DNA of 64,000 nucleotides. Source: Escherichia phage ECP2309. The notes beneath the pieces were generated by a model that was given only the letters and a program-made list of their open reading frames with translations, searched no databases and was not told where the DNA came from. Positions within the stretch are counted from its first letter, which is position 1. The number at the start of each line of letters is the position of its first letter. The stretch lies in sequence record PP464953.1. One strand, given 5' to 3'. The position numbers and the translations under genes were made by a program. Positions 1-64,000 of this stretch are shown piece by piece.

Positions 1-433
1 GGCGGACGAAATGGGAATACTTCTCATTCTTATAACAATTCTCAAATATCAAGGCAGTGAGGCAAATTAATAGGTGAGGCCGTTCACACAGTGGCACAAC
101 ATTTGCAACCTATCTTGTGTGGAGGAATGAGAATACCTATCATTGTGAGAACCATTATCATTACGGGCAATTTAACATAATACCCATTATGCGCACCACT
201 GGCGATACATACAGGGATTGATAACATGAGTTACTGTTTACGCATATAACAATTATATTTCTTACTATTTGTGTGGGATATAGTTAGCAACCAATAGATT
301 AGATATTGACCTGCAGACTTCTGACCGTCCAGACGTCTAAACGCCCACACACCAAGGGTTATACATACATTCCTGAATGTAAACAGGGCCGCAAAAATGC
401 TACCATACCAGTTTGTAAATTTTTCATGCAGCA

Positions 434-550
434 CTTGACAAAGAGGAGAAAAACTTGTCTGACACTTTTGCCACTTTTGACACTTTTACCTTTGACACAA
501 TGTCACACAATATGCCATAATCTGACACCTTATACACTTTCGACACAATA
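434..550. repeat. cluster of TGACAC(TTTT) direct repeats
   Basis: TTGACA/TGACAC copies at ~436, 460, 477, 492, 523, 542 and inverted TGTCAC at ~501; no ORF of 60 aa or more is credible here. Confidence 0.6.
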
Positions 551-585
551 ACGACTGTTATTATTTCATGTTTCATTGTTCACGT

Positions 586-645
586 ATAGACTATTCCCGC
601 ATAGACTGTTTACGCCTGGATAGTTTACACCTTGACAGTTTACAC
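586..645. repeat. tandem ~15-bp direct repeats with core GTTTAC
   Basis: atagactgtttacgcc / tagtttacacc / cagtttacac read directly; further copies near 235, 1047, 1091 and inverted near 379. Confidence 0.6.
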
Positions 646-657
646 AAAGATGATAAG

Positions 658-896
658 CCATGACATTCGTTTGCATGATAACAATTAACAAGTTAATAAT
701 ATATGACATAATATAAAAGCAGGGCAACTATTAGCAGATCTATAGTTGCCTTGCTTGTTATGTCATGATTAACTAAATACAAGGCAACTATGATCTGATT
801 AATAGATTGCAGACAAACTATCACGGGGGTGATTGTTACTGCTTTTATATTATGTCGCGACTCCGTCGCGCCATGCCATTCGTTTGCATAGTTGCC
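658..896. repeat. nested direct/inverted repeat block
   Basis: ccatgNcattcgtttgcat at 658-676 and 871-889; 16-bp inverted repeat gacataatataaaagc (705-720) / gcttttatattatgtc (841-856); GGCAACTAT at 723-731 and 783-791 with inverted ATAGTTGCC at 742-750 and 888-896. Confidence 0.65.
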
Positions 897-1500
897 TTAT
901 TGTTACAGGTAAAACAATTACATTGTTAACTATTTCTTATCTTTCTCTTAGTCATCTAATGATTCCAGTCAGTATAGTTATGTGCAGTAAACATTAGACG
1001 ACTAAAGATTTCTCTGATTATAGTAACCTATCGTGACAATTTAGGACTGTTTACGAAAAATGTTGACACTTGAGCTGATTTATGTTATGCAGTTTACACG
1101 AATAATTATTTTATGCAGGTATTGACTATTCCGTTATTCTGTGGTTGGAATAAATACTTTGCAGGCTATAGAATGATGTGCGTACGTGAATTCTGAGATC
1201 TGGCGGCTATAGTTACACCCGATTTTTCACGTAGGACACGCTTTTGTGGTTGTGTAAGTGTATGACTTATAAGGGTTTTTAATTGTTGACAGTATACTGA
1301 AGATGTGTATCAGGTTAAATTTTGTGCAATAGTTGCATTACGTGCATTTTTGGAAGGAAAAACGTGTAAAAATGGCCCTGCTACCACACAATGAAAGATT
1401 ATGCAATAGTTATTTTCCATGTATATTTGTACAGTATGTGGGATTGATGGCTAGTCAATTATTCCACTTGCCAGGTAGGGCCGTTTATGGTAGGAGAAGA

Positions 1501-1533
1501 GCAGACAAAAAGAAAGGGGCCTTTAAGCCCCTT
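1501..1533 (-). terminator. rho-independent terminator closing the early array
   Basis: stem AAGGGGC/GCCCCTT followed on the minus strand by TCTTTTTGTCT; 20 nt downstream of the stop at 1552. Confidence 0.6.
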
Positions 1534-1551
1534 GATAATTCAGTTAAGAAA

Positions 1552-1971
1552 TTATAATGATTCGTATATTTCAAAAATCCGATTTGCCAGGTCGTTACGG
1601 TAGCGGAATTTTTCCTCACGTTTGATCATAAGATCTTTATAGCCGTACTCTTTAAGCACTTCATTAACTTTATGGCGGCATACTTTCATATTATCCTGCG
1701 CGTCACCAATAAATCTGTTGCTATGGTGCATGGCTTTAATTTCTTCTTCCAGGACCAGGGCAACTATGCGGACCGGATCAAGCTGATAGGCGGTAACATC
1801 CATGCGGCATTGTAAACGGCTTTTTACGTCTGCCACCGGATATACTGCAACCTCTTCCCCGTCAACATTGACAATAATTAGTTTACCATCGATTTCGAAT
1901 CCTTTCGCCGCCGGACCGTGACAAAAAGCGTTATCAAAGCTATATGCCGGATTATTAGATTTAATGTTCAT
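1552..1971 (-). CDS. hypothetical early protein
   Basis: track ORF 139 aa; ATG preceded by AAGAGGT. Confidence 0.6.
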   Translation of the reverse strand: MNIKSNNPAYSFDNAFCHGPAAKGFEIDGKLIIVNVDGEEVAVYPVADVKSRLQCRMDVTAYQLDPVRIVALVLEEEIKAMHHSNRFIGDAQDNMKVCRHKVNEVLKEYGYKDLMIKREEKFRYRNDLANRIFEIYESL

Positions 1972-2115
1972 GGTGTTTTTACCTCTTAGTTAATTTTCTT
2001 ACAACTTCCCTTCAAAAAAGAATATAGCAAAACTGCCGATCCCTGTCAACCAGGGATAGCATAATTTTTATGTGATCAAGGGGCTTTATTGCCCCTGACC
2101 ATGTAACTTGTTGTA

Positions 2116-2379
2116 TTATTTGTTGCTCATCCAGTTTTCCCAAGCTGCCTGATAATCTGCCTCACTACGGCGGATCTCTTCTTGCTCTTCAAGGCGGATC
2201 TCTTCTTCCAGGTACCCCAAGATGTCAGCCTTTTTAGTCTGGCGTAGCATCCAGTCATCTTTTTTGCGAGTGAAGATCTTATAAGCTTTCTCGCAAACCT
2301 CTTTTTTGCTACCTTTCTGGACTTCAAGAACACGATAAGCCATATATTGAACTAATTTGAGCTGATCAAGACGTTTCAT
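2116..2379 (-). CDS. hypothetical early protein
   Basis: track ORF 87 aa; SD AAAGAGGT; own promoter and hairpin upstream. Confidence 0.6.
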   Translation of the reverse strand: MKRLDQLKLVQYMAYRVLEVQKGSKKEVCEKAYKIFTRKKDDWMLRQTKKADILGYLEEEIRLEEQEEIRRSEADYQAAWENWMSNK

Positions 2380-2433
2380 GATGTTTACCTCTTTGTGCGG
2401 TTCTGATTAGTGGGCCTTTTGGCCCGTGTCATT

Positions 2434-2462
2434 ATCTTATTACTTATGGCGGCAGAATTCAA
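2434..2462 (-). promoter_or_regulatory. sigma70-like promoter TTGAAT-N17-TAAGAT
   Basis: read on minus strand; followed by hairpin GGGCC-TTTT-GGCCC (2412-2425) and SD before ATG at 2379. Confidence 0.5.
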
Positions 2463-2712
2463 GCGTTTTTAATTGATAATCTTCCTCAGCCTGGAGTACG
2501 ACCGCCTCGATCATTTCGTTGGCATTGTTAAAGCCATAACCTTTAGCGAACTCATCCGCGCCACCTTCGTGATCATGTTCTGCGTTCATCGCTTCCACAA
2601 AATGGAATTCCAAATTGTTGAGGTAGGGGCTTGATGTTCCGTCCTCTTTTTCGATGAGATCCCAAATAGCATTAAAACGTGATTCGACTTCTTGATTAAT
2701 CCAGCTTGACAT
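2440..2712 (-). CDS. hypothetical early protein
   Basis: track ORF 90 aa; SD AGGAGAGAGG. Confidence 0.6.
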   Translation of the reverse strand: MSSWINQEVESRFNAIWDLIEKEDGTSSPYLNNLEFHFVEAMNAEHDHEGGADEFAKGYGFNNANEMIEAVVLQAEEDYQLKTLEFCRHK

Positions 2713-2766
2713 AGTGTTTTCCTCTCTCCTGGTTGTTGTGTGGGCACTTTTGCCCCTTCAAGATAA

Positions 2767-2795
2767 ATGTTACCTCACCCCATGGCAGATGTCAA
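2767..2795 (-). promoter_or_regulatory. sigma70-like promoter TTGACA-N17-TAACAT
   Basis: followed by hairpin GGGCA..TGCCC (2742-2756) then SD and ATG at 2712. Confidence 0.55.
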
Positions 2796-2826
2796 CGGTT
2801 TTTATAGTTCTTATATGACAGGCAGG

Positions 2827-2845
2827 CCCGGTGATTGTCTCCCCC
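2827..2845 (-). repeat. GGGAGACAAYCACCGGG motif copy
   Basis: reverse complement of the motif found on the plus strand at 12451-12468 and 12585-12603. Confidence 0.5.
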
Positions 2846-2929
2846 TGTTCCCAAGTGCCGCCCGTTTAATAAGAATAGCAAAAGGGGCCGAACAAGTCAA
2901 CCCCAAAATCAGTACCAAAACACTTTTAT

Positions 2930-3241
2930 TTATACGGTCCGATCATTGGCCTTTGTCCAGGACCTGGCGATCCGTTTCCCGGTCACCTGGAACGGAGGCT
3001 GCATTGTGTGTAATGAGTCCAGAGTAAGGGAGGACCGTTTACGGCGTATCTTCAGGATCGCTAACGTATTGTCCATCTCACGGCCAGGTCCTGGGCGGTA
3101 TGGTGTGCCTCCAGCGTTAAGGTTGATGATCTCATGTATTGAGATCCGGCGTTGTTTTGCTTCCGCATCTTTGAAGATAGCCAGCGGAGGCGCTATGCGT
3201 TGCCGATACCAATCTAAAACGGTTGGCGTAATAGCGATCAT
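2930..3241 (-). CDS. hypothetical protein
   Basis: track ORF 103 aa; start overlaps upstream stop (ATGA). Confidence 0.5.
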   Translation of the reverse strand: MIAITPTVLDWYRQRIAPPLAIFKDAEAKQRRISIHEIINLNAGGTPYRPGPGREMDNTLAILKIRRKRSSLTLDSLHTMQPPFQVTGKRIARSWTKANDRTV

Positions 3242-3429
3242 ATTTTACCCCCTATGTAGTCCGGTCGGTTTTTCTCTGTCATACGCTTAAGCAATTCTTG
3301 CATGTTGCTTATGGCTTGTAGTGTATCCTCTTCAAGGGATGAATCAAGATAATCAGGATCATTCTTCACCTTGCAATGATTATGATAACGCAGTACCGCC
3401 AGTACTTTTTTAACTTCTTCCGCTGTCAT
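3238..3429 (-). CDS. hypothetical protein
   Basis: track ORF 63 aa; weak SD. Confidence 0.45.
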   Translation of the reverse strand: MTAEEVKKVLAVLRYHNHCKVKNDPDYLDSSLEEDTLQAISNMQELLKRMTEKNRPDYIGGKI

Positions 3430-3574
3430 TATCGCGCCTAAAACAATGAGTTAATATATAACACCAGATCGCTGACTACCAGGACAACATTAATCAGCAC
3501 ATACCTAACCATAAAGGGAAAGATCGCCAACATTGCCGCCACGATCCCCATGGTAATAATTATCTTTCTCATGG

Positions 3575-3859
3575 TTAACGGTTCACGTAAGTTTTCCCGT
3601 TCACGGTTATGGGCAGATCCTCCAGGTCTGGATCTTCCTTAAGGTCGCGAGCAAGCTCACCGCACCGGATACCCTCGAATCCGTAGTACTCTGTTGTGCC
3701 GTCCTTAAAAGTTTTAGCGGCAAGGCATAAGCGATAAGTAACCCCGATTTGATTGACGGCATGAATATCCGTTAGATTAACCTCTTTTGCCAGCTCTTTA
3801 GCCATTACAGGCGCATTAAGTCCAACAACCAGGGTAACCACTGCGATCATCTTTTTCAT
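3575..3859 (-). CDS. secreted protein with N-terminal signal peptide
   Basis: MKKMIAVVTLVVGLNAPVMA signal-like N-terminus; SD AAGAGGA. Confidence 0.6.
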   Translation of the reverse strand: MKKMIAVVTLVVGLNAPVMAKELAKEVNLTDIHAVNQIGVTYRLCLAAKTFKDGTTEYYGFEGIRCGELARDLKEDPDLEDLPITVNGKTYVNR

Positions 3860-3950
3860 TGTGTCTATCCTCTTTCTGCTACGTTTAAGGCGGCGGTAAC
3901 CGCCTGTTTATGCTTTGTTGGTTAATTTTCAGGTATCTGTATAAATTAAA

Positions 3951-4166
3951 CTATGCTGTACGCTCAACTATAACAACGGTTTGGGGGATCTCCCCTTCCA
4001 CCACTAGTAAGGCCTTTTTCTGCGTGATAGATATCTTTACCCGTTGCAGCGTGGCGGTGAAGTCTTTCATTTCGTCACGCGGTGTTTTAGTGCAGTACCA
4101 GATCTCAGGCTTGCCGATCTGTAAGTTGCGTAAAAATTCCGTTTTGCCTGTTTTGTTAGTGATCAT
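3951..4166 (-). CDS. hypothetical protein
   Basis: track ORF 71 aa, colinear with neighbours; the competing plus-strand ORF 3910-4302 looks non-protein-like. Confidence 0.45.
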   Translation of the reverse strand: MITNKTGKTEFLRNLQIGKPEIWYCTKTPRDEMKDFTATLQRVKISITQKKALLVVEGEIPQTVVIVERTA

Positions 4167-4357
4167 TTGCCAACCTCACCCGATACCGTTGGAAGACAAG
4201 ATCATATTAGACATGGTTGCAATCAGGCCAATACCCAGGGCAATAACCAAGATCACTGCATCGATTAATTTCTGTTTCATGGTGTTTATTCTCTTCTGTT
4301 AGTAACCTTATTCATGGGGCCGCTACCACAGCCCCAGGGTAAGGCAGCTATGTGCTT

Positions 4358-4603
4358 TTAGTGTTTCATTCCAACCATCGCGGCACGGATCGCCGTAGTG
4401 CTGTACTTGAAGCCGTCCGGGGTCTTATCTTGTCCGGTTAGCTCCAGAAAAAGCATCATATCCCGCGCCGCATCATTACGATTAGCATTGGCGTTAATAA
4501 AGCCTTGGGCCAACCGGTACAATGACTCATCGTTATTAATCCAAAGGCTTACATTCCAATGAGTTTTGTTTTTGTAACCGTTATAACCTTTATTGCTTTT
4601 CAT
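4358..4603 (-). CDS. hypothetical early protein
   Basis: track ORF 4358-4684 trimmed to internal ATG (M28) with SD AGAGGT; the extension covers promoter and UTR. Confidence 0.55.
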   Translation of the reverse strand: MKSNKGYNGYKNKTHWNVSLWINNDESLYRLAQGFINANANRNDAARDMMLFLELTGQDKTPDGFKYSTTAIRAAMVGMKH

Positions 4604-4655
4604 GGTGTTTACCTCTTCTTTGTTCCAGGTGGCGGACCATTCCACCGCCTTATGT

Positions 4656-4684
4656 ATTATGCTTTGTAAGATGGCTGTTGTCAA
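4656..4684 (-). promoter_or_regulatory. sigma70-like promoter TTGACA-N17-CATAAT
   Basis: read on minus strand; 5'UTR hairpin at about 4628-4649. Confidence 0.55.
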
Positions 4685-4690
4685 ACTATT

Positions 4691-4870
4691 TTAACGATAA
4701 TCATCGTACGCTTTATTAACCTGGCGGATATAACATTCAAAAGCCAGATCAATAGATTTATATTCACGGATATACTCACCATAGGAAACCACATACATTT
4801 CTATAGCTTCCTCATATGCGAGGAGAATAGAATCTAAGCCTACGATCTCAGTCTTTGCAATAATAGCCAT
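4691..4870 (-). CDS. small hypothetical protein (59 aa)
   Basis: hand-translated MAIIAKTEIVGLDS...DDYR; below track size cutoff. Confidence 0.4.
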   Translation of the reverse strand: MAIIAKTEIVGLDSILLAYEEAIEMYVVSYGEYIREYKSIDLAFECYIRQVNKAYDDYR

Positions 4871-4945
4871 GATTTTTATCCTCTTTGTAGTTGGTGGGGT
4901 TCGTTGCCCCCTTTGATTTATATATTACAGTCTTATATGGTCATG

Positions 4946-5179
4946 TCAACTATTTTCAAAAAATTTTTCTGCTGTGATATTCTTCCCGGTAGGGTTCGCT
5001 ACTTTCAAAATTTTATCATGCACTGGACGCCCAAAAGAATAAGCGCCGTACACAGTAAACCAATAATCGCCGTCAGGTTGTACTATTACTGCCGCATATG
5101 GTACGCCTTTTTCGTTTTTGCTGACAAAATAGATCACGTTGCCATTAATAGCCTCGGCGCGTTTAATTTGTTCCATCAT
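4946..5179 (-). CDS. hypothetical protein
   Basis: track ORF 77 aa. Confidence 0.5.
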   Translation of the reverse strand: MMEQIKRAEAINGNVIYFVSKNEKGVPYAAVIVQPDGDYWFTVYGAYSFGRPVHDKILKVANPTGKNITAEKFFENS

Positions 5180-5234
5180 GATGATTTGCCTCTCTTTATT
5201 TTCATAATTGGGGGCCTTTTCGGCCCCGCCAGGT

Positions 5235-5519
5235 TTATTTATTGATAGCGTGCAGCGGGAAAGCTACGCCAGGTTGATAAATAACCTTTACAACCTCATC
5301 AGGACAAAAGAAGTTGCAGAACTCACCGCAATAGGCCTCATCCTCTTTCAACTCTTCATCAACATACTCAAAAAAGTAGTCGATGCTTGGATAATCCTGG
5401 CCGTGATTATAGTCAACCATCGTTAATAATAACTCTTGATCATTCCGTAGGATGTGCATACCCGCTTTTAAGTATTTTGCTTCCATTTCTACTACATTGC
5501 CAGCGGTAACAATAGCCAT
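5235..5519 (-). CDS. hypothetical early protein
   Basis: track ORF 94 aa; SD TAGGAG. Confidence 0.6.
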   Translation of the reverse strand: MAIVTAGNVVEMEAKYLKAGMHILRNDQELLLTMVDYNHGQDYPSIDYFFEYVDEELKEDEAYCGEFCNFFCPDEVVKVIYQPGVAFPLHAINK

Positions 5520-5574
5520 GATTTTAACTCCTATCTATCTGGTCAACGATTGGGGGCCTCCCCCTCGACAACTC

Positions 5575-5604
5575 TTATTATCCATATTGTCGGGAATGAT
5601 GCAA
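5575..5604 (-). promoter_or_regulatory. sigma70-like promoter TTGCAT-N18-TAATAA
   Basis: followed by hairpin GGGGG..CCCCC (5552-5564). Confidence 0.45.
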
Positions 5605-5650
5605 GTACTTCTTTAAAAATTTTTTAAGCGCCCCGTATGCCGTTGTAACG

Positions 5651-5686
5651 CCAAAATAATAAAGGCCATGCAACCGCATGGCCTTT
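5651..5686 (-). terminator. rho-independent terminator
   Basis: stem AAAGGCCATGC/GCATGGCCTTT followed on minus strand by ATTATTTTGG; a second, plus-oriented hairpin AGGCCC..GGGCCT + TATTTTG lies at 5705-5730. Confidence 0.6.
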
Positions 5687-5721
5687 ATGTGATTATATTG
5701 CTGTAGGCCCTGCCTGGGGCC

Positions 5722-6072
5722 TTATTTTGCATTCTTGCCTGTATTGCCGCCACGGTACCAGCGTTTGCGGTGAAAATGGTAATAATCACCCTCGGCATTA
5801 AACATCAGATGATTTTCAATAACCAGCTTACGAAGGTGGGCCGGATCTTGTTCCATTCTTGCCAGATTCCGGCGGCTGTTACGTAAGCGTATAAATTCCA
5901 TATTCAGGCCGTTGATTGCAGCATGGATGTCAAAGTAACCACCTTTGAGACGTTCACGCATGGCGTTAAGCTCAACACAATATACAGATTTCTCACAAAT
6001 CAAGGTATTAGCTAGGGCGCGGACCTGGGCAAGGGGGTTAAGCTCATTAAGGTAATATAGTTTGACTTTCAT
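5722..6072 (-). CDS. hypothetical protein
   Basis: track ORF 116 aa. Confidence 0.55.
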   Translation of the reverse strand: MKVKLYYLNELNPLAQVRALANTLICEKSVYCVELNAMRERLKGGYFDIHAAINGLNMEFIRLRNSRRNLARMEQDPAHLRKLVIENHLMFNAEGDYYHFHRKRWYRGGNTGKNAK

Positions 6073-6089
6073 AAAATCGCCTGCTGAAA

Positions 6090-6389
6090 TTAGTTTGAGA
6101 AAACATCGTTCACAATAGCGATCACAATGCCGCCCACCTTGTCACGGTCAGCAATGCACAAATCACCATGGATCATGCGGTAGTCTGGATGATCTTTCAC
6201 AGAATAGTCAATAAGTGTTTTCTTGTCGTCCAGCTTCGTAACTTCCATTCTCATAACGATATGAGAATCATCAAAGGCATTATTCCGAAAAGTCATAGCC
6301 TGACCGCCAGGGCACCCGGTGATCTCAACTTCCACGCCGTCTACGATCTGACCATCAAAGAAATAGAGATTATTGGCGGGTATAAACAT
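6090..6389 (-). CDS. hypothetical protein
   Basis: track ORF trimmed to ATG (M8) with AAGGAG 8 nt upstream. Confidence 0.55.
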   Translation of the reverse strand: MFIPANNLYFFDGQIVDGVEVEITGCPGGQAMTFRNNAFDDSHIVMRMEVTKLDDKKTLIDYSVKDHPDYRMIHGDLCIADRDKVGGIVIAIVNDVFSN

Positions 6390-6433
6390 GATCATTGCTC
6401 CTTTTTGCACTGATTATTTTAACAGGGTTTAAA

Positions 6434-6478
6434 TTTACTTTATTGATGGCCCTGGAGTCAAGGCCATCTAAAAATAAA
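6434..6478 (-). repeat. palindromic promoter/operator element, copy 1
   Basis: tttactttattGATGGCCctggagtcaaGGCCATCtaaaaataaa; minus-strand TTGACT inside the palindrome, N18, TAAATT. Confidence 0.7.
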
Positions 6479-6480
6479 TT

Positions 6481-6681
6481 TTACAGATCTACAATCTCTT
6501 TAATTCGTTTTACTGCTGCCTCAGCGCCTTGAGGGTAGAAATTATGATAACCAATCACGCGGGTAATACTGATCGCCGCTTGGTGGTCCTCGTAGTCGCC
6601 TTTGAATATTTCTTGACCATCAACCAGCACAGCAATTTTTTCTTCTTTTTTGAAGTTAATAACGCGGATATTGTTGCTCAT
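6481..6681 (-). CDS. hypothetical protein
   Basis: track ORF 66 aa. Confidence 0.5.
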   Translation of the reverse strand: MSNNIRVINFKKEEKIAVLVDGQEIFKGDYEDHQAAISITRVIGYHNFYPQGAEAAVKRIKEIVDL

Positions 6682-6782
6682 TTTGTTTCTCCTTTTGGAA
6701 CTTTGTCTGTGTGGTGGGGAGTGTCTCCCCGTTGATTGTTATTATCCATATTCTGGACCGGATTGCAACACTCAGGAAGAAA

Positions 6783-6822
6783 AATTTTTTGAAAAAAGTT
6801 AGGCCCCCAGGGATCGGGGGCC
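6783..6822 (-). terminator. rho-independent terminator
   Basis: stem GGCCCCC/GGGGGCC followed on minus strand by a T-run. Confidence 0.6.
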
Positions 6823-6826
6823 GTTA

Positions 6827-6946
6827 TCAGTTGCTTACAGCGATAAAATACATCCCTACGCCTAACAATATTTCAAGGGCGATGATCTCAAGCCATACCA
6901 TAACACGGCGCGCCTTATCGGTGCGGGGCTTATCCTTGGTTGTCAT
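6827..6946 (-). CDS. small hydrophobic peptide (39 aa)
   Basis: hand-translated MTTKDKPRTDKARRVMVWLEIIALEILLGVGMYFIAVSN; terminator directly downstream. Confidence 0.35.
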   Translation of the reverse strand: MTTKDKPRTDKARRVMVWLEIIALEILLGVGMYFIAVSN

Positions 6947-7165
6947 CGTCTCCCCCTTCCCTCCTGCTAGCAGTTACGTGGTTTGCAATGGCCCCCAGTA
7001 GTCCGATCACGACACACATCGCAAGAAAAATTATCTCTCCCGTTGTTCGATCCATTGTTATAAAACCTCTCAAGATCAGGCCTAAAAGTAAATCTTTCGT
7101 TATTGAATCCGTCACGCCAGGCGGCTGGCTTCAAATCTTCACTAAATGGATTAATTAACGTGGCA

Positions 7166-7537
7166 TTATTTAAACGGTTGGCCCACATATTTTCTATTCC
7201 TCTCAAATAAGCGATCCGCCTCAGTTAAACAAATCTCATGGGCGTGATCTCTGGTTTTAGCTTCATCGAAAACCTGTTGTGCAAGGCTGCAACGTAGGGA
7301 GACTGGGAGATCACTATAATAGGCGTTGACAAACGTTTGAGCGTCGTACAGGTCTGAAAATACTTTACCCTTTCTATTATTCCCCTTGTCAACAATTGCA
7401 AGGATAACCAATACAATAGTTGCAACCACCCCCAGGAAAATAGATATAATAAACCATAAAAAGGCGGATCTCCCCATCTTGCCAGCGATCCAGGCGTTAA
7501 ACAAGGCAACCAATATAGCCAAAATAATAAATTCCAT
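7166..7537 (-). CDS. membrane protein (two predicted TM helices)
   Basis: track ORF trimmed to M12 with SD AAGAGGT; hydrophobic stretches FIILAILVALF and WFIISIFLGVVATIVLVILAIV. Confidence 0.55.
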   Translation of the reverse strand: MEFIILAILVALFNAWIAGKMGRSAFLWFIISIFLGVVATIVLVILAIVDKGNNRKGKVFSDLYDAQTFVNAYYSDLPVSLRCSLAQQVFDEAKTRDHAHEICLTEADRLFERNRKYVGQPFK

Positions 7538-7601
7538 TCTATGTACCTCTTTTACAGTTCTGATCAACAATAAGGCGGCAAATATGCCGCCTGTTACCTG
7601 A

Positions 7602-7982
7602 TTAAAAATTATCGCCGTAAATCTTTCCGCTTTCTACCCATACCACCACGCGAGGCATACTATCCCACACGTCTTGTTTTAGATTGAGCGCGTGCAATTC
7701 TTCGGTGGTGCTCATACCGGGCACGGGCTGATTGTATACTGCAAAACGACCACCCGCATAATCATAGGCCAGGGTTAAATCACACTGGATCATCTTTTTG
7801 ATCATGGCATTAAGCATGGCGTTAGCCGCATACTGATCACGTTTTAAAGGCAACTCTTTGATTAGTTTGCGATAGTTTTCGATATGGTCGCACACTGTTT
7901 CACGCGGAAGATCTTTCATATCTTCACGGAATGTAACCAGGTTAAACATAACGGTGTCAATAGCCTTGGTAGTGGTTTTCAT
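7602..7982 (-). CDS. hypothetical early protein
   Basis: track ORF 126 aa; SD AAGAGGA. Confidence 0.6.
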   Translation of the reverse strand: MKTTTKAIDTVMFNLVTFREDMKDLPRETVCDHIENYRKLIKELPLKRDQYAANAMLNAMIKKMIQCDLTLAYDYAGGRFAVYNQPVPGMSTTEELHALNLKQDVWDSMPRVVVWVESGKIYGDNF

Positions 7983-8071
7983 GATTTTATCCTCTTTGTT
8001 TTGTGTGGGGCAAGACGTTTGCCCCTTGAGTTTTTAATATAGCAGGTTTTTAGATTATTGCAACACTTTAT

Positions 8072-8695
8072 TTATGAAAAACTCATCTCCCCATATTCAT
8101 CCACATCAAACCGCCAATCATTGGCCTCGATAAGGCCGATCAAGTATTCTGCGGTGAACTGTTCTAGATAGGCCTCCTCCAGGTCTACGTAAACCTTGCG
8201 GGATAGCTCCCGTACCGTCTCGGTGATCAGTTCTTCCAGGTCTTCCACTTTGTTTTCTTGTTTGGCGGTCAGATCTAGCCAAGTGGTATCAATGTACCCG
8301 CTTACAGTGTTTTCATGGCTGTAATGGCTGTACTTGTCGCGTTCAACACTGGCTGATAACTCGCCATCGTGCATTGTGCCGAACAAGTGACGAATTGATC
8401 TGAACTTGGTCAGGGCCTTGACTTTACGCAAAAATTTTTCTAAATCCACGTTTTCAGCACTGATTGACGCGCCGTCACCCTGGCACCAAAAGCCGGACCA
8501 ATGTACTTCGGTATCTTCAAGGCCGTACTCTGGAAAAACTTGTTCTTTATAGTATTCAATTACATTTTCTGCGAAAAAATCATCCCCGCTGCGTTCTTCT
8601 CTTTCGCGGACCATTTCAATGGCTTTTTCTTTTTGTTCGTCGGTTAGCACGTCGAAAGATAAATTGTAACCTGTGGTAATGTTAACGGTGGTCAT
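8072..8695 (-). CDS. hypothetical acidic early protein
   Basis: track ORF 207 aa; SD AGGAGA; own promoter. Confidence 0.65.
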   Translation of the reverse strand: MTTVNITTGYNLSFDVLTDEQKEKAIEMVREREERSGDDFFAENVIEYYKEQVFPEYGLEDTEVHWSGFWCQGDGASISAENVDLEKFLRKVKALTKFRSIRHLFGTMHDGELSASVERDKYSHYSHENTVSGYIDTTWLDLTAKQENKVEDLEELITETVRELSRKVYVDLEEAYLEQFTAEYLIGLIEANDWRFDVDEYGEMSFS

Positions 8696-8752
8696 GATAT
8701 TTTCTCCTGTTTTCTTTGTTAGTGGCGGGAAGTTTTCCCGCCTGTGTGTTTA

Positions 8753-8780
8753 ATTATACTTATTGAGATTTACTTGTCAA
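8753..8780 (-). promoter_or_regulatory. sigma70-like promoter TTGACA-N16-TATAAT
   Basis: followed by hairpin GGCGGGA..TCCCGCC (8724-8742), SD, ATG at 8695. Confidence 0.65.
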
Positions 8781-9030
8781 CACTATTTTTTAAATTATTG
8801 TGGCGCAAAATGTTTAAAATCTCCTCAACGTCATCAACACGGCGGCAATTTTTAAACGCTACCAATTGCCCCATGATTTTAATCACTGGGCGGCCTTGCC
8901 AGTGACCCTGGAGAAAGCGCGCCTTGACTTTATCGGTGGAACTATCACGCCACCAAATAGCCTTGTTGTTGCAGTAGTAAAAATTATTCAGGATAACATC
9001 AACTTTATCAAAATTTTTTAATTTACGCAT
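8770..9030 (-). CDS. hypothetical protein
   Basis: track ORF 86 aa; SD AAAGGAG. Confidence 0.6.
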   Translation of the reverse strand: MRKLKNFDKVDVILNNFYYCNNKAIWWRDSSTDKVKARFLQGHWQGRPVIKIMGQLVAFKNCRRVDDVEEILNILRHNNLKNSVDK

Positions 9031-9062
9031 GGCGTTTACTCCTTTCTCTCTTTGATGTGGTT

Positions 9063-9090
9063 AGTATAGCTAACCTGTTGACGATGTCAA
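9063..9090 (-). promoter_or_regulatory. sigma70-like promoter TTGACA-N16-TATACT
   Basis: read on minus strand upstream of ATG at 9030. Confidence 0.55.
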
Positions 9091-9210
9091 TGATATTTTT
9101 AACGCCATAAAACGGCCCTGGGCGATGTTTTCAGGTTAAGGGGGGCGATTGCATAGGTGGGGGCCTTTTTGGCGCTTACAGGGCCAACCAGGGGCGCTAT
9201 TAGTAGGATA

Positions 9211-9240
9211 GAAATAAAAAGCCCCGCACAATGGCGGGGC
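9211..9240 (-). terminator. rho-independent terminator
   Basis: stem GCCCCGC/GCGGGGC followed on minus strand by TTTTTATTTC; T-rich on plus side as well. Confidence 0.6.
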
Positions 9241-9248
9241 GTTGGTTG

Positions 9249-9446
9249 TTATTTGTCTTTATGGCGATATCGTTCTGCCTGTCGTTCACGTTCCAAAAGT
9301 AGGCCGGGCAATTTACGATCATAATGATTGCGCCAGATCTTCCCAAACCTTTTTGGCTTATTCAGTTTATTGTTACGCTGGCGGCGTTCTGGCAGCTCTT
9401 CGGAATCATGAGGGCGCTTTACAATTTTCTCGAAATTAATTTTCAT
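9249..9446 (-). CDS. small basic protein
   Basis: track ORF trimmed to ATG (M9) with G-rich SD. Confidence 0.5.
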   Translation of the reverse strand: MKINFEKIVKRPHDSEELPERRQRNNKLNKPKRFGKIWRNHYDRKLPGLLLERERQAERYRHKDK

Positions 9447-9789
9447 ATCTTCCCCCCTTGCTAACTTCAATATTGGCCTGAATAGCCCGGATGCGGCGCT
9501 TTATAACTTCCTGATCTGTGTGGTCGTATCCCCAAAAGTCTACAATTTTTGCGCCACCCGCTTCCAGGCGGTATAGTGTTTCCTGCATTTTGTAAGCCGG
9601 GATCGGTCGCGGTGTTACTTGGTCGCCTTCTTTATTTTTATACTTTATAATATAATCTTCGTTATCGTTGAATGCCCAAAATGGATATTCTGCAAGGGCG
9701 GTACTTCCTCTTTCCTTTTTATCCTGGATCTTATTTACAATTAAAGCCGTAGCAATAGCGCCAATAATAAAACTAGCCCCGCTAATCAT
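9436..9789 (-). CDS. membrane-anchored protein
   Basis: track ORF 117 aa; hydrophobic N-terminus; SD AAGGAG. Confidence 0.55.
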   Translation of the reverse strand: MISGASFIIGAIATALIVNKIQDKKERGSTALAEYPFWAFNDNEDYIIKYKNKEGDQVTPRPIPAYKMQETLYRLEAGGAKIVDFWGYDHTDQEVIKRRIRAIQANIEVSKGGRYEN

Positions 9790-9865
9790 GTGTACTTTCT
9801 CCTTTCATGGTGTTAATAAATTATCTTTATAGATGGCCCTGCAACCAGGACCACCGAAAAAATAA

Positions 9866-10111
9866 CTATTTCACAATGCCTACAAAACAGATCCCGCCTT
9901 CACCTATGTAAGCAATATCGGTAACTTTATAATTTGTCAAGATCTGTTTATTTAGTTCATTAATAAAATCGGTCATTGCGTTGGTGTAGTTGTCTTCCAT
10001 ATCTAAGGCATAATCCCAGGCGTAAGCCTTTTTACGTCCGAAGCCTTTTACCATGATACGGGCGCTTTTGGTGTTGGTGGGCGCATAATATTTGGTGATT
10101 AGTGCTGCCAT
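9866..10111 (-). CDS. hypothetical protein
   Basis: track ORF 81 aa; SD GAGGAG. Confidence 0.6.
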   Translation of the reverse strand: MAALITKYYAPTNTKSARIMVKGFGRKKAYAWDYALDMEDNYTNAMTDFINELNKQILTNYKVTDIAYIGEGGICFVGIVK

Positions 10112-10151
10112 GGTTTTAACTCCTCATTAGTTCAGTGTTAACAGTGTAAAG

Positions 10152-10196
10152 TTTACTTTATTGATGGCCCTGGAGTCAAGGCCATCTAAAAATAAA
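10152..10196 (-). repeat. palindromic promoter/operator element, copy 2
   Basis: near-identical to copy 1; TTGACT-N18-TAAACT on minus strand. Confidence 0.7.
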
Positions 10197-10197
10197 T

Positions 10198-10539
10198 TTA
10201 CTCGTTTTCTTCCAGCTCTGAAAGCTCTTCTTTCACTTCTTCGAGCTCTGTCTGCAATTCTTGGTACTCTTCATCGTCCTCAATATCCAGGCTGTCGATG
10301 TAGTCGCTAAATCCGCAGCGGTAAGCGATAGGATCTAGCTCCTTGAGGATACGCGACGGAAGAAAAGAAATGTTTCCGATCATAATTTCGCCGTAGATCT
10401 CGTCTAACCATTCATCATAGTTTTCGTCGTACTTGTCCTCGTCGATTTCAAAGTTATCGATCTTGTTCTCAAGGTCTGCGATCTGTTTTTTCAGCGCGGC
10501 GATCTGCATAGCTTTTTCTGCGGCGGTCATAGTAGTCAT
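10198..10539 (-). CDS. strongly acidic coiled-coil protein
   Basis: track ORF 113 aa, very D/E-rich; SD AAGGAG. Confidence 0.6.
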   Translation of the reverse strand: MTTMTAAEKAMQIAALKKQIADLENKIDNFEIDEDKYDENYDEWLDEIYGEIMIGNISFLPSRILKELDPIAYRCGFSDYIDSLDIEDDEEYQELQTELEEVKEELSELEENE

Positions 10540-10590
10540 GGTGTTTTCTCCTTTTGTGTGTTCTGGGAAGTTTTCCCGTTTACGTGTTTA

Positions 10591-10618
10591 AGTATACCGA
10601 TTTGGGTTAGCTTGTCAA
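10591..10618 (-). promoter_or_regulatory. sigma70-like promoter TTGACA-N16-TATACT
   Basis: followed by hairpin and SD AAGGAG before ATG at 10539. Confidence 0.6.
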
Positions 10619-10738
10619 TTAAAAATTTAAGAAAAATTTTGCAAAACTGTTGGCGCTACTCATTAACATTTGCGCCAGGATGTAACCGACAACGCAAACG
10701 ATAATAGTTACCTTTGTGTATTGGCGTGTAGTGCTCAT
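10619..10738 (-). CDS. small hydrophobic peptide (39 aa)
   Basis: hand-translated MSTTRQYTKVTIIVCVVGYILAQMLMSSANSFAKFFLNF; SD AGGGGG. Confidence 0.35.
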   Translation of the reverse strand: MSTTRQYTKVTIIVCVVGYILAQMLMSSANSFAKFFLNF

Positions 10739-10772
10739 CTTAAAGCCCCCTTTTTCGCTTAGTTGAGACTAG

Positions 10773-10816
10773 TTTACTTTATTGATGGCCCTGGAGTCAA
10801 GGCCATCTAAAAATAA
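10773..10816 (-). repeat. palindromic promoter/operator element, copy 3
   Basis: near-identical to copies 1 and 2. Confidence 0.7.
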
Positions 10817-10818
10817 AC

Positions 10819-11223
10819 TTAGTAAGTTTTCAGTACTTTACCGTCCAACCTGTCAAGCTGGATCTCGATAGCTGCAGAAAACCTATTGTACACCACGTCG
10901 CCCATAGAATCCAACCAATCTATGACGTTATACACCTGCTCTTTGTTCTTACAGGTCCGGATCCGTTTCATGATGTAAGCCGGATCAATATTGGTACTCT
11001 CGTCGGTGTTCCCCTGTACCTGGTTTGCCGTATTAGTTACATCTTTAATGGCCTTTACCACCACCTGGAAGGGCTTTAAGGTACCTTTTGCGTTCATCTC
11101 ACGCGCTTTTGCGGCGCGGTTGTTATATGTTACACAACGGCGGCAAATGTTGATCAAATGCATGTCAATAATTTTTTCATCGTTTGCCAGTTCATTCATG
11201 ATGCGGCGTACGTTCTTATTCAT
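10819..11223 (-). CDS. hypothetical early protein
   Basis: track ORF trimmed to ATG (M34); the extension runs through promoter, hairpin and the upstream gene. Confidence 0.6.
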   Translation of the reverse strand: MNKNVRRIMNELANDEKIIDMHLINICRRCVTYNNRAAKAREMNAKGTLKPFQVVVKAIKDVTNTANQVQGNTDESTNIDPAYIMKRIRTCKNKEQVYNVIDWLDSMGDVVYNRFSAAIEIQLDRLDGKVLKTY

Positions 11224-11272
11224 GATCTTTTTTCCTTTGTGTTGGCGGGAAACATTCCCGCCTTTTGTGCCC

Positions 11273-11300
11273 AGTTTACTTGAATTTTGCAGCGTGTCAA
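11273..11300 (-). promoter_or_regulatory. sigma70-like promoter TTGACA-N16-TAAACT
   Basis: followed by hairpin GGCGGGA..TCCCGCC (11244-11262). Confidence 0.6.
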
Positions 11301-11306
11301 CAATTT

Positions 11307-11705
11307 TTATTCGTGGGCGCATGTTACAATGTGCTTTTTATAGCCCAGGCGGTCAGCAAGTGCCGACAAAAACTCTTCTTCGTAGATCCAGCCGTCGGCA
11401 GTGATCCCCATAGCATTTAATGCGCTCTCAAGTGCTGCGTTGGCTTTATCATAACCGTGACCGCTCGCCTTGCCTCCAGTATAGCCGTACTTATTGTTCT
11501 TGTTGTCGTGTATCCAAAAAACGCAGTAGTGAGTGTTCCCGCTGGCGGCGGCATAATACCGGATCTCAGCTACTTCGTGCAAATTATTGTCATCGTCCAG
11601 GCCCACCAGATTATAAGCCTTGTAAAATCCACGATCACGGCGGCAGTTCTTGACATCAGAAAAAGAAAAGTCCGCATTATCAAAATTAAAGGTAGTGGTT
11701 TTCAT
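11307..11705 (-). CDS. hypothetical early protein
   Basis: track ORF 132 aa; SD AAGAGGA. Confidence 0.6.
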   Translation of the reverse strand: MKTTTFNFDNADFSFSDVKNCRRDRGFYKAYNLVGLDDDNNLHEVAEIRYYAAASGNTHYCVFWIHDNKNNKYGYTGGKASGHGYDKANAALESALNAMGITADGWIYEEEFLSALADRLGYKKHIVTCAHE

Positions 11706-11769
11706 GATTTTATCCTCTTAGTGTCTTTTGTGCTTTTAGTGTATTTGGTGTCGGACTGTATGTCAATAC

Positions 11770-11967
11770 TTATTTTTTATTAAACCAGTGGTTGATCTGG
11801 CCTTTTGTCAGGGCGCAACGATTAAGCTGTTGCCGAGTATAGCTCTGACCGCGACGGAATTTATAAAGGCCTTGCCCGTTGTTGATGGTTACATCCACCC
11901 GGCAAACCATTTGATCGGTGACCACCTGGCGAGTGTTGCGACGTACTTTGATTCCGTAGGCGTTCAT
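11770..11967 (-). CDS. small basic protein
   Basis: track ORF 65 aa; SD AGAGAGGA. Confidence 0.5.
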   Translation of the reverse strand: MNAYGIKVRRNTRQVVTDQMVCRVDVTINNGQGLYKFRRGQSYTRQQLNRCALTKGQINHWFNKK

Positions 11968-12020
11968 GATTTTTTATCCTCTCTGTTAATTGGTGTGGTG
12001 TTGTTCACCTTGCGAGGATA

Positions 12021-12049
12021 AGAATAACAATAACTGTACGAGCTGTCAA
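12021..12049 (-). promoter_or_regulatory. sigma70-like promoter TTGACA-N17-TATTCT
   Basis: read on minus strand upstream of ATG at 11967. Confidence 0.5.
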
Positions 12050-12386
12050 CCATTAGTTAGAATTATTTTTTTTGGGCAGAATTCTCCAGCCGCCGCCCCT
12101 ACCAGGTTAACCATCGTTTTTTCGTACTCTTCTTTATGTTCCAACGCTCCCGCCATAGCCTTTTCAACCAGGGCGATAGCCTCAGCGTCATTAATCGCTA
12201 CATTTCCAGGGGATCAAATTACCTTTCATTTTTGTACCTCCTCTTCAATTGTTACCTGCCCTATAGCATAGGCCTACCAGGTTTGCAAGCTTTCACTCTC
12301 TCCTACCTGGTCAGTCAGGTCCTGCCAGGTTGGCCCCGCCAGGTTGCAACGGTTAGCGCATCAGGTTAGAATTTTTTTGAAAAGTG

Positions 12387-12510
12387 TTGACAGCGGCCCC
12401 GCCAGGTGGCACAATATACCTATCGGAAGGACGGCAGGCACCGGTGACGGGGGAGACAACCACCGGGGATGGGCGCTGCATAAAATGAGAACGGTTATCA
12501 TTATCATTTA
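12387..12510 (+). other. structured non-coding unit A (candidate sRNA or regulatory element)
   Basis: starts with TTGACA; contains GGGAGACAACCACCGGGG and ends with near-palindrome GGTTATCATTATCATT. Confidence 0.4.
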
Positions 12511-12530
12511 AAAATTTATGCAAAAAATCC

Positions 12531-12640
12531 TTGCTTTCTTTGTCCTGTGTGATACTATAATAACAAGCCGGGGCAACAGGGGCCGGGAGACAATCACCGG
12601 GGGTGCCCGTTATTCTGCAAACGAGAATGATTATCATTCA
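12531..12640 (+). other. structured non-coding unit B, related to unit A
   Basis: TATAAT at 12556-12561; contains GGGAGACAATCACCGGGGG and near-palindrome AATGATTATCATTC. Confidence 0.4.
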
Positions 12641-12765
12641 AAATTCTAAATGAGAACTTTTCGCATTTCATAAATTTAGTTAGCATGCTAATTACCTACC
12701 GTGACAATTCTATATAAAATAATACCTCCTTAAATATTTCCATATACAAATTTTAAAAATCCATT

Positions 12766-12932
12766 TCCGAAAACGAAAAATCGATTTCGTCCCCAAAAAT
12801 TTCAGGTCGAGCTCCGGAACGATTTCCAGAAAATCTGATTCAGAAAACGAAAAACAGATCGAGTACTAAGAAATTTATCGAGAAAAATTTTCAGAAAATT
12901 CAATCTTTGAAACGAAAAACAGATCGAGTACT
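12766..12932. repeat. iteron-like direct repeats GAAAACGAAAAA(C/T)(A/C)GATCGAGTACT
   Basis: copies at 12769-12790, 12843-12867, 12909-12932 in AT-rich DNA with many shorter repeats. Confidence 0.6.
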
Positions 12933-13243
12933 GAGAGAGATGTATCAAAACCTACTGAGAATAATGGGCTTATTGTTATAAAAGGTCAAAGGTAAGCTGG
13001 GAAAGTTCTGGTAGAAGGGTGAGGGTATGTGCGGAAAATCTGGAATAGTAACTTAAAGTACGGTGCGAACGATAGAATGAGCAGCACATCTTATCGCGCC
13101 TGTCTTGAAAAATCCATTTTAGTTTTCGATCCATTTTCTGATTTTCTAAGAATTTTAAAATATCCGGCCAGGTAAAATATCAAAAGGAGGAAATCCATTT
13201 TAGAAATCCTCCTTATACTTGATGTGCCAGGGATTTTCAAGTA

Positions 13244-13573
13244 TCAACTGTCTTTGTTTTTAGGCTTGTGCATACGTAGAGGTATGGTCTTTATAACATT
13301 CCATCTACCCAACCCCTCCCAGTTCCAATTGTGAGCGTGATACCCGGTTATGCATGCACTGCTGGCGTGATCATAAGCATAAGAGAACGCTATGCGAACC
13401 AAGTGGGGCCAGTCCCTCCACGGCTGTGGACCGTAAGCCTTCCTCCAACACCGACACAAACTAATTGTCTCAAGAATAGGTAGAATAACAAATCCATATA
13501 CCGCCACCAAAATGGTCAGAGCAATGATTGTCAGGAATACATACCCTGCAGTTGAAATAATGATCTCTGTCAT
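13244..13573 (-). CDS. membrane protein
   Basis: track ORF 109 aa; hydrophobic N-terminus; SD AAAGGGGA. Confidence 0.5.
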   Translation of the reverse strand: MTEIIISTAGYVFLTIIALTILVAVYGFVILPILETISLCRCWRKAYGPQPWRDWPHLVRIAFSYAYDHASSACITGYHAHNWNWEGLGRWNVIKTIPLRMHKPKNKDS

Positions 13574-13767
13574 TTGTCATCCCCTTTCTTACGGATATAG
13601 ATGTGAGAGCCTGCTTGTACATAAATTTCCAGACCATCTTCTGCAAAGATGTGGAATACACGGTCGCCTTCGTATTCAATACGGGATATCTTCATAACGG
13701 TCTTCCCACCCGGAATGCGGATCTCATCACCCACAGCAATGTTCCATGCAGATTTAAGCTTAAACAT
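13570..13767 (-). CDS. hypothetical protein
   Basis: track ORF trimmed to ATG (M3) with SD AAAGGAGG. Confidence 0.5.
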   Translation of the reverse strand: MFKLKSAWNIAVGDEIRIPGGKTVMKISRIEYEGDRVFHIFAEDGLEIYVQAGSHIYIRKKGDDK

Positions 13768-14005
13768 CTGCACCCTCCTTTGGGAGCTCTAACTCTGGCA
13801 TAGCCATATACGCCACAACAGGGTTGTAATCAAAGTAGAAATGACCGTTAATTATCCCAGTTTTGTGGGCATAGTCACCAGATCCTGCAAGAACAATCTC
13901 GCAAACTCCGAAATCCACCTTGCCATTCTCATCTGCCATGGCTACAATATACTTTCCTAGAGGCATGTTTTTAACGCCGTCTACAAATGTCCACCCTTTG
14001 TTCAT
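13760..14005 (-). CDS. hypothetical protein
   Basis: track ORF 81 aa; SD AGGAGA. Confidence 0.55.
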   Translation of the reverse strand: MNKGWTFVDGVKNMPLGKYIVAMADENGKVDFGVCEIVLAGSGDYAHKTGIINGHFYFDYNPVVAYMAMPELELPKEGADV

Positions 14006-14025
14006 ACTTTATCTCCTGCACTTTC

Positions 14026-14358
14026 TTAAGGTAACCAGTAAACAATTTCGCCTTTCAGTTCCATGTCGTTACCGACATAGATTTTCCAGCCATCCATTTT
14101 AGCCACTGCAGGAGTGAAGTCCGTAGAACCACTAACCTCTTTCCAAGTCCCGTAGTCAGGTTGCCAGATATAGAATCCACCTTCCTTGTCCCATGCTCCA
14201 TATACCACATCGAGCAGGTTGCCCATTGCAACAATAGTAGGCCGTGGGAATAATACATCTACAGATGCGCCACAATTTCGGGTAGATTTTAAATTACAAT
14301 CCCAAAAGATGTCTGCCAGTGTGGCGGCGATAGCTTTACGTCTTTCTAATGTTACCAT
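14026..14358 (-). CDS. hypothetical protein
   Basis: track ORF 110 aa. Confidence 0.5.
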   Translation of the reverse strand: MVTLERRKAIAATLADIFWDCNLKSTRNCGASVDVLFPRPTIVAMGNLLDVVYGAWDKEGGFYIWQPDYGTWKEVSGSTDFTPAVAKMDGWKIYVGNDMELKGEIVYWLP

Positions 14359-14368
14359 GGTACGATAC

Positions 14369-14560
14369 TCACTTGTTGTTAAGAAGTTCTAAAACTTTCT
14401 GTTTTACTTTATCAAGGTCTGTTGATTCAAAAACTGTGCGATATCCCCAACTTTGCCCATAGGAATGACTGCAATCCCCGTAACACCATTGCTCAACTTG
14501 ATAGTATTCAAGGAATGGGTGCTGTCTAACTATGATGCCGTCTCGATTAAAAATTACCAT
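14369..14560 (-). CDS. hypothetical protein
   Basis: track ORF 63 aa. Confidence 0.45.
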   Translation of the reverse strand: MVIFNRDGIIVRQHPFLEYYQVEQWCYGDCSHSYGQSWGYRTVFESTDLDKVKQKVLELLNNK

Positions 14561-14623
14561 AATTTATCCCTCTCTGCTAGTCTATGTTTGTATTATATAC
14601 TGCAGTTTTCAGATGTCAACCTT

Positions 14624-14818
14624 TTACAGGTTACTCCAGTATAATCGGCATTTGCATTTTGGGCAATGAGGTTCTTTTATGTAGTAACCATCAGTCTTTG
14701 GAACACTTTTTGGTGCAGTTTTAAGATTGTACCGAGTAAAGCACCGGAAGCAGGTTACCTCTCCTACCTGTTGATCGTTTATCCACTCACCAGAGTAAAG
14801 CTCTTTCTTGTTTCTCAT
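14624..14818 (-). CDS. zinc-ribbon-like small protein
   Basis: track ORF trimmed to M20 with SD GGGAGA; CxxC...CxxC pattern (CFRC, CPKC). Confidence 0.5.
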   Translation of the reverse strand: MRNKKELYSGEWINDQQVGEVTCFRCFTRYNLKTAPKSVPKTDGYYIKEPHCPKCKCRLYWSNL

Positions 14819-14820
14819 AA

Positions 14821-15015
14821 TTATCTCCCTAGTCCTCTGCAATCTTCTACCAGAATCTCCAGCCAGAAAGCACACGGGAACACTTTGAGGATTGAATCTT
14901 TACTCGGCTCGGAAGTTCTTTTTCCATAGGGCAGGTAGAAATACCCTCCTGCAGATTCAAACATGGCTCCTTCTGTTGTATCTATCACAGCTAGAATTAG
15001 GATTTTAGTCTCCAT
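14821..15015 (-). CDS. hypothetical protein
   Basis: track ORF 64 aa; SD GGGGAG; weak call. Confidence 0.35.
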   Translation of the reverse strand: METKILILAVIDTTEGAMFESAGGYFYLPYGKRTSEPSKDSILKVFPCAFWLEILVEDCRGLGR

Positions 15016-15069
15016 AGTGCTCCCCTGTCTTAATCGTTGTGGTGACTATACCACCTTAAAATATAGCTG

Positions 15070-15609
15070 TCAACACCCTTTGTACTCCACCACGATAATA
15101 TCTATATCAAAAGTGGCAAGGTTAATAATGTCCTCTACATGTTCCCACTTCAAACCGCCTATGCCGCACCCGATCTTAGGGATGTAGAATGGTAAAATCG
15201 ACCCCTCAAATACTTCATTGACTCGCTCAAATCCTTTCAGTATTGAGAAATATTCAGCATTAGGTCCTGGATAGAACTGAGTATACAGATTTATTCCGTA
15301 GACAATACCTCTCGGAGATAAGTGCTCCCAACGGGAGAACGCGCCCAGTTTACTTAGGCAACCGTGCATAGTCATTTTATCAGCTTCCAATGCTTGAGGG
15401 AATTCACGAGCAATCTGCTTTGCTACACCCTTCCCCATTGTGTGGAAGCAGTTACAACCGTGGATCAGGTGACCAGCACCGCTCTTAAAAAGGGAGATTA
15501 AATCTCCCTCTACAGTATCAATAATCACGATATTCCAGCTCCTCTTCCACAATTTCAAAAAACTCAGTCCAGCACTGCGGCATATTGGAGTTACCGAAGT
15601 GGCTTTCAT
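15070..15609 (-). CDS. macro-domain (ADP-ribose-binding/processing) protein
   Basis: GDLIS...HLIHGCNCFHTMGKGVAKQI parallels the macro-domain GDIT...VNAAN..GGGV block; C-terminal IPKIGCGIGGL parallels the phosphate-binding loop; start uncertain (92-nt overlap if ATG at 15609; a GTG at about 15528 is the alternative). Confidence 0.55.
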   Translation of the reverse strand: MKATSVTPICRSAGLSFLKLWKRSWNIVIIDTVEGDLISLFKSGAGHLIHGCNCFHTMGKGVAKQIAREFPQALEADKMTMHGCLSKLGAFSRWEHLSPRGIVYGINLYTQFYPGPNAEYFSILKGFERVNEVFEGSILPFYIPKIGCGIGGLKWEHVEDIINLATFDIDIIVVEYKGC

Positions 15610-15943
15610 AGTAAAGGTTTTTACCGCTCGGAAGATAGAAATCTGTTACCTCATAAAATCCACAATCGTCGCACTCTCCCTCTTCAAACTTGGCCTTAAT
15701 CTTAATACCAAGGAAGGTGAAAAGTTTATGGATATCTTCGGTCTCGAACTCCCAACTAATGTTGTTTTCCGCATCGGTGTAAAACTGGATCAGTAGGCCA
15801 TCATCCATTTTTCCAAAATATTCTGTGAAGTAGCTCCCTTCCCAGAAGTCTTTGTGACAAATAATATCCATGCGCTTGCCCATAATAAAGGTGTGGGCGT
15901 TTCGTGCATCGTCACGAATCAGTTTTGGCATTTCATAAATCAT
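15518..15943 (-). CDS. hypothetical acidic protein
   Basis: track ORF 141 aa; SD GGAGA. Confidence 0.55.
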   Translation of the reverse strand: MIYEMPKLIRDDARNAHTFIMGKRMDIICHKDFWEGSYFTEYFGKMDDGLLIQFYTDAENNISWEFETEDIHKLFTFLGIKIKAKFEEGECDDCGFYEVTDFYLPSGKNLYYESHFGNSNMPQCWTEFFEIVEEELEYRDY

Positions 15944-16008
15944 CGTAGTTCTCCAGGATCAATAGGTGGTGCTACAGGAAGATCATAAAACATGGCGATC
16001 ACATTCTC

Positions 16009-16206
16009 TTACGCAGGAATTGCTTCAAACAGGCCGTTATCGATACCATCTTTCAAGTAAAGATTATACTCTATGTCGGTATCTGTGTAAAGGGCAGCAT
16101 CCAGCATTCTATCTGTGAGTCCATCCATTGGGTGGAGAAACCACCACCCACGCCAGTCAAAGTAACAACCTGGTGCATCTTCTCTCACACGGATTCGATA
16201 AATCAT
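16009..16206 (-). CDS. hypothetical protein
   Basis: track ORF 65 aa. Confidence 0.4.
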   Translation of the reverse strand: MIYRIRVREDAPGCYFDWRGWWFLHPMDGLTDRMLDAALYTDTDIEYNLYLKDGIDNGLFEAIPA

Positions 16207-16302
16207 GGGCAGTGGCCTCCTGTTAGTTACACATCCCAGTTTTCTTCGTTCATCACATCCTCCAGCTCTACAAGGTTATAATTGCACACCTTACAACCTG
16301 TG

Positions 16303-16719
16303 TCAACAGAAAACTTCAACAAATTCTTCCACAGTTTTAATGTCGTGGGAAAAAGGTTTACGGCTATAACGAGCAATAGCACTGTCAACCACCGCCCGGT
16401 ACTCCAAATCTTCAGAATATTTCATGAAGCATTGCAATGTCTCTGGACAGATAGCCAGATAGCTCCACCACCCCTCTTCAGATTGGTAGTCAAATCCCAT
16501 ACTCTCTAGCCACGAAGCGTATACACCTGCACCTTCCAGCCAGTGAGTATTTTCATCAAGGAACTTGTTCACAGTCATGTGAGCTTCTAAGCATTTATCC
16601 AACTCTTTTCCGTTAACCAGCCACGCACTGACAGTGGCGCATCCAAGGTCCACAGATTGGGTTGATAGATTGTATTGGTCATAGTTCTCAGGTTTAACAA
16701 TGATATCTTCTAATGTCAT
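16303..16719 (-). CDS. hypothetical protein
   Basis: track ORF 138 aa; SD AGAGAGGA. Confidence 0.6.
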   Translation of the reverse strand: MTLEDIIVKPENYDQYNLSTQSVDLGCATVSAWLVNGKELDKCLEAHMTVNKFLDENTHWLEGAGVYASWLESMGFDYQSEEGWWSYLAICPETLQCFMKYSEDLEYRAVVDSAIARYSRKPFSHDIKTVEEFVEVFC

Positions 16720-16734
16720 TTTTCAGTCCTCTCT

Positions 16735-16765
16735 ATACAAAAATGCCCCACCCTTTCGGGTAGGG
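16735..16765 (-). terminator. rho-independent terminator after the SSB-like gene
   Basis: stem CCCTACCC/GGGTGGGG with GAAA loop followed on minus strand by CATTTTTGTAT. Confidence 0.55.
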
Positions 16766-16781
16766 CTATGTTAACTAGATG

Positions 16782-18008
16782 TTAAAAAGGTATGTCATCA
16801 TCAAAGGCGTACTGTGCCGGATTCTGATCCATCGGGTCGTCTTCCGCATCATCTACAGGAGGAGCGTCTACAGTGTTTTGCTGTGGGGCGGCTTCCTGTT
16901 TGGCAGCTTGAGGCTCTTGATGGTCAGTGGCTCCAGCACCGTTCTTGATCCAATCATACAACGGTTCAGCAAGATTAGTCAAGACATCTTTTGCCTCTGC
17001 AGTAATTGCTACTGCAAAATCATCAACTTTCGTTTTCTTGTCAATACGGCGACAAGCGTTCAATACCGCATTACCAACACTGGCACCTACTTCATCTTCA
17101 GTTCGGTTAGTGGCTTGAGCGTACTCTTTCTTAAGCTCGATGGTGACCACGTGCAGTGTTTTAGCCACATCTAAAGGGCTGTCAATCTTAAACCCGCGAT
17201 CCAGGATGATCTGCAATGCATTGATACTGTGCCCTGTCTCTACACCGATGGGGTCGTAAGAGGATTTACGCTTACCACCAGAACCTTGTGTACCGTTCTC
17301 TGCTTTAGGCGGGTAGGCCTTGAAGCCGCTGATAATATTCCCGGTGTCTTTGTCAACAATAGCTGCAACACGACCGCCAACCACCAGGTCTTTAAGCTGC
17401 TCATCAGAGACAACCATAGCACCTTCACCAATCTTGTGATCATTGACAGTAACCACGTTGCCAACAATCTGAGTCACATCACCATAGATGCGTAAAACGT
17501 CCTGATTGGCATTCTGCTGAGGTTTCTGCTTCTGGCCTTGTGATTGTGTGCCTTGTTGCTGTTTTTGTTGCTGTGGAGCTGCTGGAGCCTCTCCTGCCCC
17601 CAACTTAACCATTTTAGCCAGTGAGCCTTTGTAGTAGGTCTTGCCGTTATGCTCGTTTGCCTTCAAAGGGATATTTACGATCCATCCTGGCGTTACGGTT
17701 TCCCACTTGTCGTCAATTTTAACAGAGACGGAGTCTTGATGACCAGGCTTAAGCAGCTTATCACCCATACTGATCCAAACTTCTTCACCACCTTGGAGCA
17801 GGTTATCAGAGGAGTCCAGTTCAGAAATCAGTAAAGAGATGGTGTGGCTGGATTCAATTTTCTTACCTTGCCACACAGTGGTTTTAATACCTGTTGTAGG
17901 ATCAGCACCTTTAATGGGCTTGATGCTGACACGTTTAATCATACCGTGAGCCAGTAAAACAGTTTCACGCGGATTCATCGGGTTGGCAAATTGTTGAATA
18001 ACGCTCAT
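16782..18008 (-). CDS. putative ssDNA-binding protein with SSB-type C-terminal tip
   Basis: ends ...AFDDDIPF, the E. coli SSB C-terminal motif, after a Q/P-rich acidic linker; track ORF trimmed to ATG (M50) with AAGGAG 7 nt upstream, start overlapping the upstream stop (TAATG). Confidence 0.65.
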   Translation of the reverse strand: MSVIQQFANPMNPRETVLLAHGMIKRVSIKPIKGADPTTGIKTTVWQGKKIESSHTISLLISELDSSDNLLQGGEEVWISMGDKLLKPGHQDSVSVKIDDKWETVTPGWIVNIPLKANEHNGKTYYKGSLAKMVKLGAGEAPAAPQQQKQQQGTQSQGQKQKPQQNANQDVLRIYGDVTQIVGNVVTVNDHKIGEGAMVVSDEQLKDLVVGGRVAAIVDKDTGNIISGFKAYPPKAENGTQGSGGKRKSSYDPIGVETGHSINALQIILDRGFKIDSPLDVAKTLHVVTIELKKEYAQATNRTEDEVGASVGNAVLNACRRIDKKTKVDDFAVAITAEAKDVLTNLAEPLYDWIKNGAGATDHQEPQAAKQEAAPQQNTVDAPPVDDAEDDPMDQNPAQYAFDDDIPF

Positions 18009-18373
18009 TATTTGTCTCCTTGTTCTTCGTTGGTGTTTGCTGTGTGTGCAAACCCTGCTTGAATTAATTTGTCCTGCACTTGAGCCAACAGGCCCATTGC
18101 AAAACTTGTCGTCCCAGAAAGGGCCATTAGCATATCTCGTTGCTGAGCTACCCAACCTAAGGCATAATCTAAACGACGATATTTTTCTTCTTCGCGCAGA
18201 GCCTGAAATAACTGTTCAGCCTCTGGTTGTTGTGTGAGCTCCTGAAGTCTTCCCATAAAAGAAGAAAGTACCAGCAGAAGAGACACTTGATCTTTGCTTA
18301 ACCCTAAGAAAAATTCTTGAGGTTGTTCTTGCTCGTTCATCGCAACCGACGCTTGATCGTTCATTTGTTCCAT
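18008..18373 (-). CDS. hypothetical protein
   Basis: track ORF trimmed to M16 with SD GGAG. Confidence 0.5.
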   Translation of the reverse strand: MEQMNDQASVAMNEQEQPQEFFLGLSKDQVSLLLVLSSFMGRLQELTQQPEAEQLFQALREEEKYRRLDYALGWVAQQRDMLMALSGTTSFAMGLLAQVQDKLIQAGFAHTANTNEEQGDK

Positions 18374-18455
18374 TGTGGAATCTCCGATTTTATTTGAACA
18401 ACATAAAGGAGACACCATTTTAGCATCTCCTTCTGTAAATTACAACAGCTATTTA

Positions 18456-18701
18456 TTAGCCAATTACTTCGAAAGTGCCCCAACTCCCGTTCAGCAGGCA
18501 GGTGATCGGATCACCATCATCGTCAATTATTTCAAAGTTTTCAACATCCAGAATATGGTCATCGAACACAATACTTTCGTCACCACCACCAGAAACAACA
18601 GTGTATTCCTTACCTTGAGTCAAGTTTTGACACCCTTTGCCACCAAAACCTACTTCAACACAACGTACTTTCTGTCCTGCGCGAGCAACTACTTCAGCCA
18701 T
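18456..18701 (-). CDS. hypothetical protein
   Basis: track ORF 81 aa, colinear. Confidence 0.5.
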   Translation of the reverse strand: MAEVVARAGQKVRCVEVGFGGKGCQNLTQGKEYTVVSGGGDESIVFDDHILDVENFEIIDDDGDPITCLLNGSWGTFEVIG

Positions 18702-18718
18702 CTTAAGGTCTCCTGATA

Positions 18719-19039
18719 TTAATCGTCAAGTTCAAAATAGATTTTAACAGCTTCATCAAAGATTGGAATCCCGATGTTGTTGATAAGCTGCCAAACTACC
18801 ATATCTTTTCCTGGATCTGGGAGAATGTCAACCTTTCTCCATGCGCTGTATATCCAGTTCGGACCGCCTTCTGCACTAACTGGTAGATTTTCACCAGCTT
18901 CCTGTAGATACTTATACAGCAAAAGGTATTCTGGATACTCTAGAACACTGTCCTCTGTAGTATACAGCAGTTCACGGTATACTTTCAAGAATCCTGTTGG
19001 GTTGATGTTTTCAGTCTTCATTTGCTGCTTCTCCTGCAT
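18719..19039 (-). CDS. hypothetical protein
   Basis: track ORF 106 aa. Confidence 0.55.
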   Translation of the reverse strand: MQEKQQMKTENINPTGFLKVYRELLYTTEDSVLEYPEYLLLYKYLQEAGENLPVSAEGGPNWIYSAWRKVDILPDPGKDMVVWQLINNIGIPIFDEAVKIYFELDD

Positions 19040-19415
19040 TCATCAGATCTGCCATAGCGTCACCAACGAAGAGGACAACCACGTCGTTGACAGCGTCAGC
19101 ATCATCTTTATTGATGTTGCTGAATTTGGGGCACACTGCAATGACCATATAGACCCCGTTGCCCAACTGAACAGTGCGTGTAGTGCACATCAGTGTGGTG
19201 CTTGTGCCTTCTTTAAAGGCAAATCCTTGCAGACGTTCTTCCAGAGAGCCACCTGTGGATTTCAACAAGGCAAGATCTCCCAGTGCGTAGGTAGTGTCCT
19301 CATAGGTCAGTCCAGAGGTCAATGTTGCCTTTCCATCAGAGACTATAATAACTCCATCGGCACCGTCAAGCTCAGAGGCTTCAAAGATATTAATATCCCA
19401 AATGTTTTTCATCAC
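19011..19415 (-). CDS. hypothetical protein
   Basis: track ORF 134 aa; the antisense ORF 18774-19436 is low-complexity. Confidence 0.5.
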   Translation of the reverse strand: MMKNIWDINIFEASELDGADGVIIVSDGKATLTSGLTYEDTTYALGDLALLKSTGGSLEERLQGFAFKEGTSTTLMCTTRTVQLGNGVYMVIAVCPKFSNINKDDADAVNDVVVLFVGDAMADLMNAGEAANED

Positions 19416-19744
19416 GCTTCCTCGTCATCTAAGTAATCATCAAGAGAGGTGAAGATTTCACCGAAGTATTCTAATACCTCCAGCTCTCTGGTGGTGCAAC
19501 AAACATAATCTCCCTGGTCATCCTTGATAGTAGCCTCCTTACCTAGCACATCCACTTCAAATTCATCGTTTAGCAGGACGGCCCCTGTGTAAATTTTGTC
19601 TGCTGTGCAGTCCCGAAAAGCAGAGTCCTTCTCCAGATAGTCTGGCTTAACCTTGGCTTTAATTCGTTGATATTGTTTGGTCATTGCTGTGGTCTCCTTT
19701 CGTTTTGATAGGGCCATTATATTAGACCCCATCTCTATTGTCAA
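19412..19744 (-). CDS. hypothetical protein
   Basis: track ORF 110 aa. Confidence 0.55.
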   Translation of the reverse strand: MTIEMGSNIMALSKRKETTAMTKQYQRIKAKVKPDYLEKDSAFRDCTADKIYTGAVLLNDEFEVDVLGKEATIKDDQGDYVCCTTRELEVLEYFGEIFTSLDDYLDDEEA

Positions 19745-19747
19745 GTA

Positions 19748-20002
19748 TTAATGCTCAGGTTTTACAAAAACTACTTCGTTAACAGTGCACCAGACAGAAT
19801 CCCCTTCATCATCTTTAAAGGTAAGACACTGGGCCGAGTTTTCCAACTCATCAAGTTCTTCTTGTGATAAACAGGTTCCTTCTTCCAGAAGGGCTTTTAC
19901 CAAAGGGTTCTCACAAAACTCTGCTTCATAAATTGCACCGAGTGTGCAATCTTTAAAAGCTCGGTCATTTGCAACGCATTCTGGCTTCAAAGTGATTTGC
20001 AT
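19748..20002 (-). CDS. hypothetical protein
   Basis: track ORF 84 aa. Confidence 0.55.
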   Translation of the reverse strand: MQITLKPECVANDRAFKDCTLGAIYEAEFCENPLVKALLEEGTCLSQEELDELENSAQCLTFKDDEGDSVWCTVNEVVFVKPEH

Positions 20003-20078
20003 CTTAGCAGTCTCCTCAATTATTTAAAAATCAAATCTCTGTTTGTGTGAAGTATCTTATATCCAATCTTACTTCTTG

Positions 20079-20450
20079 TCAATGGCTATTTTCAATCATC
20101 CACACAGGGTCGAGGTAAATTTGTTGGCGTTTTGCCCAATGACAAACTTCATTGTACATCTGAATCTCTTTGTCTGTCAATTCACGAATAGGCTCATCTA
20201 TACCCTCATTTTTGTGGTAATCCCAGTCGGCATCGATTTCCCACAACCATGACTTACGATCTTCACGCTTACGCACACAGAAGTCCCCAGGACGGCCTGC
20301 CAGTGCATTTAAGAACTCGTTCTCCGCTCGCTCCTGAAGAATACTAAGGAGCAAAACGTTGGAGCATGACCGTAAAATATGCTTCAGCTCACAATCATCA
20401 ATCTCAACTTCAATACGTTGCTTGACTGTGTGGGTACCTTTTACTAACAT
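20079..20450 (-). CDS. hypothetical protein
   Basis: track ORF trimmed to M10 with SD GAGGAGG. Confidence 0.55.
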   Translation of the reverse strand: MLVKGTHTVKQRIEVEIDDCELKHILRSCSNVLLLSILQERAENEFLNALAGRPGDFCVRKREDRKSWLWEIDADWDYHKNEGIDEPIRELTDKEIQMYNEVCHWAKRQQIYLDPVWMIENSH

Positions 20451-20460
20451 TCTACCTCCT

Positions 20461-20655
20461 CTATACAAACTCTGCAAGGGTTGTGTTGTTCACCGCACCG
20501 CAGTAGATGGAATATCCCAACCCATTAGGGTGCAGAAACCACGGCACACCTTGGTCATCCTTCACGTATACATCTCCATTTTTCGTGAAGGGCCAATACT
20601 CTTCCCCAAGGGTAAAATACCTACTCATACCTTCAGCCAGATACTTTACTTTCAT
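20461..20655 (-). CDS. hypothetical protein
   Basis: track ORF 64 aa. Confidence 0.5.
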   Translation of the reverse strand: MKVKYLAEGMSRYFTLGEEYWPFTKNGDVYVKDDQGVPWFLHPNGLGYSIYCGAVNNTTLAEFV

Positions 20656-20879
20656 AGATCCTCTTCAACAGCTACAAACTTGGCAAGTAGGGTGGTTCCA
20701 TAGATATGATACTCACCGTTTGCCAGATGGGAGATATACCAGGAGATACCGTCCTCGTCTTCGATCATATTGTTTCTGCGATCCTTATCGTAATAAACCT
20801 TGTAGACCTTACCTTCTTCAAAGAATGATAAATCTGTCATCTTCTCTTCTACAAACGTCGCTTTAACCAAAGTTGTCAT
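20652..20879 (-). CDS. hypothetical protein
   Basis: track ORF 75 aa. Confidence 0.5.
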   Translation of the reverse strand: MTTLVKATFVEEKMTDLSFFEEGKVYKVYYDKDRRNNMIEDEDGISWYISHLANGEYHIYGTTLLAKFVAVEEDL

Positions 20880-21160
20880 TGATCTGCCTCCTTCTTGTTA
20901 AGCCGGAACACTGCAATAATAGCATTTCCAAGATGCAGTGTCAAATCATTTCCCAGATACCACAGCATTCCACGGTCATCTTTAATGAAAGGGTAACAGT
21001 CTGGTGCCTTCCAGACATTATACACTTTGCCGACCTGAAAGAAATCAGGCCCTGTTGGAATTTTAGTACCGGGCCACACTTGAGACACCTGAACGCACTC
21101 TACCTGCATAATAACAGGAATAGTCATGGAGGTAAATGTTTTTGTCGGTTCTACTACCAT
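20876..21160 (-). CDS. hypothetical protein
   Basis: track ORF 94 aa. Confidence 0.5.
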   Translation of the reverse strand: MVVEPTKTFTSMTIPVIMQVECVQVSQVWPGTKIPTGPDFFQVGKVYNVWKAPDCYPFIKDDRGMLWYLGNDLTLHLGNAIIAVFRLNKKEADQ

Positions 21161-21211
21161 AAAAGTCTCCTCTCTTTGTCTAGCAACACTTCCGTGTGTT
21201 GATAGTTTACA

Positions 21212-23989
21212 TTAGTGACAATCGCCCCAGTTACGACCGCACAAGTATTCACCTGTGATCTGGAACGGAACGCCCATCATTTTAGAAGCCTGCCAGAAGC
21301 AATGCACCACCATTTCGCCCACAGGGCTCCAGATAAGTTCAAGCTTTCCGTCATCGTTCAAGATAGGATCGTATACCGTATTTCCGTCCTTGTCAACCAT
21401 TTCGTTTCCATCCTCATCTTTGCGTGCCTTTTTGTACTTATGACCGTCGAACACATGAAGTTTAGCCTCCTGCTTGGCCTTAAATGTTTCCAGCTCTTCA
21501 ATTGTGTCGAAGGTGTATACGGTTTTATACTTAGGTGTGTCAGGCACTTGAAGCTGATATTCGTCATGGTAATAAATAATACGACGAACACCTTCATCAT
21601 ACCATCCACGCTTCACCATTTGGTGGTGCATGAGGATTCCGACCAAGTCGCACAACGATGCACCGCCATTTTGCTGATATGCATTAAGCAAAGAGTGTTT
21701 AGAGCGGGTCCAAATGGCATGCCCGTCAAAAGAGTAGATAAATTTCTTACCTGTTGCTTCCCAGAATTTCTCCAGATCCTCTTTACGCCCCTTAAGGCCT
21801 GGGTTGGCATCCCAGAGAGCATCAATTACTCTCTGTCCAAGTTCTGGAGAGATATCTAGCATATCTGCAACTTTATCTTTTTGTGCCCCGTACATAACCC
21901 CATATGTGACAGGCTTACCATCGTTACGAGACACCTCTCTACCTGCTACTTTTGTATATGCCTCAGCATTGTTTTGGTGCGCGTCCCCGTTACTTACAAC
22001 ATCATAATACAGACCGTTGTCAAACTCAAAGGCACCCCAGGCCCCGATGAGCTGCTCTAAGTTGGACCCGTCAATACCGATCTCAAAGTATCCCGGAGGA
22101 ACACCCCACAGACTACGCATCTCTTTACCCATAACCACTTTAGGAGATGGTTTAGGCATGTTTGCACAAATACTATGTTTCTGTCTGGAAGTGTTTGTTA
22201 ATCCAGAACTTTTAGCAGGAAGCTTGTGGTCAATCTTCAAACGTGGATGATTAAGAAGACCAGTATCAACCTTATCTTCCTTGATTGGATCAAGGACCGA
22301 TCTGCGGTTTCGCAATGATAACCACAAAACGATATCTTTAGCCATCTCTCCGTTCAATTTTTCAAGATTCGGGCACAGGTGTCCAAACGTATCTTTCAGT
22401 TGCGGAGAAGTAATAAGCGCTCTGGCTTTTCTACGTATCTTCCCAAACACTTCCTTTTTAATCCTTTCTGAGTTAGGGAAGCTTCGGAACTTATGCACAG
22501 TTGTCTGGAACTTGGCATCAGTTTTGTTCCAGAAGTTGATAATTAGATCACAATACTCTGACTCTAAAAGCTCGTCCATATATGCATATACTCGTGCATC
22601 AACATCTGCATCAGGTAAAGCTTTCTTCTTACTATCCTTAGTTACATCCTTAGTTCTCCACATTGTTGGGAGCCAACCAGCACTGATCAGGTATCGCTTG
22701 ATGTCGTCCTGATTGCTGATTTTCATAGGTATCTTGCAGTCAGGCATTCGCTTCTGCTGTAGGTCACTTATCGCCTGATCCATCAGCTCTTTAGGTAAAG
22801 GGTGTGGTGTAGAAGTTCCTTTGATATACCCCCTCAAGAAATCAGCCATCTTATCGGGGTCTTTACAGCCCATCTCTTCACACCATTTTATCCCCATCTT
22901 ACTTACATCCCCTGTGGAGGTAAATGCTCGCTTAGGAGGGGCTTTAAATTCTAAAGCACTCATGTCTACAGGATAGCCAAGCTTGTCTTTTAACCATTTC
23001 CAACCATTATTGGAGATTGTCCCATCTTGGTTAAACGGCTTTTCAGGGAACTTAGGCCGTTGAGACATTGATAGCTCTTTTAAAGGAAGTTGTGGTTCAA
23101 CACGATCAGCGATCTCTTTCATCCACGCATCGCAGCGGTCACGTAAAGCAATAGCCCCATCTATGTCGAAATACACCCCCTGTCGAGCCTGCAGCTCCAT
23201 CAGGAAGTGCTGTAACATGCCTCGGCGTAATGCGTTCTTCCAGGTGATCTTCTTGAAGCCTTTCGGCTTCTCTTTGGCAGGATCGTACATAAAGTTCTGC
23301 ATGTCAGATTTGCCGTAGAATACACCTTTTGATTCAGCTACCAACTCCTTCCAGAGCAACTCCTGAATGATAACGTCCTCGAACACACGATCCACATACT
23401 TCCACAGCGGAAGCTCACGCCAGTCATCGATTTGAACTTTCTGGTTACCAAGGGCATAGCCCCATGCCATAAGGCCATGAGGCCCAACAGGCTGCATTTT
23501 CTTGGTAACTGGATTGAATACTGCGTCCGGACAACCTTTTGGCAAAGGGCGGTCAGGCCACAAGATTCGACTCATCGCTAACGTATCAAACAGATTAACC
23601 TGGTGGTCGTTGATAGTTCCCATGCATTTAGGATCACGGAACATATCAAAATGAATACCGGATAATCTTTCCATCAGCATAAAGTCGTAACTGTAGCAGT
23701 TATGGCAGTTCAAAGCCGTAGGTGACCAGTCTGAATTGCCTGTAAGCCAGCCTTCCAACTCTGAAAAATCTGCTATGCGAGCCTCAAAATCTGTATAAAG
23801 GGTCTTCTTTGCCAGAATGAAGTTCTTAGCTTTCTCCACATCCTCTTCAGAGTAGTGTGTGCGGTCATTTAGGGGAAGGAACAGCATAAAACGGTTCTTA
23901 TTCAGCTCTTTAAACAAACCGCAGTGATAATAAAGATCTGGGTCTTCCAGCAAGCCAGAGGCCTCAAAATCGAACGACCACATGCTCAT
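21212..23989 (-). CDS. DNA polymerase, family A (Pol I-like) with 3'-5' exonuclease
   Basis: 925 aa; N-terminal FDFEASGL (Exo I-like DxE); motif B-like RNDGKPVTYGVMYGAQ; motif C-like YYHDEYQ. Confidence 0.85.
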   Translation of the reverse strand: MSMWSFDFEASGLLEDPDLYYHCGLFKELNKNRFMLFLPLNDRTHYSEEDVEKAKNFILAKKTLYTDFEARIADFSELEGWLTGNSDWSPTALNCHNCYSYDFMLMERLSGIHFDMFRDPKCMGTINDHQVNLFDTLAMSRILWPDRPLPKGCPDAVFNPVTKKMQPVGPHGLMAWGYALGNQKVQIDDWRELPLWKYVDRVFEDVIIQELLWKELVAESKGVFYGKSDMQNFMYDPAKEKPKGFKKITWKNALRRGMLQHFLMELQARQGVYFDIDGAIALRDRCDAWMKEIADRVEPQLPLKELSMSQRPKFPEKPFNQDGTISNNGWKWLKDKLGYPVDMSALEFKAPPKRAFTSTGDVSKMGIKWCEEMGCKDPDKMADFLRGYIKGTSTPHPLPKELMDQAISDLQQKRMPDCKIPMKISNQDDIKRYLISAGWLPTMWRTKDVTKDSKKKALPDADVDARVYAYMDELLESEYCDLIINFWNKTDAKFQTTVHKFRSFPNSERIKKEVFGKIRRKARALITSPQLKDTFGHLCPNLEKLNGEMAKDIVLWLSLRNRRSVLDPIKEDKVDTGLLNHPRLKIDHKLPAKSSGLTNTSRQKHSICANMPKPSPKVVMGKEMRSLWGVPPGYFEIGIDGSNLEQLIGAWGAFEFDNGLYYDVVSNGDAHQNNAEAYTKVAGREVSRNDGKPVTYGVMYGAQKDKVADMLDISPELGQRVIDALWDANPGLKGRKEDLEKFWEATGKKFIYSFDGHAIWTRSKHSLLNAYQQNGGASLCDLVGILMHHQMVKRGWYDEGVRRIIYYHDEYQLQVPDTPKYKTVYTFDTIEELETFKAKQEAKLHVFDGHKYKKARKDEDGNEMVDKDGNTVYDPILNDDGKLELIWSPVGEMVVHCFWQASKMMGVPFQITGEYLCGRNWGDCH

Positions 23990-24047
23990 ATACAGTTCTC
24001 CTTAAAGGGGAGGCGGTTGTACTACCCCTCCCACTCTTGGTTAAACA

Positions 24048-26126
24048 TTAAAAAGGTGTTTCGTCGTCTTCAAAACCAGGAACGTGGTTAGAGGACGGAT
24101 CATCATACTGAAGATCTTCCTGTGTGTCAACAGGGTTAACAGCAGGAGTTATAACCTTATCAGCCACAACCTTGCCCACAGGTGTTTCTACAACTGCATG
24201 CTCCTGATCCTCAAACATAGCTTGAGGTCTCCAAACAACCTCTCCACCTTCCCCGTCTGTAAACATCTGCATCTCTTTATCCCAATACCAATTGCTGGCA
24301 TCGTGGAACTTGCCTGTGTGGGGATCCATAACTAGGGTGTCCGCAATACCTAAGGTTTTTGCTGGGCGGTTTTTAAGACCTACCAGCCGGACACGTCCAC
24401 GGGAACGATCCACCATCTCCTCTGCCTCTACCCCGACAACCACCCAGCTAAGTTGCTCCAATCCGGCACTACCGCGAAGGTTCTCTTTTCGCACAGGGTA
24501 CCAGAAAGGTAACGGATTTCCATCCTTATCCTTCGGAGGTACAATCTCTGTGCGCTTCAGGTGAGCAATCACCAAGATAAACACATTAAACTGCTTACAG
24601 AACGCGGCTAGTTGAGTCATAGCCATGTCAAGCTCTTTACGCTCATCCTTAACATTAAGCCCTGAAATCACCATAGACAAGTGATCCAGCACAATGTAAC
24701 GGCAGTGATACAGGCACACCATTTGTTTAAGCTTAGTGATCAGCTCATCTACAGGGATGGAGCCGAAATGCTTGAACACTTTGATTTTTCCGGCCTTGGC
24801 CCAAGATTGATGAATCTCAGCGTGCTCCTGATCGGTCAGGAACTGACTGGGGTCTTCAACAAACTCTTTAACATCAAACCCCAGCTGGTTAGCGTACAGA
24901 GAGTTGATTGCTTCCTCAGGATCCTCTTCAAGGTGAATCAGGCACAGGCGATCATCCTCTTCATAATCATCAGCTTTAGGGCATGTTGGGTCCATCAAGT
25001 ATCTTGCAATGCAATGTTCCAGCTTCTTGGCTACAGTTGTTTTACCACCGCCAGACGGGCCTGTCAGCATCATCAAGGTGCCTTTGTGGAGTCCTTTCAG
25101 CATCTTCTGCAGTTTAGGGAACTCTGCACTAATATCCACGCCATTGGAAGTCTTCTTACGAAGAGATTCAATGGAGAAGTCTTCTAAATCAGATACAGCA
25201 TCAGGCACATATTTGACTGGGTGACGGAACATGTTGACAATATCTTCCAGCTTTTTAGCCTTCAGCATGTCACGAATATCTTTTACACCATCAGGGTCGT
25301 TTACCTCACCTGGGTATTCCACGTGGTAAACGTTGTCAGCCATCAAAAATGCTGCGATATTATGCGTAGCTTCAACACCTTTGATAACGTGTTTTTGCTT
25401 CTCTACCTCGTTAGCTGCATCGTTGTCCATTGCAAGGACTACTGTTCCGTAGCTACGGATAAATTTCTCATTGTTCGCAAAAGTGTCTACGGCGTTTGCA
25501 CACCCGCAGTTAATTCCGACAAAAGGCAGGCATGGTTTTCCTGCCAGATCACCGCCGTTGATAACTGCATCAATCCCATCCTGGACTTCTTTAGCCCACT
25601 GCTTCACCTTCGCTGGGGCTTTAGCATTGGTGAGAATACCTTTTACTTGTACCTGATATGCAGCCTGCCACGCTGCAATAACATCTCCTTCCCCCTCACA
25701 AACGTTAATCTGCTTGCGGTTGTTGGAGGATGCACACAGCTTTTGACCAAACATCTGGGAGTTGGCCTTTACTATGCCGACAACCGAGAAATGGCCCCTT
25801 TGCTCTTTAGGGATTGTCCAGTCACGCTTTTTAAAGCCAGATAGATTACCGTAGCGGTCATAATACGGAAAGTAGGTGGCAGTAACAGTTACGCCATCCT
25901 CTTGGGATAGCGATGATCGTACACCAAAATATTGTGCAGCCATCAGTCCAATATTTTGTTGTGGAACAGGGACAATTTTAGTATTTTCTAAAACAGTCTC
26001 TACAGTTTCAACTTCTTTTTCATCACGATAGTCTCGTTTCACACTTCCCCCACTTTTATACTTAGTTGCTTTCGGGTTTGGCTCACCGAAACGGTTGTAT
26101 GCAGATGCCATGAATTTACTGCCCAT
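24048..26126 (-). CDS. DNA primase (TOPRIM) fused to DnaB-like replicative helicase
   Basis: 692 aa; TOPRIM-like CEGEGD and MDNDAANE; Walker A GPSGGGKTT; Walker B-like VLDHL. Confidence 0.8.
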   Translation of the reverse strand: MGSKFMASAYNRFGEPNPKATKYKSGGSVKRDYRDEKEVETVETVLENTKIVPVPQQNIGLMAAQYFGVRSSLSQEDGVTVTATYFPYYDRYGNLSGFKKRDWTIPKEQRGHFSVVGIVKANSQMFGQKLCASSNNRKQINVCEGEGDVIAAWQAAYQVQVKGILTNAKAPAKVKQWAKEVQDGIDAVINGGDLAGKPCLPFVGINCGCANAVDTFANNEKFIRSYGTVVLAMDNDAANEVEKQKHVIKGVEATHNIAAFLMADNVYHVEYPGEVNDPDGVKDIRDMLKAKKLEDIVNMFRHPVKYVPDAVSDLEDFSIESLRKKTSNGVDISAEFPKLQKMLKGLHKGTLMMLTGPSGGGKTTVAKKLEHCIARYLMDPTCPKADDYEEDDRLCLIHLEEDPEEAINSLYANQLGFDVKEFVEDPSQFLTDQEHAEIHQSWAKAGKIKVFKHFGSIPVDELITKLKQMVCLYHCRYIVLDHLSMVISGLNVKDERKELDMAMTQLAAFCKQFNVFILVIAHLKRTEIVPPKDKDGNPLPFWYPVRKENLRGSAGLEQLSWVVVGVEAEEMVDRSRGRVRLVGLKNRPAKTLGIADTLVMDPHTGKFHDASNWYWDKEMQMFTDGEGGEVVWRPQAMFEDQEHAVVETPVGKVVADKVITPAVNPVDTQEDLQYDDPSSNHVPGFEDDETPF

Positions 26127-26880
26127 TAATTCTTCTCCTTACTGCAGGCTCGTTTGCTAAGAATACAGCTCTTGCCCAGCCACGTGGTGTAAGGCTTCGA
26201 ATCATCTTCGTCCTTGCACTCTTTCCACCTAGCTTAGCGTGTTGCATGGAATAACCACTAACCACATCAACTATTTGCGGGACAGGTTTTGTGGCGGGGA
26301 TTATAAATCCATTGCCTATCCAACCGCAAGTTATTTTTGGGTAGGCATCACGTGGAGCTATAAATTCAGGAAACCATGGGTTTACATCATCCTCTGGTAG
26401 ATACCCACCATAATCCGAAGGATGAAAACGGTAATCAGGTTTTCGCCACAGTGTTGACATAACTCCTACAGGGTTCTCTACATGCCACGGGCAATCGTAA
26501 ATCTCTCCCAACTCTTCTGCAACCCGAGCATCTTTCACAGCATCAATTTGGATCAGAGGATCCTTAGCCAGCTTTTTCTTAAAGTGTGCAGCTCCGGATA
26601 CTGCTAAATGCGTGCACGGAGGAAATGCAAGAATAAAGTCTGGAGCTGGGTACATGCAAAAAGTTTCTTGAGGGAACCACGGGTCAATCCAATAATCCAC
26701 GTAGTGAATGTTGGAATGATCGGTTATCACCTCTGCATAACTGCCATGGTCAGCACCTTCTGCGTTAAAGCACAGGCACAGATATCCAGCTTTTGCCCAG
26801 TCAATAACTGCACCACCAGACCCGTCAAATAGACTCCACACAACACCTTTGTGGTAGTGTTCTTTGTAGATAAATTTCAA
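26116..26880 (-). CDS. DNA (cytosine-5)-methyltransferase-like protein
   Basis: motif I-like FDGSGG, motif IV-like FPPC (catalytic Cys), motif VI-like ENPVG; track start GTG at 26910 lies inside the terminator hairpin, so I prefer TTG at 26880 after SD AGGAGG. Confidence 0.55.
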   Translation of the reverse strand: MKFIYKEHYHKGVVWSLFDGSGGAVIDWAKAGYLCLCFNAEGADHGSYAEVITDHSNIHYVDYWIDPWFPQETFCMYPAPDFILAFPPCTHLAVSGAAHFKKKLAKDPLIQIDAVKDARVAEELGEIYDCPWHVENPVGVMSTLWRKPDYRFHPSDYGGYLPEDDVNPWFPEFIAPRDAYPKITCGWIGNGFIIPATKPVPQIVDVVSGYSMQHAKLGGKSARTKMIRSLTPRGWARAVFLANEPAVRRRINGQ

Positions 26881-26892
26881 TTTGCTGCCTCC

Positions 26893-26926
26893 TAATGCAA
26901 AAAGCCCCACCCTTTCGGGCAGGGCC
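26893..26926 (-). terminator. terminator-like hairpin
   Basis: GCCCCACCC-TTTC-GGGCAGGGC, T-run on minus strand, then SD AGGAGG. Confidence 0.45.
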
Positions 26927-26931
26927 TAGTG

Positions 26932-27414
26932 TTAAACCCGGATACCTATTGTATACTCGGTGGATACCAATGTCAAATCTAAATTTAAAATTTCTTGCAT
27001 CTCATAGTATGCATCCAGAGTGAGATACATTTCCCCATCCTCTTCTACATACTTGTCGAGATGTTTGAGGCACTTTGGATAACTATCAAGGGCAGCTTTT
27101 AAGCACTCAAACTCCGTGCTGTTGATGAATCCTTCCATCTTGGCTACCCGTTCTGGAGTAACAATAGCACTGTAGTGAGATTTAGCTTCCTGAATGCAAT
27201 GGGTCCAAGCATCAACTTTCTCTTCAAAAAGCCCGAAGAATTTCTTTTTGGTAAGTTTCAGATTTTTTAAGTGCTTAAGCACTCGGTTGCCGATTACAGC
27301 CACATCACGAAACTTAAAGATAACTTTGTCGATATCCTCGCGGCCTATTTTCACAAAGCAGGCCTTGCACATCTCGGGAGCAGCGTAGCCTACCTTCCAC
27401 ATAAAATCTGACAT
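26932..27414 (-). CDS. hypothetical protein
   Basis: track ORF 160 aa. Confidence 0.55.
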   Translation of the reverse strand: MSDFMWKVGYAAPEMCKACFVKIGREDIDKVIFKFRDVAVIGNRVLKHLKNLKLTKKKFFGLFEEKVDAWTHCIQEAKSHYSAIVTPERVAKMEGFINSTEFECLKAALDSYPKCLKHLDKYVEEDGEMYLTLDAYYEMQEILNLDLTLVSTEYTIGIRV

Positions 27415-27426
27415 AACACTCCCTCC

Positions 27427-27825
27427 TTATTCTTGAAAAGCAACGATATCGTATGAGCTTGCAGACGAGCCGGGTGAAGAGTGGCTCCAGTCTAGATCAT
27501 CAGAATAGTCAGCATACTGTGCACCACTCCGCAGTTTATATTTTACCCACTTACCTGGTGCAGGGTTTTCACCACCTTCCCATACTTCCCAACCTTCTGG
27601 CAATCCGTCGTCCTGAGAGTTGTCGTCCACCTCACTAATAATCTTAGGGTTTGGAACCAAGATCCATGCAGGCTCTTCCTTCTTAGCAAGTGTCCACACA
27701 ATGTATGTGTCTGAGCAGGAGCATGTCAGTAAAGTATACCCACTGTTCAGAGCTTCTGCAAGCTCTTTTTCAGCATCTTCTAATTTGGTTAGGTGGTATT
27801 GGATAATCTTCACATCTGTAATCAT
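27427..27825 (-). CDS. hypothetical protein
   Basis: track ORF 132 aa. Confidence 0.55.
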   Translation of the reverse strand: MITDVKIIQYHLTKLEDAEKELAEALNSGYTLLTCSCSDTYIVWTLAKKEEPAWILVPNPKIISEVDDNSQDDGLPEGWEVWEGGENPAPGKWVKYKLRSGAQYADYSDDLDWSHSSPGSSASSYDIVAFQE

Positions 27826-28130
27826 CAGAAACCTCCTGTCTCTTCAGCAAATGCAGCCGCTGTTGTTGCTGCATCCAGATAGGACTCTAGTTCACGTGCT
27901 GCCCGTTTGTAAATCGAGTGGCGCATATCGTTCGGCAGTTGGTGAAAATCCACCTCTTCTCCGTTGTGGTAAACATGCACATCAGTAATCTGTCTAAATC
28001 CATAATAATCAACATCAGAATCACGGCACTCTGGATCTGGCAACTGGACAACTGCCTGAGCCTCTACAGTGAGCATATTGTCAAGTTCGAAATCGATTTC
28101 AAAAGTATATGGTTTATAACGCTTCATCAT
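27825..28130 (-). CDS. hypothetical protein
   Basis: track ORF 101 aa. Confidence 0.55.
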   Translation of the reverse strand: MMKRYKPYTFEIDFELDNMLTVEAQAVVQLPDPECRDSDVDYYGFRQITDVHVYHNGEEVDFHQLPNDMRHSIYKRAARELESYLDAATTAAAFAEETGGF

Positions 28131-28186
28131 TCGGTGTTCTCCTTGTCTTGTGTGAAGAGTAGACCTCTCCTTCGATATTTTAAATA

Positions 28187-29530
28187 TTACTCTAAATCTT
28201 CTTCTGAGTCAAGCCTATCTTTCACAACTAAGTTCTGGGCAAGTTTGTAATAACGAAAGCCCCCACCACCTTGCCAGTTTACAGATTTAGAAATACCACT
28301 TTGATCTTCACCATCGATCACTTTTTGCAAGCGTGGAATAATATGGGTATGACAATGATCTCCTAGCTCAACCGAGATCCAACGTCTTTTCATCTTGTGA
28401 GCTACAGCAGCAGTAGTTCCCGAACCGCCGAATGAATCCAATACTAAATCTCCTTCTCGCGTACACATTTCTAAAATCCGCTTCAAAAGCGCTTCAGGTT
28501 TTTTTCCATTTTTGAAACTAACGCCCCCTTCATTTGCTATTCCATTCCAACTAATGTCAGTCCAAACATCAGTTATTAGTTCAGCAGGCTGCATCTCACC
28601 GTCAATTTCCAAAAGCCTATTGGAATAAAAGACCATTTGCCTACCATTTGCGATATAAAAGCCTTCGACATCCTCATTTGGATGTACATAAACCTTATCC
28701 CTATCTTTCTTTGACTTCTCGATAGTTTCTTTTCTCTTTATTTTGGCACCACCGCCAATTGCAACGGATTGAAATACACGTTCTGCATTATCAATTGCAA
28801 ATTGTGCTAATTCATAATCAAATGTATCAGGCAGTTTTTTCTTGGCTTCTTTTGTATCTTTATAGCCATTGGCCTTTGCAAACGCATCGGCAATACCGCA
28901 CCACGTCCAACTTTTATAATGGTCATCTGGGTTTAATAGATATTTGTTATATCCCGTATCATACTCTTTAGGTATATAGATTTTGTTAAGTGGTTTCTTG
29001 GTACGATCTTTTGCATATACAAGCAAAAAGTTTGCTGTGGAGAAAACTGTAGTTCCTGTTGCTTTAAAGCCTGAAGGGCAATTTGTAGTCATCGATATGG
29101 TATTTAACTGATTTGCACGACCAAAAATCTCGTCCATCAAGACTTTTAAATAAGCCATTTCGCAGTCATCTAAGTGAACGAATATCACTCCATCATCGCT
29201 TAGCAGATTACGAATTATTTCTAATCTGTCCCGCATTAAGCCCAGCCAAATGGAGTGCTCCAGGCTATCATCGTAGTGCTCAAAATCCCTTCCGGTATTG
29301 AATGGCGGGTCTATGTAAACACACTTCACTTTGCCTGCATACTCTTGCTCTAGTGCCTTCAATGCCAGTAAGTTATCTCCAAAAATCAGTTTATTATCAA
29401 AAATATCGTTTTCGGTCACCTTTTTACTGGCGTGATAAGACTTGCTCGAATCTTCTAACAAAATGTGAGGCTCTAGCTTTTTGCGCTCGTTCTTACCTAT
29501 CCAGGTAAGTTCTAATTTGGTTTTACTCAT
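28187..29530 (-). CDS. DNA N6-adenine/N4-cytosine methyltransferase (beta class, Mod-like)
   Basis: 447 aa; catalytic motif IV DPPF precedes AdoMet motif I FGGSGTT, the beta-class order. Confidence 0.85.
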   Translation of the reverse strand: MSKTKLELTWIGKNERKKLEPHILLEDSSKSYHASKKVTENDIFDNKLIFGDNLLALKALEQEYAGKVKCVYIDPPFNTGRDFEHYDDSLEHSIWLGLMRDRLEIIRNLLSDDGVIFVHLDDCEMAYLKVLMDEIFGRANQLNTISMTTNCPSGFKATGTTVFSTANFLLVYAKDRTKKPLNKIYIPKEYDTGYNKYLLNPDDHYKSWTWCGIADAFAKANGYKDTKEAKKKLPDTFDYELAQFAIDNAERVFQSVAIGGGAKIKRKETIEKSKKDRDKVYVHPNEDVEGFYIANGRQMVFYSNRLLEIDGEMQPAELITDVWTDISWNGIANEGGVSFKNGKKPEALLKRILEMCTREGDLVLDSFGGSGTTAAVAHKMKRRWISVELGDHCHTHIIPRLQKVIDGEDQSGISKSVNWQGGGGFRYYKLAQNLVVKDRLDSEEDLE

Positions 29531-29585
29531 CGTTTGGTGCTCTCCTTAATTTTTGTGGGGAGGAGTGCCTCCCCTTTATACTCAC

Positions 29586-29614
29586 ATCTTACTACTCAAG
29601 GTCTTCAGAGTCAA
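29586..29614 (-). promoter_or_regulatory. sigma70-like promoter TTGACT-N17-TAAGAT for the methyltransferase gene
   Basis: followed by hairpin GGGGAGG-AGTG-CCTCCCC (29557-29574) and SD AAGGAGA. Confidence 0.55.
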
Positions 29615-29933
29615 GCTCAAAAAGAATCAAACTGTGCATGCCTGCAGAGAGATCAACACACCCTGCAACAATAAGGGTTTGATAGTAAGGTTCAGCACCC
29701 TCAATATCTTCGTTAAAATCCACAACAAGGTAGTCACCTTTGTTAAAGGTGTATTTGTCCGATGTAAACGCAAAACCTGCCCAGTCACCTACTGCAGGAT
29801 CTTTATCAGTCACCTTTGTTAGCAGTAGATCTTTTTCACGAGATCTTTTAGTAAAATCGTGAATCACAACATCCTTCTCTTCAGGAGTCGGATTGCCACA
29901 CACGTAGTTAACGATATTTCTCCACAAACTCAT
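29592..29933 (-). CDS. hypothetical protein
   Basis: track ORF 113 aa. Confidence 0.55.
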   Translation of the reverse strand: MSLWRNIVNYVCGNPTPEEKDVVIHDFTKRSREKDLLLTKVTDKDPAVGDWAGFAFTSDKYTFNKGDYLVVDFNEDIEGAEPYYQTLIVAGCVDLSAGMHSLILFELDSEDLE

Positions 29934-31300
29934 ACGTCCCCCTTTTCTGCTCTAGTTTCAAAATCTTTCCTGACTTTCTCGTCTAAGCCAGGAAAAGTTG
30001 TATTATAAAACTCTACGACTCTCGGGTCAACAATAATATCCACCTCTCTTAATGGACGCAACAAGTTTATTCCTTGTATCGTCTTAACCCGACTCAAGGC
30101 AACATACGTCATTCCGGGAGAGAAAGCTCCGTTCTTTCCGAGGTCCAGGTTGTAACAATCTAGCGTAAGTCCTTGACTTTTATGTGATGTTACTGCGTAC
30201 CCTGATTTCAAAGGGAGTTGCTCATAAGACCCGATCACAACCCTCTCTATGAACTTCTCCATCTTCCTTTCGGCAATATTGTACCTCTGGGAAGGTTTGT
30301 ACTCGTTATTCTCCCACAATCTCGGCTCAATTTCAACCTGTGCCCCGTCTTCCAGCTCAACTACTACAGATTTGGTCTTGAATTTTACCACTGTGGCGCG
30401 TGTCCCGTTGACATAGTACGGAACTTTGTGGGTAGGGTCAACATCGTTTGAGGTTATCATAACCTTCATCCCTATCTTCAGCCTCATTTCCTGCTCCACA
30501 GGCAGTGTGGAAGGGAACTTACCTTTCATTTTACCAATGTAGGTCTTCTCTGGGGCCTTGATGGCATCATAGAAACGTCTGTTCACCTCCTCTGCTTGCT
30601 TATTGGTGGCACAGATGGTCAAGGCATCTGTTGGGACACCACCATGATAGCAACGAGTGTTAAGCTCTGCTACAACCTCTTTTATGCGACGACCTTCACG
30701 AACACAGTTCAACATTGTGGCGAAGCGAACAGATTCCTGACGGAACTGGTCTACTAAGGCTATATTGTGAAGATTAAGATCCTCCCAAGATTTTGTATAG
30801 CAACACAGATCTGTGTGGTAGAAGTTGAAGTAGGCCTCCTTCTCCATAGAAGAGACAACTGGAGGTGCTTGGTAGAAGTCTCCAAACAATAACACCTGAA
30901 TGCCTCCGAAAGGCTTGTCATTTTTCCGAAGAAAGCGGAGTTTTCTATCCATCTCTATGAACTTGTCAGCACGGATCATGGAGATTTCATCGATAATTAG
31001 GATGGTAAATGCCTTGCTTTTCAGAGGCTTTGCTGTTTTTGCCCTTATTGCTGTCCAGTCTGACTCCATGCTCACACCTGCGGCAAGATCGAAAGTTCGG
31101 TGAGCTGTTGCTCCATTAACGTTTAAAGCGGCTACCCCTGTCGGGGCAACCGTTATGCAAGAGTCTCCATACATGGACTGGATTATGTTGATAAGATATG
31201 TCTTCCCTGTTCCACCAGGTCCACTTACGAAGACATTCTCACCGCTCATGATTGCAACAAGGGCAGCATCTGTGCCTACATCGTACTGCCCTTTTTCCAT
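29930..31300 (-). CDS. Dda/Pif1/RecD-like SF1 DNA helicase
   Basis: 456 aa; Walker A GPGGTGKT; ...VTSHKSQGLTLD near the C-terminus. Confidence 0.85.
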   Translation of the reverse strand: MEKGQYDVGTDAALVAIMSGENVFVSGPGGTGKTYLINIIQSMYGDSCITVAPTGVAALNVNGATAHRTFDLAAGVSMESDWTAIRAKTAKPLKSKAFTILIIDEISMIRADKFIEMDRKLRFLRKNDKPFGGIQVLLFGDFYQAPPVVSSMEKEAYFNFYHTDLCCYTKSWEDLNLHNIALVDQFRQESVRFATMLNCVREGRRIKEVVAELNTRCYHGGVPTDALTICATNKQAEEVNRRFYDAIKAPEKTYIGKMKGKFPSTLPVEQEMRLKIGMKVMITSNDVDPTHKVPYYVNGTRATVVKFKTKSVVVELEDGAQVEIEPRLWENNEYKPSQRYNIAERKMEKFIERVVIGSYEQLPLKSGYAVTSHKSQGLTLDCYNLDLGKNGAFSPGMTYVALSRVKTIQGINLLRPLREVDIIVDPRVVEFYNTTFPGLDEKVRKDFETRAEKGDV

Positions 31301-32505
31301 TACGCCTCCTCGTAGATAATGTCGATAGTGTTACCGTCGCGGTCAACCACGTACTCAATTGGGTCGCCATCTTTGCGTGATTCTGGAGCTACTACGATTT
31401 CGTAGCGGCATGCACGGCACTTGGCACTGTTGTGTTGGTAAGGCACACTAACTACATCAGCAGGGTCAACCATAACCGTCATCACAGTTCCATAGCTCTT
31501 TGCATACTCTTTGCTGGCACAGTGCAGGCCATAAGAGCATGCAGCTTCCGGATCATCCTCTACAAAGTTACGGGGCATGGATACAAAAGCCCCCTGGTAT
31601 TGTGGGACTTTACCACTGTGCCAATCCACCCACTTGTCGCCGTTAAACTGAACCCCTTTGTAGCAAATGATTCGACCATCTTCTGCAATCTGAATGTCGT
31701 TTGCCTGCATAAAATCGTAGAGCATGTTTACAGATTTTGCAGAAGGATTGCGTAGCAGGCGAACGAGGAATTTCACATAGCGGTCATCCAGTGTTCCGTC
31801 TGCATAATCTTTCTCAATTTTCTTTGCAATGGTGGATCGCATCTCTACACCGTAGTAGTAGAGCTTACCATCTTTCATGATCAGGTTGTCTGCAAGTGTG
31901 GTGAACTCATTCTTGCGTTCCAGCCAGACAAGGATTTCACCAATTGCCTCGTCATATTCCTGAACAGAGATATGTTCGAAGACTTTCTGGTAAACTTCCT
32001 CGCTTTCACTGCGGCGAATTTCAAAAATACCTTCGTTGCAGGTGATCTGGAGGAGTTCCCCGCAAATAACCACCAAAGGCTCGATGCTTCGGGTCTGTTG
32101 CTGAGACACACTGCTCACCACCTCCAGCACCGGGTCTTTGACTTCTACTAAAGGTTCTTCTGACTTGATTGCTACCCCAGTGAACCCTACACCGTGAACA
32201 ACACACAGCGGATATACCACGCCCCAACGTTTAACGGAACCTTCTCCTAAATCTAAGATCATGGCGTACTTACCGTTATCTTCCAGCCCATATCGAAATA
32301 AACGGGCCTCTTCACGGGTTTCAAAATCCTCACGGGTGTAGCAGACGCTGTCACGGTCAGGATCGAACAACTCTGGGGCACCTACTGCCAGTGTCCAGGT
32401 TGTGTTACCTTTCTCAATAGCGCATGTGAAACCCTTCTTCTCAAGCTCTGCACGGCGGTCACGTGCTTCTTTACGAGTTTTGAAATGTTCGTAGATGAAA
32501 ATCAT
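31300..32505 (-). CDS. hypothetical protein with tandem N-terminal ~45-aa repeat
   Basis: track ORF trimmed to M13 with SD AAGGAG 8 nt upstream; FKTRKEARDRRAELEKKGF and FETREEARLFRYGLEDNGK repeat. Confidence 0.6.
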   Translation of the reverse strand: MIFIYEHFKTRKEARDRRAELEKKGFTCAIEKGNTTWTLAVGAPELFDPDRDSVCYTREDFETREEARLFRYGLEDNGKYAMILDLGEGSVKRWGVVYPLCVVHGVGFTGVAIKSEEPLVEVKDPVLEVVSSVSQQQTRSIEPLVVICGELLQITCNEGIFEIRRSESEEVYQKVFEHISVQEYDEAIGEILVWLERKNEFTTLADNLIMKDGKLYYYGVEMRSTIAKKIEKDYADGTLDDRYVKFLVRLLRNPSAKSVNMLYDFMQANDIQIAEDGRIICYKGVQFNGDKWVDWHSGKVPQYQGAFVSMPRNFVEDDPEAACSYGLHCASKEYAKSYGTVMTVMVDPADVVSVPYQHNSAKCRACRYEIVVAPESRKDGDPIEYVVDRDGNTIDIIYEEA

Positions 32506-32515
32506 CTTGGTCTCC

Positions 32516-34498
32516 TTATTTGATGTTATTCTTTGTATCAATCAGTTCACGGTATTCAATCATAGCAGGAGTGTCCCAATATTTCAAGCCTACATGCTTC
32601 AAAAGTGGATATTTCTTTTCCAATCTTGCAATATAGGCCTTCCCGCACTTAACCCGGTTGGCGATTAAGATTTTGGCACGATGATTTAGCTCACCGTACT
32701 TCCACGTGGTGCTACCTTCCCACTTGTGAAAATGTGGCCGATAACTTCCAAAATCCTGCATGGGGATAATTTTACCTAACTGTCTGTACAGGCTGTCATA
32801 TGAAGTTTCATTTGCTGCGCGAGTTAGTAAGAATTTCCAAGCATCCTCTTTCAACAAATGTTCCACATTCTTCTCTGTAACATATTGGCAATCAGGATCA
32901 GTCCAAAGCAGACGAGATTCCGACACCAGGTACAGATCTTCCCCTTCAGGAATCTGGAGTGCCGCACGCACACGGTCATAATCTTGCTGGTAGATGTTGC
33001 TCATCTGCCCTAGCCAACAACTTCCGCGTTGGATATCCCCCTCATACGGTATGCAGTGCTTAATCTTCCTGAACTCTGCCTTAGTAATACGCTCACGCCG
33101 GAAGTAACCATCCTTCTCAAGTTTTTTAACCCAATAGCCTGGTTCGTAACGGGTTTTGGTTTCACCTTTCTTCGTAGGTCGGCGTGGAAGCTCCGATAAC
33201 AATTTGACCGTATCTGCAAAAAACGGATGGTGTGCCGCCTCTTTAAACTCTTTCACCAGATCCGTGTTACGGCAATAGAAAACGTTGCGTCCGGTAATCT
33301 CGCTTAAGTAGTTACACTTATTCCGGTTATATTTGCCGTCTCCGTCGTTAAATACTAAATAAACTCCCCGTAAGAATTCTACCTTTCCGTAGCAGGCGTA
33401 ACCTATGCGGCCTTTATTTAAGCCGCCAGCGAAGATCTCGCAGTCCCCCAAATTTCCTAGCCCTGTTTCTTCCCAGCGGTCATACATAAAATTCTTACCG
33501 AAGATGTGCCCGAACACTCCACTGTTCTTCATCATCTCGCGTGCTTCTGAGGATGTTTTTGCTGTCTCCAGTTCTGCAACAACTTCTGCTCCACGAAGGC
33601 GAATGCCTTCTTTGACAAAAGCTTCCAAACGCTCTTGGAATCCACCATCGTCGTGACCTTCTATGGTCCATTCACGCCCTGGGTTAATATTGCAATCTCC
33701 GATAGGGATCTCTACACAAATTGCAGGATAATCTATTAGTGTCTCCAGGAACTTAGAACGGTAAGGTTGGTGACCCATTACCACACGACTCTCGTCAGAG
33801 CTGGTATAACCCTTCAGGATGGTCATTTTCCAACCATCCTTCTCGTAGTGATACTGCGCCTCAACCTTGTCACCTTCCAGCATCTTACTGGTCATAGGGT
33901 CGGTAACGGTAAACGGAAACTTTGCATAGCGTAGGCATGACGCAATAGCAGTGCGATATTTCAGGACATGCTCTTTCTTAACATGGAACTGAACTTTTAC
34001 CCCGTTGTGCTCTTCAGTCTTCCGCTCGCGGATCTTGGTAACGTTTGGGATACCCTGATCCAAGAACAATAGATATGTGCTTTCAACACCATTGTGCACA
34101 CTGATAACATCGAAAGTGTCCACCATGCTGAACGGAGCCTTTGAACCAACACCTTTATTACCTACCAGAGCGTTGCTGTTGCGCTTGGTTGACTCCCCGA
34201 GGTTCATGAAAGTGTTGCGGACCATCTCTTCTGACATGCCCAATCCAACGTCCTGCACAAAGAAGTATGGTTCAAGGTCTGTAGGGGAGTGAATGATGAT
34301 CGGTACATCACCCCGTCCAGACTCAACATGAGAGTCCACAGCATTGAAGATTGGTTCACGGCAGCTTGCCAGCACCTTATCTTCGTAAATCCCTTTAATG
34401 ATTAGCCCAAAAGTCTCTTTGTTCAGAGAAATTGAGCCCCTGGTGACCTCCATATTTCCGGTTAGTACTGCTTTAGTTTCATTACTGTTTACAATCAT
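32516..34498 (-). CDS. GHKL-superfamily (Hsp90/MORC-type) ATPase fusion protein
   Basis: 660 aa; N-box-like REPIFNAVDS, G1 DVGLGMS, G2 GNKGVGSKAPF; LIIKGIYEDK resembles the Hsp90 signature; C-terminal ~500 aa unassigned. Confidence 0.6.
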   Translation of the reverse strand: MIVNSNETKAVLTGNMEVTRGSISLNKETFGLIIKGIYEDKVLASCREPIFNAVDSHVESGRGDVPIIIHSPTDLEPYFFVQDVGLGMSEEMVRNTFMNLGESTKRNSNALVGNKGVGSKAPFSMVDTFDVISVHNGVESTYLLFLDQGIPNVTKIRERKTEEHNGVKVQFHVKKEHVLKYRTAIASCLRYAKFPFTVTDPMTSKMLEGDKVEAQYHYEKDGWKMTILKGYTSSDESRVVMGHQPYRSKFLETLIDYPAICVEIPIGDCNINPGREWTIEGHDDGGFQERLEAFVKEGIRLRGAEVVAELETAKTSSEAREMMKNSGVFGHIFGKNFMYDRWEETGLGNLGDCEIFAGGLNKGRIGYACYGKVEFLRGVYLVFNDGDGKYNRNKCNYLSEITGRNVFYCRNTDLVKEFKEAAHHPFFADTVKLLSELPRRPTKKGETKTRYEPGYWVKKLEKDGYFRRERITKAEFRKIKHCIPYEGDIQRGSCWLGQMSNIYQQDYDRVRAALQIPEGEDLYLVSESRLLWTDPDCQYVTEKNVEHLLKEDAWKFLLTRAANETSYDSLYRQLGKIIPMQDFGSYRPHFHKWEGSTTWKYGELNHRAKILIANRVKCGKAYIARLEKKYPLLKHVGLKYWDTPAMIEYRELIDTKNNIK

Positions 34499-34995
34499 TT
34501 ATTGCGCTCCTTGTAGTAGATATGACTCCCGAACTGAGCTGTCCTCTGCATCTTTTTTGCCCATTTCGGTCGTACTTTGGTTGTATGGTAGTGTGTTGCT
34601 CCACCTGTTATGTCCATAGCCATGTATGCAACATGGTTGTTATTATAGACCTTTAGAAGCATCTTTGCAAGACTTTTAGCGTGATCCCATGAATCTTTTT
34701 CTGTCACCTTAAAAGTTTTGCCGTGGTTTGTCCACGAAAACTGGTTAGGTTGGTAGACAATCTTTCTTATGGTGTCTGGGTATTTGGGGTGAGATTTCCT
34801 GTTTAGGGTGGCAAACCCAGATGCCAGCATACCCATCGTGCCATCCCCTCTAGCTTCCCTGTAGATATTGCATGCTAGAATGTTTTCCTTAGTATCTGAT
34901 GGCTTGCAAGTATGGTATACTTTTTGTTTTGGTGCTGCAACAACAGGCAGCGATAAAAATGCGCTCAAAATAATAGCAAAGATCTTAATTTTCAC
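34495..34995 (-). CDS. secreted cell-wall hydrolase, SleB/CwlJ-like
   Basis: GTG start after SD GGAG; signal-like MKIKIFAIILSAFLSLPVVAA; NIYREARGDG...YPDTIRKIVYQPNQFSW matches the SleB family pattern. Confidence 0.65.
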   Translation of the reverse strand: MKIKIFAIILSAFLSLPVVAAPKQKVYHTCKPSDTKENILACNIYREARGDGTMGMLASGFATLNRKSHPKYPDTIRKIVYQPNQFSWTNHGKTFKVTEKDSWDHAKSLAKMLLKVYNNNHVAYMAMDITGGATHYHTTKVRPKWAKKMQRTAQFGSHIYYKERNK

Positions 34996-34997
34996 AA

Positions 34998-35031
34998 TAA
35001 CTCCAAATAGAAAATCCCCGCCGAAGCGGGG
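34998..35031 (-). terminator. rho-independent terminator
   Basis: CCCCGC-CGAA-GCGGGG followed on minus strand by ATTTTCTATTT; same hairpin recurs at 61158-61173. Confidence 0.6.
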
Positions 35032-35044
35032 GAGGTCTTAGAAA

Positions 35045-35425
35045 TTAATCGTAGTGTGCCAAAATCTCTCCATCGTTGCAAGTTCCCTCTACAAAGTTAT
35101 GAAGATTCATGCACTCATCTTGATAGAAGAATTTACCGCTTTTCAGCCGTAAGCCAAACAACTCCGCATCTCCACGATGGCAAGCCTCTACAAGTTCATA
35201 GATTTCATACGGCAACTCTCCGTCGTCATGGAAGAACCCAGCCTTATCGTTGACATAGATGAAGAAATAATCACTGCTGTCGCAAGCGTCCAATATTTTA
35301 AACCAGATTTCATCTACATCTTTTTCTCGGATATCGATCACGCAAGTGGAGCTGCATTCGTACTCCTTCTCCGGCTCCTCGGTCAATACCACCAGGTAGT
35401 TTCCCCGCTTACCTACTTTAGCCAT
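35045..35425 (-). CDS. hypothetical acidic protein
   Basis: track ORF 126 aa. Confidence 0.55.
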   Translation of the reverse strand: MAKVGKRGNYLVVLTEEPEKEYECSSTCVIDIREKDVDEIWFKILDACDSSDYFFIYVNDKAGFFHDDGELPYEIYELVEACHRGDAELFGLRLKSGKFFYQDECMNLHNFVEGTCNDGEILAHYD

Positions 35426-35434
35426 ACAACCTCC

Positions 35435-36619
35435 TTAAGCTTTAGCCAAAATGGCGCTAAACTCTTCACCAAACTCTTTTACAATCTTCATCAGGTTTGG
35501 GTATGCTTTGATCAGCTGAGCAACGATCTTGTCACGACCTTTACCGATAAGCAAGGCATTTCCTAAGGCATTAGGTTTCATCATCGCCATAAAGACTGAA
35601 AATACAAAATCTCGGTTCTCGTCCTTGAAGTTTTCCCAAAGGAAATCGAGAAAGTTTGCCACACAGCTAACAAGATCTTCGTCGGAGATACTTGCATTTT
35701 CCATCATATTACGAATAGCGATGCAACCTTCAGATCCAAGAATCCACAAGATGTCTGGCTGTTTAGGACCTACGTATTCTTTGCAACCTCCTGCCATAAT
35801 CCGACCGATTTCCGGTAAGTTGCGTTTCTTGGTGTGGTAAGTCCAGATCTCTACCGCTGCAGTGTGACCAATAGCACCTTGCAGAAGAACACGGGCCATA
35901 GCGTCAGAAATAATACCGCTGTCAAAATCGTGCAAGATATCAGATGCAGCAACCCAAGATCGCGGTGTGGCAAAAGATGGACAATTAATCTCAGCCATGG
36001 CCTCATAATTATCGATAGCTGATGGAACTCTTTTCAGATATCCAATTACAGAGGAGTGCACCCCATTAAGGAATGCGTAGTCCTCAATAAACACCTCTGC
36101 ATTGCTTGTAACCTCTACAATGATAAAACGGTTAGCCAGAGGGGCTTCGAGCGCCGAAAGAACCGCACCATCTGTAGAACGGTTACCAGCAGCCACAAAA
36201 ACAGACCCCTTAGGGAATGCATAAGTACCGCACTTGTGGTCAAGCATAATTTGCATTGCAACCTTTTGTAGGTAGTTATCTGCATGAGTGAGCTCATCCA
36301 GAAAGATAATTCCGCTCCAGTCAGGATCCGCAGGCCAAAATTCTGGAATTGCAAACACTGTACGTGTAGTTCCATCCGCTTCTACAGGGATAGGTAGCCC
36401 AGATAAGTCGGCAGGATCTTTATCTGACAGCCGCACGTCAACAAGGTTGTCATCTCGCTCACCGAACATATTATCAGCGATCTGCTTCATCACCTGGCTT
36501 TTACCTACACCCATTGGTCCCAAAATTAGGACAGATCGGCTATGACGTTGGGCAAACTGAATAATAGCTGGCAACTCACGGACAGTGATTTGACCACTTT
36601 CGAATACGTTTCTTGACAT
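35435..36619 (-). CDS. MoxR-type AAA+ ATPase (CobS-like)
   Basis: 394 aa; Walker A GPMGVGKS; Walker B IIFLDELTHAD. Confidence 0.75.
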   Translation of the reverse strand: MSRNVFESGQITVRELPAIIQFAQRHSRSVLILGPMGVGKSQVMKQIADNMFGERDDNLVDVRLSDKDPADLSGLPIPVEADGTTRTVFAIPEFWPADPDWSGIIFLDELTHADNYLQKVAMQIMLDHKCGTYAFPKGSVFVAAGNRSTDGAVLSALEAPLANRFIIVEVTSNAEVFIEDYAFLNGVHSSVIGYLKRVPSAIDNYEAMAEINCPSFATPRSWVAASDILHDFDSGIISDAMARVLLQGAIGHTAAVEIWTYHTKKRNLPEIGRIMAGGCKEYVGPKQPDILWILGSEGCIAIRNMMENASISDEDLVSCVANFLDFLWENFKDENRDFVFSVFMAMMKPNALGNALLIGKGRDKIVAQLIKAYPNLMKIVKEFGEEFSAILAKA

Positions 36620-36888
36620 TAGTAAAAGTCCTCTACTTGTGTGTAAGTGTTTTCAAAGTTTTCCAAAACAGATATCACATCGGATCTGTCAATATCATAC
36701 GTGACTCTCCAGTTGTACGCAACCCTTTCTGCTGTTGCCTCTTCTGGCGCTAGTCGTCTGCTGGCATAAAAGAGTGTTGGAGTACACTTTCTTGCTTGCC
36801 CTCTAACTTTCCCATAATAATATCTGTGAATATCTTTGTCAAAATTTAACTCTTTTTCTGCACGAAGTTCATATTGCTGGTATAACAT
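36619..36888 (-). CDS. hypothetical protein
   Basis: track ORF 89 aa. Confidence 0.5.
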   Translation of the reverse strand: MLYQQYELRAEKELNFDKDIHRYYYGKVRGQARKCTPTLFYASRRLAPEEATAERVAYNWRVTYDIDRSDVISVLENFENTYTQVEDFY

Positions 36889-36932
36889 CTCTACTACTCC
36901 TTAAGCAGCATCCTTGCCGCCATTCCTGCCCA

Positions 36933-37313
36933 CTAAAATGCAGTCCGAATCCAGACAAGGTTCTTATCTGCCCAATCATAGAGGCAAGTCATTGCACTAT
37001 TGAATTGCTCACACGGAGGATAATCTTCTTCCATCTGACGCATAGCAGAGCCTTGTGGGTAAAGCTCCCGTGCTGCAAACCACGCGTCGTAGTCATCAAC
37101 GGTGTCGAAGTAGTATACAACATCCTCCAACTCAGGATCGAACTTTGAACTATCAGGATCCAGTTGTTCAGGGAACTTGGAGCGTAACTTGCCAGCCACA
37201 ATACTTGCCAACTCGCTAACATGCTTATTGTCCCACTCCATTAGCTTCCCGTCTTCAGTGATGCGTCCTAACCACTGATCATGAAGGTCAACTGTTGTCT
37301 TCCACCGGGCCAT
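36933..37313 (-). CDS. hypothetical protein
   Basis: track ORF 126 aa. Confidence 0.55.
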   Translation of the reverse strand: MARWKTTVDLHDQWLGRITEDGKLMEWDNKHVSELASIVAGKLRSKFPEQLDPDSSKFDPELEDVVYYFDTVDDYDAWFAARELYPQGSAMRQMEEDYPPCEQFNSAMTCLYDWADKNLVWIRTAF

Positions 37314-37315
37314 TA

Positions 37316-37573
37316 TCAGTCCACCTCTTCTTCTCGTTGTAGTTCAAGATACCCGTAGGTCTGGACATCTTCAAGGGTGTGGAACTCCCCATCTGCCGCT
37401 AATGCACGAACAACTTGGCACAAAACCTTATGAGGAACTTCATCCAGACCAAGATTCAGTGCAGGGAACACCTTATCTAAGTCAACAAAATAAATGAACT
37501 GTAGCTCACCAGCTTCAAAAGGTGTATCTTCAATAAACATCTTCTCGGCATTAGTCAAGATCTGCACTTTCAT
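37316..37573 (-). CDS. hypothetical protein
   Basis: track ORF 85 aa. Confidence 0.5.
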   Translation of the reverse strand: MKVQILTNAEKMFIEDTPFEAGELQFIYFVDLDKVFPALNLGLDEVPHKVLCQVVRALAADGEFHTLEDVQTYGYLELQREEEVD

Positions 37574-37950
37574 TATTCTACCTCCTCTTCTTTTTCTTCG
37601 GCATTAGTTTCATGGCTACCCCACTCTGGAGTTTCCACCTCGATAGTAAACTCACGCACTACACGGTAATTGCCCATGAAGCGCTCCACTTCGTCAAGGC
37701 TTATGGAGAGGCCATTGGCAACCAGGTCTGCAGCACCCTCTTCTACCAGGTAGTCCAGATTGGCTTCCAGAGCTTCAGGTTCAAACCCTGTCAATGCAAT
37801 CAGATAACCTTTCCCTTCATCAGGGAGGACAATACATCCCAACTGATTTTCTTTAAAAAGGCAGTGACCATCATTATTGATTGGGTGTTCATTGCAGTAA
37901 ATAGCTGCACGATAAGTAACTTTAGACATCGGCAAGGTCTCCTTAGGCAA
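37573..37950 (-). CDS. hypothetical protein
   Basis: track ORF 125 aa. Confidence 0.55.
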   Translation of the reverse strand: MPKETLPMSKVTYRAAIYCNEHPINNDGHCLFKENQLGCIVLPDEGKGYLIALTGFEPEALEANLDYLVEEGAADLVANGLSISLDEVERFMGNYRVVREFTIEVETPEWGSHETNAEEKEEEVE

Positions 37951-38221
37951 TTGTCATTTTACATTCTTGAAATTTTAACACAAGACGGTGATTGTGTCTA
38001 GTGTCTAAAAAGATTTTTTCAACCATCAGGCACACGGTATAACCGTCCATCTTGTTGACAACAAAATCTCCAGGGTAAGGGAGAGTGTCCCCTGGGCTGG
38101 GAAAGCATAACCCGCTCAGAAAGGCATCATCGGTGGTGGACTTAATGGATTTCCACACACTATCTGCCTGAACATTCTCACCAACATAATATACACTACC
38201 ACATGACTTCATCATAGTCAA
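37943..38221 (-). CDS. hypothetical protein
   Basis: track ORF 92 aa. Confidence 0.5.
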   Translation of the reverse strand: MTMMKSCGSVYYVGENVQADSVWKSIKSTTDDAFLSGLCFPSPGDTLPYPGDFVVNKMDGYTVCLMVEKIFLDTRHNHRLVLKFQECKMTIA

Positions 38222-39117
38222 ATCTCCGCGTAAATTAAACTGGAATCAGTATACTTCTTTAATGGGTAAATATCCTGTCCATAGATGCAATCATTAAACA
38301 CCTCATCTACCCAAAGGCTACGCTTATATCCCATCATTTCTAAAACACTCATCTCTTCTTCGGTAAACTTATCACCACTCTTGCAAGATGTCAATACCTC
38401 ATTTTGAACTCTTGCTACCTCGAATCGGTTATTGGCAATATCGCTATTGGCGATCAAATACTCACCTAGAGGGTGTGCGGCATTAAAGATGCACAGTGGA
38501 CGGCTGACGTAATAGTCTCCGGGTGTATAAAAATTGTTGAGGTCTTTCACTAGAACATTCTTATCAGTCACTTCATTTATAACATCATGCATATCGCACA
38601 TCTTTATATGTTTGAGGATTCCATCTCCCATCACAAAATAAAAACTTGCTGAGACACTTTCGGCATAGATCTTACTAGATCCGTTGTAGTTGTATTTTAC
38701 TCGGATGCTAACGGGGGTTTTTCCTGTCGCGTTAGCCATCATCCAAAGAAATGGCAGCTCATACTTCTCCTCTGAGGAAACAAAAGGTGAGGTAGCCAGA
38801 GATCGAAAACCTCCAGAGAAGTTGAAAGTTACAGAACCGCTCCGGCGGTATGATACCGCGTATTCTACTTTTATATCGACGTACCCATTGGAATAGGTGT
38901 GTCCTTCATTATCTAAATATGTCCACTTATCAGACCCAGATACCAATCTACGCTCAATAACCTTCATCACTACAGGAATTAGTGGGTTGGTACAAACCGC
39001 TTTTGAAGTAGCTTTATCATCTAAAGCCTCGTAAATTGCAGAAAGGATGTCCCCAGCTGAAAGATTGGTTGTTATGTCCTGTTTCCACCGCGTACTAAAA
39101 CTGTTAAGATTTGCCAT
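38218..39117 (-). CDS. hypothetical protein
   Basis: track ORF 299 aa. Confidence 0.6.
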   Translation of the reverse strand: MANLNSFSTRWKQDITTNLSAGDILSAIYEALDDKATSKAVCTNPLIPVVMKVIERRLVSGSDKWTYLDNEGHTYSNGYVDIKVEYAVSYRRSGSVTFNFSGGFRSLATSPFVSSEEKYELPFLWMMANATGKTPVSIRVKYNYNGSSKIYAESVSASFYFVMGDGILKHIKMCDMHDVINEVTDKNVLVKDLNNFYTPGDYYVSRPLCIFNAAHPLGEYLIANSDIANNRFEVARVQNEVLTSCKSGDKFTEEEMSVLEMMGYKRSLWVDEVFNDCIYGQDIYPLKKYTDSSLIYAEI

Positions 39118-39196
39118 AAGTAAGTGCTCCTATGTTAGTTTTCTTTCGAATGGGTGCACTATATTGTGGAGTTAGAGTAAAGTCAACACGTTTTTG

Positions 39197-40237
39197 ATGT
39201 TGACATCTGTTGAGACAATTGATACGATTTCTTCACTTACAGAGCACGAGAGACGACGCATGAATCTTGAAAAATATTATACACCAGAAGAGTTAGAGCG
39301 CTTGCTCAAAAAATATAGACGCAAACAGAATAACGCACGGAAACGAGATATAGAGTTCGACCTGTCATGGGAAGAATACCTCCTATTTGGTAAAAAACTT
39401 TTAGGAGATGGAGTATGCGACTATACCCTTATACCTTTTGACATGCACACAGATGAAAACGGGCTGGGGAATCCTTTCTACCCATCTTTGGAGCGTATAG
39501 ATGATGAAGGTCCTTACGCAATTGACAATTGTTGTGTGGTAGGGTTGAGGTGCAATGCTCTGAAAGACTGTCTGGTAGATAAAAAGACTGCAATCCTGAT
39601 TAAAGACAAAACTGATCGAAAAATTGTCCAGCAGATGATGCTCCACCTGAGTGAAGAGCGTATGGAGAAGTTGAAAGGTGATTATACTTTTGAAGATTTC
39701 ATCTTGCAATACGGGACAGAAGAAGATAAACTAGCACTATTTGACGAAGAGGAAGAAGATATGTCACCGATGCAGGATTTTAAAAATTTCATGGCTGATC
39801 GTGCAGCCAACAAACACATTTCAGACATCGTAAACGAGACTGTGACAGAAGAAATTGAAGAACAGACATCTGAAGAGGAAAAAGAGCCTCAGGTGGTTGA
39901 AGAGGAGATTGCAGAAGAGGTTCCTGCACTGCCTGATGATGTTGAGATTGCTAAGGCTTACACTTTCTATTGTCAAACGTTCTACGATGCAGGTATGAAA
40001 GTTGACCTGTCGTTCAGCCAATTTAAGAGTTCGTATATTCGCAAATGCTGTGCTTTAACTGGTGAACGTCTCGGAGCTGGACTTAAACCACTGTTGGTGA
40101 CCGACTGGAATAAAGGTTTCACTAAAGGAAACTTTATGGTAGTATCTCCAATTATGGAGAAAGCTATGACAGATCTTATGAAGACCACCCGCATGACAAT
40201 GACCGAGTTGGCAGGTATTTTCAAACACGTTAAATAA
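39197..40237 (+). CDS. hypothetical protein, acidic C-terminal half
   Basis: track ORF (TTG at 39194) moved to the adjacent ATG; first gene after the strand switch. Confidence 0.55.
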   Translation: MLTSVETIDTISSLTEHERRRMNLEKYYTPEELERLLKKYRRKQNNARKRDIEFDLSWEEYLLFGKKLLGDGVCDYTLIPFDMHTDENGLGNPFYPSLERIDDEGPYAIDNCCVVGLRCNALKDCLVDKKTAILIKDKTDRKIVQQMMLHLSEERMEKLKGDYTFEDFILQYGTEEDKLALFDEEEEDMSPMQDFKNFMADRAANKHISDIVNETVTEEIEEQTSEEEKEPQVVEEEIAEEVPALPDDVEIAKAYTFYCQTFYDAGMKVDLSFSQFKSSYIRKCCALTGERLGAGLKPLLVTDWNKGFTKGNFMVVSPIMEKAMTDLMKTTRMTMTELAGIFKHVK

Positions 40238-40270
40238 TGACAGGGGCCATTGGCCCCTTCTGGAGTTTTA

Positions 40271-41731
40271 ATGGATAGCAGAAGTTCAGAAATCATTGCC
40301 TCACAGAAAGATGATGCCCTGAGAATGTTGCAGGCTGCACGTATGTATCTCCTTGAAAAGCTGCCGTTTTATGGCACACTGCTGTCAGGATTGCAGTTCG
40401 TAGAAAACCACACATGGTGCTCCACCATGGCAACCGACCATAAACGCATCTATTACAGCCCTGAGTTCATTATGGGATTGGCTGATGAACGCAAGGTTAT
40501 TCTTAAGGCTTCTCTAACTGACGAACAGTTTGAGATGGCTGAGGTTTTCTATTCCCTCAAATCTGTGAAAGAGGTGGCTTTTCTTCTGTCACACGAGGTG
40601 GGGCATATTATCTGTGATCACCTGGTCCGTGGTAAAAGCTTCGAGCCGGAACTGTTTAATATTGCTTGTGATCATGTTATCAACACAGGTCTTGTGGTTG
40701 ACTTTAGCAAGCCTCCCTGTGTTTTCTTCCCGAAGGGGAAAAGCACTACGTTCGTGAAAGGTAAGCCTTTTGGTTTCTTAGCCAGCTGCTACTGCGACAT
40801 GAGGTTTCATGGATGGATTGCTGAGAACGTCTATGCGGTTCTTGATAAGCAAAGAGATCAGAATAACGGTAAAAGTAAGAGCGGTAAAGGTGAGAACTCT
40901 CAAGGGGATAAGCGACAAACCGATGATCACATGAGTGGGAACGGTGGCACCAGCGATGATCTTGGAAAGGCTATGGGGTATGATCAGCCACAACCTGTAA
41001 TCAGCCAATCTGATAAAGATCAGGCCATGCAAGACTCTGGTGACATGCTGGAAGCAGCAATGCAAGCTTCCGGAGGTCGTTGCCCCGAGGCGGTGCGTGA
41101 GTTTGTCAAGAACAGAGGTAAGCCTGTAATCAACTATATAGACATCATTAAGCAACGCATGTTGTCTAAACGAAAGGCCGAACTGACCTACAGAAAACCT
41201 GGTCGCCGATCTGGGTCTTTGACCAGCACAATGCGAAAAGTTGGGGCTATAAACAAGAACCAGCACGTTATTGTTCCTGGTCGTAATCCGGAAAACACCA
41301 TAGATATTGTGGTAGCTTTAGACGTTTCTGGCTCGATATCTCAAAGAACTTTAAAGAAAATGTTCAATGAAATCACCGGATTGTGCAATCTGTATAAAGA
41401 GTTTAAGGTTACAATGTTCTGTTGGTCAACTGAAGTCGGAGAGGTTAAAGTATATACTCGCGGCAACATAGACGAAATGATCAACTATGAGGTCCACTCA
41501 ACATGGGGCACAACAGCTGCTTGCGTGTTCGAGTATCTGGATGCCAACATACCAAATGCAAAAGATGTCATCGTCCTGACCGACCTATACTTTGAGCATA
41601 ACTTTGAACAAAAGGCTGTTGACAACAAGTGGAAAAAGTACGATACTTTATGGGTTCTCACCGAAGGGTATAATAAAAATTATATCCCTAGCTTTGGTAA
41701 AACTGTGGAATTAATCGAGTACGCTAAGTAA
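40271..41731 (+). CDS. vWA-domain protein with N-terminal HExxH metallopeptidase-like region (CobT-like partner of the AAA+ ATPase)
   Basis: SHEVGH (HExxH); MIDAS-like VVALDVSGSIS; track TTG start moved to ATG (M8) after SD TGGAG. Confidence 0.7.
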   Translation: MDSRSSEIIASQKDDALRMLQAARMYLLEKLPFYGTLLSGLQFVENHTWCSTMATDHKRIYYSPEFIMGLADERKVILKASLTDEQFEMAEVFYSLKSVKEVAFLLSHEVGHIICDHLVRGKSFEPELFNIACDHVINTGLVVDFSKPPCVFFPKGKSTTFVKGKPFGFLASCYCDMRFHGWIAENVYAVLDKQRDQNNGKSKSGKGENSQGDKRQTDDHMSGNGGTSDDLGKAMGYDQPQPVISQSDKDQAMQDSGDMLEAAMQASGGRCPEAVREFVKNRGKPVINYIDIIKQRMLSKRKAELTYRKPGRRSGSLTSTMRKVGAINKNQHVIVPGRNPENTIDIVVALDVSGSISQRTLKKMFNEITGLCNLYKEFKVTMFCWSTEVGEVKVYTRGNIDEMINYEVHSTWGTTAACVFEYLDANIPNAKDVIVLTDLYFEHNFEQKAVDNKWKKYDTLWVLTEGYNKNYIPSFGKTVELIEYAK

Positions 41732-41746
41732 GAGAGGATGTTATTT

Positions 41747-42004
41747 ATGGCAACAGAGGTAGTAATTAAAGCTGAACGCCCAGTTAAAAAAGCTATCAAC
41801 ACGTTCCCTGTGGGGACCATTGTGAGCATGATCACAGAGTCAGGTCGTGTATCTACGCTGCTGATTGTGAAATCTGCATGTTCTTCTTGTGTGTGGGCTT
41901 ACGATCTGGACGAGAAAGAACTAAAAGATTTTGTTGGGGAGCTGAAAGCAACCGAGCTCGATGCTCGTATCGAAGTATTTGGTGAAACTATGGAGGAAGA
42001 GTAA
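41747..42004 (+). CDS. hypothetical protein
   Basis: track ORF; second ATG preferred for SD spacing. Confidence 0.5.
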   Translation: MATEVVIKAERPVKKAINTFPVGTIVSMITESGRVSTLLIVKSACSSCVWAYDLDEKELKDFVGELKATELDARIEVFGETMEEE

Positions 42005-42267
42005 TGACCACGAAAATCACTATTGCAGAACCGAAAGCTAACACGCAACCTATCGAAAAGTTTAAATGCGGCGAGGTGGTAACATTCACACCAGATAATG
42101 AAGATGCTAAGATTTTCGCAATGGTCACAGCTGAGTGGATGTGTGACAACACCACACAGGTTCTGCGTTTTGACACCTATCTTACCGATGAAATCAGGAA
42201 CGACAAGATTGTGACTGGTGTGGATACTGAGATTGTTTTCTACAAGAGCTTTTTAGAGGGTTTCTGA
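42004..42267 (+). CDS. hypothetical protein
   Basis: track ORF 87 aa; SD GGAGGAAGAG; TAATG coupling. Confidence 0.55.
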   Translation: MTTKITIAEPKANTQPIEKFKCGEVVTFTPDNEDAKIFAMVTAEWMCDNTTQVLRFDTYLTDEIRNDKIVTGVDTEIVFYKSFLEGF

Positions 42268-42268
42268 T

Positions 42269-42502
42269 ATGGCAAAAATTCGAAAATTATCTAGCAATCA
42301 GGTTGTGAAAGACTTCGAATCTGGAGAGATTCTTTATGTTCGTGATGCAGATGACGAAGGTGAAGATCTCGTTATGTTGGTGGGGCACGCTGAGGACGGA
42401 TGCATCCAAGCTGTTTTTCTTGAAACAGCTATGGTGCACTGGATAGAGCTGGACTTGAAAGCACGAAAACCTAAAGCAGAAATCCTGATTTACGAAGATT
42501 AA
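42269..42502 (+). CDS. hypothetical protein
   Basis: track ORF 77 aa. Confidence 0.55.
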   Translation: MAKIRKLSSNQVVKDFESGEILYVRDADDEGEDLVMLVGHAEDGCIQAVFLETAMVHWIELDLKARKPKAEILIYED

Positions 42503-42518
42503 CAAAAAGGAGATAGCC

Positions 42519-42968
42519 GTGTTGAGCAAGCGTGAATGCGACAGCATTAGCCTGAATTCTTATAAGAAACAATGGTTTGGGGTAGAAGTTTGCCGACTGC
42601 GGCTAGGCTCCTACCTGAACTTCGTTTATTATGAGAGCGATAGTCGTATCGTTTCTTATGAAGTGTTCTACACTAAGAACACCTTCGAACTGCGCCGTAA
42701 AGTGGATGGCGGGAGAACTACCGCTCAGAATAATTGGGAAACTATCCTACCTACAGATGTTATAGGAAGTCCCCTGAATGTATCTGAAGATGAAAATCTT
42801 ATGGTTCATGCTATGATGGGACTTGACAGCTTAGAGCTGGCAATCTATGATATGTCCATCGAAGCAGTTAAGCTGGACTACATCGAAAACACTTTAGAGG
42901 AAGGTATCAAGAAGTTTCTCAGTGAGAAATTAAAAGACCACTTTCATAAGGAGCTATACCTGTTATGA
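42519..42968 (+). CDS. hypothetical protein
   Basis: track ORF 149 aa; GTG start after SD AAAGGAGA. Confidence 0.55.
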   Translation: MLSKRECDSISLNSYKKQWFGVEVCRLRLGSYLNFVYYESDSRIVSYEVFYTKNTFELRRKVDGGRTTAQNNWETILPTDVIGSPLNVSEDENLMVHAMMGLDSLELAIYDMSIEAVKLDYIENTLEEGIKKFLSEKLKDHFHKELYLL

Positions 42969-43210
42969 AGACCCGTAAAGAACGTAACAAAATTTTACCT
43001 GGAGCTCTCGAACACCTGATGAAGTGCAGATCTATTTGGCACTCTGCCAAGGAAGGGCAGAAGGTGGTTGTGGTTAGTGACAATACCAACCCGTTTGGAG
43101 ATTATACCACTATGATGGCCCCGTATGTCCGTGATGGTGTTGTGGAAGTGGTCCCTTACAACGGTCTGCATGAACGGCACTTTGAAAGCACTTTGCTAGT
43201 GGAGCTATAG
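42965..43210 (+). CDS. hypothetical protein
   Basis: track ORF 81 aa; ATGA overlap. Confidence 0.55.
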   Translation: MKTRKERNKILPGALEHLMKCRSIWHSAKEGQKVVVVSDNTNPFGDYTTMMAPYVRDGVVEVVPYNGLHERHFESTLLVEL

Positions 43211-43212
43211 TC

Positions 43213-43779
43213 ATGGCGGTCAATGTGGCTTACAACACAGGAAAGCTTGACAGAGACATTGGGTGTCTTGTCCTTTCAGATACAGAAGAGTATTGGGGTT
43301 ATGGGTTGCTGTCAGACCCACACCCGAGCAACCTTGTATCAACAGTGCTATACCGCTACGACCCTGTGCCAACGGTACACGACAAAGACATTCACGACCT
43401 TCGGATCAAGTGTCTGGAAGATCTGCTGAACAATGGTTGCAATGATCTGAGGGTAGCCAAAGAGAAGCTTACAAACATTCACAAAGAGGAAGTGATGAGC
43501 ACCCTCAGTAAGAGATCAGTGCACAAAAAGATGATGCTGAACTTTGCAATGGGTATCTACATGGACGGGTATAAGGGAGGTGATCCGATTCTCAAGCTTC
43601 GCTGCCCAACACTGTGGGAAAGGGTGGTTGACAGTAAGGACGGCACTGCCCTGCTTGAGCTTCACACTGCAGGTTGGATATGGCGGTATGTTGATGGATA
43701 CCCTCTATGGGCATGTGGGCCTGGGGAATTTGTTGACAGGCCTAGTGCGGTGGTGGACCTGCTATTGCAGTTTGAATAA
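43213..43779 (+). CDS. hypothetical protein
   Basis: track ORF 188 aa; SD GGAGC. Confidence 0.6.
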   Translation: MAVNVAYNTGKLDRDIGCLVLSDTEEYWGYGLLSDPHPSNLVSTVLYRYDPVPTVHDKDIHDLRIKCLEDLLNNGCNDLRVAKEKLTNIHKEEVMSTLSKRSVHKKMMLNFAMGIYMDGYKGGDPILKLRCPTLWERVVDSKDGTALLELHTAGWIWRYVDGYPLWACGPGEFVDRPSAVVDLLLQFE

Positions 43780-43834
43780 AAGTGAGATATAAGGTGTTCA
43801 TGCACCTACTAACAATACAACAAGAGAGACTGAG

Positions 43835-44110
43835 ATGACGAAAGAAGAAGCTGACGTATTAGACTTTGCACTGGAGGCTACGCAAGAGGCTCTGGTGTTA
43901 GCTTGGAAAATGAACCAGCGTGCTGCAGAATGCAACCGCCGAATCAATGAGATCCTGGGCATGTCTATGTATGATTTCACCATGCATGCTGGAGAGATTC
44001 CTGAATTAACTGCTGAGATGAATGATCTTGACGATAAAATTAATATCATTCTGAAGACAGCAGAAACAACTCACCAAACCGCCCGTAAATTTATCAACGA
44101 GAAGGTGTGA
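43835..44110 (+). CDS. hypothetical protein
   Basis: track ORF 91 aa. Confidence 0.55.
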   Translation: MTKEEADVLDFALEATQEALVLAWKMNQRAAECNRRINEILGMSMYDFTMHAGEIPELTAEMNDLDDKINIILKTAETTHQTARKFINEKV

Positions 44111-44112
44111 AT

Positions 44113-44577
44113 ATGGACTACAGCTACTGCGGGGAAGAGGTCCCTTTTAACTACAGCAATCTTACCACAAGCAATCCATATGAGACACGCCACGGCACAC
44201 ACATCATTGCCATTGACTTTGATGGAACATTTAATGCGAGTCCTTTCATCTTCTCCCGCCTGATCAGGGACCTGAAGAAGGAGAGGTGGACAGTATACCT
44301 TGTGACTTTCCGATTCATTACTCAAGACAATGTGGACATTGAGTATTGGCGCAAGGAGCTTGATGTTGGTGTGTTTTATACTGGAGGTATTCAGAAGGCA
44401 GCCTATCTGGCGCAGTTTGATATCTACCCAGATATTTGGATTGATGATTCTCCGGCATGTATTCCGGCTAAAAATCAGTTAGAGTTTGCAATGAAGGAGA
44501 TCGAGTATAAGTCTGAGGCTAAGCGGAACGGATGGCCTTTTATTATTGAAGATTACCCAGATCCTGAACCGGAGTAA
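44113..44577 (+). CDS. HAD-superfamily hydrolase-like protein
   Basis: IIAIDFDGTF matches HAD motif I (DxDGT); ATG (M3) after SD GAAGGTG. Confidence 0.5.
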   Translation: MDYSYCGEEVPFNYSNLTTSNPYETRHGTHIIAIDFDGTFNASPFIFSRLIRDLKKERWTVYLVTFRFITQDNVDIEYWRKELDVGVFYTGGIQKAAYLAQFDIYPDIWIDDSPACIPAKNQLEFAMKEIEYKSEAKRNGWPFIIEDYPDPEPE

Positions 44578-44582
44578 GAGCC

Positions 44583-44753
44583 ATGAGGCGAAGATATCAT
44601 TACCTGATGTGGAAGTTATATCATGGTGCTGCTAAAGCTTACCGCACCGTGTTTAGTAATGACAATCACTGCATTATGTTACGCCTTGCCGCCATTGGAC
44701 ATCACAATGAGTGGATTCGTGCAATCGTAATAGGTGACAAAGATTTTAAGTAA
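44583..44753 (+). CDS. small hypothetical protein (56 aa)
   Basis: hand-translated MRRRYHYLMWKLYHGAAKAY...; SD GGAGTAAGAG. Confidence 0.35.
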   Translation: MRRRYHYLMWKLYHGAAKAYRTVFSNDNHCIMLRLAAIGHHNEWIRAIVIGDKDFK

Positions 44754-44783
44754 AGTATTGCTTTCTAGATGGAGACTGATTAA

Positions 44784-45164
44784 ATGTGCAAGTGTAAATC
44801 CTATAATTGGAAAGTGAAAGGTGCCAAGCATCAAAATGTTATCGTTGATGTGCCTAAAAAGCTCCGTGACGGCAAAAAACGTGTGTGCCTTGATAAGTGC
44901 ATGGCTAAGCCTATCATGAGTCTATGGGCGGCAGGATTGAAAACTCTAAACTGCTGCTGTGGTCATAACAAAGATGTTCCAAGTATCATTATCCCAGAAG
45001 ATGCAGACCCTAAAGCTTATGCAAAAATACTGACCCGCTACCCCAGCACCTTCCTGATCGGAAAATGGTGTCACGATGAACTTCAATGGTGGGTAGCATA
45101 CGGTAGTATAGGTACTGCTTTTGGCTTTCCAGCCCTGTCAGAGCGCTACGTAAAAGTGTCATAA
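44784..45164 (+). CDS. Cys-rich protein
   Basis: track ORF 126 aa; SD GGAGA. Confidence 0.55.
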   Translation: MCKCKSYNWKVKGAKHQNVIVDVPKKLRDGKKRVCLDKCMAKPIMSLWAAGLKTLNCCCGHNKDVPSIIIPEDADPKAYAKILTRYPSTFLIGKWCHDELQWWVAYGSIGTAFGFPALSERYVKVS

Positions 45165-45270
45165 TCGATTTTAAGGCCTCAAACGAGGCCTGTGCCTTCA
45201 TAAATTGTCCTACCCTATGTGATTACCCACCCTGAACAAAATACCTCTCCAAAATCGTTTAAAATTAAGC

Positions 45271-45299
45271 TTGACCCCAACATCAGATCTATGTATGAT
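45271..45299 (+). promoter_or_regulatory. sigma70-like promoter TTGACC-N17-TATGAT
   Basis: read on plus strand about 30 nt upstream of SD GAGGAG and ATG at 45330. Confidence 0.55.
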
Positions 45300-45329
45300 T
45301 ACCTCACCAACCAAACAGAGGAGATCGTC

Positions 45330-45737
45330 ATGAACAATCTTGCAGATGTAAATGTCGAAATTGTTAAACTAAAGTTCTTGGGCTTTCGAGACCCTTATTC
45401 TTTAACAGCTATACTAATGGACACTCACTTCACACCAGGTAAAGAGTACACAGCCTTCCGTTATATTTGTGGAGATCACGAATCAGCTTATAGTGTGAAT
45501 ACAAACCTCGGCGAGGGATATTTCATCAGAGATATCACAGATCACTTATGGGGAATGTGGGAGTTGGTGGAAGAAGAGAATAAATCCCTTCCTAAAGAGA
45601 TTTGGGTGCACACCTTCCACACAGGTAAGTTTGGAGGTACGGAACATAAGTCTATCCACTATGATGAAGAAAGTGCCATCAAACAACAAGCTGTGCTTGG
45701 TGGATCTGTAGAAAAATTTTTTAAATGCGAGGACTGA
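45330..45737 (+). CDS. hypothetical protein
   Basis: track ORF 45219-45737 (GTG) trimmed to ATG (M38) with SD AGAGGAG. Confidence 0.55.
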   Translation: MNNLADVNVEIVKLKFLGFRDPYSLTAILMDTHFTPGKEYTAFRYICGDHESAYSVNTNLGEGYFIRDITDHLWGMWELVEEENKSLPKEIWVHTFHTGKFGGTEHKSIHYDEESAIKQQAVLGGSVEKFFKCED

Positions 45738-45740
45738 GAA

Positions 45741-45941
45741 ATGGCTGATTTTTGTAAAGATTGCTCTGAAGAGTTGTTTGGCTTTGACTGCAAAGATTTG
45801 GAAGGTCTGATCACTGAGGATCAGTGGAAGGAAGGCTATGCAGCACCTGTTATTTGTGAAGGTTGTGGCTATACCTATGTTGACCATAAAGGTAAGCGCG
45901 TCAAGCCGTCTGAAGATGGGGCATGTTGGGAGTATTACTAA
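45741..45941 (+). CDS. Cys-rich zinc-binding-like small protein
   Basis: CKDCSEE...CEGCGY; SD GAGGA. Confidence 0.5.
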   Translation: MADFCKDCSEELFGFDCKDLEGLITEDQWKEGYAAPVICEGCGYTYVDHKGKRVKPSEDGACWEYY

Positions 45942-45949
45942 CTATAAAA

Positions 45950-45979
45950 AGAAAGGGGCCGTTTGGCCCCTTTTTATTT
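45950..45979. terminator. bidirectional rho-independent terminator at the convergence of plus and minus operons
   Basis: GGGGCC-GTTT-GGCCCC flanked by A-run upstream and TTTTTATTT downstream. Confidence 0.75.
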
Positions 45980-45987
45980 ACCCCTTG

Positions 45988-48900
45988 TTAACGAGAAAAG
46001 GTTGCGTAGGCTTCTAGACGATACTGCTGGTCACCAGGGAACATAACACCTATAGAGGCTGTCCCTAGAATCCTGCCTTCCCTTCCAGACTCCATTCTGA
46101 ACCCTACCCATCCTGAACTCCTTGCAGCCTCGATGTTGTCGCTATACCCGAAAGTGGCAAGATCGTCAACACCAGCCCCAAACAGCAACTGAAGCTGACT
46201 TCTCGGAAGCCCTATAATTTCAGGAATATACGCACCAAAGTACACCATCTGCCCTACCTTAGGACCGCTGCCGTACTCCATCGGTTTGCTTGTAGAGAAA
46301 GTCTTCATACCAGAAGTACCTGCCGGATTAGGGTATGCCCCGTTTGTTGCTGTACCTATCCACATTCTCCACTGTGGTGCCATCTGTTTAACAGTAAAAG
46401 ATGTTGAGGACGTTTTGCGGCCTGCATCATCTGTAACTACAAACTTTATGGTGACATTCCCAGTAGCTTTAAATGTTACCAGTCCTGTGGTAGCATCCAC
46501 TGTTGCAATGTTGGTATTGCTACTTTCCCAAGTCTTTCTAATCCCAGATACGTTGGAAGGGGTAATAGAAGGTTCCTGCATCTGCAGTTTACCGCCCACA
46601 ATCCCTATGCCGTTGCCAGGATTATACAGTGCACCAACCTCGTCTATAATGTTCCCTGCTTTGAGACTATACTTCCTTGAGAAATTGTAGGTTCCGTTAT
46701 AAGTGTGTGTCCCTGAGAAGGTGACATCTGCCTTCCCGTAAGAGATGCAAACCAACGCATACTTCCTGTCAGGCAACGTTTCTCCAGTCTCTGGGTGAGT
46801 TTTACCTACCTGGAACACACTCGGGTCAGTAGAGTCGTGACTATCACTAACGGAGCTTGGACCGCCCATCAACTGTGACAAACAATTCCTTACCCATGTC
46901 CAGTTATTATCGCTGGAGAAGTCCACAGTCAAATCAAACACAACCCACTCATTTGGCTTCCACACAGGTGTTGTAATGGACTTGCCTACACCACCTCCTT
47001 GGAGTGTTGCCGACTGTTCAGTGATCAGGGCCGCATAGGCCAGAGTTCCTAAACTCAGAGTCTGGCTTGCTGTCCTCACTACCTTAGAATCAGCATCTGT
47101 GAAGTTGTTGATGATTTGGAATGTGCCATAAGTGTTTTTACAGGTAATTCTGGCGTTCAGTGTGTCAATCTTCCTCACATCTGCCATAGCAGTGTTAGAC
47201 ACAGAGAAGTCAGAAGCTTTAGCTGAGTTTGCCGCAACAGCAGGATCAACGTTAAGAGTTGCGTTGAACTGACAAGCAGGAGTAACCAGTAGCTTGTTAT
47301 CACCTATTTGCTTCCATGAAACACTTTGAACAGGGAGATTCCATTTAATACCTGAGAAAACCTTAGCAACCCTTGGCCCCAAAGCTCCAGTCCTGTTGTC
47401 TTTACAGCACATAGACATGGTGATCGTTGACGGAGTGGCCTGACCAAATAATTGCTGTGCTTTTGCAGAGGACATAGTGTAGAAATTGTCCTTAACAAAC
47501 TCATCAGCAGCTAAAGATCCATCAGCTCTCCACCACTGAACCTGATACCCTGTTTTGTCCCAACCACCGACCTGCTTCAAGTCCTCCCAGGAGATTTCCA
47601 GATCCCCGGTGGTAGGATTGATTGCAGCAGTTCCTGGTGTTCCAGATGACCATATTGGAATATCGAACCACGCTGGTTTAACCGACTGCACTGCGCTGGG
47701 ACCTATTGCGGCAGCAAGTTGCTGGCCCATCAATACGCGAGCATCTTTCACCAGACCCCACTCAATCATAGACCCAGAGTAACCTTCTTTCTTGTAGGCT
47801 GAGGATCCGTTCAAATGGATGAGTCGGCTTGTGCCAAAGTTATGTGCTCCACCACCGTTGTCGTCTGCAAAATTGGTTATGATTCTGTCCCTGATATTTT
47901 TCCATGCCCTGCCTCCAATCTCGTAGTCATGGTCATAACATCTTTGCAGTGTTGTCCAGCAAATGATCGCCATCCTTCTACCATTGCTGAAGCCAAAGGC
48001 CTGATCGTTAAGCTCTCTCCACAAGTAGCAGTTGGTGGTCCACATGGCCCTATGAATGTTAAACCAGTTTATAGATTTGGCTGAGTTGTTCCACTGAGTC
48101 CCAGGTAATTCAGGCCATACTGCATTAACCAGCATGTCTTCTGTTCCTGCATCAACCAAGAACCCTCTCACCTTCTTACCCATGCCTACCCTATCTTTTG
48201 CAATCCAACTGCCAAACAATCTCAGTTTTGGACCGTAGACAACATCTTCCGGATGCTCAAAAGAAATATATTTTAGGTATATTGTAGGGTCACCATAGGT
48301 GCCATCACAAACAGCTTTGTGCATGTTCTCACCAAGGTCTAGACGAAGTCCTGTTACAACTCTAGACGTGTCGGTGAATTTGTCTGTTAAATCAAACTCA
48401 TACCACCACCAACCTGCACCCAACAATACTTTCTTACAACGCTGTGCATCTGTATCAGATATTCTCTTATCGCCTGCAAAAGGTGAGTCAGCAAACTGAT
48501 AGTGCAGAGCAACCTCAAAAGGATGTGTGGATGTCCCGTTTTCTGCAAGAACTTGTTTACCTATCAGGTCGCACTTAATGATCATCACAACACGTTTGTA
48601 TCCGTTTGTTACCGGAATTTGCATGGACATGGATGTCCCATCCATGTTTGATCTCAGTGCAGTCATGATGATATAAGGGTCAACGGCATTGCCCAAAGTC
48701 TCAGGACCGGGGATTATCTTATACTTCTTGACCTGCCCCATGATGTAGTCACTTGCGTAAGTTGCCTCATTCAAGCAAGATCCTCCACCAGGTAACTCAC
48801 CAGGTCCCCAGAAAAATGCGCCGTAACAGTTGTAGAACCACTTGTTAGGATCGTATTTATTCTTGAAGGTCTGAACCTCGTTGGCCTGTTTTGTCAAGAA

Positions 48901-51624
48901 AACCTGCGTGTCTGTGAAGATTGCAGGGTTTACTCTCGCCTGTCTTGGAGGGTAACCTGTAGTTTGGTTAAACCACAAATTACAAGAGTAATCCCTCATA
49001 TAGTCATAATCAGAGTATTTGTTTACATCTTCGTTCCAACACATGTTTAGGTTGGTACCGCCCATGCATACAATATATTCTGCGACATACTTATCACTTC
49101 TGGTAGGAATACCTATGAACCATCTGTTAACAGGCTCATCCCAAGCTGTGCGCTCATCTTTAACGCAGATAGCAATCCAGTCATGTGTTCCTGTTTTCTT
49201 GCACACATCTCGCTTCATACCATAGTAGAACTCTTTAGTATTCGGCTCAGGTGCATTTATCAGGTAACTCCATGCCTGATTTGCATAAGTTCCATTGGTG
49301 CGTGGATCATGATCAAAGGCATACATGATGATCCTTTCCCCACCAAGATGTTCGCCAAGAGTAACTTTGACATTCACATCGCCGTAACCATTGCGAACAA
49401 CATCCATATTGTCAATAGAGATGCCTCTGGGAGTGTAGGCAATCTTCAGCGAGTTATCCTCACTAGTGCCACCAAGTGTAATCCCTATGTTGTTTGTTGT
49501 CCCGTCGGCATATCTTACTGTGGCTTCCCAGCGTATTCCGAAATATCCTGCATCATGGCTAACAATTTTCAGTGTACGAGCACCAGAGTTAGGTTTTCCA
49601 GGATCAGGCCAAGGATTTGGATGTTCATGGACAGTCAACGATGTCCCGTTTTGCTCGTTGACCTGCAACATTTTACCGCCTCTGCCGTTAGGGTTGAACT
49701 CCCACAAGGCTTGTGTTTTCACAATATTGTCATACGTGGTACGTCTCTGATCGTAGATCTCCTGAGTCACATCGTAGGTTACAGACCCGGCATCCATTCT
49801 ATGGAGTCGTACTATATACGATGTATCGCCTTCTACAGCAGGTTGAGCTGCGTTAAGCCCGAAGTATACAGTATCGTTGACATGGAACTGTTTGTTTCTA
49901 CCGACAGTATGCCACTTGCCGTTGGACGGGTACGCTGGGACGATAGTGTTCCAGTTCAAAGTCCTTGTTGTGTGGGTTCTGCCTGTGCCATGTTTGTCAT
50001 GATAGGTTATTTTTACAGAGTACAGTCCACGTCTGTTAACATTTCTGTTATATTGGGTAACAACAACTTCGTTGGCCCCGCCGTGGTTCCAGTTGGTGGA
50101 GAATTGGTAATTTGCATCTGTAACAACCGTGCCTGCAGCATTTACCAGTTCAATCTTGTCAATAATGAACGTAGCCCCCTCTGGCTGAGGCTTCAATTTC
50201 ATCTTGACCGTGTCACCAATGTAAATATTGCTAACGCTGCTAACACCGTTAACTTCGAAAATATCATCAACACCCCAACTGTCTACTGGGACATTTTTAT
50301 ACCAATTCTCAGGAACCTCTGTGAACCCCTGGCTATTAAGTCTGCCGCCAAACAGGTTGTTAGATCCTGCAAAACTTCCCCTTGGGATGCCTGACCACCA
50401 AAGTTTACCATTAACAACAGTAAAGGTTCCTAAGAAACCTTCTCTGTGGATGCCTTGGAAATAAACACTCTCTGTCCAGCTAACTGGCAGGCGTTGCTCA
50501 ACATATTTAGCTGTAGCAAGAGCTTGATAGTGGATAAAATTAGCCCTAGGGCTATTGTTTGCAGATTGTGCACCAATATCATTACACAAGTTGCGAGAGA
50601 ATCCACGATACTGTTTAGTGCCATTATTGAAGAAAATGCCACTTGTGCCATATCCACGAGCCATTATCACCTCATGGGTGTAGGTGATATTTAAGGAACG
50701 CCATGTGTCATCTCCCCAGACGTCTTGCCCGTAGAATACGTTAACAAGCTGCTGGTCATTGGGTTTGTGCATCCTCTGTGTGGCAATTATTGCCCCGTTA
50801 GGGCCACACATAAACCCTTTCCACTCCTCATCTGCAGGAATGCCCCTCAAATCGTTACGAGTAATCTGCACAGGGGGCCAAACAAGGTCGTTTCTACTGT
50901 TATTTCTCAGAAAGTCGTATCCAGCAATCCAGAAACCCCTAGGACCACCGAAAATAACAGAATTGTCATGCACCTCGCAGTTGATGCTTGGGTTTTTCCA
51001 AGGTCCTGTTTCAGGATTTTCCGATGTCTCACCAATCTTCACAGGGGTTGCATGCTGATTTTTATCTACATGTAAAGATCCGTAGGTGTTGTTACCAGAT
51101 CCATACAGGTTAAGTATGCCAGTACCTTCTGCCTCTGCAATAACCCAGACAGTGTTGTTAATACCGCCCATCACCTCAATAAGGCGTTCTGGGTGGGTGT
51201 CAAGGTGCAATCCTTTAACAATCTGCTCTGGGAGTGGTGTCCACTCGTTTACGCAAACATCATTACCGCCTGCAGCAGTGGATCCGATAAGACCTGCAGT
51301 GCAGCCGATGTAGAAAAACTGGTTATCAAAAGTCCGGATCACAAACGCGCGGTCTGCTCTCCACACATGATCAACATTCCAGGCTGTTTCGCTCGGATAG
51401 TTTATAGGGCTACGATCCCCAGTGCGGCACTCTCCGAACTTGTTATAGCCGGTAATATTAAGCTGACCATCATCAAAAAGTATAGCTAAGCTATTTACAT
51501 AGGATACTGTGTTGCTTGTACCATCACTGTTGTCTATTGGGTATGACAGAACAGCAAGTTCCTTAATTCCACCCCTCTTATCGAGGAAATGACGACCAAG
51601 TTTTAGCAAAGGGATTGGAAGCAT
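45988..51624 (-). CDS. giant virion structural protein (tail/fibre-associated) with Ig-like segment
   Basis: 1878 aa; last gene of the virion module; segment TWESSNTNIATVDATTGLVTFKATGNVTIKFVVTDDAGRKT resembles a bacterial Ig-like (Big_2) repeat. Confidence 0.75.
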   Translation of the reverse strand: MLPIPLLKLGRHFLDKRGGIKELAVLSYPIDNSDGTSNTVSYVNSLAILFDDGQLNITGYNKFGECRTGDRSPINYPSETAWNVDHVWRADRAFVIRTFDNQFFYIGCTAGLIGSTAAGGNDVCVNEWTPLPEQIVKGLHLDTHPERLIEVMGGINNTVWVIAEAEGTGILNLYGSGNNTYGSLHVDKNQHATPVKIGETSENPETGPWKNPSINCEVHDNSVIFGGPRGFWIAGYDFLRNNSRNDLVWPPVQITRNDLRGIPADEEWKGFMCGPNGAIIATQRMHKPNDQQLVNVFYGQDVWGDDTWRSLNITYTHEVIMARGYGTSGIFFNNGTKQYRGFSRNLCNDIGAQSANNSPRANFIHYQALATAKYVEQRLPVSWTESVYFQGIHREGFLGTFTVVNGKLWWSGIPRGSFAGSNNLFGGRLNSQGFTEVPENWYKNVPVDSWGVDDIFEVNGVSSVSNIYIGDTVKMKLKPQPEGATFIIDKIELVNAAGTVVTDANYQFSTNWNHGGANEVVVTQYNRNVNRRGLYSVKITYHDKHGTGRTHTTRTLNWNTIVPAYPSNGKWHTVGRNKQFHVNDTVYFGLNAAQPAVEGDTSYIVRLHRMDAGSVTYDVTQEIYDQRRTTYDNIVKTQALWEFNPNGRGGKMLQVNEQNGTSLTVHEHPNPWPDPGKPNSGARTLKIVSHDAGYFGIRWEATVRYADGTTNNIGITLGGTSEDNSLKIAYTPRGISIDNMDVVRNGYGDVNVKVTLGEHLGGERIIMYAFDHDPRTNGTYANQAWSYLINAPEPNTKEFYYGMKRDVCKKTGTHDWIAICVKDERTAWDEPVNRWFIGIPTRSDKYVAEYIVCMGGTNLNMCWNEDVNKYSDYDYMRDYSCNLWFNQTTGYPPRQARVNPAIFTDTQVFLTKQANEVQTFKNKYDPNKWFYNCYGAFFWGPGELPGGGSCLNEATYASDYIMGQVKKYKIIPGPETLGNAVDPYIIMTALRSNMDGTSMSMQIPVTNGYKRVVMIIKCDLIGKQVLAENGTSTHPFEVALHYQFADSPFAGDKRISDTDAQRCKKVLLGAGWWWYEFDLTDKFTDTSRVVTGLRLDLGENMHKAVCDGTYGDPTIYLKYISFEHPEDVVYGPKLRLFGSWIAKDRVGMGKKVRGFLVDAGTEDMLVNAVWPELPGTQWNNSAKSINWFNIHRAMWTTNCYLWRELNDQAFGFSNGRRMAIICWTTLQRCYDHDYEIGGRAWKNIRDRIITNFADDNGGGAHNFGTSRLIHLNGSSAYKKEGYSGSMIEWGLVKDARVLMGQQLAAAIGPSAVQSVKPAWFDIPIWSSGTPGTAAINPTTGDLEISWEDLKQVGGWDKTGYQVQWWRADGSLAADEFVKDNFYTMSSAKAQQLFGQATPSTITMSMCCKDNRTGALGPRVAKVFSGIKWNLPVQSVSWKQIGDNKLLVTPACQFNATLNVDPAVAANSAKASDFSVSNTAMADVRKIDTLNARITCKNTYGTFQIINNFTDADSKVVRTASQTLSLGTLAYAALITEQSATLQGGGVGKSITTPVWKPNEWVVFDLTVDFSSDNNWTWVRNCLSQLMGGPSSVSDSHDSTDPSVFQVGKTHPETGETLPDRKYALVCISYGKADVTFSGTHTYNGTYNFSRKYSLKAGNIIDEVGALYNPGNGIGIVGGKLQMQEPSITPSNVSGIRKTWESSNTNIATVDATTGLVTFKATGNVTIKFVVTDDAGRKTSSTSFTVKQMAPQWRMWIGTATNGAYPNPAGTSGMKTFSTSKPMEYGSGPKVGQMVYFGAYIPEIIGLPRSQLQLLFGAGVDDLATFGYSDNIEAARSSGWVGFRMESGREGRILGTASIGVMFPGDQQYRLEAYATFSR

Positions 51625-51672
51625 TGTGTTCTCCAGATAAGAAAACCGCCCCGTCAGGAGCGGTTAGATATA

Positions 51673-53418
51673 TTAACGTTGTGCAATTACTACGTCTACG
51701 ATATCACCAACACCACAATACGTTAATTGCAGCAAGGTAACACTGTTAGCCTTGTTGTTAATAACAGGTGTTGCCGACAGGATAGCATACTTATCGTGCA
51801 AAGTCACGTTGTGACCTACAGCATCCTGAATTACATAGATAACCGCAGTGAATGGATAAGGTTTATCTTCCGCTGATGTCCCAGGCCACTGTCCTATTGT
51901 AAAATCCCCTTTCGCGTGAACAACATACATACTGGCCTGCCCGTTAGGTGTCCATGTCCCACTGGACGCGTCAACCTCCTCTAAATCAAAATCTACCTTT
52001 CCTGCGTGGAAAGTAGGGGCAGTAATGGTTTTACCCGCCTCAATTTCTTGAGAGGTGGTTATCTTGCCACTGGAGTTAATGCCATTACAGACAAAGTTGA
52101 CATTAGAGAAGTCAGGCAACCACCCAGTCACCGTGCCGGATATTTCAAGGTTGTGAACAGAGGTGGTGCCAGTCCCTGCTGCGTTTAAACTGACATCTCC
52201 ATTTACCTGCAAGTTGCGGGTAACGTTGCAGTTTTCAGAGTTTGCAGTTGTTGCAGTTAAAGTGGTTGTTGTCAGCTCGGTAATTACACCTTTGTTGGCT
52301 GTAAGCCCTTCTCCTTCAAAAGTTGCACGCTCATTGACTCTTAAGGTATTCAGAGCTATGTTTTGGATAGAGGCCGTACCTCGAATAACTACAGACCCGC
52401 CAATCTCCAAATCGCCATTTATCAATGCATCACCAGTGCTTTCAATATAGCTAGGATAGATCATGGTGCCATCGACAGAGTATGTTATCCCTGTAACGGT
52501 ACCTGTCACCTCAAGGTTCTTAACCCTGGTGGTCCCATCGACCTGCAATGTCGGTTCGGTTGCTGCCTTCATGGCATTACCACGAATGTACACGTAGTCA
52601 AAAAAGTTATTACCCAGACCATCAAAATGCACATCGTTATTATTAGCCACTGGTTTCCCAGAAGTTATAGTGTCAGCTATAACCCTGTGGGTGGACACTT
52701 CATGAGGTTGCAGCTCTGTACTTCTCCAGTCTGCATGCTTAGGATCGCTCCACGCAAAAGTAAGTGTAGAAGTATTTGCCGTGAGGATTAGATTCCTAAA
52801 GCGTGCAGTAGAATCTGCCCCATTAACAGGTCCATGTAAGGTAAGGGTGCCACCAACTATAGTGTTAGCGAGTTCTGTAAGACCTTTTACCACCAAAGAT
52901 CCTACAGTAACTTTCATCCCCTCCATGGCTTTAAATATGCTATCAACATAGTCAACAACAAACTCTGTGTTTGCTATGGACTCTGACTTATCGTCCATTG
53001 GAGGTGTAGGTACTCGCGGGTCACCTTCGAACCTTGGGCTGTTAAGTTTTGCGTAGTATTTTGCCATTACTGCAGAGTCGGTGTATAATCTCCAGTTTGG
53101 AGATTGTGAAGGATCTGCTGGCATTCTAACCGGGTTAGATTTTGATGCTGCTGGGGCGTACCACCACTGAGTGCCTGTATCCCCTTTAAACTCATACAAC
53201 TGGTTAAAAACTGTTGTGGATGCACCATACGCCCAAGGGATTGGTGGCGTTTTAAAATAAAGGGTGTCAAGCATGGCTTTTCGTACCGTAGGGATAGTGG
53301 TCCCATCCTCTACGACAACTTCATCCACAGCGTTACCGTTGACAATCAAGTGCAAACGTTCAGAATCAACAATTACTTGATCTACCGCCTGCTCGAAGCT
53401 TGTCATGTCTTGCGCCAT
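51673..53418 (-). CDS. tail fibre / tailspike-like protein
   Basis: 581 aa; long T/N/G-rich beta-strand-like repeats; position in the fibre cluster. Confidence 0.6.
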   Translation of the reverse strand: MAQDMTSFEQAVDQVIVDSERLHLIVNGNAVDEVVVEDGTTIPTVRKAMLDTLYFKTPPIPWAYGASTTVFNQLYEFKGDTGTQWWYAPAASKSNPVRMPADPSQSPNWRLYTDSAVMAKYYAKLNSPRFEGDPRVPTPPMDDKSESIANTEFVVDYVDSIFKAMEGMKVTVGSLVVKGLTELANTIVGGTLTLHGPVNGADSTARFRNLILTANTSTLTFAWSDPKHADWRSTELQPHEVSTHRVIADTITSGKPVANNNDVHFDGLGNNFFDYVYIRGNAMKAATEPTLQVDGTTRVKNLEVTGTVTGITYSVDGTMIYPSYIESTGDALINGDLEIGGSVVIRGTASIQNIALNTLRVNERATFEGEGLTANKGVITELTTTTLTATTANSENCNVTRNLQVNGDVSLNAAGTGTTSVHNLEISGTVTGWLPDFSNVNFVCNGINSSGKITTSQEIEAGKTITAPTFHAGKVDFDLEEVDASSGTWTPNGQASMYVVHAKGDFTIGQWPGTSAEDKPYPFTAVIYVIQDAVGHNVTLHDKYAILSATPVINNKANSVTLLQLTYCGVGDIVDVVIAQR

Positions 53419-53427
53419 GATTTCTCC

Positions 53428-53694
53428 TTAAGCTTTTTGCTCTTCGTTTTTAACGTGGTCAGGGTGCTGGCAACCCCACCGGAGCGAGATGAATTTGCTA
53501 ATAAGCTGGGGGCAGGCTACTGAAGGTGCATATATCCACGCATACCATTCAGGAAGCGTATCATTATACCCCATATGAATAAACACCCCAGTCATCACCG
53601 CCATGCCTATGTTCGACCATAGCTTAGATTGGGATACTTTCGTAGGGTCATCAGATGCCGCAACCAGTCCCCATAAAAACTGAGTTAGTTTCAT
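53428..53694 (-). CDS. small protein with one hydrophobic helix
   Basis: track ORF 88 aa. Confidence 0.45.
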   Translation of the reverse strand: MKLTQFLWGLVAASDDPTKVSQSKLWSNIGMAVMTGVFIHMGYNDTLPEWYAWIYAPSVACPQLISKFISLRWGCQHPDHVKNEEQKA

Positions 53695-53705
53695 TTACCC
53701 TCTTT

Positions 53706-54752
53706 TTAAGCATAAGATATAGTGATCCATTGACCGTTTACAAGTTTTTGGATAGCACCTGTCCAGTAATCACCTTGATAAGGGTGTTTATAAGCGTAGT
53801 TACCAGAGCACATCACATGTCCAGGGTAGACTCTTGACTCTCTGTAGGTGGTTTTGAAACGGTTTGCTATCCTTACATCGTCAACCCCTCTACTGGGCAT
53901 AGGGACAGTAAGGTTACCACTACCGTCTGCGCTGTTACCGTTTACCCTGCGGACCACGTTTCTTCCACCAACGGTTGCATATTGGCCTCTAACGGTTTCA
54001 TCGTTACAATCAACTCTTCCACCTATTTGAGCGCTTCCGCAGGATTGTTGTCCGTTAACAGTGGCTCTTGGTATCGTGACCGCATTGGCATTTGCAGAGG
54101 AACTTTTTGCATCGTTGCATTCAAGATTTCCTTGGATAGCCAGTCTTGCACGGTTGGCAGTTATAGCATTGAGCTTCATAGCCGAAAACACAGGCTGCCC
54201 ACCAGAAGGTTGAAATCTCCAACGGAACCCGTCTATTTGGTGAGAAGGATCATCAAGGTCTGTGCCGTCAGCACCACCGATGTTGTCCATAATCCAGAAA
54301 TCCATCGTCGTCTTGTCTGGCGTTATGGTGGTATATATTGCCGCACTGTCTGTTGACGCAGATGCAAACTCGATTCTTTGGAGACCTAAAGTTTGAGTCT
54401 GAGTCATTATGTCTCCAGACTTGTCAACATATAGATCGTCCATTTCTTCAGGTGAGTATACATTGAGAACTTGACGTGCAGCAGCTTTGTCTGGAACGTC
54501 TGCTAGATTATTAGTGACCCTTAAGAATCTATTATCCCATCCTGGGACAACATCTTCTGTTAAATGCTTCAACCACGCAGAAAGCATGTGAAGTTCAAAG
54601 TTAACAACTTCACATGCCATTCTTTGTGTCATATCCCAACCTTTCAATCTCTCTTCTTTTTTTGGTTGAGACTTATTCAACTCTCCCGTATTTTCAAGCA
54701 CAACATCCTGATTGGCCCAAATATCAAGAGGGATAACTGGTTTAGTCATCAC
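53706..54752 (-). CDS. tail fibre protein, paralogue A
   Basis: 348 aa; N- and C-termini shared with 55764-56804 (...QKLVNGQWITISYA). Confidence 0.7.
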   Translation of the reverse strand: MMTKPVIPLDIWANQDVVLENTGELNKSQPKKEERLKGWDMTQRMACEVVNFELHMLSAWLKHLTEDVVPGWDNRFLRVTNNLADVPDKAAARQVLNVYSPEEMDDLYVDKSGDIMTQTQTLGLQRIEFASASTDSAAIYTTITPDKTTMDFWIMDNIGGADGTDLDDPSHQIDGFRWRFQPSGGQPVFSAMKLNAITANRARLAIQGNLECNDAKSSSANANAVTIPRATVNGQQSCGSAQIGGRVDCNDETVRGQYATVGGRNVVRRVNGNSADGSGNLTVPMPSRGVDDVRIANRFKTTYRESRVYPGHVMCSGNYAYKHPYQGDYWTGAIQKLVNGQWITISYA

Positions 54753-54794
54753 GTTCTCCTGAGAAAATTCCTTAGGACTATTTTAACACTTTAG

Positions 54795-54828
54795 AGAACA
54801 AAATGCAAGAACGGAGTCCTTTCCGTTC
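54795..54828 (-). terminator. terminator-like hairpin
   Basis: GAACGGA-GTCCTT-TCCGTTC followed on minus strand by CTTGCATTTTGTTCT. Confidence 0.45.
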
Positions 54829-54838
54829 TGACCTTTGT

Positions 54839-55153
54839 TTACCTTTTACTATGCTCTACGAGCATGTGCAAAATCTTTTGTACATCAGCTCGGATGCCGG
54901 AGACATCTGTCCTGACATCCTGCTTAAGGTCGTTAATATCGGCCTCTAGCTTGCTTAACCGGGTCTCGATAACGGAATCAAGTCTATCTTTTGTAACCAT
55001 ACTGTTTTTCACTAAGATGAGGTCTTTCTCCAGTTCATCCAACCTCTGGGAAATGCCTTTCCATTTGGTGTGCCACTGGTTGAAAGCCCATACACAGATC
55101 GGGACAACGGTACCCATACAGATACCGTACAATGCCGCCAAATCCAACTCCAC
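54839..55153 (-). CDS. membrane-anchored coiled-coil protein
   Basis: track ORF 104 aa; N-terminal hydrophobic helix then heptad-like region. Confidence 0.5.
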   Translation of the reverse strand: MELDLAALYGICMGTVVPICVWAFNQWHTKWKGISQRLDELEKDLILVKNSMVTKDRLDSVIETRLSKLEADINDLKQDVRTDVSGIRADVQKILHMLVEHSKR

Positions 55154-55164
55154 AACACCTCCTC

Positions 55165-55749
55165 TTAGAGGGTAGGTCGCTCCGGGAAGAAAATGTCAGG
55201 GGCTTTAGATGTATCTATTTCAAGAAGTTTTACCCTGTACATTTTCAAATCTCTGATGTTACGTTTCTGGTCATCAGTAAGATCATATTCAAGGTCAATC
55301 ATGTCTTGATAGGCACCAATTCTAGCAGTAGCCCAAGCAAGTTCTGTCTCTATGACACCCTCTGCCTGTTGAACAAAGAATTCATTGTCTGTGACAAATT
55401 CATCACCAACTAAACGCAAAGCGTCGTGGTGAAGCATAATGTTTTCTGGTACCTCTTCTTTTTTGGCGATAACCACACGAAGACCTGGAGCAGGCCATAA
55501 GGCATCAGGTTCTTCTGTAGATGTCTTAAGAATTCCCTTCTCGTCAACAAGTAGGAAGATACAACCTGGATTTTCTTGTCGCAATGTTCGTGACTGCACA
55601 TACCAATCGCCATCATCATTACGTAAAAAATACCCAGTGTATGCGGTGTAATCCTCAACCTCTTGAGGGGTCAGCTCCTTGGTTTCCTTGTTGGCGTGGT
55701 ATTCGCCAGATCCCGGTTGGTAAAGTTTAAACTCTTGAAGTATTTTCAT
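55165..55749 (-). CDS. tail fibre assembly chaperone (Tfa family)
   Basis: C-terminus ...KMYRVKLLEIDTSKAPDIFFPERP matches the conserved Tfa C-terminal pattern. Confidence 0.8.
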   Translation of the reverse strand: MKILQEFKLYQPGSGEYHANKETKELTPQEVEDYTAYTGYFLRNDDGDWYVQSRTLRQENPGCIFLLVDEKGILKTSTEEPDALWPAPGLRVVIAKKEEVPENIMLHHDALRLVGDEFVTDNEFFVQQAEGVIETELAWATARIGAYQDMIDLEYDLTDDQKRNIRDLKMYRVKLLEIDTSKAPDIFFPERPTL

Positions 55750-55763
55750 GCTAGTCCTCCGAT

Positions 55764-56804
55764 CTATGCATAATTAACAGTGATCCATTGACCGTTTACA
55801 AGTTTTTGTAAAGGTCCTGCCCAGTAAGTTGAACCACGCATCTCTTTTTTGTCACCGAAATGCCAGCCTGTGACAACGTAGCCGTTGCGGATTGGAGATT
55901 CAGAAACGCCGTCCACAAGTCTTGCACCGATTCTGATGTCTTGCACACCTGTCTGCGGGATAGTGATCGTTACATCACCGTTACCGTTAGCCGTCACTCC
56001 GTTCACAGAGCGAACCACATTTCTGTTACCGACAACACAGTGCTGGCTTCTTACAACCATACTGTCACAACTTGCACCACCATTAACATATACTGACCCA
56101 GCCGTCAATTGACTAGCCACATTGCAGTTGGTGAATGTTGCTGTATTACTGATAGTAAGGTTATTACACCTCATGTTATCGACAACTTCAACATTGCCTA
56201 CCACTTTCAACAGCGCACGGTTAGCCGTGATCGCGTTAAGGTACATCAAAGTGAACTCTGGATTAATATCCGGCTGAGTTGGCTGGAATCTCCAACGAAA
56301 CGCATCTACTGTAGATGTACCGCCATCATCAAACGACCCGGTATTATCACTTAACCCAAAGTCGAGAGTTGTCTTATCTGGGCCAATAGTCGTCTCTATC
56401 CAAGCCTTATCTGTCTCGGCAGCTTTAAAGTTGATACGTTGCAAACCCAAGGGGCCTGTCATTGTATCACCTGTAACTTTTACATACCTGGCGTCTGCCT
56501 CTTCCTTGGTAATAATCCCAAGGTTTCTACGGGCAACAGGGATGTTCAAAAGATCACTCAAGTTATTATCACGTACCAGATAACGGCCTTCTTGAGCGGG
56601 GATCTGCTCGTCAGCAATATATTTTGCCCAAGTTCCGAGCATATTGAAAATATAGTTAAGTTCTTCACATGAGGGCTTTTGACCAAGATCCCAACCTTTT
56701 CTCCACAAATCATCAATCGGGCGTAGCCTGTTCTGTCTGTGGGTGTTAGGCAGAACCTGATCCTCCTCTGCCCAAATCTCTAATGGAAAACTAGGTTTTG
56801 ACAT
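55764..56804 (-). CDS. tail fibre protein, paralogue B
   Basis: 346 aa; shares termini with paralogue A; followed directly by the Tfa gene. Confidence 0.7.
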   Translation of the reverse strand: MSKPSFPLEIWAEEDQVLPNTHRQNRLRPIDDLWRKGWDLGQKPSCEELNYIFNMLGTWAKYIADEQIPAQEGRYLVRDNNLSDLLNIPVARRNLGIITKEEADARYVKVTGDTMTGPLGLQRINFKAAETDKAWIETTIGPDKTTLDFGLSDNTGSFDDGGTSTVDAFRWRFQPTQPDINPEFTLMYLNAITANRALLKVVGNVEVVDNMRCNNLTISNTATFTNCNVASQLTAGSVYVNGGASCDSMVVRSQHCVVGNRNVVRSVNGVTANGNGDVTITIPQTGVQDIRIGARLVDGVSESPIRNGYVVTGWHFGDKKEMRGSTYWAGPLQKLVNGQWITVNYA

Positions 56805-56816
56805 TTTATCTCCTGA

Positions 56817-58889
56817 TTATGAGAAGTCTGGCGGGACAACATCTTCTACATACCCTTTCAGAGCAACCTGCCCCATATGAAGCACGGTAGAATCTCTAGC
56901 GGTAACAGTGATGCTGTCAGACATTACTTGCGGGTATGCCCACACATACTGTTTTACCTCAGGGTATCTATACTCTATAGTTGCCATGTTTCCGCAAATA
57001 CATCTCCATAAAAATTCTTGGTAATTCCTAGTTGGGTCATAGCCATATACCGGAGCAAGCTCTTTACTAGGAACGAACCCTGCAAGGTATTGTATTTCAG
57101 ACGGTTGCCAACCTAACCTAACGATAGGTATGTTTACAGACTCTTTTGCCTTTTCAATACCTCCCTGCATCACCCAATCGTAGCACTCGGTGCAGAAGAA
57201 ATCAAGAGCACCTGCTTCCTTTTTATATTGGTCAGCAAGGTTCAGCTTTTGTGTAAGCTCGGTTTCCATAATGGTTGGGAAAAACAGCAAAGCTGTCATC
57301 TGAGCTGATGCAGCGTGTGCCTTTACTGCCTTTGAAATAGCCGCAATACGAGCGCCAAGCTTACCACGACAAAATGCCACATACTTGTCGTAAACACCGC
57401 CAGTTTTAGGATCGTCAATAGTCCCAATATCTAATGCATACTCACCTGTCTCATCATAAAACGCCTGCTTTGTAGGGTAATCATAAATACAAGGCCTACG
57501 AGTATCGGTATTGTACCACCACCACGGTTCACCAACCTGCATAATCACTGGCAGGTTGTTTCTCATAGCGGCTGATGCAAAATTCTTAAATACTGCAGTA
57601 AGGAAATTCATACCCTCTTCAATGGTTGGAGATAGGAGGTAGCTACAAGGTGTATACCCTGTTTTAGCGTAGTTATCGTTCCAGTCTCTTTGGGTCCATT
57701 CCAACGGGCAGGCATCGCTGAAAAGCTCAAAACTTACAGATTGCATAACGTCGAAGTTATGTCGTTTGGCATTGTACATAAAATCATCATGCCATTTATA
57801 AGCTGCAGCGTTTAGCGCTCCTGTTCTGTTTATAGACCATTGGGTTCCGGACCATGTGTAGTCATAATAATGACTCATACCAACATAATGGTTTATGGTT
57901 CCGGTATATCCCAGACGCTTGATATTGTTCAACACCCTTAAAGGAGAGACGTTCCACATATCGTCATATGCGGTGCAGATCCCAACGTCGTGCTCTCTCA
58001 CCTGAATATTATTAAGTTGCATCATTTTCCAGCCTGTGTCTGGCTGAAGCAAATCTAGGCGCAACTCACACTCTACATTTTCCGTTCTCGGGTCTGTGCT
58101 ATTACTTACCCAGTCTTTAGGCATGAGTGGTATTAAAATCCTTCTCACCTGCCGAGGATCAACACCCATCATGTTGTTGTTCTGGTCCATCCCGACGCAG
58201 TCCTCGAAATCAATATGAATTTCTGCAACATTCTTATCCTCTGAGATGCTGACAGCATATTGAGCTAAAGGAACATAGATGATTGTGCCATCAACAAGGT
58301 CTACAGTCATAATCATCTTTTCAGGAGTGGAGAAGTTGCTGGCGTTGGTTATTGACATTCTGAACCAAAGTTTGGTGTTTCTCATCTCATAGTGATCATC
58401 AAACCCAATACCGAAATGGTCATACTTGTCAACTGTTTCCCAAATGCATCCAGCCATACCCCCATATGTTCTTGACACTAAACGGTTAATACAACAGTTG
58501 TTATCTGCAACAATACAGGTACTTTCAGTCTGCTGAGTAGTTGTAACCCAATATCTTGGGTGGAACATTCTCTCCTCGACAGTATCCCAAGATATCCTGT
58601 CAAGATTCTCATCTGAAACTATTGTACATTTCGCCCTTTGTGTCCCGATCATCACCCCTTGAGATTTTGATGAAAACTCCATAAAGAAGCTTCTTGGCAA
58701 CCTGTTGGGTAATTTGTCAACAATTTCCACCGGAATCTCAATACTGGTTGCCCCGACTGGGATAGTTACATCGCCCTCAACATGATCATAATCCCTACCA
58801 GGAACGGCAGTATCCTGAACTGTGCGGTAATGAAACTGCGCAGCCATTGTAGAGTAATCACGGTAAGGTTTAAAAACAGCTGTTGCCAT
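56817..58889 (-). CDS. virion structural protein (baseplate/tail)
   Basis: 690 aa; position between baseplate-like genes and fibre genes. Confidence 0.6.
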   Translation of the reverse strand: MATAVFKPYRDYSTMAAQFHYRTVQDTAVPGRDYDHVEGDVTIPVGATSIEIPVEIVDKLPNRLPRSFFMEFSSKSQGVMIGTQRAKCTIVSDENLDRISWDTVEERMFHPRYWVTTTQQTESTCIVADNNCCINRLVSRTYGGMAGCIWETVDKYDHFGIGFDDHYEMRNTKLWFRMSITNASNFSTPEKMIMTVDLVDGTIIYVPLAQYAVSISEDKNVAEIHIDFEDCVGMDQNNNMMGVDPRQVRRILIPLMPKDWVSNSTDPRTENVECELRLDLLQPDTGWKMMQLNNIQVREHDVGICTAYDDMWNVSPLRVLNNIKRLGYTGTINHYVGMSHYYDYTWSGTQWSINRTGALNAAAYKWHDDFMYNAKRHNFDVMQSVSFELFSDACPLEWTQRDWNDNYAKTGYTPCSYLLSPTIEEGMNFLTAVFKNFASAAMRNNLPVIMQVGEPWWWYNTDTRRPCIYDYPTKQAFYDETGEYALDIGTIDDPKTGGVYDKYVAFCRGKLGARIAAISKAVKAHAASAQMTALLFFPTIMETELTQKLNLADQYKKEAGALDFFCTECYDWVMQGGIEKAKESVNIPIVRLGWQPSEIQYLAGFVPSKELAPVYGYDPTRNYQEFLWRCICGNMATIEYRYPEVKQYVWAYPQVMSDSITVTARDSTVLHMGQVALKGYVEDVVPPDFS

Positions 58890-59575
58890 TAACCCTCCTG
58901 TCTAGTTGCGTTTACTGTAATACTTTCACAATAAATGGTTGTGGTGTCCCAATCAGGTCTTACGTCAGGAACATACAGCAAAGTAGCCAGCCCACCAACT
59001 CCGAATTGGTTTTCTTCCCACACTGATCCGAAGCCAAGAGCTGTATGGTCCCCTTCAAAACCAAAAGCTTGCCCTTGCGATTCTGTAAGACGCAAATGAC
59101 AAGGCAATGGTAGCATGTCTAAGATCTGATCGATAGACTGCAATATGTCAAAGCAAGTTTTTCTAATATTTATGTCAAATCTGAAGTTGTCTCCTTTCCA
59201 CGTATCGAAATTGTCCCTTCCGAACAATTGTCGCAAGGTGGAGATGACATCTTCGCGAGTCCCACCCCTTGATGCTGCGGCCTGCTGAATAATCAGCGTG
59301 GCACGAAAATCAGCATCTGAAAGTCCATTCCTAAGAATACCAAGTTGATTACCAACTTCGTCAAGGTATCTTCCGCTAGCATTGTTAAGCAATCTTCCTT
59401 CAGCCAAACCTACCAGCATCTTATCAACATCCTCCAACCTTTTAAGGTACACGGTTAAGAATGTGACCAAATTAACCTTCTCAGCCAGAAAATCTCCAGG
59501 CAGGTAGTCAAGACCTCCCTGAACAAAATCTGGCAGAGTGTGGATGTGGTTAACATCCGACTTAATCTCTGCCAT
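58889..59575 (-). CDS. baseplate/tail protein
   Basis: 228 aa; ATGA-coupled to neighbours; assignment by position and loose resemblance only. Confidence 0.45.
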   Translation of the reverse strand: MAEIKSDVNHIHTLPDFVQGGLDYLPGDFLAEKVNLVTFLTVYLKRLEDVDKMLVGLAEGRLLNNASGRYLDEVGNQLGILRNGLSDADFRATLIIQQAAASRGGTREDVISTLRQLFGRDNFDTWKGDNFRFDINIRKTCFDILQSIDQILDMLPLPCHLRLTESQGQAFGFEGDHTALGFGSVWEENQFGVGGLATLLYVPDVRPDWDTTTIYCESITVNATRQEG

Positions 59576-59586
59576 ATCTCGCCGCC

Positions 59587-61077
59587 TTAAATAGTTTGTT
59601 GGAAAGTTATATTACTTTCGTCGAGGTCAAACACCTCGGTCATGTTCGCAACAATATCGTTTGTAGTGTAAGCTTCATCAGAAGCTCCTACTGGTTTAAC
59701 TTGAATTACCAGTCTATTAAATCTGCCTATTGACACAGCAGCAGATGCAGCACCGACCAATTGGATATTATACAACGTATCTGCAACATCCAGTCCGTTA
59801 ACAACCTGTAAAAGAGCCTCTACAATGGCATCTTTTTCGGTTGTGGAAAGCGCAGCACCAGAGTAGGTAATTCTTACATCCAGGCGGTAGGTATTTGCCT
59901 TGGAGTAATAAATTCTTTCAGTTTGACCGTCAGATGTAGTGACATCGTAGAAAATATTACCATAAGTCCTGTTCGTACAGGCTATAGTTTGGTAAAGTGC
60001 TTGGCAAATGTCCTCCGTTGCACCACCAAACACAACCACTTGGAACTTGTAAGGAGGTATACCTTTAGCATCAGTTTTATCGGTGTTGTTGGAGAACACT
60101 CTCACTTTCTCAACACCTTTCACCTCGCTTACAGCGCTAAGGATTGCAGGACGGGTAGCCTTAGATGTTAACTGTTTTGTGCTGGAAGCTCTTAAGCGAT
60201 ACTCTGAGTCTTTCTCAACATCTCTGCCCTCATTGAATCTTTCTCGGTTGGTAAGTTTGATAAATCCACTAGGGGTAGGTGACATTGTTGTCACGGTTTC
60301 TGCCTCTCTTGACAGCTCACCAGCCTCGTTAGCGATAACATCCAGGGTGATAGTTCTTTCTCCTACAATCGGGGATACTCTGAAATCTACCCTGCTATTA
60401 AGTCCAACTTGATCAAGATTCGAATTGTACCCTATCCACAACGTTCCTGTCAACATATCGATCTGAATCAAATCGTCGTTCAACAGGGTTGTATTATCGA
60501 CAATGAACTGCTTAATCTCTCCGTAAAAGCTTGGCAGATCAGAGGAGTCCAGAGCCTTATCTGTTAAAACCAGACTTTTTGTTTTGATACTTCCGTCTGT
60601 CTGGTTGGTAATTTGAAAGTTGTATTTCCCAATTCTTAGGTCTGGAGCGTTTATTCTGTGAGCAATAAGATTTCCAGCCACCTGCACATCGTTGCTAAGA
60701 ACAAAGTTGCCACTGTCCAGCGTATAAGTTTTGGAATCATAAATCATATTGTACGGCACAGTTGTGTTGATTGTCAACTGGCAGGTACCTGATGATTTAG
60801 AACGGCCTCTTCGGTAAATACCCTGCCTTCCAAGAAGCTCATCCAGGTAAATACCTTCTGCCCCATACAGCGTCTGTGATGCGTATACAGATGCTGCCAT
60901 AAGAATAAGTTGATATTCTCGCTCGTTGAAAATAGTGGTCAGCTTATCTGCAACTGAGTTACTCTGTACGTTGAAGTTTTCGCCAAAAGCACGGATCAGG
61001 CTTTGCTTAGTTTCAACGATTAGGTCATTTAGGGTTGGTATAACGAAACCAGCCTCTGTCAATCCATACTTAGCCAC
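59587..61077 (-). CDS. baseplate protein (possibly J-like)
   Basis: 496 aa; assignment by position and loose N-terminal resemblance. Confidence 0.45.
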   Translation of the reverse strand: MAKYGLTEAGFVIPTLNDLIVETKQSLIRAFGENFNVQSNSVADKLTTIFNEREYQLILMAASVYASQTLYGAEGIYLDELLGRQGIYRRGRSKSSGTCQLTINTTVPYNMIYDSKTYTLDSGNFVLSNDVQVAGNLIAHRINAPDLRIGKYNFQITNQTDGSIKTKSLVLTDKALDSSDLPSFYGEIKQFIVDNTTLLNDDLIQIDMLTGTLWIGYNSNLDQVGLNSRVDFRVSPIVGERTITLDVIANEAGELSREAETVTTMSPTPSGFIKLTNRERFNEGRDVEKDSEYRLRASSTKQLTSKATRPAILSAVSEVKGVEKVRVFSNNTDKTDAKGIPPYKFQVVVFGGATEDICQALYQTIACTNRTYGNIFYDVTTSDGQTERIYYSKANTYRLDVRITYSGAALSTTEKDAIVEALLQVVNGLDVADTLYNIQLVGAASAAVSIGRFNRLVIQVKPVGASDEAYTTNDIVANMTEVFDLDESNITFQQTI

Positions 61078-61146
61078 GTCACTCCTCCGGTATGAAAATC
61101 TCTACAAGGTATTTTACCAAATTTTGTAACAATAGTCAATCTGAGC

Positions 61147-61173
61147 ATAAAAATAAACCCCGCCGAAGCGGGG
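61147..61173 (-). terminator. rho-independent terminator
   Basis: CCCCGC-CGAA-GCGGGG followed on minus strand by TTTATTTTTAT. Confidence 0.6.
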
Positions 61174-61182
61174 CTTTAAAGG

Positions 61183-64000
61183 TTAGTCGTGAGACTCGTT
61201 CCAAGGTCCTTGGAAACTAGAGTTAGAACGGCTTACCACAACAGTAGGACAGGATATTGCGACCCCTGTTACAGAAGACGTTGACCATGGTGTGTAGATT
61301 TCAACAACAATATCTATGGTTTGTTCACCAAGACCCGTTATCCCTACTGCACACATACCGTTGTTGTCGTTTCCGTACTTCTTACCTGCAAGGATTTGAT
61401 GTCCGGCTATCCAAACGTTAAGCTGGGAGCCAGACAAGGTTCCGTTTAGTTTAAAGAAGAATGTTACGTTCTTACCTTGTCCTGAAACGTTGTCCACATA
61501 TCTCCACCTCCAACGGCAAACCCTCTGCTGTGAGTTATATACTGGAGGACAGTCACCGTAGGTTCTGTGTGCAACTATTGCACCTTCGAACTGGTTAGCA
61601 CGGATAACAGAAGCTTCTACACGCCCACGAAAGGTACCTCCGGTTGCATCTATGGTGCCCCTAAAGCTACCATTATTGGCATAAACATCCCCACGGAAGG
61701 TACCACTAGTGGCGTTAACTGCCCCTGTGAAGTTACCAGAACTGGCGTTGATGTTGCCTTTCACCCACACATCCATAAATTGGGCGTGCCCGTTCTTGTT
61801 AATATACCAACCGTATTTATGGTACCCGTTGCCATCGTAGTTGTTTGACGAAATTTCTTGTGCGATCTTGGCAGATGAAATCGTCCCGTTCTCTATAAAA
61901 GCATCTTTCAAGAACGCTTGGTTGTTCTTGATTGCGAAAGCAAGGGTTGCTGTTCCATTTCCAGGGTTGTATACCGCAAAATTGTTTGCACTAACCATGA
62001 AGTAGGATTGAACTTGGCCTCCAGACCCTTCCATCCCCAACTGGATACCTGCAACATATTTATTCCCTGCGGAGTCTACCTGTATTTTTGTGCCCCATTG
62101 AGCATTTACTTTACCCTCTAAGTCGGTTACAGCCTTAGATGTTGTAGCTACTGCAGCCCTGATCTCGGACACATCCCCAACATCATCAATGATCTCCTGC
62201 TTAGCAACAGCAAGTTCTTGACGAATAGCTGACGCTGTGCCGTTGATAAGGTCCACAGTAGCTTTGTTGGTATCGGAAATTGTAGCATCCAGCGCTGTTT
62301 TTGTGGAAGTCAGTTTTCCATCCAAAGCATCAATCGCCTGCTTGTTGGTAGAAATCTCCCCACGTGCAGAAGTTATCTGCTCTGACAGTGCAGATGTTTT
62401 CTGATTCAACAAGTCAGTGGTGGCCTTGTTGGTATTGGCAATCAAGGTGTTGAGGTCAGTTTTTGCGGTGGTTATCTTGCCATCCAGGGTGGTATAGTTT
62501 TTAGATACCGTCGCGTTTGTCTGACTGATCTTTTGATCCAGAGTTTCAGATGTCCTGTTCAAAAGATCCACAGTTGCCTGGTTAGTGCTCAAGATGCTTG
62601 CGTCAAGTTCTGTTCTCTGAGTATTGATCTTACCATCCAGAGTTTTATCTCCGGCTAAATACCCGCTCTCAACTCCCTCTATCTGCTCTACCAGCTCACC
62701 TTTGGCGGCAACCAATTTCTCATCTAAAGCCTCTGTCTTTTTGTTCAGAAGATCAGTAGTTGCTTTATTGGTTGTCTCGATCAGAGATGCCAGTCTGCCA
62801 CTTTCAGTGTTCAGATCGTTGGTGAATTTGTTCTGTGCAGCAACAAGTTTCCTATCCAGCGCTGTAATGTTACCATTGACATCTTCAAACTTCTGAGTTG
62901 TTTCTGTAACTACCGCACCTATTCTGTCCCCAAGTTGTTGGAACGCTTCATCTACCCTACCATCCATGTACCTGTTAAGTTCTGTGACACGATTTTCAAC
63001 CTCTTCAATAGAGGAATCCAAAGTGCTCATCAACTCTTTATAAGTTTCTGTCTTTTTGAATTCAGCATCTATCTGAGGCATCAAATCCTCAATAGAGGTA
63101 TAGCAGCGTGCAGCGCATTCTACAAACTGAGAGCTACCAAAAGCGTTTGTGGTTCGAATATACCAATAATAAACCTTATCGTTCTGCAGACCTTCAGATG
63201 TCCAAGTCGAACCAACACCCATACGGGTGGCTTCTGAAGTAACGGTTGCATCACTAGTGTCTGGCAACCTTGTCATACCAGATGTCCAAAAGTCATACTG
63301 GGTGCTTACACTTGCTAAATCCCTGCTGTGTGGAATCAAGGTGATAGCAAAGTATCCTTGCTTAACCTCTACAGAAACAGGAGCTTCAGGTGCCTGAATG
63401 TTAAACTCGCAGTACGCTTCTGGAGATACACCACCTTTATAAGATGTTGCAACCACGGTTGCTGTGTATGACCCTTTGGTCAAGCCTTCTACTCTGACAA
63501 ACTGCTCAACTGTCTGTGCTGTCCAAACAATCTCTCCGTTCTTTCTTACCTGCACAATATTTTGAGCGTAAGTTCCAACGTTGTCCCAAGCCAAAACACC
63601 GTGAGTTACTTCCCCAGCTTGGAGAACGGAGTATCTGAAGTTTTGCGGTTGAGCTACACCGGATGGGGATATCGGAATATCTACATCGCCGGAATCCGGA
63701 AGTTGCCCTGTGGCATCATTCCACTCTTTAGCATCTTGACGAAGTTTTACCTTGACACCGCCCTTTTTGGTGAACTCCCATTCAAGAACCCTCATTTCTT
63801 GGCCCACTATACCAATACTTGGGAGATTCATTGTAACGTAACGGCCAGGTTTAAATTTAAAACCTCGCATATTGCAGGTGACTTCAATAATCCTGCCAGC
63901 TCTAGCACGTCTTAAAAATATTGCAGAAACACGCTGAGCTTGATAAGGGCTGGTAACAAAGCGGTAGTCTATATCGATTATCTTTCTTTCTCCATCCTTC
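61183..64000 (-). CDS. tail fibre-like coiled-coil protein, 5' end outside window
   Basis: track ORF starts at 63870 but the frame stays open to position 64000, so the true start is beyond the window; ~35-aa tandem repeats (TNKATTDLLN-type). Confidence 0.65.
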   Translation of the reverse strand, partial: KDGERKIIDIDYRFVTSPYQAQRVSAIFLRRARAGRIIEVTCNMRGFKFKPGRYVTMNLPSIGIVGQEMRVLEWEFTKKGGVKVKLRQDAKEWNDATGQLPDSGDVDIPISPSGVAQPQNFRYSVLQAGEVTHGVLAWDNVGTYAQNIVQVRKNGEIVWTAQTVEQFVRVEGLTKGSYTATVVATSYKGGVSPEAYCEFNIQAPEAPVSVEVKQGYFAITLIPHSRDLASVSTQYDFWTSGMTRLPDTSDATVTSEATRMGVGSTWTSEGLQNDKVYYWYIRTTNAFGSSQFVECAARCYTSIEDLMPQIDAEFKKTETYKELMSTLDSSIEEVENRVTELNRYMDGRVDEAFQQLGDRIGAVVTETTQKFEDVNGNITALDRKLVAAQNKFTNDLNTESGRLASLIETTNKATTDLLNKKTEALDEKLVAAKGELVEQIEGVESGYLAGDKTLDGKINTQRTELDASILSTNQATVDLLNRTSETLDQKISQTNATVSKNYTTLDGKITTAKTDLNTLIANTNKATTDLLNQKTSALSEQITSARGEISTNKQAIDALDGKLTSTKTALDATISDTNKATVDLINGTASAIRQELAVAKQEIIDDVGDVSEIRAAVATTSKAVTDLEGKVNAQWGTKIQVDSAGNKYVAGIQLGMEGSGGQVQSYFMVSANNFAVYNPGNGTATLAFAIKNNQAFLKDAFIENGTISSAKIAQEISSNNYDGNGYHKYGWYINKNGHAQFMDVWVKGNINASSGNFTGAVNATSGTFRGDVYANNGSFRGTIDATGGTFRGRVEASVIRANQFEGAIVAHRTYGDCPPVYNSQQRVCRWRWRYVDNVSGQGKNVTFFFKLNGTLSGSQLNVWIAGHQILAGKKYGNDNNGMCAVGITGLGEQTIDIVVEIYTPWSTSSVTGVAISCPTVVVSRSNSSFQGPWNESHD

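Follow-up and report, generated by a model that had tools for sequence, protein, structure and literature searches.

The primary origin of phage T7 consists of tandem promoters, φ1.1A and φ1.1B, followed by an AT-rich stretch, and oriF and oriG of T4 are R-loop origins. The iteron origins, such as λ ori, P1 oriR and that of pSC101, are built on repeats of 17 to 22 bp. RyhB is a Fur-controlled small RNA, and the λ oop RNA adjoins ori. Fur boxes usually overlap the promoter under their control. On temperate phages, they have been described at the stx1 promoter and at sitABCD of lambdoid phages (PMC6969025). PeSLs are composite promoter/terminator cassettes of T4-type phages (PMC2839356, PMC4122927). 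According to the rV5 paper, that phage has a primase/helicase akin to the enzymes of Podoviridae, and its replication origin could not be defined (PMC3606486). Our literature searches yielded no account of Fur boxes, small RNAs or a replication origin in the rV5-like phages.

We analyzed 64,000 nucleotides (the window) of Escherichia phage ECP2309 (PP464953.1), an rV5-like phage of the genus Vequintavirus. The initial annotation had singled out a gene-free island at 11968 to 13243. We found that this interval is real and lacks a conserved ORF, with two qualifications, namely a small-gene remnant at 12046 to 12235 and an annotated 35-aa ORF. Poor conservation among relatives had been named among the grounds for dismissing the island. 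The opposite was seen, because the core of the island (12380 to 12890) is better conserved within Vequintavirus than the flanking genes. Among 10 Vequintavirus genomes, column identity was 90 to 99% for blocks in 12380-12709 and 94 to 100% for blocks in 12740-12889, compared with 71% to 98% for the flanking coding blocks. Positions 12592 to 12667 are 80 to 89% identical in Seunavirus, Certrevirus, Mydovirus, Henunavirus and Phapecoctavirus (Stephanstirmvirinae), and the remainder of the island is not alignable in those genera. A host origin of the conserved block was rejected, as it had no match among 5,426 E. coli genomes.

The island is bordered on the left by a restart promoter, whose rV5 counterpart is annotated as P195B. 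On the right, a predicted terminator (hairpin of -21.8 kcal/mol, z = -3.3) forms the border for leftward transcription. The island is probably a conserved non-coding control region set apart from the surrounding leftward early transcription. Beyond the blocks listed in Table 1, the AAATCCATTT(T) motif of the right-hand conserved block has an additional copy at 12757, and its reverse complement, AAAATGGATTT, is found to the right of the repeats in Seunavirus GAP31. Pfam and PHROGs searches with the neighboring proteins returned only families of unknown function, and a NADAR domain in one relative. We tentatively read the island as an iron-gated control or replication-origin region with small-RNA units, Fur boxes and repeats, rather than as junk, and we rate the chances of this reading as not far below even.

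Table 1. Predicted features of the island and related features elsewhere in the window
Feature	Position	Strand	Remarks
Second strong Fur-box cluster	10..162		Boxes at 10, 126 and 144; large non-coding region at window start, outside island
U3, third core copy	2790..2912	-	Core 2844-2813; outside island; nhmmer E = 1.9e-8
Restart σ70 promoter, TTGACA-17-TATTCT with TG	12021..12049	-	Drives leftward gene 11770-11967; left border of island
Frameshifted remnant of small gene	12046..12235	-	Intact form 58-60 aa, matches phrog_21957
CCAGGT/CCWGG cluster	12272..12407		Least conserved block of island, 79-85% column identity
Promoter-like site TTGCAA-17-TAGAAT	12344..12372	+	Upstream of PU1
PU1, unit 1 promoter, TTGACA-17-CACAAT, extended -10 TG	12387..12415	+	94% column identity in genus
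U1, candidate small RNA	12422..12520	+	nhmmer E = 6.8e-5; 94-99% column identity in genus
Fur box 1, two overlapping 19-mers 6 bp apart, AATGAGAACGGTTATCATT and AACGGTTATCATTATCATT	12484..12508		28.2 and 13.2 bits
PU2, unit 2 promoter, TTGCTT then TACTAT (16 bp) or TATAAT (19 bp)	12531..12561	+	99% column identity in genus
U2, candidate small RNA	12565..12640	+	nhmmer E = 4.5e-10
Fur box 2, AACGAGAATGATTATCATT	12620..12638		27.4 bits; 16/18 to AATGATAATnATTATCATT
Fur box 3, AATGAGAACTTTTCGCATT	12649..12667		23.4 bits; 13/18 to AATGATAATnATTATCATT
Candidate DNA-unwinding element	12665..12764		77% AT, maximum of any 100-bp window in 64 kb
Three iteron-like direct repeats, 3' core GAAAAACAGATCGAGTACT	12756..12936		Units of ~60 bp at 63-78 bp spacing
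Variable spacer	12942..13100		66-78% column identity in genus
Conserved block, motif AAATCCATTT(T)	13105..13206		Motif at 13110, 13130 (GATCCATTTT) and 13191; 90-99% column identity in genus
Terminator-like hairpin AAGGAGGA...UCCUCCUU then UUGAUAUUUU	13174..13214	-	Directly past stop codon of gene 13244-13573

Two related units, each behind promoter-like hexamers, had been noticed in the island, and we confirmed both. U1 and U2 start 134 to 136 bp apart, and nhmmer found exactly three unit copies in the 64 kb, the third being U3. The invariant motif common to the units is GAGACAAnCACCG. In U1, the core is GGGAGACAACCACCGGGG (12451 to 12471), and Fur box 1 lies between the arms of an outer stem, TGCATAAA/TTTATGCA. 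The U2 core spans 12585 to 12616, with the invariant GAGACAATCACCG at 12587 to 12599. Each unit has its own σ70 promoter. In every lineage, a + strand promoter lies ahead of every unit copy, and a counterpart of PU2, cTTGMTy-16-TATTAT, is kept in all genera. The unit was found in Vequintavirinae, Stephanstirmvirinae and unrelated metagenomic phages. In Vequintavirus and Certrevirus (P7_Pc, CR3), U3 itself is kept at a distance of about 10 kb on the opposite strand, and Seunavirus and Stephanstirmvirinae have U3-type copies as well. The + strand stretch GAGACAATCACCGG of the unit can be used as a probe target.

The U3 promoter, TTGACT-17-TATTCT, is a composite terminator/promoter of the PeSL type. 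Its -35 lies in a GGGG...CCCC hairpin, and its -10 lies in the T-run that follows. The GC-rich inverted repeats and CCWGG sites around the island promoters of relatives also resemble PeSLs. However, PeSLs are described for T4-like, not rV5-like, phages and have no conserved RNA core or Fur boxes behind them. No clear stem-loop of this kind was seen at PU1 and PU2.

The earlier interpretation of the island was supported in part, and comparison among phages supports its proposal of small RNA genes. This proposal is favored by the units' own promoters, the invariant core, the 3' hairpin and the distant recurrence, whereas the 5' fold lacks statistical support. A promoter of its own and conservation independent of coding sequence are what mark a trans-acting small RNA, and the units have both. 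In U2, the 3' hairpin pairs TTATTCT (12610 to 12616) with AGAATGA (12624 to 12630), and the left half of Fur box 2 includes the 3' arm. This hairpin is kept with five different arm pairs, UYAUUCU/AGAAUGA, GUGUUAUU/AAUAACAU, GCAUGU/ACAUGC followed by UUUU, GCUAU/AUAGC and UGCAUAAA/UUUAUGCA. The G-U pairs of the proposed helices are compatible with the + strand only. RNAalifold on a MAFFT alignment gave a weak consensus containing a weak 3' hairpin, single-fold z-scores were modest (-0.4 to -3.6), and some variants, such as L038, disrupt the proposed outer helix. The core motif was no more unpaired in its own context than with shuffled flanks (0.74 versus 0.73). Because of this result and the weak RNAalifold consensus, we do not claim the P1 and P2 helices that we had drawn by hand.

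A search for known RNAs, which the initial annotation had recommended, returned no Rfam match at gathering score in the whole window. Relaxed searches of Rfam 15 found nothing relevant at an E value of ≤10 (11000 to 14500), ≤5 (1 to 3400) or ≤1 (three relatives), and ARAGORN found no tRNA or tmRNA. The units have no E. coli match and no similarity to known Fur-controlled small RNAs. The relatives have another conserved unit, RNA1, that is missing from the window (best nhmmer match in the island, E = 4.9 at 12340-12301, - strand). A likeness to 4.5S/SRP RNA, suggested by CCAGGUC...GGAAGG and by the complementarity of the CCGGACCUG variant, was rejected. None of the SRP models in Rfam matched, and the core varies most at the pentamer in question (GGGGG, GGGCC, GGACC, GAACC, GGAGC, GCCCC). 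U1 and U2 have no U-tract and hence no Rho-independent terminator; a classical hairpin with a U-tract ends the unit only in the distant homologue L048/L051. Like RyhB and oop, the units are predicted to give a short non-coding transcript from their own promoter, Fur linked or origin adjacent. They differ from both in the position of the Fur box, which lies at the 3' end instead of at the promoter, in the missing U-tract terminator of U1 and U2, and in sequence. In our view, U1, U2 and U3 are candidate genes of a phage small-RNA family that has not been described before, and the sequence supports this well.

The 3' block shared by the units consists of Fur boxes, at 12484, 12620 and 12649. We defined a Fur box by the 19-bp consensus GATAATGATAATCATTATC or the 7-1-7 palindrome TGATAATnATTATCA. 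The enterobacterial operators at fepA-fes, fepD-entS and fepB-entC have this same 19-bp palindrome in 7-1-7 form. Each 19-mer of Fur box 1 matches AATGATAATnATTATCATT at 15 of 18 positions, and a classical 19-mer match of 16/19 lies at 12487 on the - strand. We then made a matrix from 22 phage boxes only and scanned 49 kb of E. coli K-12 with it. All six of the top six matches fell in three intergenic regions, fepA-fes, fepD-entS and fepB-entC, that together account for 1.5% of the 49 kb. The canonical Fur palindrome scored 31.2 bits with the phage matrix. The phage boxes match that palindrome at 13 to 16 of 18 positions, equal to or better than the native sites. The boxes thus match the consensus and are interchangeable with host sites.

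Strong Fur boxes are restricted to two non-coding regions of the window, the island and the region at the window start, whose rV5 counterpart is a 2.6-kb gene-free stretch. When E. coli Fur was used as the tblastn query, none of the rV5-like phages gave a homologue. Therefore, host Fur-Fe2+ is the predicted binder. No Fur box covers the -35 or -10 of PU1 or PU2. Relative to the predicted PU1 and PU2 starts, the boxes are downstream, at about +54 to +81, and Fur box 1 ends 28 bp upstream of the PU2 -35. Fur boxes 2 and 3 are exactly 29 bp apart, a spacing held in all genera despite variable spacers. This arrangement differs from the enterobacterial and temperate-phage sites, because here the phage is virulent, the boxes are downstream of promoters, and the 29-bp spacing is fixed. 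No iron-uptake or toxin gene follows the island boxes, whose neighbors are instead non-coding RNA units and iteron-like repeats. In the close relative L046, a different repeat motif takes the place of the Fur boxes, and U3 has no intact box. Therefore, the link between the RNA and Fur is not obligatory. Fur control is well supported by these sequence features, from which Fur binding and a roadblock effect are predicted.

The AT-rich part with iteron-like repeats that had been reported is present, the repeats lying at 12756-12802, 12817-12876 and 12882-12936, with a GATC in each of the two well-matched copies. Three repeats of about 60 bp are present in five Vequintavirinae genera. Their core changes in concert across the copies of a genome and is genus specific, which would fit a binding protein specific to the phage. 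Such co-change is expected for the site of a cognate protein, and together with the direct repeats beside an AT-rich segment (at least three are required of an iteron origin) it likens the island to iteron origins. The island differs from these in its long units, which are not the ~17- to 22-bp, helically phased repeats of iteron origins. In addition, DnaA boxes are not enriched (4 versus 3.6 expected), no IHF consensus site was found, and Pfam and PHROGs searches identified no initiator or Rep-like gene adjoining the island. GC and AT skew did not mark an origin cleanly, and a small step seen at 12 to 13 kb is of the wrong sign for one.

A transcription-primed origin needs promoters whose untranslated transcript enters an AT-rich element. 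The tandem promoters PU1 and PU2 read into the AT maximum (12665 to 12764) and have no conserved ORF downstream on the + strand. Their predicted untranslated transcripts would thus enter the most AT-rich DNA of the region, as at the T7 and T4 origins, and the phage has a podovirus-type primase/helicase (PMC3606486). In contrast to those origins, the island promoters are of the host σ70 type, Fur boxes and three long direct repeats are placed between these promoters or beyond them, and initiation in the island is a prediction from sequence. An origin function fits this layout; it is speculative, and we consider it somewhat more likely to be wrong than right.

The remaining parts of the interval are less constant. 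The six CCAGGT copies reported earlier are there, five on the + strand and one on the - strand within 12102 to 12407, where about 0.25 would be expected in 306 bp (Poisson P of ~3e-7 for the cluster). One more copy lies at 13168, and there are 53 in the whole 64 kb. The block carries deletions in L024 and L025. Its inverted repeat, ACCAGGT (12276 to 12282)/ACCTGGT (12304 to 12310), has TTGCAA in the loop, no -10 alongside, and a z-score of -0.3. In the homologous islands, CCWGG density is 9 to 14 per kb at 6 of 8 loci, compared with 2 to 4 per kb outside. We regard the cluster as variable promoter/stem-loop debris. The gene at 12046 to 12235 is intact in L023, L027 and L021 and is broken in the present phage and six other relatives. 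Here, a strong RBS and an ATG at 12235 are followed by 12 codons and a stop, and the rest is in another frame.

We propose the following mechanism. The minus-strand terminator (13214 to 13174) and the restart promoter (12049 to 12021) would insulate the island from leftward early transcription, while PU1 and PU2 would drive the two tandem units rightward, against the flanking genes. Each RNA would be about 55 to 110 nt long, with GAGACAAnCACCG at about +20 to +45 and a hairpin at its end that runs into the near-consensus Fur operators. Bound host Fur-Fe2+ may act as a roadblock or gate that sets the 3' ends of the RNAs and limits read-through, and Fur may also shield the adjoining AT-rich DNA. 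Read-through would enter the AT-richest 100 bp and then the three iteron-like repeats. The island would in this way be a transcription-activated origin, like that of T7 or like T4 oriF and oriG, and its firing would be coupled to host iron status. The promoters, conservation, copy number, Fur-box identity and concerted change of the repeats are there to be read in the DNA; that the units are transcribed is what we infer. The full scheme, in which virulent enterobacterial phages of two subfamilies use a Fur roadblock to choose between a short RNA and a read-through that fires the origin, with the boxes titrating Fur, seems to us unlikely as a whole.

Part of this scheme might be enough. The island could hold small-RNA genes under Fur control and nothing more, with U1 and U2 acting as trans-acting regulatory or decoy RNAs of iron-dependent output. 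The AT-rich repeats would then be not an origin but curved DNA, operators of a phage regulator, or an H-NS target countered by Fur. U3 and the metagenomic copies L042 and L048 have no AT-rich repeat array of the island type behind them, which indicates that the RNA unit has an origin-independent role, and L048 has the shape of a standalone small RNA with a terminator. The missing DnaA, IHF and skew signals and the lack of a nearby initiator gene point the same way. However, when the core was scanned for duplexes with either strand of the 64 kb, only the units' own antisense strands were returned as complementary targets, the best other duplexes being within the range of shuffled seeds. This account also leaves unexplained why co-changing repeats and the AT maximum always lie behind the unit in Vequintavirinae, and we judge it rather unlikely, though it deserves weight. 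A different binder for the palindromic boxes is less probable still. A phage initiator or repressor might recognize a Fur-like palindrome, with host Fur uninvolved, and this would suit the exact 29-bp spacing, which differs from the 6-bp overlapping arrays typical of Fur sites, the AT-rich DNA next to the boxes, where initiator sites would sit, and the other motif at the box position in L046. But the boxes stay constant across genera whose iteron cores have diverged, which indicates a conserved host factor. Fur box 1 has the typical 6-bp overlapping pair, the boxes fit the Fur consensus at least as well as native sites, and they picked true Fur-regulated regions in a blind scan.

Two further readings would deprive the island of a control function. 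In one, it is a graveyard of PeSL-like mobile promoter/terminator cassettes and of small genes that have decayed, within a hyperplastic early region, and is conserved by kinship only. The pseudogene remnant and broken ORFs, the variable CCAGGT part with its indels, and the composite U3 promoter are what such a graveyard would contain. Yet the core is more conserved than the neighboring genes, and it persists across subfamilies and in unrelated metagenomic phages whose surroundings cannot be aligned, which makes this reading very improbable. In the other, the small ORFs, which are annotated in rV5 and some relatives, encode proteins. ORF 12353-12637 (- strand), which corresponds to rV5 ORF198 and had already been judged not to be protein-like, is interrupted by stop codons in L021, frameshifted in L024 and variable at the C terminus elsewhere. 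It runs antisense to two conserved promoter-driven units, and we therefore do not regard it as a gene. The 35-aa ORF 13091-13198 (- strand) has its ATG inside the loop of the minus-strand terminator-like hairpin, and its C terminus is frameshifted among relatives. Because conservation across genera tracks the + strand promoters and the box palindromes, not any reading frame, a coding role is barely credible.

The reading of the island as an iron-gated control or origin region bears on phages in wide use, since rV5-like and phi92-like phages are therapy and biocontrol candidates. For these phages, the island is a concrete, mutable candidate for the replication origin and for early regulation. 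The unit adds an RNA family that is absent from Rfam and reaches beyond the rV5-like and phi92-like phages. The Fur boxes suggest that a strictly lytic phage may read the iron status of its host via the host's own repressor. If this is true, Fur would be titrated by hundreds of replicating box copies, and host iron uptake would be turned on, as in a natural Fur titration assay. The gut and infected tissue, where these phages would be used, are iron-limited environments, so that the iron link, if true, could affect the performance of these phages.

Escherichia phage ECP2303 (PP261279.1), an rV5-like Vequintavirus, matches the window at 100% identity, and identity is at least 80% for 121 phage records. 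No conserved ORF fills the island at 11968-13243, which bears out the gene-free interval of the initial annotation. The left 190 bp (12046-12235, minus strand) are a frameshifted remnant of a 58- to 60-aa gene that is intact in just 3 of 10 genus members. The ORF at 12353-12637 (minus strand), already described as lying on repeat sequence, contains stop codons or frameshifts in relatives. A 35-aa ORF (13091-13198, minus strand) starts within the loop of a terminator-like hairpin. The rV5 annotation of this interval lists four small "hypothetical" ORFs, two promoters on the minus strand, and one terminator feature. We consider it scarcely credible that 12353-12637 and the other small ORFs encode proteins. 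Every annotated gene around the island is on the minus strand. A terminator-like hairpin and a promoter are predicted to bracket the island, and leftward transcription would skip it.

Several records of relatives deserve comment. Sixteen are labeled "Campylobacter phage" (e.g., MG065662); this host label looks doubtful because they are 91 to 92.5% identical to this coliphage across the whole 2.2 kb. A "30S ribosomal protein S2" annotated under the match in one relative, and ORFs of about 95 aa near the island called "DNA ligase," look like annotation errors. The islands of Seunavirus (GAP31, 2069-2260), Mydovirus (1073-1258), and Phapecoctavirus (2075-2341) open with a small plus-strand ORF, the sole plus-strand gene in a minus-strand array. 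It belongs to DUF7170/phrog_4653 in the first two genera and to phrog_19316 in the third, and is absent from the window.

Column identity was calculated across ten aligned Vequintavirus genomes. The blocks of units and boxes in 12380-12709 (90-99%), of repeats in 12740-12889 (94-100%), and at 13100-13219 (90-99%) equal or exceed the flanking genes. Identity is 66-78% at 12920-13099 and 79-85%, with deletions, in the CCAGGT part (12260-12379). The CCAGGT count reported initially was confirmed and the enrichment is real, yet no other part of the island is under less constraint than this cluster. At six of the eight loci examined, the homologous island has 9 to 14 CCWGG sites per kb versus 2 to 4 per kb outside, and most sites fall within the spacers of promoters or within GC-rich inverted repeats surrounding -35 elements. 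In the window, ACCAGGT/ACCTGGT form an inverted repeat whose loop contains TTGCAA. Our reading is that this cluster consists of promoter and stem-loop cassettes that have decayed, and it may include an inverted remnant of RNA1, a second conserved unit of relatives (weak match, E = 4.9). That the whole island is a graveyard of mobile promoter/terminator cassettes and decayed small genes is very unlikely. A sensitive search found only 12592-12667 kept at 80-89% identity in Seunavirus, Certrevirus, Mydovirus, and Henunavirus, and also in Phapecoctavirus, of a different subfamily. In all these genera the parts follow one order: first the plus-strand promoters, next the RNA-like units, then the palindromic boxes, and last the AT-rich DNA that holds the direct repeats. 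That the island is functional non-coding DNA is well supported by sequence.

The two related units with promoter-like hexamers were found as described, 134 to 136 bp apart (U1 and U2). A core profile search of the window gave exactly three copies, U2 (E = 4.5e-10), U1 (6.8e-5), and a third, U3 (1.9e-8). Every copy has a conserved promoter on its plus strand. A nearly invariant GAGACAAnCACCG lies 20 to 45 nt downstream, followed by a variable pentamer, UG, and a hairpin, which is retained with at least five different arm sequences. The U3 promoter sits inside a G-run/C-run hairpin followed by a T-run, a composite terminator/promoter like PeSL of T4-like phages (PMC4122927). U3 is kept in all Vequintavirus records; Seunavirus and Stephanstirmvirinae have U3-type copies too, and in Certrevirus U3 is on the other strand about 10 kb from U2, as in the window. 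In Certrevirus P7_Pc, U3 has a Fur box as well. A metagenome scan yielded 18 loci, some of other phage lineages (L042, L048/L051). The L048 unit has a classical small-RNA shape: behind a TATAAT promoter come a 5' hairpin, an unpaired stretch with the motif, and a GCAUGU/ACAUGC hairpin, and then UUUU. For a fold of the 5' part, RNAalifold gave little, z-scores were modest, and a shuffled-flank control did not differ. Neither the window nor its relatives gave an Rfam match for the units, and the 64 kb held no complementary target beyond the units' own antisense strands. It is well supported by sequence that U1 and U2 both represent a new and widespread kind of phage transcription unit, which is most simply read as a putative small-RNA gene.

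RNA1 is a very conserved promoter-driven unit just upstream of the U2 homologue in Seunavirus (GAP31, 2310-2410), Certrevirus, Mydovirus, and Phapecoctavirus (also L003, L005, L010-L012, L016, and L020). It reads ACAGAAGAGrAAACGCCACCCCACGGCGwAAAGGCGGGGCTAACGTACC...GGTCGGAAGGTGGATCGCCGGTAG, matches no Rfam family, and has no copy in the window; the U1 5' end (ATCGGAAGGACGGCAGGCACCGGTGAC) resembles its 3' end. In P7_Pc an extra unit with its own promoter (2300-2430) separates RNA1 from the U2 homologue and ends in the RNA1 tail ATCGCCGGTAGCTCG.

Coordinates and sequences of features in and around the island
Feature	Position	Strand	Description
U1	12422-12520	plus	candidate small-RNA unit
U2	12565-12640	plus	candidate small-RNA unit
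U3 core	2844-2813	minus	from core profile search
U3 unit	2790-2912	minus	own composite terminator/promoter; upstream of gene 2440-2712 (minus); no intact Fur box
Fur box 1	12484-12508		predicted Fur site
Fur box 2	12620-12638		predicted Fur site
Fur box 3	12649-12667		predicted Fur site
Hairpin AAGGAGGA...UCCUCCUU, then U-rich tail		minus	terminator-like for upstream gene, z = -3.3
Promoter	12049-12021	minus	annotated P195B in rV5
Repeat 3' core, window			GATCGAGTACT (first copy degenerate)
Repeat 3' core, Seunavirus and Mydovirus			GATCGAGAACC
Repeat 3' core, Certrevirus			GATCGAGACCC
Repeat 3' core, Henunavirus			CTCAAGTC
Short direct repeats in 1-1550	465-545		TTTGACAC, five copies
Short direct repeats in 1-1550	605-650		AGTTTACAC, four copies
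Short direct repeats in 1-1550	720-830		GGCAACTAT-type

The 3' block shared by the units is a 19-bp palindrome, AATGAGAATnATTCTCATT, present in one to four copies per locus, always spaced exactly 29 bp with variable spacers. In enterobacterial phages, the left half of the first box is the 3' arm of the unit hairpin. The halves lack RNA-stem-like compensation and often combine as GAGAAT...ATTATC, as would suit a protein that binds DNA as a dimer. A matrix derived from 22 boxes (nine phages) was run over 49 kb of E. coli K-12. All six top matches fell between genes, in the fepA-fes, fepD-entS, and fepB-entC regions that make up 1.5% of that sequence, and the textbook Fur palindrome scored 31.2 bits. 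The window's boxes match the Fur consensus at 15 of 18 positions (12484 and its overlapping partner 12490), 16 of 18 (12620), and 13 of 18 (12649); native E. coli sites match this consensus at 13 to 15. Boxes of at least 17 bits occur in the 64 kb only in the island and at 10-162, within the second large non-coding region. None of the rV5-like phages has a gene for a Fur homologue, and we found no literature on such boxes in these phages. That the island boxes are operators that host Fur should bind is well supported.

The second region, window 1-1550, is gene-free, larger, and cut by the left edge; its rV5 counterpart (104014-106617) is 2.6 kb. Strong Fur boxes lie in it at 10, 126, and 144. 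In a 130-kb Vequintavirus-like metagenomic contig, a TTATAGTTAC/AACTATAAATA motif repeated about nine times (7300-7600, reverse complement) stands where Fur boxes would be, and resembles the GGCAACTAT repeats.

The AT-rich part with repeats was also confirmed. The AT-richest 100 bp of the window (77% AT) directly follow box 3, and three direct repeats of about 60 bp come next. Exactly three are present in Seunavirus, Mydovirus, Certrevirus, and Henunavirus too, spaced 63 to 69 and 74 to 78 bp. The repeat 3' core is identical in all three copies per genome but different between genera. Such concerted change is expected for sites of a phage-specific binding protein, whereas the Fur boxes are unchanged across genera, as expected for sites of a conserved host protein. 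It is improbable that the boxes bind a phage protein instead of Fur. Relatives carry two or three copies of TTTGAGATAA(T), an extended -10-like element (TGnGATAAT), on the right-hand side of the direct repeats, at 2930-2975 in GAP31, 2925-2965 in L003, and about 1880-1990 in L012; the sole counterpart in the window is TGAGAATAAT, near 12955.

A version of our model without an origin is a rather unlikely alternative to the one that includes it. DnaA boxes were not enriched, no IHF consensus site was present, skew gave no usable origin signal, and the neighboring proteins have no known function. The rV5 genome paper likewise states that the origin could not be defined by skew analysis (PMC3606486). 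Across 8000-16000, GC skew is about -0.03 at 8-12 kb and about -0.13 at 13-22 kb, and AT skew goes from about -0.19 up to about -0.05. The island is where both shift, without a change in gene orientation; their sign is opposite to the origin expectation, and they may just reflect gene content. The small probability outside the three main models is shared by the coding and graveyard explanations and by explanations outside those considered.

The initial reading of an origin and/or small-RNA genes is therefore partly supported. We tentatively favor a composite model, to which we give somewhat less than an even chance. In this composite model, Fur-Fe2+ at +54 to +81 would gate rightward transcription. 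Ungated transcription would run into the unwinding element and iteron array, and the whole would be a transcription-activated origin of the T7 or T4 oriF type. We infer that the units, Fur operators, and repeats would work together in this way.

Follow-up and report, generated by a model that had tools for sequence, protein, structure and literature searches.

The DNA analysed here, referred to as the window, is a stretch of 64,000 nucleotides from Escherichia phage ECP2309 (PP464953.1). The source is an rV5-like Vequintavirus, a virulent phage of E. coli: the region of interest matches Escherichia phage ECP2303 (PP261279.1) at 100% identity, and its identity with rV5 and over 100 further Vequintavirus genomes is approximately 90%. 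Position x of the window corresponds to position x + 459 of the record, and the window runs across the point where the record ends and begins. ECP2303 has no annotated CDS in window positions 12156-13091, so the two units described below, which together occupy positions 12387-12640, sit in a gene-free gap of about 1 kb. The neighbouring genes are all on the minus strand; their small products match PHROGs strongly and have no known function. Upstream, a leftward operon ends near 13166-13200 (minus strand) in a terminator-like hairpin with a T-run. On the plus strand, no gene was found downstream of the units in any lineage examined. Rightward transcripts from the units would run into the direct repeats listed in Table 1, and repeat arrays occupy the equivalent position in other genera.

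The first-pass annotation had described two related units in tandem, each composed of promoter-like hexamers, a G+C-rich block and a terminal near-palindrome resembling a Fur box, and all of these elements are indeed found where it had placed them. The promoter hexamers of unit 1 are TTGACA (12387-12392) and CACAAT (12410-12415), with the motif CCGCCAGGTGG in the spacer, and this promoter is kept in rV5, in phage AlexBoehm and in two further loci of our set (L006 and L009). The G+C-rich block shared by the units reads GGGAGACAACCACCGGGG in unit 1 (12451-12468) and GGGAGACAATCACCGGGG in unit 2 (12585-12602), and the palindromic element reads AATGAGAACGGTTATCATTATCATT (12484-12508) and AACGAGAATGATTATCATTC (12620-12639), respectively. 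Both common blocks were recovered by the repeat finder (families D3 and D4/D6), and the 5’ half of unit 1 in the window differs from unit 2. The promoter of unit 2 was missed by the promoter scan because its spacer is 19 nt long; homologous promoters in other genera have spacers of 17-18 nt, and a promoter occupies the same place before the leader in every related lineage.

Table 1. Features at the locus and related sites elsewhere in the window (window coordinates; a dot marks features given without a strand).
Feature	Position	Strand	Basis or remark
Second cluster, three Fur-like boxes	10..162	.	In a gene-free region of ~2.9 kb
Third promoter and leader copy (TTGACT-17-TATTCT, GAGACAATCACC)	2800..2905	-	Without Fur box
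Extra promoter-like site upstream of unit 1, TTGCAA-17-TAGAAT	12344..12372	+	Promoter scan 9/12, consensus match only
Spurious ORF (ORF198 in rV5, 93 aa annotated), overlapping both units	12353..12637	-	Length not conserved
Putative unit 1 promoter, TTGACA-17-CACAAT	12387..12415	+	Promoter scan 10/12
Unit 1 leader, predicted imperfect 14-bp hairpin	12434..12479	+	MFE -20.1 kcal/mol, z = -2.1, 5/200 shuffles as good
Unit 1 predicted Fur box, two overlapping registers: 12484-12502 (AATGAGAACGGTTATCATT) and 12490-12508	12484..12508	.	2 and 3 mismatches to the 9-1-9 box pattern
Putative unit 2 promoter, TTGCTT-19-TATAAT (TTGCTT 12531-12536, TATAAT 12556-12561)	12531..12561	+	Read from the sequence
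Unit 2 leader	12563..12617	+	Covariance-model match, 37.9 bits, E = 1.3e-7
Unit 2 predicted Fur box, AACGAGAATGATTATCATT	12620..12638	.	1 mismatch to the box pattern
Third, weaker Fur-like box, AATGAGAACTTTTCGCATT	12649..12667	.	3 mismatches to the box pattern
Weak promoter-like site after the boxes, TTAGCA-17-GACAAT	12680..12708	+	Read by eye, 8/12, below the scan threshold
Direct repeats, GAAAACGAAAAACAGATCGAGTACT...	12756..12936	.	Repeat families D1 and D2

The weak promoter-like site that follows the boxes stands at the position of the downstream promoter in other genera. Counterparts preceded by an A/T-rich upstream element were found in four loci (L013, L016, L017 and L080), and a downstream promoter was not evident in the Certrevirus loci. 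Besides the two units, the window holds a third copy of promoter and leader on the minus strand, which precedes a second promoter and a leftward operon.

Using sensitive blastn, we found that the conservation of unit 2 extends far beyond the genus. Window positions 12522-12678 are approximately 71% identical to Phapecoctavirus (Stephanstirmvirinae), and positions 12583-12670 are 81-89% identical to Seunavirus, Certrevirus, Mydovirus and Pectobacterium/Erwinia phages, whose flanks are not alignable. Loci from about 25 phages were then compared, and all of them share the same order of elements on the plus strand: a sigma70-type promoter, a G+C-rich leader and a first box. The position of the promoter is fixed, and its hexamers and spacer (17-19 nt) vary by lineage, with TTGCAA, TTGATC, TTGCTT, TTGACC and TTGACA as -35 variants and TATATT, TATTAT, TATTCT, GATAAT and TATAAT as -10 variants. 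The leader is 54-57 nt long and contains the invariant sequence GAGACAAnCAC; in the two units of the window, where it measures about 50 nt, the invariant stretch is GAGACAAYCACC. In every lineage, unit 2 of the window included, the start of the first box lies 3 nt past the end of the leader-model match, and the boxes form arrays of 1-8 copies with a start-to-start spacing of exactly 29 bp. The step from the unit 2 box to the third box of the window (12620 to 12649) is likewise exactly 29 bp, the phasing seen in the arrays of other genera. PVP-SE1 has a single box at the equivalent locus, and in L267 leader and box are repeated at a second locus. Absence of the units from related genomes had been named as a finding that would count against them; instead, the arrangement of promoter, leader and box is found across Vequintavirinae and Phapecoctavirus, with the position of the boxes and their 29-bp phasing conserved.

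The two units are tandem paralogues of a module that is dispersed in large virulent enterobacterial phages. In L012, an IMG/VR contig, unit 1 cleanly duplicates unit 2, and the box of that contig’s own unit 2 has been lost. Phage AlexBoehm has one fused unit, in which the promoter and 5’ half of unit 1 are joined to the 3’ half and box of unit 2, the join falling within the shared sequence GGGAGACAAYCACCGGG. Since AlexBoehm has a single unit, the pair is not required as a pair; what holds of the tandem arrangement proposed in the first-pass annotation is therefore the kinship of the units, and not an obligatory pairing. From these two cases (unit 2 of L012 and AlexBoehm), the boxes appear to be partly dispensable.

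Fur-like boxes exceed chance in this phage. With a 9-1-9 pattern (AATGAKAATNATTMTCATT) and up to 3 mismatches allowed, the window gave 8 matches where 0.27 were expected, and the whole assembled genome of 136,403 bp gave 9 where 0.38 were expected. Seven of the nine genomic matches fall in two gene-free clusters, one at window positions 12484-12667 and the other at 10-162. Within unit 1, positions 12487-12505 match the classical Fur consensus GATAATGATWATCATTATC, the 19-bp class, at 16 of 19 bases, and matches of this quality were found in none of 100 shuffles. Unit 2 contains a perfect 7-1-7 core (GAATGATTATCATTC at 12625-12639), and its box is invariant in 5 Vequintavirus sequences. The boxes combine a motif match, an excess over chance and a conserved position among related phages, the three properties looked for in a set of sites for a host transcription factor.

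The consensus box of the relatives, AATGAGAATGATTATCATT, differs by one base from the box of unit 2 and by two bases from that of unit 1. We found this exact 19-mer in at least 120 bacterial genomes; among the matches listed, its hosts include Firmicutes, Beta- and Gammaproteobacteria, cyanobacteria, Chloroflexi, SAR86 and Legionella, and the copies are almost always intergenic, 20-80 nt ahead of a gene start. Pfam was run on 97 genes flanking the exact 19-mer among the matches listed, a set that refers to the 19-mer itself, from which the window’s own boxes differ as just given. The domains recognized included TonB-receptor Plug (12), FUR (7), Fe-type periplasmic solute-binding proteins (7), cupredoxin-like proteins (7) and ZnuA-type proteins (4), as well as ferritin, rubrerythrin, lysine/ornithine oxygenase, IucA/IucC, FeoB, imelysin and a siderophore-type binding protein. 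Judged by these domains, the genes that flank AATGAGAATGATTATCATT in bacteria correspond to the Fur regulon. In E. coli itself, 19 nt of the box (TAAATGAGAATGATTATCA) recur without a change 45 bp ahead of mntH in 1,024 of 5,426 complete genomes, at a site that adjoins the MntR palindrome (AAACATAGCCTTTGCTATGTTT). Both Fur and MntR are said to repress mntH, a result attributed to Patzer and Hantke, 2001. The first-pass annotation had likened the palindromes to Fur boxes; the match to the classical consensus, the occurrence of AATGAGAATGATTATCATT at Fur-regulon genes across phyla and the identity with the mntH site all point the same way. We conclude that the palindromes are Fur boxes by sequence class, and that the Fur protein of the host probably binds them.

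A palindrome may act as a DNA site or, once transcribed, as an RNA hairpin, and the first-pass annotation had treated it as the end of a structured unit. We compared 53 distinct phage boxes, in which the logo of the half-site is AATGA(G/T)AA(T/C). Counting as deviating every position at which at least one half differs from the majority base, there were 113 deviating positions, and the same change was present in both halves at 7 of them, while random pairing of halves gives 6.7 +/- 2.0. RNAalifold found no compensated change in the palindrome either. Because the half-sites vary independently, they look like sites for a protein dimer and not like RNA hairpins. The palindromes thus appear to act as DNA, as two independent half-sites of a dimeric DNA-binding protein, and the view of them as a part of a structured RNA was abandoned.

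Turning to the leaders, single-sequence MFE folds of nearly all of them on the plus strand gave one common design: an outer stem that pairs the first nucleotides of the RNA with TGCCCGYY, an inner stem, and (G)AGACAAnCA in the apical loop. The leader of unit 1 has the architecture of the others: the apical loop of its predicted hairpin contains GAGACAA (12453-12459), which belongs to the invariant GAGACAACCACC (12453-12464). The leader of unit 2 was found with a covariance model trained on leaders of Certrevirus, Mydovirus and Seunavirus; its predicted hairpin spans 12571-12608, with the invariant GAGACAATCACC at 12587-12598. Support for the fold is uneven. Against shuffled sequences, the leader fold of unit 1 was marginally better (z = -2.1), while that of unit 2 (z = +0.2) and that of the third copy did no better than shuffles; folding of the whole units as single sequences on both strands gave z from -0.1 to -1.7, which is not significant. 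When RNAalifold was run on an unguided MAFFT alignment of 21 leaders, the Fur palindrome was the one element predicted, and the G+C-rich block was left without structure. With a model-guided alignment of 25 distinct leaders, 85.7% of the cells were paired, against 39-50% with slid partners, and double changes were seen in 6 of 13 pairs, a value reached by 2 of 500 shuffles; both figures come from an alignment fitted to the model. The same 25 leaders have 27 G-U cells against 9 A-C cells on the plus strand, which agrees with the direction of the promoters. The outer stem has an A-C mismatch in five sequences, and the segment past CACC alternates between GGGGGTG, GGACCTG, GAACCTG and GCCCCTG among close relatives, without compensation.

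We consider a conserved imperfect leader hairpin plausible on this modelling. The structured units of the first-pass annotation are upheld in part: a shared imperfect hairpin, some compensatory changes and the excess of G-U pairs speak for structure in the structure-guided alignment, whereas the lack of an Rfam match, the RNAalifold result and the z-score of unit 2 speak against it. As a separate observation, an alternative stem of 3-4 bp immediately before GAGACAA covaries, as judged by eye, in several lineages, and is missing from the third copy of the window. When we searched the window for targets complementary to the leader loop, the only ones found were the leader copies themselves.

The placement of the boxes is unusual for Fur. 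At the locus, no box was found to overlap the -35 or -10 element or the start of a convincing promoter on either strand; the boxes lie at about +55 to +100 of the transcript of each unit, and at about -50 to -90 of the next rightward promoter. Since the boxes overlap no convincing promoter and no plus-strand gene lies downstream, this is not ordinary repression of an iron gene. A candidate Fur-repressed promoter on the minus strand (ATGAAA-17-TAGAAT, 12671..12643), which lies between the boxes, was considered and rejected; other genera, whose left-hand neighbour is a plus-strand gene, lack a conserved equivalent.

The reading that we prefer is that Fur gates rightward non-coding transcription according to the iron status of the host. 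In this model, Fur-Fe2+ dimers of the host would bind the boxes as operators, and the sigma70-type promoters of the units, which point against the flanking genes, would drive non-coding transcription. The leader RNA would display its invariant loop GAGACAAnCACC on an imperfect hairpin. Bound Fur would limit elongation from the unit promoter as a roadblock, roadblock action being our assumption, and Fur may also, or alternatively, occupy the region upstream of the next rightward promoter. The leader RNA and the read-through into the repeats at 12756-12936 would thereby respond to host iron. What argues for a functional link between Fur binding and rightward transcription is the strict coupling of promoter, leader and first box, which is seen in two subfamilies and again at the second locus of L267. 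The analysis shows that the boxes share their sequence with genuine Fur operators, that they are enriched and conserved, that the order and spacing of the module are fixed and that the half-sites are independent; that Fur binds in vivo, that the promoters are active, which way the effect goes and what the phage gains are inferred. We hold the gating model tentatively, with a little more doubt than confidence. Several observations go against it: the promoter-like site at 12680 is weak (8/12) and has no evident equivalent in the Certrevirus loci, the geometry usual for Fur repression is absent, downstream there is no gene for a protein, support for the leader structure is weak, and the boxes are partly dispensable.

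The main rival to gating is titration. Arrays of boxes on replicating phage DNA, present in hundreds of copies, might act as a sponge for Fur and so derepress iron uptake and RyhB in the host, the pay-off being iron for the iron-dependent ribonucleotide reductases of the phage, which encodes NrdA/NrdB, NrdD/NrdG and glutaredoxin. The boxes fit such a role in that they stand alone, without promoter overlap or a controlled gene, and in that their number per array varies from 1 to 8. Boxes likewise stand alone in most of the unrelated viral contigs that contain the exact 19-mer: in a non-redundant set of 110, only 4 boxes lie inside long ORFs, 52 have no ORF start within 200 nt, and 69 have at least 2 boxes within 400 nt. 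The principle of the Fur titration assay (FURTA), attributed to Stojiljkovic et al., 1994, is that Fur boxes in multicopy reportedly relieve repression of reporters under Fur control in E. coli. A pure decoy, however, needs no fixed link to a promoter and a leader, nor a first box that always starts 3 nt past the leader, and box numbers are low, with only about 7 per genome here and one at the locus in PVP-SE1. The literature searched also held no infection transcriptome showing derepression of the Fur regulon. Titration is compatible with gating; as an explanation of the arrays we regard it as unlikely, if a serious contender.

According to another explanation, the boxes would be operators or iterons of a DNA-binding protein encoded by the phage, for instance at a transcription-activated origin, and their likeness to Fur boxes would be convergent. 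The locus has features that suit an origin: it is gene-free, with co-directional promoters, repeats phased at 29 bp and further direct repeats that are rich in GATC. But the consensus is identical to the base with distant Fur-regulon operators and with the mntH site of E. coli, so this reading would need exact convergence on a Fur operator; moreover, the same 19-mer is found in unrelated phages from many environments without an obvious common protein, and no candidate phage protein was identified. We therefore judge this explanation decidedly improbable.

The units could also be small structured RNAs, similar to sRNAs or riboswitches, with the palindrome serving as RNA hairpin or terminator. 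Each unit has a promoter ahead of it, the shared leader hairpin with its conserved loop is plausible, and the palindromes can fold. Rfam searches nevertheless gave no match at the gathering threshold in the window or in five related loci, and only chance-level matches at a permissive threshold (positions 11900-13400), which agrees with the first-pass annotation, where no known riboswitch class had been recognized. The palindromes lack compensatory change in all 53 variants, as described above, no U-tract follows them, and there is no downstream gene to regulate. A riboswitch is not supported, with neither an Rfam match nor a downstream plus-strand gene in any lineage. Intrinsic terminators are not supported either: a terminator scan of 12387-12700 found none, and the palindromes are A/T-rich and followed by A-rich sequence, without a U-tract. 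Structured RNA as the identity of the whole units is very unlikely.

Finally, a protein or tRNA reading, as in rV5, where the 93-aa ORF198 is annotated on the minus strand, or in Klebsiella phage OY978796.1, where tRNA-Met and tRNA-Ile are annotated on homologous DNA and could be taken as a degenerate tRNA cluster, is effectively refuted, since the length of the ORF varies (94, 92, 109, 7 and 27 aa across five Vequintavirus sequences), other genera lack it and its ATG falls inside a Fur box, and since ARAGORN rejects the two tRNAs, which lack a cloverleaf, and finds no tRNA in the window or in L013, where tRNAs are annotated. Also discarded was a leaderless plus-strand peptide starting at the ATG of ACATGGCG, the frame of which is not conserved between PVP-SE1 and anhysbys.

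Returning to the gating model and to its broader form, the large virulent enterobacterial phages (rV5-like, phi92/phAPEC8-like and possibly T5-like) may recruit Fur to phased operator arrays in gene-free DNA, for iron-responsive non-coding transcription or for Fur titration that makes the infected cell import iron for the phage ribonucleotide reductases, coupled to an undescribed family of hairpin RNAs with the loop GAGACAAnCACC. Taken as a whole, this proposal is possible and rather doubtful. The leader RNA family, which is promoter-proximal, is possibly new, and the Fur arrangement could be general. A 30-nt box query matches 962 phage records, including T5-like phages with several sites in their terminal repeats. 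If Fur binds, the infection programme would take a direct input from iron status, which is the main nutritional signal in the gut; alternatively, if titration is true, the phage would reprogramme the iron uptake of its host. The phages concerned are widely used for O157 typing and therapy, and, if Fur binds, an effect of iron limitation on their efficacy could be tested with simple mutants. Binding would also give a function to conserved “junk” that annotation pipelines now fill with spurious ORFs and tRNAs.

Among known systems, the boxes of the Fur regulon itself (E. coli iucA and mntH; GATAATGATAATCATTATC or 7-1-7 TGATAATnATTATCA) are of the same class as the phage boxes, given the 16/19 match, the 19 nt identical at mntH and the independence of the half-sites. 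Unlike them, the phage boxes do not overlap the -35 and -10 elements of an iron gene; they follow a promoter and a leader in gene-free DNA, where they form arrays phased at 29 bp. The stx1 promoter is an example of Fur-controlled cargo of temperate phages. A fur box has also been described upstream of sitABCD in lambdoid coliphages (PMC6969025). These cases are similar in that a Fur box lies on phage DNA in E. coli; there, however, the boxes are ordinary operators of host-like cargo genes in prophages, while here the phage is virulent and no cargo gene is present. The Fur titration assay shares with our locus the many copies of a Fur box on a replicating element, but it is a laboratory artefact on plasmids, and its natural use by a virus is hypothetical.

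The left terminal repeat of T5 contains untranslated regions for which palindromes and DnaA boxes are listed, without mention of Fur (Davison preprint, 10.1101/866236). Like our locus, the terminal repeats are gene-free, highly conserved and rich in palindromes, and T5-like records hold several Fur-like boxes there; unlike it, their sequences are not homologous to the phage units, and inspection of one T5-like locus (L035, phage DT571/2) did not reveal the leader. The leader can be compared with lambdoid nut boxB and with HK022 put, which are also short promoter-proximal hairpins with a conserved loop, placed just behind several promoters of one phage; the window has three copies. It has no sequence similarity to them, there is no evidence for antitermination or for a partner protein, and support for the leader structure is moderate.

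In the rV5 genome paper, a “non-coding” box and sigma70 promoters are all that is noted, and Fur is not mentioned. In the literature searched, we found nothing relevant on Vequintavirinae transcriptomes, and no report of Fur boxes, Fur titration or derepression of the Fur regulon in virulent phages; stand-alone phased arrays of Fur boxes in the non-coding DNA of strictly virulent phages appear to be undescribed. Sites for host regulators on phage DNA are known for other proteins, namely LexA boxes in phage GIL01 (PMC4551915), CtrA boxes in virulent phages of Alphaproteobacteria (PMC9437464) and PhoB-dependent phosphate control in cyanophages (PMC10976474). As in those phages, conserved sites for a host transcription factor would couple the phage programme to the physiology of the host; unlike in them, the predicted regulator is Fur, responding to iron, and the sites lie within non-coding units and arrays and not before phage genes.

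In other genera, the leader/Fur-box unit (a G+C-rich leader followed by a predicted Fur box) is directly preceded by a conserved non-coding element of ~95 nt, which has its own plus-strand promoter. Its layout is ACGCC-ACCCCAC-GGCG-AAAAGGCGGGGCUAAC...GGAAGGUGGAUCGCCGGUAG. The CCCC of the hairpin loop and a downstream GGGG co-vary, to UACCAAC/UUGG at one of the related phage loci (L290) and to AACCAAC/CUGG at two others (L259 and L267). Because loop and downstream stretch vary jointly, the sequences suggest that the element would form an H-type pseudoknot RNA. It had no match in Rfam. Window 12424-12446, within the first of the two units, is possibly a remnant of this element.

The number of Fur boxes per array varies from 1 to 8 in Vequintavirinae and Phapecoctavirus. 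The boxes are arranged with a start-to-start step of exactly 29 bp, and the 10-bp spacers between them are not conserved. We also identified a natural loss of a box, in a Vequintavirus-like IMG/VR contig of 138,984 bp (L012). Its unit 2 retains promoter and leader, with unrelated sequence in place of the Fur box, while its unit 1 retains the box; this natural variant may be of experimental use. A third promoter and leader copy in the window also occurs without a Fur box; after it come another promoter (TTGACA-17-TAACAT) and then a leftward operon from window 2712.

Positions of features in the window and at related phage or viral contig loci (L-numbers)
Feature	Position	Strand	Remarks
~95-nt upstream element	L013 1320-1420; L016 1030-1120; L017 1040-1130; L014 1080-1170		outside the window
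~95-nt upstream element, further loci	L080, L259, L267, L284-L291		outside the window
Example 29-bp-phased arrays	L286 701-899; L014 1301-1406; L015 1238-1314; L036 255-362		
Unit 2 without box, L012	around position 12516 and downstream	minus	
Third promoter and leader copy	window 2800-2905	minus	TTGACT-17-TATTCT, exact GAGACAATCACC
Direct repeats GAAAACGAAAAACAGATCGAGTACT	window 12756-12936		downstream of the Fur boxes
Corresponding repeat positions, other genera	L013 1640-1800; L016 1330-1520; L287 770-980		
Annotated tRNAs in OY978796.1	L013 878-953, 1420-1497, 1501-1573		
Second cluster, three Fur-like boxes	window 10-162		surroundings: window 1-1500 and L283 2600-4004

The motif CYRCCAGGTKR has five plus-strand copies in 310 bp (window 12099-12409), one of them inside the unit 1 promoter spacer as GGCCCCGCCAGGT(T/G)GCA. 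In related genera, CCWGG likewise occurs in promoter spacers, together with GGCC, and the motif could be a Dcm site or the site of a factor. At the position of the direct repeats downstream of the Fur boxes, other genera have GATC-rich arrays of GATCGAGAAC, A6T6 and TACGAT motifs. These downstream arrays look like iterons; some records place ORFs with a "poor ribosome-binding site" on them.

The record of Klebsiella phage OY978796.1 (L013) places tRNA-Lys, tRNA-Ile and tRNA-Met on non-coding elements, one of which is the leader/Fur-box unit. At this locus ARAGORN predicted no tRNA, and the three annotations are likely artefacts. On the minus strand of window 12190-12228, an ORF with a good ribosome-binding site (GAGGAGG) and an ATG start stops after 12 codons. 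A shift of frame gives a plausible protein of ~58 aa that runs into an annotated small CDS (the ORF197 region of phage rV5), and the early stop is possibly due to a frameshift or a sequencing error.

The second cluster of Fur-like boxes is enclosed in a gene-free region of ~2.9 kb, flanked by convergent gene blocks, in which TTGACAC and TTTACAC repeats are densely packed at window 420-660. The box that the rV5 paper marks as "non-coding" probably corresponds to this region. Several Fur-box-like palindromes are also found in T5-like phages (Escherichia phage DT571/2, L035/L074, and further records), in non-coding repeat regions of the terminal repeats. A preprint on the T5 injection stop catalogues the palindromes of the terminal-repeat regions with no mention of Fur, and in the records the box-bearing regions carry the label LTR, DTR or repeat_region.

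Follow-up and report, generated by a model that had tools for sequence, protein, structure and literature searches.

Background

The described systems closest to the locus reported here belong to two kinds of replication origin. In transcription-activated origins, a promoter stands ahead of DNA that opens easily: at the primary origin of phage T7, promoters phi1.1A and B are followed by an AT-rich region, and at oriF and oriG of phage T4 a promoter precedes an unwinding element at which an R-loop primer is formed. Iteron origins, such as lambda ori, P1 oriR and those of plasmids, consist of contiguous direct repeats of about 20 bp beside an AT-rich, unwinding-prone segment; in the RepA_N iterons of the ICP1 satellite PLE, partial inverted sub-repeats flank an A-rich centre within the repeats (PMC7145576). 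Outside replication, the injection stop signal (iss) of phage T5 and the Fur-regulated promoters, with their 19-bp Fur box (GATAATGATAATCATTATC), share traits with the locus as well. For the rV5-like phages themselves, a skew analysis in the rV5 genome paper failed to place an origin (PMC3606486), and neither transcriptome nor replication mapping for Vequintavirus was found in the literature.

The locus analysed here is a gene-free module of about 900 bases (approximately 12340-13215), of which no description was found in the literature searched. Its layout follows the order of the T7 and T4 origins, with promoters that would fire into unstable DNA, and it resembles them in that the phage has a T7-type replisome and no dedicated initiator gene is evident. 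It differs from them in that its promoters are of the host sigma-70 type, in the addition of three long repeats and Fur-like palindromes, and in being known here from sequence. With iteron origins it shares genome-unique direct repeats beside an AT-rich, unwinding-prone segment, as well as the occurrence of different repeats at the same position in a different subfamily, and its repeat units carry partial inverted sub-repeats about an A-rich centre, as RepA_N iterons do. The initial annotation covered the right-hand third of this module; the promoters, the conserved element and the Fur-like palindromes lie outside it.

Results and discussion

Location and gene context

The window (the whole stretch of DNA that was analysed, 64,000 nucleotides) originates from a Vequintavirus, an rV5-like E. 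coli myovirus. When positions 12000-13600 were used as a 1.6-kb query, Escherichia phage ECP2303 (PP261279.1, Vequintavirus) matched at 100% identity and more than 100 rV5-like phages were 85-98% identical. Positions 1.5-39 kb of the window are occupied by an unbroken run of minus-strand genes, within which a gap without genes, some 1 kb long (about 12230-13240), holds the repeat array (Table 1). Public records annotate several 'hypothetical proteins' over this region that are unlikely to be real genes. The replication genes of the minus-strand block form a T7-type set according to PHROG matches; the phage also encodes several adenine methyltransferases, and its terminase gene lies about 78 kb from the array. 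A second, larger gene-free region spans positions 1-1550 of the window and about 1.4 kb before it; other repeats are abundant there, and it carries four further palindromic boxes.

Signals for minus-strand transcription are found on both sides of the array. A hairpin followed by a T-run, read from the sequence at the right-hand edge, probably ends the upstream minus-strand gene block; the terminator scan passes over it owing to its loop of more than 8 nt. Promoter P195B, annotated in rV5, corresponds to approximately 12049-12021 of the window and restarts the block after this putative terminator. Coding-strand GC skew at third codon positions changes from -0.10 left of the locus to +0.03 right of it (p = 0.003), with gene orientation constant. 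The sign of this change is the reverse of that at a bacterial bidirectional origin, and we read it as the border of two gene classes, which gives no support to an origin.

Table 1. Positions of the module features and of replication genes in the window
Feature	Position	Strand	Description
Promoters P0 and P1	12344-12415	+	Sigma-70-type, promoter scan; P0 TTGCAA-17-TAGAAT (12344-12372), P1 TTGACA-17-CACAAT with TG extension (12387-12415); within-genus identity 0.8-0.9
Conserved element, copy 1	12451-12471	+	GGGAGACAACCACCGGGGATG; downstream of P1; family D4; within-genus identity 0.90
Palindromic 19-mer box 1	12484-12502		AATGAGAACGGTTATCATT; Fur-box-like, 15/19 to Fur consensus; family D5
Promoter P2	12531-12561	+	TTGCTT, 16-nt spacer, TGaTACTAT / TATAAT (extended -10); within-genus identity 0.93-0.98
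Conserved element, copy 2	12585-12609	+	GGGAGACAATCACCGGGGGTGCCCG; cross-genus anchor; genome-unique
Palindromic 19-mer boxes 2 and 3	12620-12667		AACGAGAATGATTATCATT and AATGAGAACTTTTCGCATT; 29 nt apart
DNA of lowest stability (most easily melted) in the 64-kb window	12665-12765		Nearest-neighbour stability scan; candidate unwinding element
Repeat unit 1, degenerate	12756-12793	+	Keeps AAAATCC..GAAAACGAAAAA; ATCGATTTCGTCCC replaces GATCGAG core; family D2; within-genus identity 0.95-0.99
Repeat unit 2	12830-12867	+	AAAATCTGATTCAGAAAACGAAAAACAGATCGAGTACT; identity per bin 0.94-1.00
Repeat unit 3	12895-12932	+	AAAATTCAATCTTTGAAACGAAAAACAGATCGAGTACT; preceded by A5T4 tract (12883-12891)
Poorly conserved spacer	12935-13100		Phylogenetic footprint, identity 0.57-0.83
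Second AT-rich conserved cluster	13103-13165		Short repeats AAATCCATTT, GATCCATTTT and TTTTCT; low stability too
Minus-strand terminator, putative	13171-13214	-	8-bp stem AAGGAGGA/TCCTCCTT, 15-nt loop, then TTGATATTTT; sequence reading
DNA polymerase (family A)	21212-23989		PHROG match
gp4-like primase/helicase	24048-26126		PHROG match
Dda-like helicase	29930-31300		In the same minus-strand block as the array
AAA+ ATPase	35435-36619		Replication block; MoxR-type homologues

Repeat units and unstable DNA

The array comprises two near-identical 38-nt units and a degenerate one, which shares its left and middle parts with the others and has lost the GATCGAG core. Direct repeats at intervals of about 70 bp in an AT-rich setting had been reported here by the initial annotation, and both observations proved accurate. 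The quoted strings all lie in place (GAAAACGAAAAATCGATTTCGT at 12769-12790, GAAAACGAAAAACAGATCGAGTACT at 12843-12867 and GAAACGAAAAACAGATCGAGTACT at 12909-12932), the starts of successive units being 74 and 65 nt apart (repeat families D1 and D2), and both the least stable 60-nt stretch (12706-12765) and the least stable 100-nt stretch (12665-12764) of the 64-kb window lie directly left of unit 1. This unstable segment starts about 100 nt downstream of P2. The AT-rich cluster on the far side of the array likewise ranks high for instability.

The repeats are non-random. The 25-mer occurred twice in the window at two mismatches or fewer and never in 100 dinucleotide shuffles, exact copies of the 12-mer GAAAACGAAAAA were confined to the array, and in the complete 136.4-kb genome, assembled from the window and the record, the unit was present only at this place. 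The shorter repeat AAATCCATTT occurred three times in the window (at 12757, 13110 and 13191), against an expectation of 0.36. GATC itself showed no enrichment in Vequintavirus.

Promoters and palindromic boxes

A promoter scan of the region returned 13 sites where 4.7 were expected. P0 and P1 have GC-rich spacers (GCCCCGCCAGGT motif). P2 was read from the sequence, the consensus scan having missed it since its -35 hexamer matches at three of six positions; it is nevertheless the most conserved promoter of the module and has a counterpart in every lineage examined. All three point rightwards at the array, opposite to the neighbouring minus-strand genes. The promoter, the element and the box recur within the region as a 136-nt repeat (family D7).

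The palindromic boxes resemble the Fur box, with matches of 15/19 to the Fur consensus at 12487 and 12623 and of 16/19 in phage 4MG, whose TGATAATGATTATCA we take to be an exact match to the 7-1-7 Fur motif. Box 1 is among the five best matches to the Fur consensus in the genome; sites with at least 14/19 numbered 14, against 5.8 in shuffled sequence, and good copies of the palindrome are almost confined to the two gene-free regions. The likeness to Fur-regulated promoters concerns these neighbouring boxes and not the repeat units, and most boxes of the module do not overlap the promoters but are found downstream of them. It is equally possible that a phage protein with Fur-like specificity would recognise the boxes.

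Distribution and conservation across genera

Loci were gathered by distant blastn and then by scans of viral contigs with the element and the repeat core; anchoring on a flanking gene found two loci, the DNA-pattern scans being more productive. In Mydovirus, Certrevirus, 4MG-like and other phages, the part of the gap matched by distant blastn came to some 100 nt and comprised P2, the element CACCGGGGGTGCCCG and a palindromic box; element copy 2 with its adjoining box, beside P2, was the sole part matched in other genera. The same position is occupied by a homologous three-unit array in at least five lineages: Vequintavirus, Mydovirus, 4MG-like phages, Certrevirus and a fifth. The genera concerned are large phages of E. 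coli, Klebsiella and Salmonella.

A common layout was observed, in which a plus-strand promoter is followed by the element, by two to four palindromic 19-mers that keep the 29-nt spacing in other genera, and by three direct-repeat units. Outside Vequintavirus, the unit consensus reads AATACG, a 17-nt spacer (GA..GAAAA) and CGATCGAGA(A/C)CC, the distance from TACG to GATCGAG always being 23 nt. Unit 1 stands 182-194 nt past the element, L015 (+155) being the one locus that departs from this; from unit 1 to unit 3 the distance is 138-143 nt in all cases, the middle unit shifts by 11 nt at most, and unit spacing in other genera is 63-78 nt. Unit 3 of 4MG (GAAAACGAAAAAGTGATCGAGTACC) nearly equals the unit of the window, and the right half of unit 2 of the window is almost identical to it. 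A further promoter stands directly ahead of unit 1 in Mydovirus and 4MG. The unstable DNA is kept as well: in other lineages, counting from the element, DNA of low stability occupies +17 to +125, every lineage has a zone equivalent to 13103-13165 at +510 to +555, and in most of the ten loci scanned the array is bracketed by two such zones.

It could be argued that the repeats serve no function and are what remains of a tandem duplication within local AT-rich spacer, as several duplication-like families occur in the region, the 136-nt D7 repeat among them. We consider this reading hardly credible, since copy number and geometry are kept in genera whose flanking DNA and genes are unalignable; flanking protein genes are mostly undetectable between genera by tblastn. 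Within Vequintavirus, moreover, positions 12380-12935 are more conserved than adjacent coding DNA, with peaks at P2, the element, the box and the units, whereas the adjacent spacers vary; unit 2 is nearly invariant among the 13 Vequintavirus copies scanned. The conservation data thus effectively refute a remnant.

The left half of the module extends further than its repeats. In the phAPEC8-like phage 'ukendt' (Stephanstirmvirinae), the gene-free gap is present and the left half is retained, with promoters, a conserved leader of about 100 nt, TTGTAAAGAnnnGTAAAGA and P2; a variant of the element is also present, as are four boxes spaced 29 nt apart. At the position of the array, the GATCGAG units are replaced by a different direct-repeat family in extremely AT-rich DNA; the repeat types across Vequintavirinae and Stephanstirmvirinae can be contrasted as GATCGAG units and AAACTTTAAAT units. 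A conserved control half combined with lineage-specific repeats would be expected where each lineage has its own binding protein and the repeats evolve in step with it, as happens between origins and initiators; a lineage-specific regulator would fit equally well.

Among complete E. coli genomes, no copy of the module was found. A single 'plasmid' match, a 137.6-kb record with 93.5% identity over the locus, is presumably a whole Vequintavirus genome. Scanning bacterial contigs with a 16-base unit pattern gave scattered single matches, consistent with chance (about 280 expected, as an estimate).

DNA sites or RNA structure

The repeat units look like candidate protein-binding sites on double-stranded DNA. 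Their invariant core holds the palindrome GATC, extended to CGATCG in most units outside Vequintavirus, and such a core, together with conserved blocks at a fixed distance, points to recognition of double-stranded DNA by a protein. Structured RNA was examined as well. When 22 distinct units were aligned, RNAalifold predicted no pair. A dyad recognised by eye, TCTCGAT...ATCGAGA, showed no compensatory change and had 29% unpaired cells, its 3' arm being invariant and its 5' arm varying freely. No covariation was found in the element after P2, and no Rfam family matched in any lineage. For want of covariation, a hairpin or other RNA structure was accordingly rejected both for the units and for the element that follows P2. 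The equal-length, head-to-tail units of ToxI-like tandem-repeat RNAs are not seen here either, unit spacing being variable, and the pseudo-ToxI locus of phage phiTE is located elsewhere, near the terminase and tRNAs. A tRNA remnant was also rejected: one Mydovirus record annotates tRNA-Met, tRNA-Ile and tRNA-Lys at this place, where ARAGORN found none in any locus and Rfam none.

These data bear on the possibility that the gap is a small rightward transcription unit or regulatory switch, producing one or more non-coding RNAs, in which the palindromes and units would act as operators (for Fur, for example) or as protein-binding motifs in RNA, and which would control early expression or insulate the two minus-strand blocks. 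Of all features of the gap, the plus-strand promoters are conserved best. The first of them drives a small plus-strand ORF in other genera; next comes the leader of about 100 nt, whose identity between genera is some 85-95% as judged by eye, and which has a predicted fold with one compensatory pair. The resemblance of the palindromes to the Fur consensus and their near-confinement to the two gene-free regions agree with a switch, and the locus divides gene blocks that differ in third-position skew and in conservation. The promoters and the conserved leader would fit a non-coding RNA or regulatory unit as well as they fit an origin. On the other hand, the array has no downstream gene to regulate, the 170 nt past unit 3 are unconserved and no plus-strand terminator was found; the negative covariation and Rfam results also weigh against this reading, and the GATC/CGATCG core with its fixed block spacing fits double-stranded DNA better than RNA. 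Taken together, a regulatory or RNA unit appears somewhat less likely than an origin, to which it is the main rival.

DNA entry and packaging

In T5, transfer of the genome pauses at the iss, and a comparable boundary could be imagined here, as a cis site at a fixed distance from the genome end where transfer would pause after a block of host-takeover genes. Like the T5 stop-signal region, which contains 66-bp direct repeats and is better conserved than the adjacent ORFs (bioRxiv 10.1101/866236), the module is untranslated and repeat-rich and, in a relative, lies a few percent of the genome away from an end. In Mydovirus KPP-1, a 514-bp terminal repeat was mapped with PhageTerm at 116,316-116,829 (PMC9862379); it sits in the counterpart of the second gene-free region, and the array, at about 125,300, is some 8.5 kb (6% of the genome) away. 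Small genes fill the interval from the end to the array, those in the relatives of the window being poorly conserved orphans. Contrary to T5, however, the module has no paired DnaA boxes in inverted repeats and lies outside the terminal repeat. Vequintaviruses are reported to be circularly permuted or headful-packaged (PMC8407724, PMC13211470), which would leave no fixed end, and two-step injection has never been reported for this phage group. We therefore regard a DNA-entry boundary as improbable.

Still more doubtful is the assignment of the repeats to packaging, as a pac site or a site recognised by terminase, or to a terminus of the genome. The pac site of phage P1 features GATC-containing repeats, and the several adenine methyltransferases encoded by the phage studied here would agree with such a role. 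The related phage phiTE is, furthermore, a generalised transducer (PMC3475682). Against this, the terminase gene is remote from the array, GenBank records do not consistently start at the locus, and the terminal repeat of KPP-1 falls in the other gene-free region. Because the ends of KPP-1 are 8.5 kb from the array and Vequintaviruses are reported as permuted or headful, a role as terminus or pac site is very improbable, and it was largely rejected on the position of the KPP-1 repeat.

A candidate replication origin

The initial annotation had described the repeats as the classic organisation of an iteron origin. Part of this description stands. The repeats are non-random, genome-unique and found across genera; they have the appearance of protein sites and are placed beside very unstable AT-rich DNA in a gene-free island, so that an origin is a reasonable reading. 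The qualification 'classic' does not. Iterons are sites of about 17-22 bp that are contiguous or about two helical turns apart, while the units here measure at least about 38 nt, stand 63-78 nt apart and number two or three, only two of them being intact in this phage. DnaA boxes (TTWTNCACA) were absent from positions 11,500-14,000 of the window, no Rep gene is adjacent, and the skew change does not have the sign of a bacterial origin. As the locus departs from iteron origins in site size and spacing, in the adjacent Rep gene and in DnaA boxes, it was not filed as a classic one, even though a candidate for the adjacent AT-rich unwinding element of such origins is present.

Neither the surroundings of the array nor the replication block yielded an initiator-like protein. 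For the small flanking genes, family and DNA-binding matches were both absent, and conservation between genera is mostly lacking; the annotated 'transcriptional regulator' and other small proteins, considered as binders of the units, had no family matches, and the AAA+ ATPase was rejected as an initiator because its homologues are of the MoxR type. An initiator gene may possibly be located at a distance, elsewhere in the genome.

The features of transcription-activated origins are better represented. As far as can be judged from the nucleotides, promoters are oriented into a downstream candidate unwinding element, and a replisome able to use primers of this kind, with its T7-like polymerase and primase-helicase, is encoded. 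We tentatively propose, at somewhat less than an even chance, that rV5-like phages and their relatives begin vegetative replication at this module, in an origin where transcription, repeats and an unwinding element are combined; the module is in any case the best candidate so far for the origin of these phages. Protein binding, transcription and any origin activity at the module are inferred from the features described above. Host RNA polymerase would start at the plus-strand promoters P1 and P2, possibly gated by a protein on the Fur-like palindromes. Transcription would then proceed rightwards into the easily melted DNA at 12665-12765 and over the array, which is rich in A-tracts and may be bound by protein. 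Transcription and the nucleoprotein complex together could open the duplex, or an RNA-DNA hybrid could be left behind, and the T7-type replisome (family-A polymerase and gp4-like primase-helicase) might load there and begin DNA synthesis, in a manner modelled on the T7 primary origin or on T4 oriF and oriG. The second gene-free region, at positions 1-1550 of the window, may be considered as an alternative origin candidate.

A more specific form of the origin proposal can be formulated, to which we give a rather low probability. Vequintavirinae and phAPEC8-like Stephanstirmvirinae could have in common an undescribed type of phage origin, in which an unwinding element would be the place where a T7-type replisome is primed by transcription from host promoters, gated by host Fur at the palindromes and so by iron availability; this element would be organised by a nucleoprotein complex of about 140 bp on three long, lineage-specific repeats, to which an initiator would bind.

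Conclusions

Phages of the rV5 type and their relatives are isolated widely and are candidates for biocontrol and therapy. The locus gives them a sharply bounded, testable candidate of about 900 bp, whose geometry is fixed across genera with little else in common in this genome region. If the module is a regulatory or RNA unit, it would represent a conserved hub of early control, possibly tied to iron sensing. If it is an origin, it could serve engineering and assays of satellite or plasmid amplification, and it would be a new example of an origin in which transcription and repeats are combined for a T7-type replisome.

Gene-free regions and flanking gene blocks

The gene-free locus of about 1 kb separated gene blocks that differed in composition. 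Along the coding strand, the third-codon-position GC skew (window 1500-39300) was -0.10 to the left of the locus and +0.03 to the right (p = 0.003), and gene orientation remained unchanged across the locus despite this shift. The left block (1.5-12.2 kb) consisted of small genes with weak conservation between genera. Further to the right, the product annotated as "ATPase" (35435-36619, minus strand), encoded near rIIA and rIIB, was a MoxR-type AAA+ protein whose homologues carried PF07726 and PF07728.

Coordinates of features in the window and in related phage loci (L-numbers; L003, Klebsiella phage OY978796.1; L156, Escherichia phage ukendt)
Feature	Location	Strand	Remarks
Leader of ~100 nt (...GACGCCACCCCACGGCGAAAAGGCGGGGCTAACGTACCGGGC...GGAAGGTGGATCGCCGG...)	L003 2300-2400; L021 ~360-460; L016; L014; L156 2375-2470	plus	3' of upstream promoter
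19-bp palindromes AATGAGAAT-N-ATT(A/C)TCATT	window 12484-12502, 12620-12638, 12649-12667; also 10-44, 126-160
35-aa ORF	window 13091-13198	minus	annotated "hypothetical protein"
Small gene at left edge of module	L003 2073-2255; L021 231-28; L016 1084-1284; L156 2075-2341		varies by lineage
TGACAC	window 437-550		seven copies
AGTTTACAC	window 1-1550 region		repeat
GGCAACTAT/ATAGTTGCC	window 721-900		inverted pairs
CATTCGTTTGCAT	window 1-1550 region		two copies

A conserved leader and lineage-specific variants of the module

A leader of about 100 nt was shared between genera at roughly 85-95% similarity, as judged by eye on the alignment, and recurred in a second subfamily. The leader had a predicted fold together with one compensatory pair, and a search of Rfam returned no match to it; this leader is a candidate for a new non-coding RNA. 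In the window, the leader of the predicted promoter P1 (12416-12480) was its diverged counterpart.

Other parts of the module varied. The phAPEC8-like phages retained its left half, and in these phages the position of the GATCGAG repeat units was occupied by extremely AT-rich DNA with another direct-repeat family (AAACTTTAAAT..., TTTTGTA...; L156 2715-2930). At the left edge, the small gene encoded a plus-strand 61-aa DUF7170 protein in Mydovirus and phage 4MG; in Certrevirus-3, a fifth lineage and the phAPEC8-like phages, the ORF found there contained a helix-turn-helix-like sequence (MTNTE.LMKALGWQGGTVHQVA..TG.TV.QVLDL). Both were absent from the genome of the window.

Fur-box-like palindromes

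The 19-bp palindromes of the window agreed with the Fur box at 15 of 19 positions, and that of phage 4MG at 16 of 19; the 4MG copy, TGATAATGATTATCA, agrees exactly with the 7-1-7 Fur motif. Copies of the box pattern were almost confined to the genome's two gene-free regions, with a few weaker matches elsewhere, and a similar restriction to gene-free regions was observed in the 13-kb segment examined in the Mydovirus KPP-1.

Doubtful annotations

The "hypothetical proteins" annotated within the gap probably do not correspond to genes. What looks like a ribosome-binding site for the 35-aa ORF was the stem of a hairpin, a putative terminator, and the counterpart of ORF 12353-12637, annotated in other records, overlapped the conserved promoters, element and boxes. 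Neither ARAGORN nor Rfam found the tRNA-Lys, tRNA-Ile and tRNA-Met annotated in OY978796.1 (L003 1878-2573), one of which overlapped the conserved element and a box. Other Vequintaviruses carry a gene of 58-60 aa, the C-terminal part of whose product matched phrog_21957. Its homologue in the window, on the minus strand beside the gap (12046-12228), appears frameshifted: reading from the ATG at 12226, a stop was reached after 12 codons, and the annotated part was only a 36-aa piece (12046-12156).

Genome records

A 93.5% match to the locus was found in PLSDB entry CP057073.1 (137,565 bp; 17161-17713), listed there as an E. coli plasmid that is non-mobilisable and came from cattle faeces; by its size and this match, it is presumably a Vequintavirus genome. 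Compared with PP261279.1, the window carried a net 1-nt insertion somewhere after 13600, beyond the 1.6-kb region compared. The overlap with L032, one of the stretches completing the genome, started at 63460 and not at 63459, giving a genome length of 136,404 versus 136,403 for PP261279.1.

A second gene-free region

A larger gene-free region covered window 1-1550 and extended for about another 1.4 kb to the left of the window (L033 22484-23904). It was located where convergent gene blocks meet and was dense in repeats other than those of the array. Because its KPP-1 counterpart holds the mapped 514-bp terminal repeat, this region is a candidate for the genome end or for packaging; it is also an alternative candidate for the origin.

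Follow-up and report, generated by a model that had tools for sequence, protein, structure and literature searches.

A Tk.4/AdfM-type macrodomain protein of a vequintavirus with a probable role in removing DarT2 modifications from phage DNA

The window (the whole 64,000-nt stretch of Escherichia phage ECP2309, PP464953.1, that was analysed) encoded on its minus strand a 152-residue macrodomain protein with full-length homology to T4 Tk.4. The gene is probably that of a Tk.4/AdfM-type hydrolase, likely expressed early, that would remove the ADP-ribose placed by DarT2 on thymidines in single-stranded phage DNA, using an Asn/Gln active site like that of SCO6735; this reading leans on analogy with characterized relatives. 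What was computed is the macro fold and its class, the conservation of the active site and the Tk.4 homology; the substrate, the role and the early timing are what we infer. The advance is incremental, since a macrodomain annotation of the gene and a role for its T4 homologue were both in place already. Of some interest are the Gln-type site shared across a phage clade and the existence of Macro-NADAR fusions.

The longest minus-strand open reading frame at this locus spanned positions 15070-15609 (179 aa), which is the interval that the earlier note had given for the gene. The frame itself stood, but its first 27 codons were spurious and overlapped, in a different frame, the end of the gene that lies upstream at 15518-15943(-). 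The coding sequence is 15070-15528(-), with the GTG start codon at 15526-15528. This start was assigned because a GAGGAG motif lay 10 nt upstream of it, because the resulting extent matched GenBank CDS WVS23684.1 ("macro domain protein") and because the N-termini of all homologues began with "MII". The Shine-Dalgarno sequence, the GenBank CDS and the homologue N-termini likewise ruled out a start at 15609. WVS23684.1 is the same gene, with the same extent, in Escherichia phage ECP2303 (Vequintavirus, PP261279.1), to which the window was 99.998% identical over 63.5 kb with a circular permutation of 459 nt. A profile search found no second macrodomain gene in the genome. The features of the locus are collected in Table 1.

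Table 1. Features of the macrodomain locus, in window coordinates.
Feature	Position	Strand	Description and basis
Macrodomain CDS	15070..15528	(-)	152 aa, GTG start, stop codon included; Tk.4/AdfM-type ADP-ribosyl hydrolase by homology
Shine-Dalgarno GAGGAG	15538..15543	(-)	10 nt upstream of the GTG start; read from sequence
Residues 23-36, HGCNCFHTMGKGVA	15421..15462	(-)	His23, conserved Asn26 and Gly-rich loop 1; translation and alignments
Residues 80-84, NLYTQ	15277..15291	(-)	Gln84 at the catalytic-Lys column; translation and HMM/hhalign alignments
Residues 117-125, PKIGCGIGG	15154..15180	(-)	Diphosphate-binding Gly-rich loop 2; translation and alignments
Upstream ORF, orf141	15518..15943	(-)	141 aa, PHROG 8157; last 11 nt overlap the macrodomain start
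Sigma-70-like promoter TTTACA-17-TATAAT	16063..16091	(-)	11/12 consensus matches; nearest upstream of the orf141-macrodomain pair; consensus scan only
Sigma-70-like promoter TTGACA-17-TATAGT, extended TG	15045..15073	(-)	Overlaps the macrodomain stop codon; consensus scan only

The 152-aa protein was predicted to have the three-layer alpha/beta/alpha macro fold. Its AlphaFold2 model, built with a 68-homologue alignment, showed the expected beta/alpha order at a pLDDT of 96.8 and a pTM of 0.91. Pfam Macro (PF01661) matched at 32 bits against a cut-off of 22, with residues 22-135 covering profile positions 1-118 of 118. The predicted fold and the Pfam match bear out the macrodomain assignment of the earlier note. 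Re-translation of the minus strand also recovered all three motifs that the note had quoted, at residues 8-12 (GDLIS), 20-39 (HLIHGCNCFHTMGKGVAKQI) and 116-126 (IPKIGCGIGGL).

The best Foldseek matches of the model were TARG1, Poa1p and DarG (TM up to 0.85). A family profile matched the same three proteins at E values of 1e-15 to 2e-17, against ~5e-3 for coronavirus macrodomains. TARG1 was the top match in both the profile search and Foldseek, the best single-sequence PDB match was Mtb DarG (E 3.8e-7) and the best PHROG match was PHROG 335. On the basis of these Foldseek and profile matches the protein belongs to the TARG1/ALC1-like class of macrodomains; its nearest neighbours in sequence and structure were of this class and not of the MacroD, viral or PARG types.

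The closest relative with a phenotype was T4 Tk.4. The two proteins were 41% identical (E 7e-43; residues 1-150 against 1-152). Both are single domains of ~150 aa with PHROG 335 as their best match, both carry the motifs HGCNC, NLYTQ and IG.G, including a Gln at the catalytic position, and in both cases the phage is a large lytic myovirus of E. coli in which the gene has small non-structural genes around it. They differ in that T4 belongs to the Straboviridae and the present phage to the Vequintavirinae, and in that the upstream orf141 is not similar to T4 vs. When T4 was put through a transposon screen with a DarTG2-carrying host, tk.4 was the only significant hit, and a clean tk.4 knockout sensitised T4 to DarTG2; the gene was named adfM, for "anti-DarT factor macrodomain", and enzymatic removal of ADP-ribose from DNA was proposed (preprint, bioRxiv 10.1101/2025.11.20.689424). 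The evidence for T4 adfM is thus genetic and from a preprint, in which enzymatic removal was proposed and not demonstrated, and the DarTG2 phenotype comes from T4 only.

Full-length homology to Tk.4, together with the sensitivity of the tk.4 knockout to DarTG2, underlies the counter-defence reading of the vequintavirus gene. The earlier note had suggested either reversal of host ADP-ribosylation or destruction of a nucleotide signal. The homology favours the first of these, with DNA and not protein as the probable substrate, and specific support for the second was not found. Nothing was found in the literature on macrodomains of vequintaviruses or rV5, or on the sensitivity of vequintaviruses to DarTG2. 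In T5, the DarTG2-sensitive phage of the literature, neither tblastn nor a profile search of the 111.6 kb of unique sequence recovered a homologue of the gene, which is a weak correlate.

A second phage macrodomain, gp104 of PhiKZ, has also been named AdfM and strips DarT2 modifications from DNA (2026; PMC13309987). It was 24% identical to the vequintavirus protein (hhalign probability 97.9%) and is of the Lys type, like DarG; a phage nucleus, moreover, is not involved in the vequintavirus case. Since PhiKZ gp104 is distant and of the Lys type whereas the window protein is close to Tk.4 and of the Gln type, phage "AdfM" comprises two lineages, of which the window gene belongs by sequence to that of T4 (Gln).

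The active site was compared in alignments to Mtb DarG, SCO6735, TARG1 and PhiKZ gp104. The Gly-rich loops and the conserved Asn aligned with the ligand-contact positions of macrodomains, as the earlier note had expected. Asn26 corresponded to N22 of DarG, N23 of PhiKZ AdfM and N27 of SCO6735, and His23 to His24 of SCO6735. N26, MGKGVA and IGCGIGG, reported invariant in the family, aligned to the matching loops of DarG, TARG1 and SCO6735, and the counterparts of Gly-rich loop 2 were RIGCGLDR in TARG1, RIGCGLAGG in SCO6735 and PLGVGNGG in DarG. HMM and hhalign alignments placed Gln84 in the column of TARG1 K84, DarG K80, PhiKZ AdfM K78 and SCO6735 Gln85. The catalytic Lys of TARG1 and DarG and Asp125 of TARG1 were absent from the phage protein in these alignments, their places being taken by Gln84 and Gly124.

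Eleven positions were invariant among 68 homologues: G24, N26, G34, A36, N80, Q84, G88, P117, I119, G120 and G122. Four more were nearly so: H23, C27, Y82 and T83. Among further cluster representatives N26 and Q84 were each kept in 142/142, G34 in 141/142 and H23 in 139/142; N26 and Q84 were also invariant in 78 bacterial homologues. The invariance of N26 and Q84 across the 68, 78 and 142 relatives indicates, at the level of sequence, that the protein is an enzyme rather than a mere binder.

The invariant Asn and Gln also weigh against a role without catalysis, in which the protein would sequester an ADP-ribose-derived immune signal (e.g., that of Thoeris) or bind and block DarT2. Macrodomains do bind ADP-ribose derivatives, the catalytically dead Q85A variant of SCO6735 still inhibits DarT in vitro (PMC9411070), and one fusion relative weakly matched ThsA_Macro (26.5 bits). 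The window protein, however, gave no match to ThsA_Macro models and lacks the C-terminal domain with which DarG binds DarT (coverage was confined to positions 4-141 of 329), and such a role is very unlikely.

Among the known systems the Gln-type site had its counterpart in SCO6735 of Streptomyces coelicolor (PDB 5E3B), which together with BT1257 of Bacteroides (2FG1/2AFC) represents stand-alone TARG1/ALC1-like proteins with ~23-25% identity to the phage protein. SCO6735 cleaves DarT-made thymidine-ADP-ribose on DNA with a Gln at the catalytic position; on DarT-modified DNA its Q85A variant lost all activity and its N27S variant almost all (PMC9411070). The phage protein shares the Gln (Q84 = Q85) and the conserved Asn (N26 = N27). 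It differs from SCO6735 in the absence of Lys89, and from both SCO6735 and BT1257 in the absence of their 5-residue longer "mobile loop" (in SCO6735 the insertion "gmktg" relative to the family profile). Because the catalytic Lys and the mobile loop are both missing, the Asn/Gln chemistry proposed for the phage protein is an extrapolation from SCO6735.

DarG2 of T. aquaticus and M. tuberculosis (PDB 5M3E, 5M3I) and PhiKZ gp104 share with the phage protein the class, the conserved Asn and the presumed substrate, thymidine-ADP-ribose on single-stranded DNA, but their catalytic Lys80 and Lys78 are replaced by Gln. The sole PADLOC match of the protein was to the macrodomain part of DarG (51.8 bits), and the NCBIfam DarG equivalog scored 47 bits against a cut-off of 250. 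Identity as a DarG2 antitoxin was ruled out: the C-terminal DarT-binding domain was missing, DarG models matched in the macrodomain only and no darT lay beside the gene, the seven flanking ORFs giving no PADLOC hit and no ART-like Pfam hits.

Human TARG1/OARD1 and yeast Poa1p, an ADP-ribose-1''-phosphate phosphatase (PDB 6LFQ), are of the same class and were about equally close to the phage protein in structure. Poa1p shares the IH.CNC motif with His23, whereas the Lys84/Asp125 dyad of TARG1 is not kept in the phage protein. Both come from eukaryotes and have metabolites or proteins as their substrates.

Putting these elements together, the hydrolase would work as follows. Host RNA polymerase probably transcribes the macrodomain gene and orf141 soon after infection from a sigma-70-type promoter. 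In a host whose DarTG2 system is triggered, DarT2 would ADP-ribosylate thymidines in single-stranded phage DNA and replication would be blocked. The macrodomain would bind the ADP-ribose with its two Gly-rich loops and hydrolyse the thymidine-ribose bond, with Asn26 and Gln84 acting as in SCO6735 and not through a Lys as in DarG and TARG1. The template would thereby be restored and replication could proceed.

A tblastn search detected homologues of the protein in 2,809 of the 50,697 phage records; among T4-like phages it was tk.4, beside vs, that matched. The family comprised 1,282 representative clusters (50% identity) at E<=1e-30 and 10,864 at E<=1e-10. In bacteria, taking one genome per species, 352 loci carried the HG[CA]NC..M pattern, and most of these encoded stand-alone proteins of ~150 aa on bacterial chromosomes (e.g., Desulfobacter, Ruegeria and Verrucomicrobiota). 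Clustering of the neighbours at 78 bacterial loci revealed neither DarT nor another conserved partner; the largest neighbour cluster covered 9 of the 78 and reflected lineage-specific housekeeping synteny. With its bacterial relatives standing alone and without a DarT neighbour, the family is not DarT-specific by genomic context. Descent from a stand-alone hydrolase fits better than capture of a DarG2 antitoxin, as judged from family size and context.

The size of the family and its partnerless bacterial members, which suggest a general repair role, bear on the possibility that the protein undoes the work of some ADP-ribosyltransferase of host or phage, distinct from DarT2, on protein or RNA, DarT2 being then one target among several or a lesser one. 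TARG1 and SCO6735, the closest members of the class, also de-modify proteins (PMC9411070). Set against this, no ART genes are annotated in the present phage, the fusions and neighbourhoods involve NADAR, a domain active on nucleic-acid bases, and the sole genetic phenotype known for the family is that against DarTG2. A main role of this kind is unlikely. A related and rather doubtful view is that the Tk.4-type phage macrodomains, the present one among them, are not captured DarG2 antitoxins but belong to a very large clade of their own, made up of Gln-type stand-alone enzymes that remove ADP-ribose from nucleic acids. This clade, which occurs on bacterial chromosomes without a DarT partner and is repeatedly fused to NADAR, may have a specificity broader than thymidine-ADP-ribose. 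If such a clade exists, other bases, RNA and proteins would be possible substrates, and its phage members would be a broad-spectrum counter to ART-based immunity and not specific to DarT2.

The three longest proteins among the best 150 of 1.84 billion representatives were Macro-NADAR fusions, one of them also with DUF4326, and all three kept the HGCNC, NAYTQ and PLIGCG motifs. Gln-type macrodomains fused to NADAR and/or DUF4326 were seen in four metagenomic proteins (P0151, P0232, P0240 and P0228). One phage contig had the gene order Thg1-Macro-x-x-NADAR near Rnl2 and PTH2 (L011 6001-7737). NADAR domains reverse guanine ADP-ribosylation on DNA and represent the DarG1/AdfN counterpart (PMC11825919), and arrangements of Macro with NADAR or DUF4326 may be dual de-ADP-ribosylation modules. 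A phmmer search of the present phage genome with a single phage NADAR query found no AdfN-type gene, a weak negative. In two phage contigs the macrodomain gene directly followed a DnaB-type helicase inside the replication module. The NADAR partners and the helicase neighbours both speak for the reading in which DarT2 adducts are removed.

Other neighbours of the phage homologues were RNA ligase, Thg1 or NAD-salvage genes. In Acinetobacter phage B09_Aci05 and Vibrio phages Cilsick and VPMCC14 (H52, H64 and H75) the homologue adjoined one of two NAD-salvage genes, nicotinamide phosphoribosyltransferase or ribose-phosphate pyrophosphokinase. Outside the window, at PP261279.1 96065-100316 (L006 32066-36317), the phage genome carried genes for HTH/DUF6945, a metallophosphoesterase, an AAA_33 kinase, an Rnl1-type RNA ligase, a cREC "cyclic-phosphate processing" protein and a SIR2-family protein. 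In content this cassette resembles a module for RNA repair and the use of NAD, and ADP-ribose products might arise from it.

The RNA ligase, Thg1 and NAD-salvage neighbours, the phage's own SIR2 gene, the stand-alone bacterial relatives and the structural closeness to Poa1p and TARG1, with their other substrates, count against the DarT2 reading. The first two would suit an enzyme that processes ADP-ribose metabolites, a Poa1p-like ADP-ribose-1''-phosphate phosphatase or an O-acetyl-ADP-ribose deacetylase clearing the products of the phage SIR2 or of RNA repair. The SIR2 cassette, however, lies ~84 kb from the macrodomain gene in a differently oriented module, and an obligate link is hard to reconcile with T5, where SIR2 is present and a macrodomain is not. 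Furthermore, tk.4 was the single significant hit with DarTG2, to which its phenotype in T4 is specific, and "phosphatase" is a label carried over long ago on the strength of a motif. Metabolite processing as the main function is improbable on this evidence, and removal of DarT2 adducts from phage DNA is the preferred reading.

The macrodomain gene lay inside a leftward array of ~37 kb made up mostly of small genes without known function. Sigma-70-like sites were enriched in the 7 kb between window positions 12500 and 19500 (28 against 13.3 +/- 4.0 in shuffles), most of them on the minus strand. Early expression dependent on the host polymerase is plausible from the leftward small-gene array and this enrichment. 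The overlap of orf141 with the macrodomain start makes it probable that the two genes are co-transcribed and translationally coupled. The promoter-like site at the macrodomain stop codon would probably serve the next gene, 14821-15015(-). A perfect TTGACA-16-TATAAT was present on the minus strand at 14619-14592.

Homologues of orf141 were confined to vequintaviruses and shared a conserved C..C pair (C91, C94). As a functional partner of the macrodomain, in the manner of a DarT-binding domain or a T4 Vs analogue, orf141 was rejected; it showed no similarity to Vs and no match to Pfam, PADLOC or a functional PHROG. Its AlphaFold2 model was unusable (pLDDT 44).

A natural 499-bp deletion corresponding to window positions 15280-15778 was observed in the vequintavirus assembly ERR11560567_708 (L016 2501-2866). 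The join, at a shared "QFY" microhomology, puts the N-terminal ~52 codons of orf141 in frame with the C-terminal half of the macrodomain; Asn26 and Gly-rich loop 1 are lost. Further truncated versions were seen in P0019, P0033 and P0051, the last two on contigs of 32-135 kb. The macrodomain gene can thus be lost, as is typical of counter-defence genes that are needed only under certain conditions.

If removal of DarT2 adducts is the function, macrodomain-based counter-defence (AdfM) against DarT2 would extend from T-even and jumbo phages to the Vequintavirinae, which are broad-host-range E. coli phages of interest for therapy. The Gln-type site, SCO6735-like and without the Lys of DarG, would then be the usual solution in phages. 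Presence or loss of the gene, for which the natural deletion variant is at hand, could predict growth of vequintaviruses on DarTG2 strains.

Several minor observations were made in the surrounding region. The 64-aa protein encoded two genes downstream of the macrodomain, at 14624-14818(-), strongly matched Pfam Phage_zn_bind_2 (80.5 bits). A 408-aa protein encoded at 16782-18008(-) belonged to PHROG 4477 and had Gln- and Pro-rich low-complexity stretches; its gene was followed by a strong terminator-like hairpin at 16766-16745. In MT740314.1 (JEP1) and MW883061.1 (SYGMH1) the region equivalent to window positions 14000-17000 matched in two pieces and contained a gene annotated as "endonuclease VII", which suggests a mobile endonuclease insertion in the small-gene block of these phages. 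Lastly, MG065635.1 and 15 other "Campylobacter phage" records of ~137 kb shared 80-95% DNA identity with this region of an E. coli vequintavirus, and the Campylobacter host label of these records looks doubtful.
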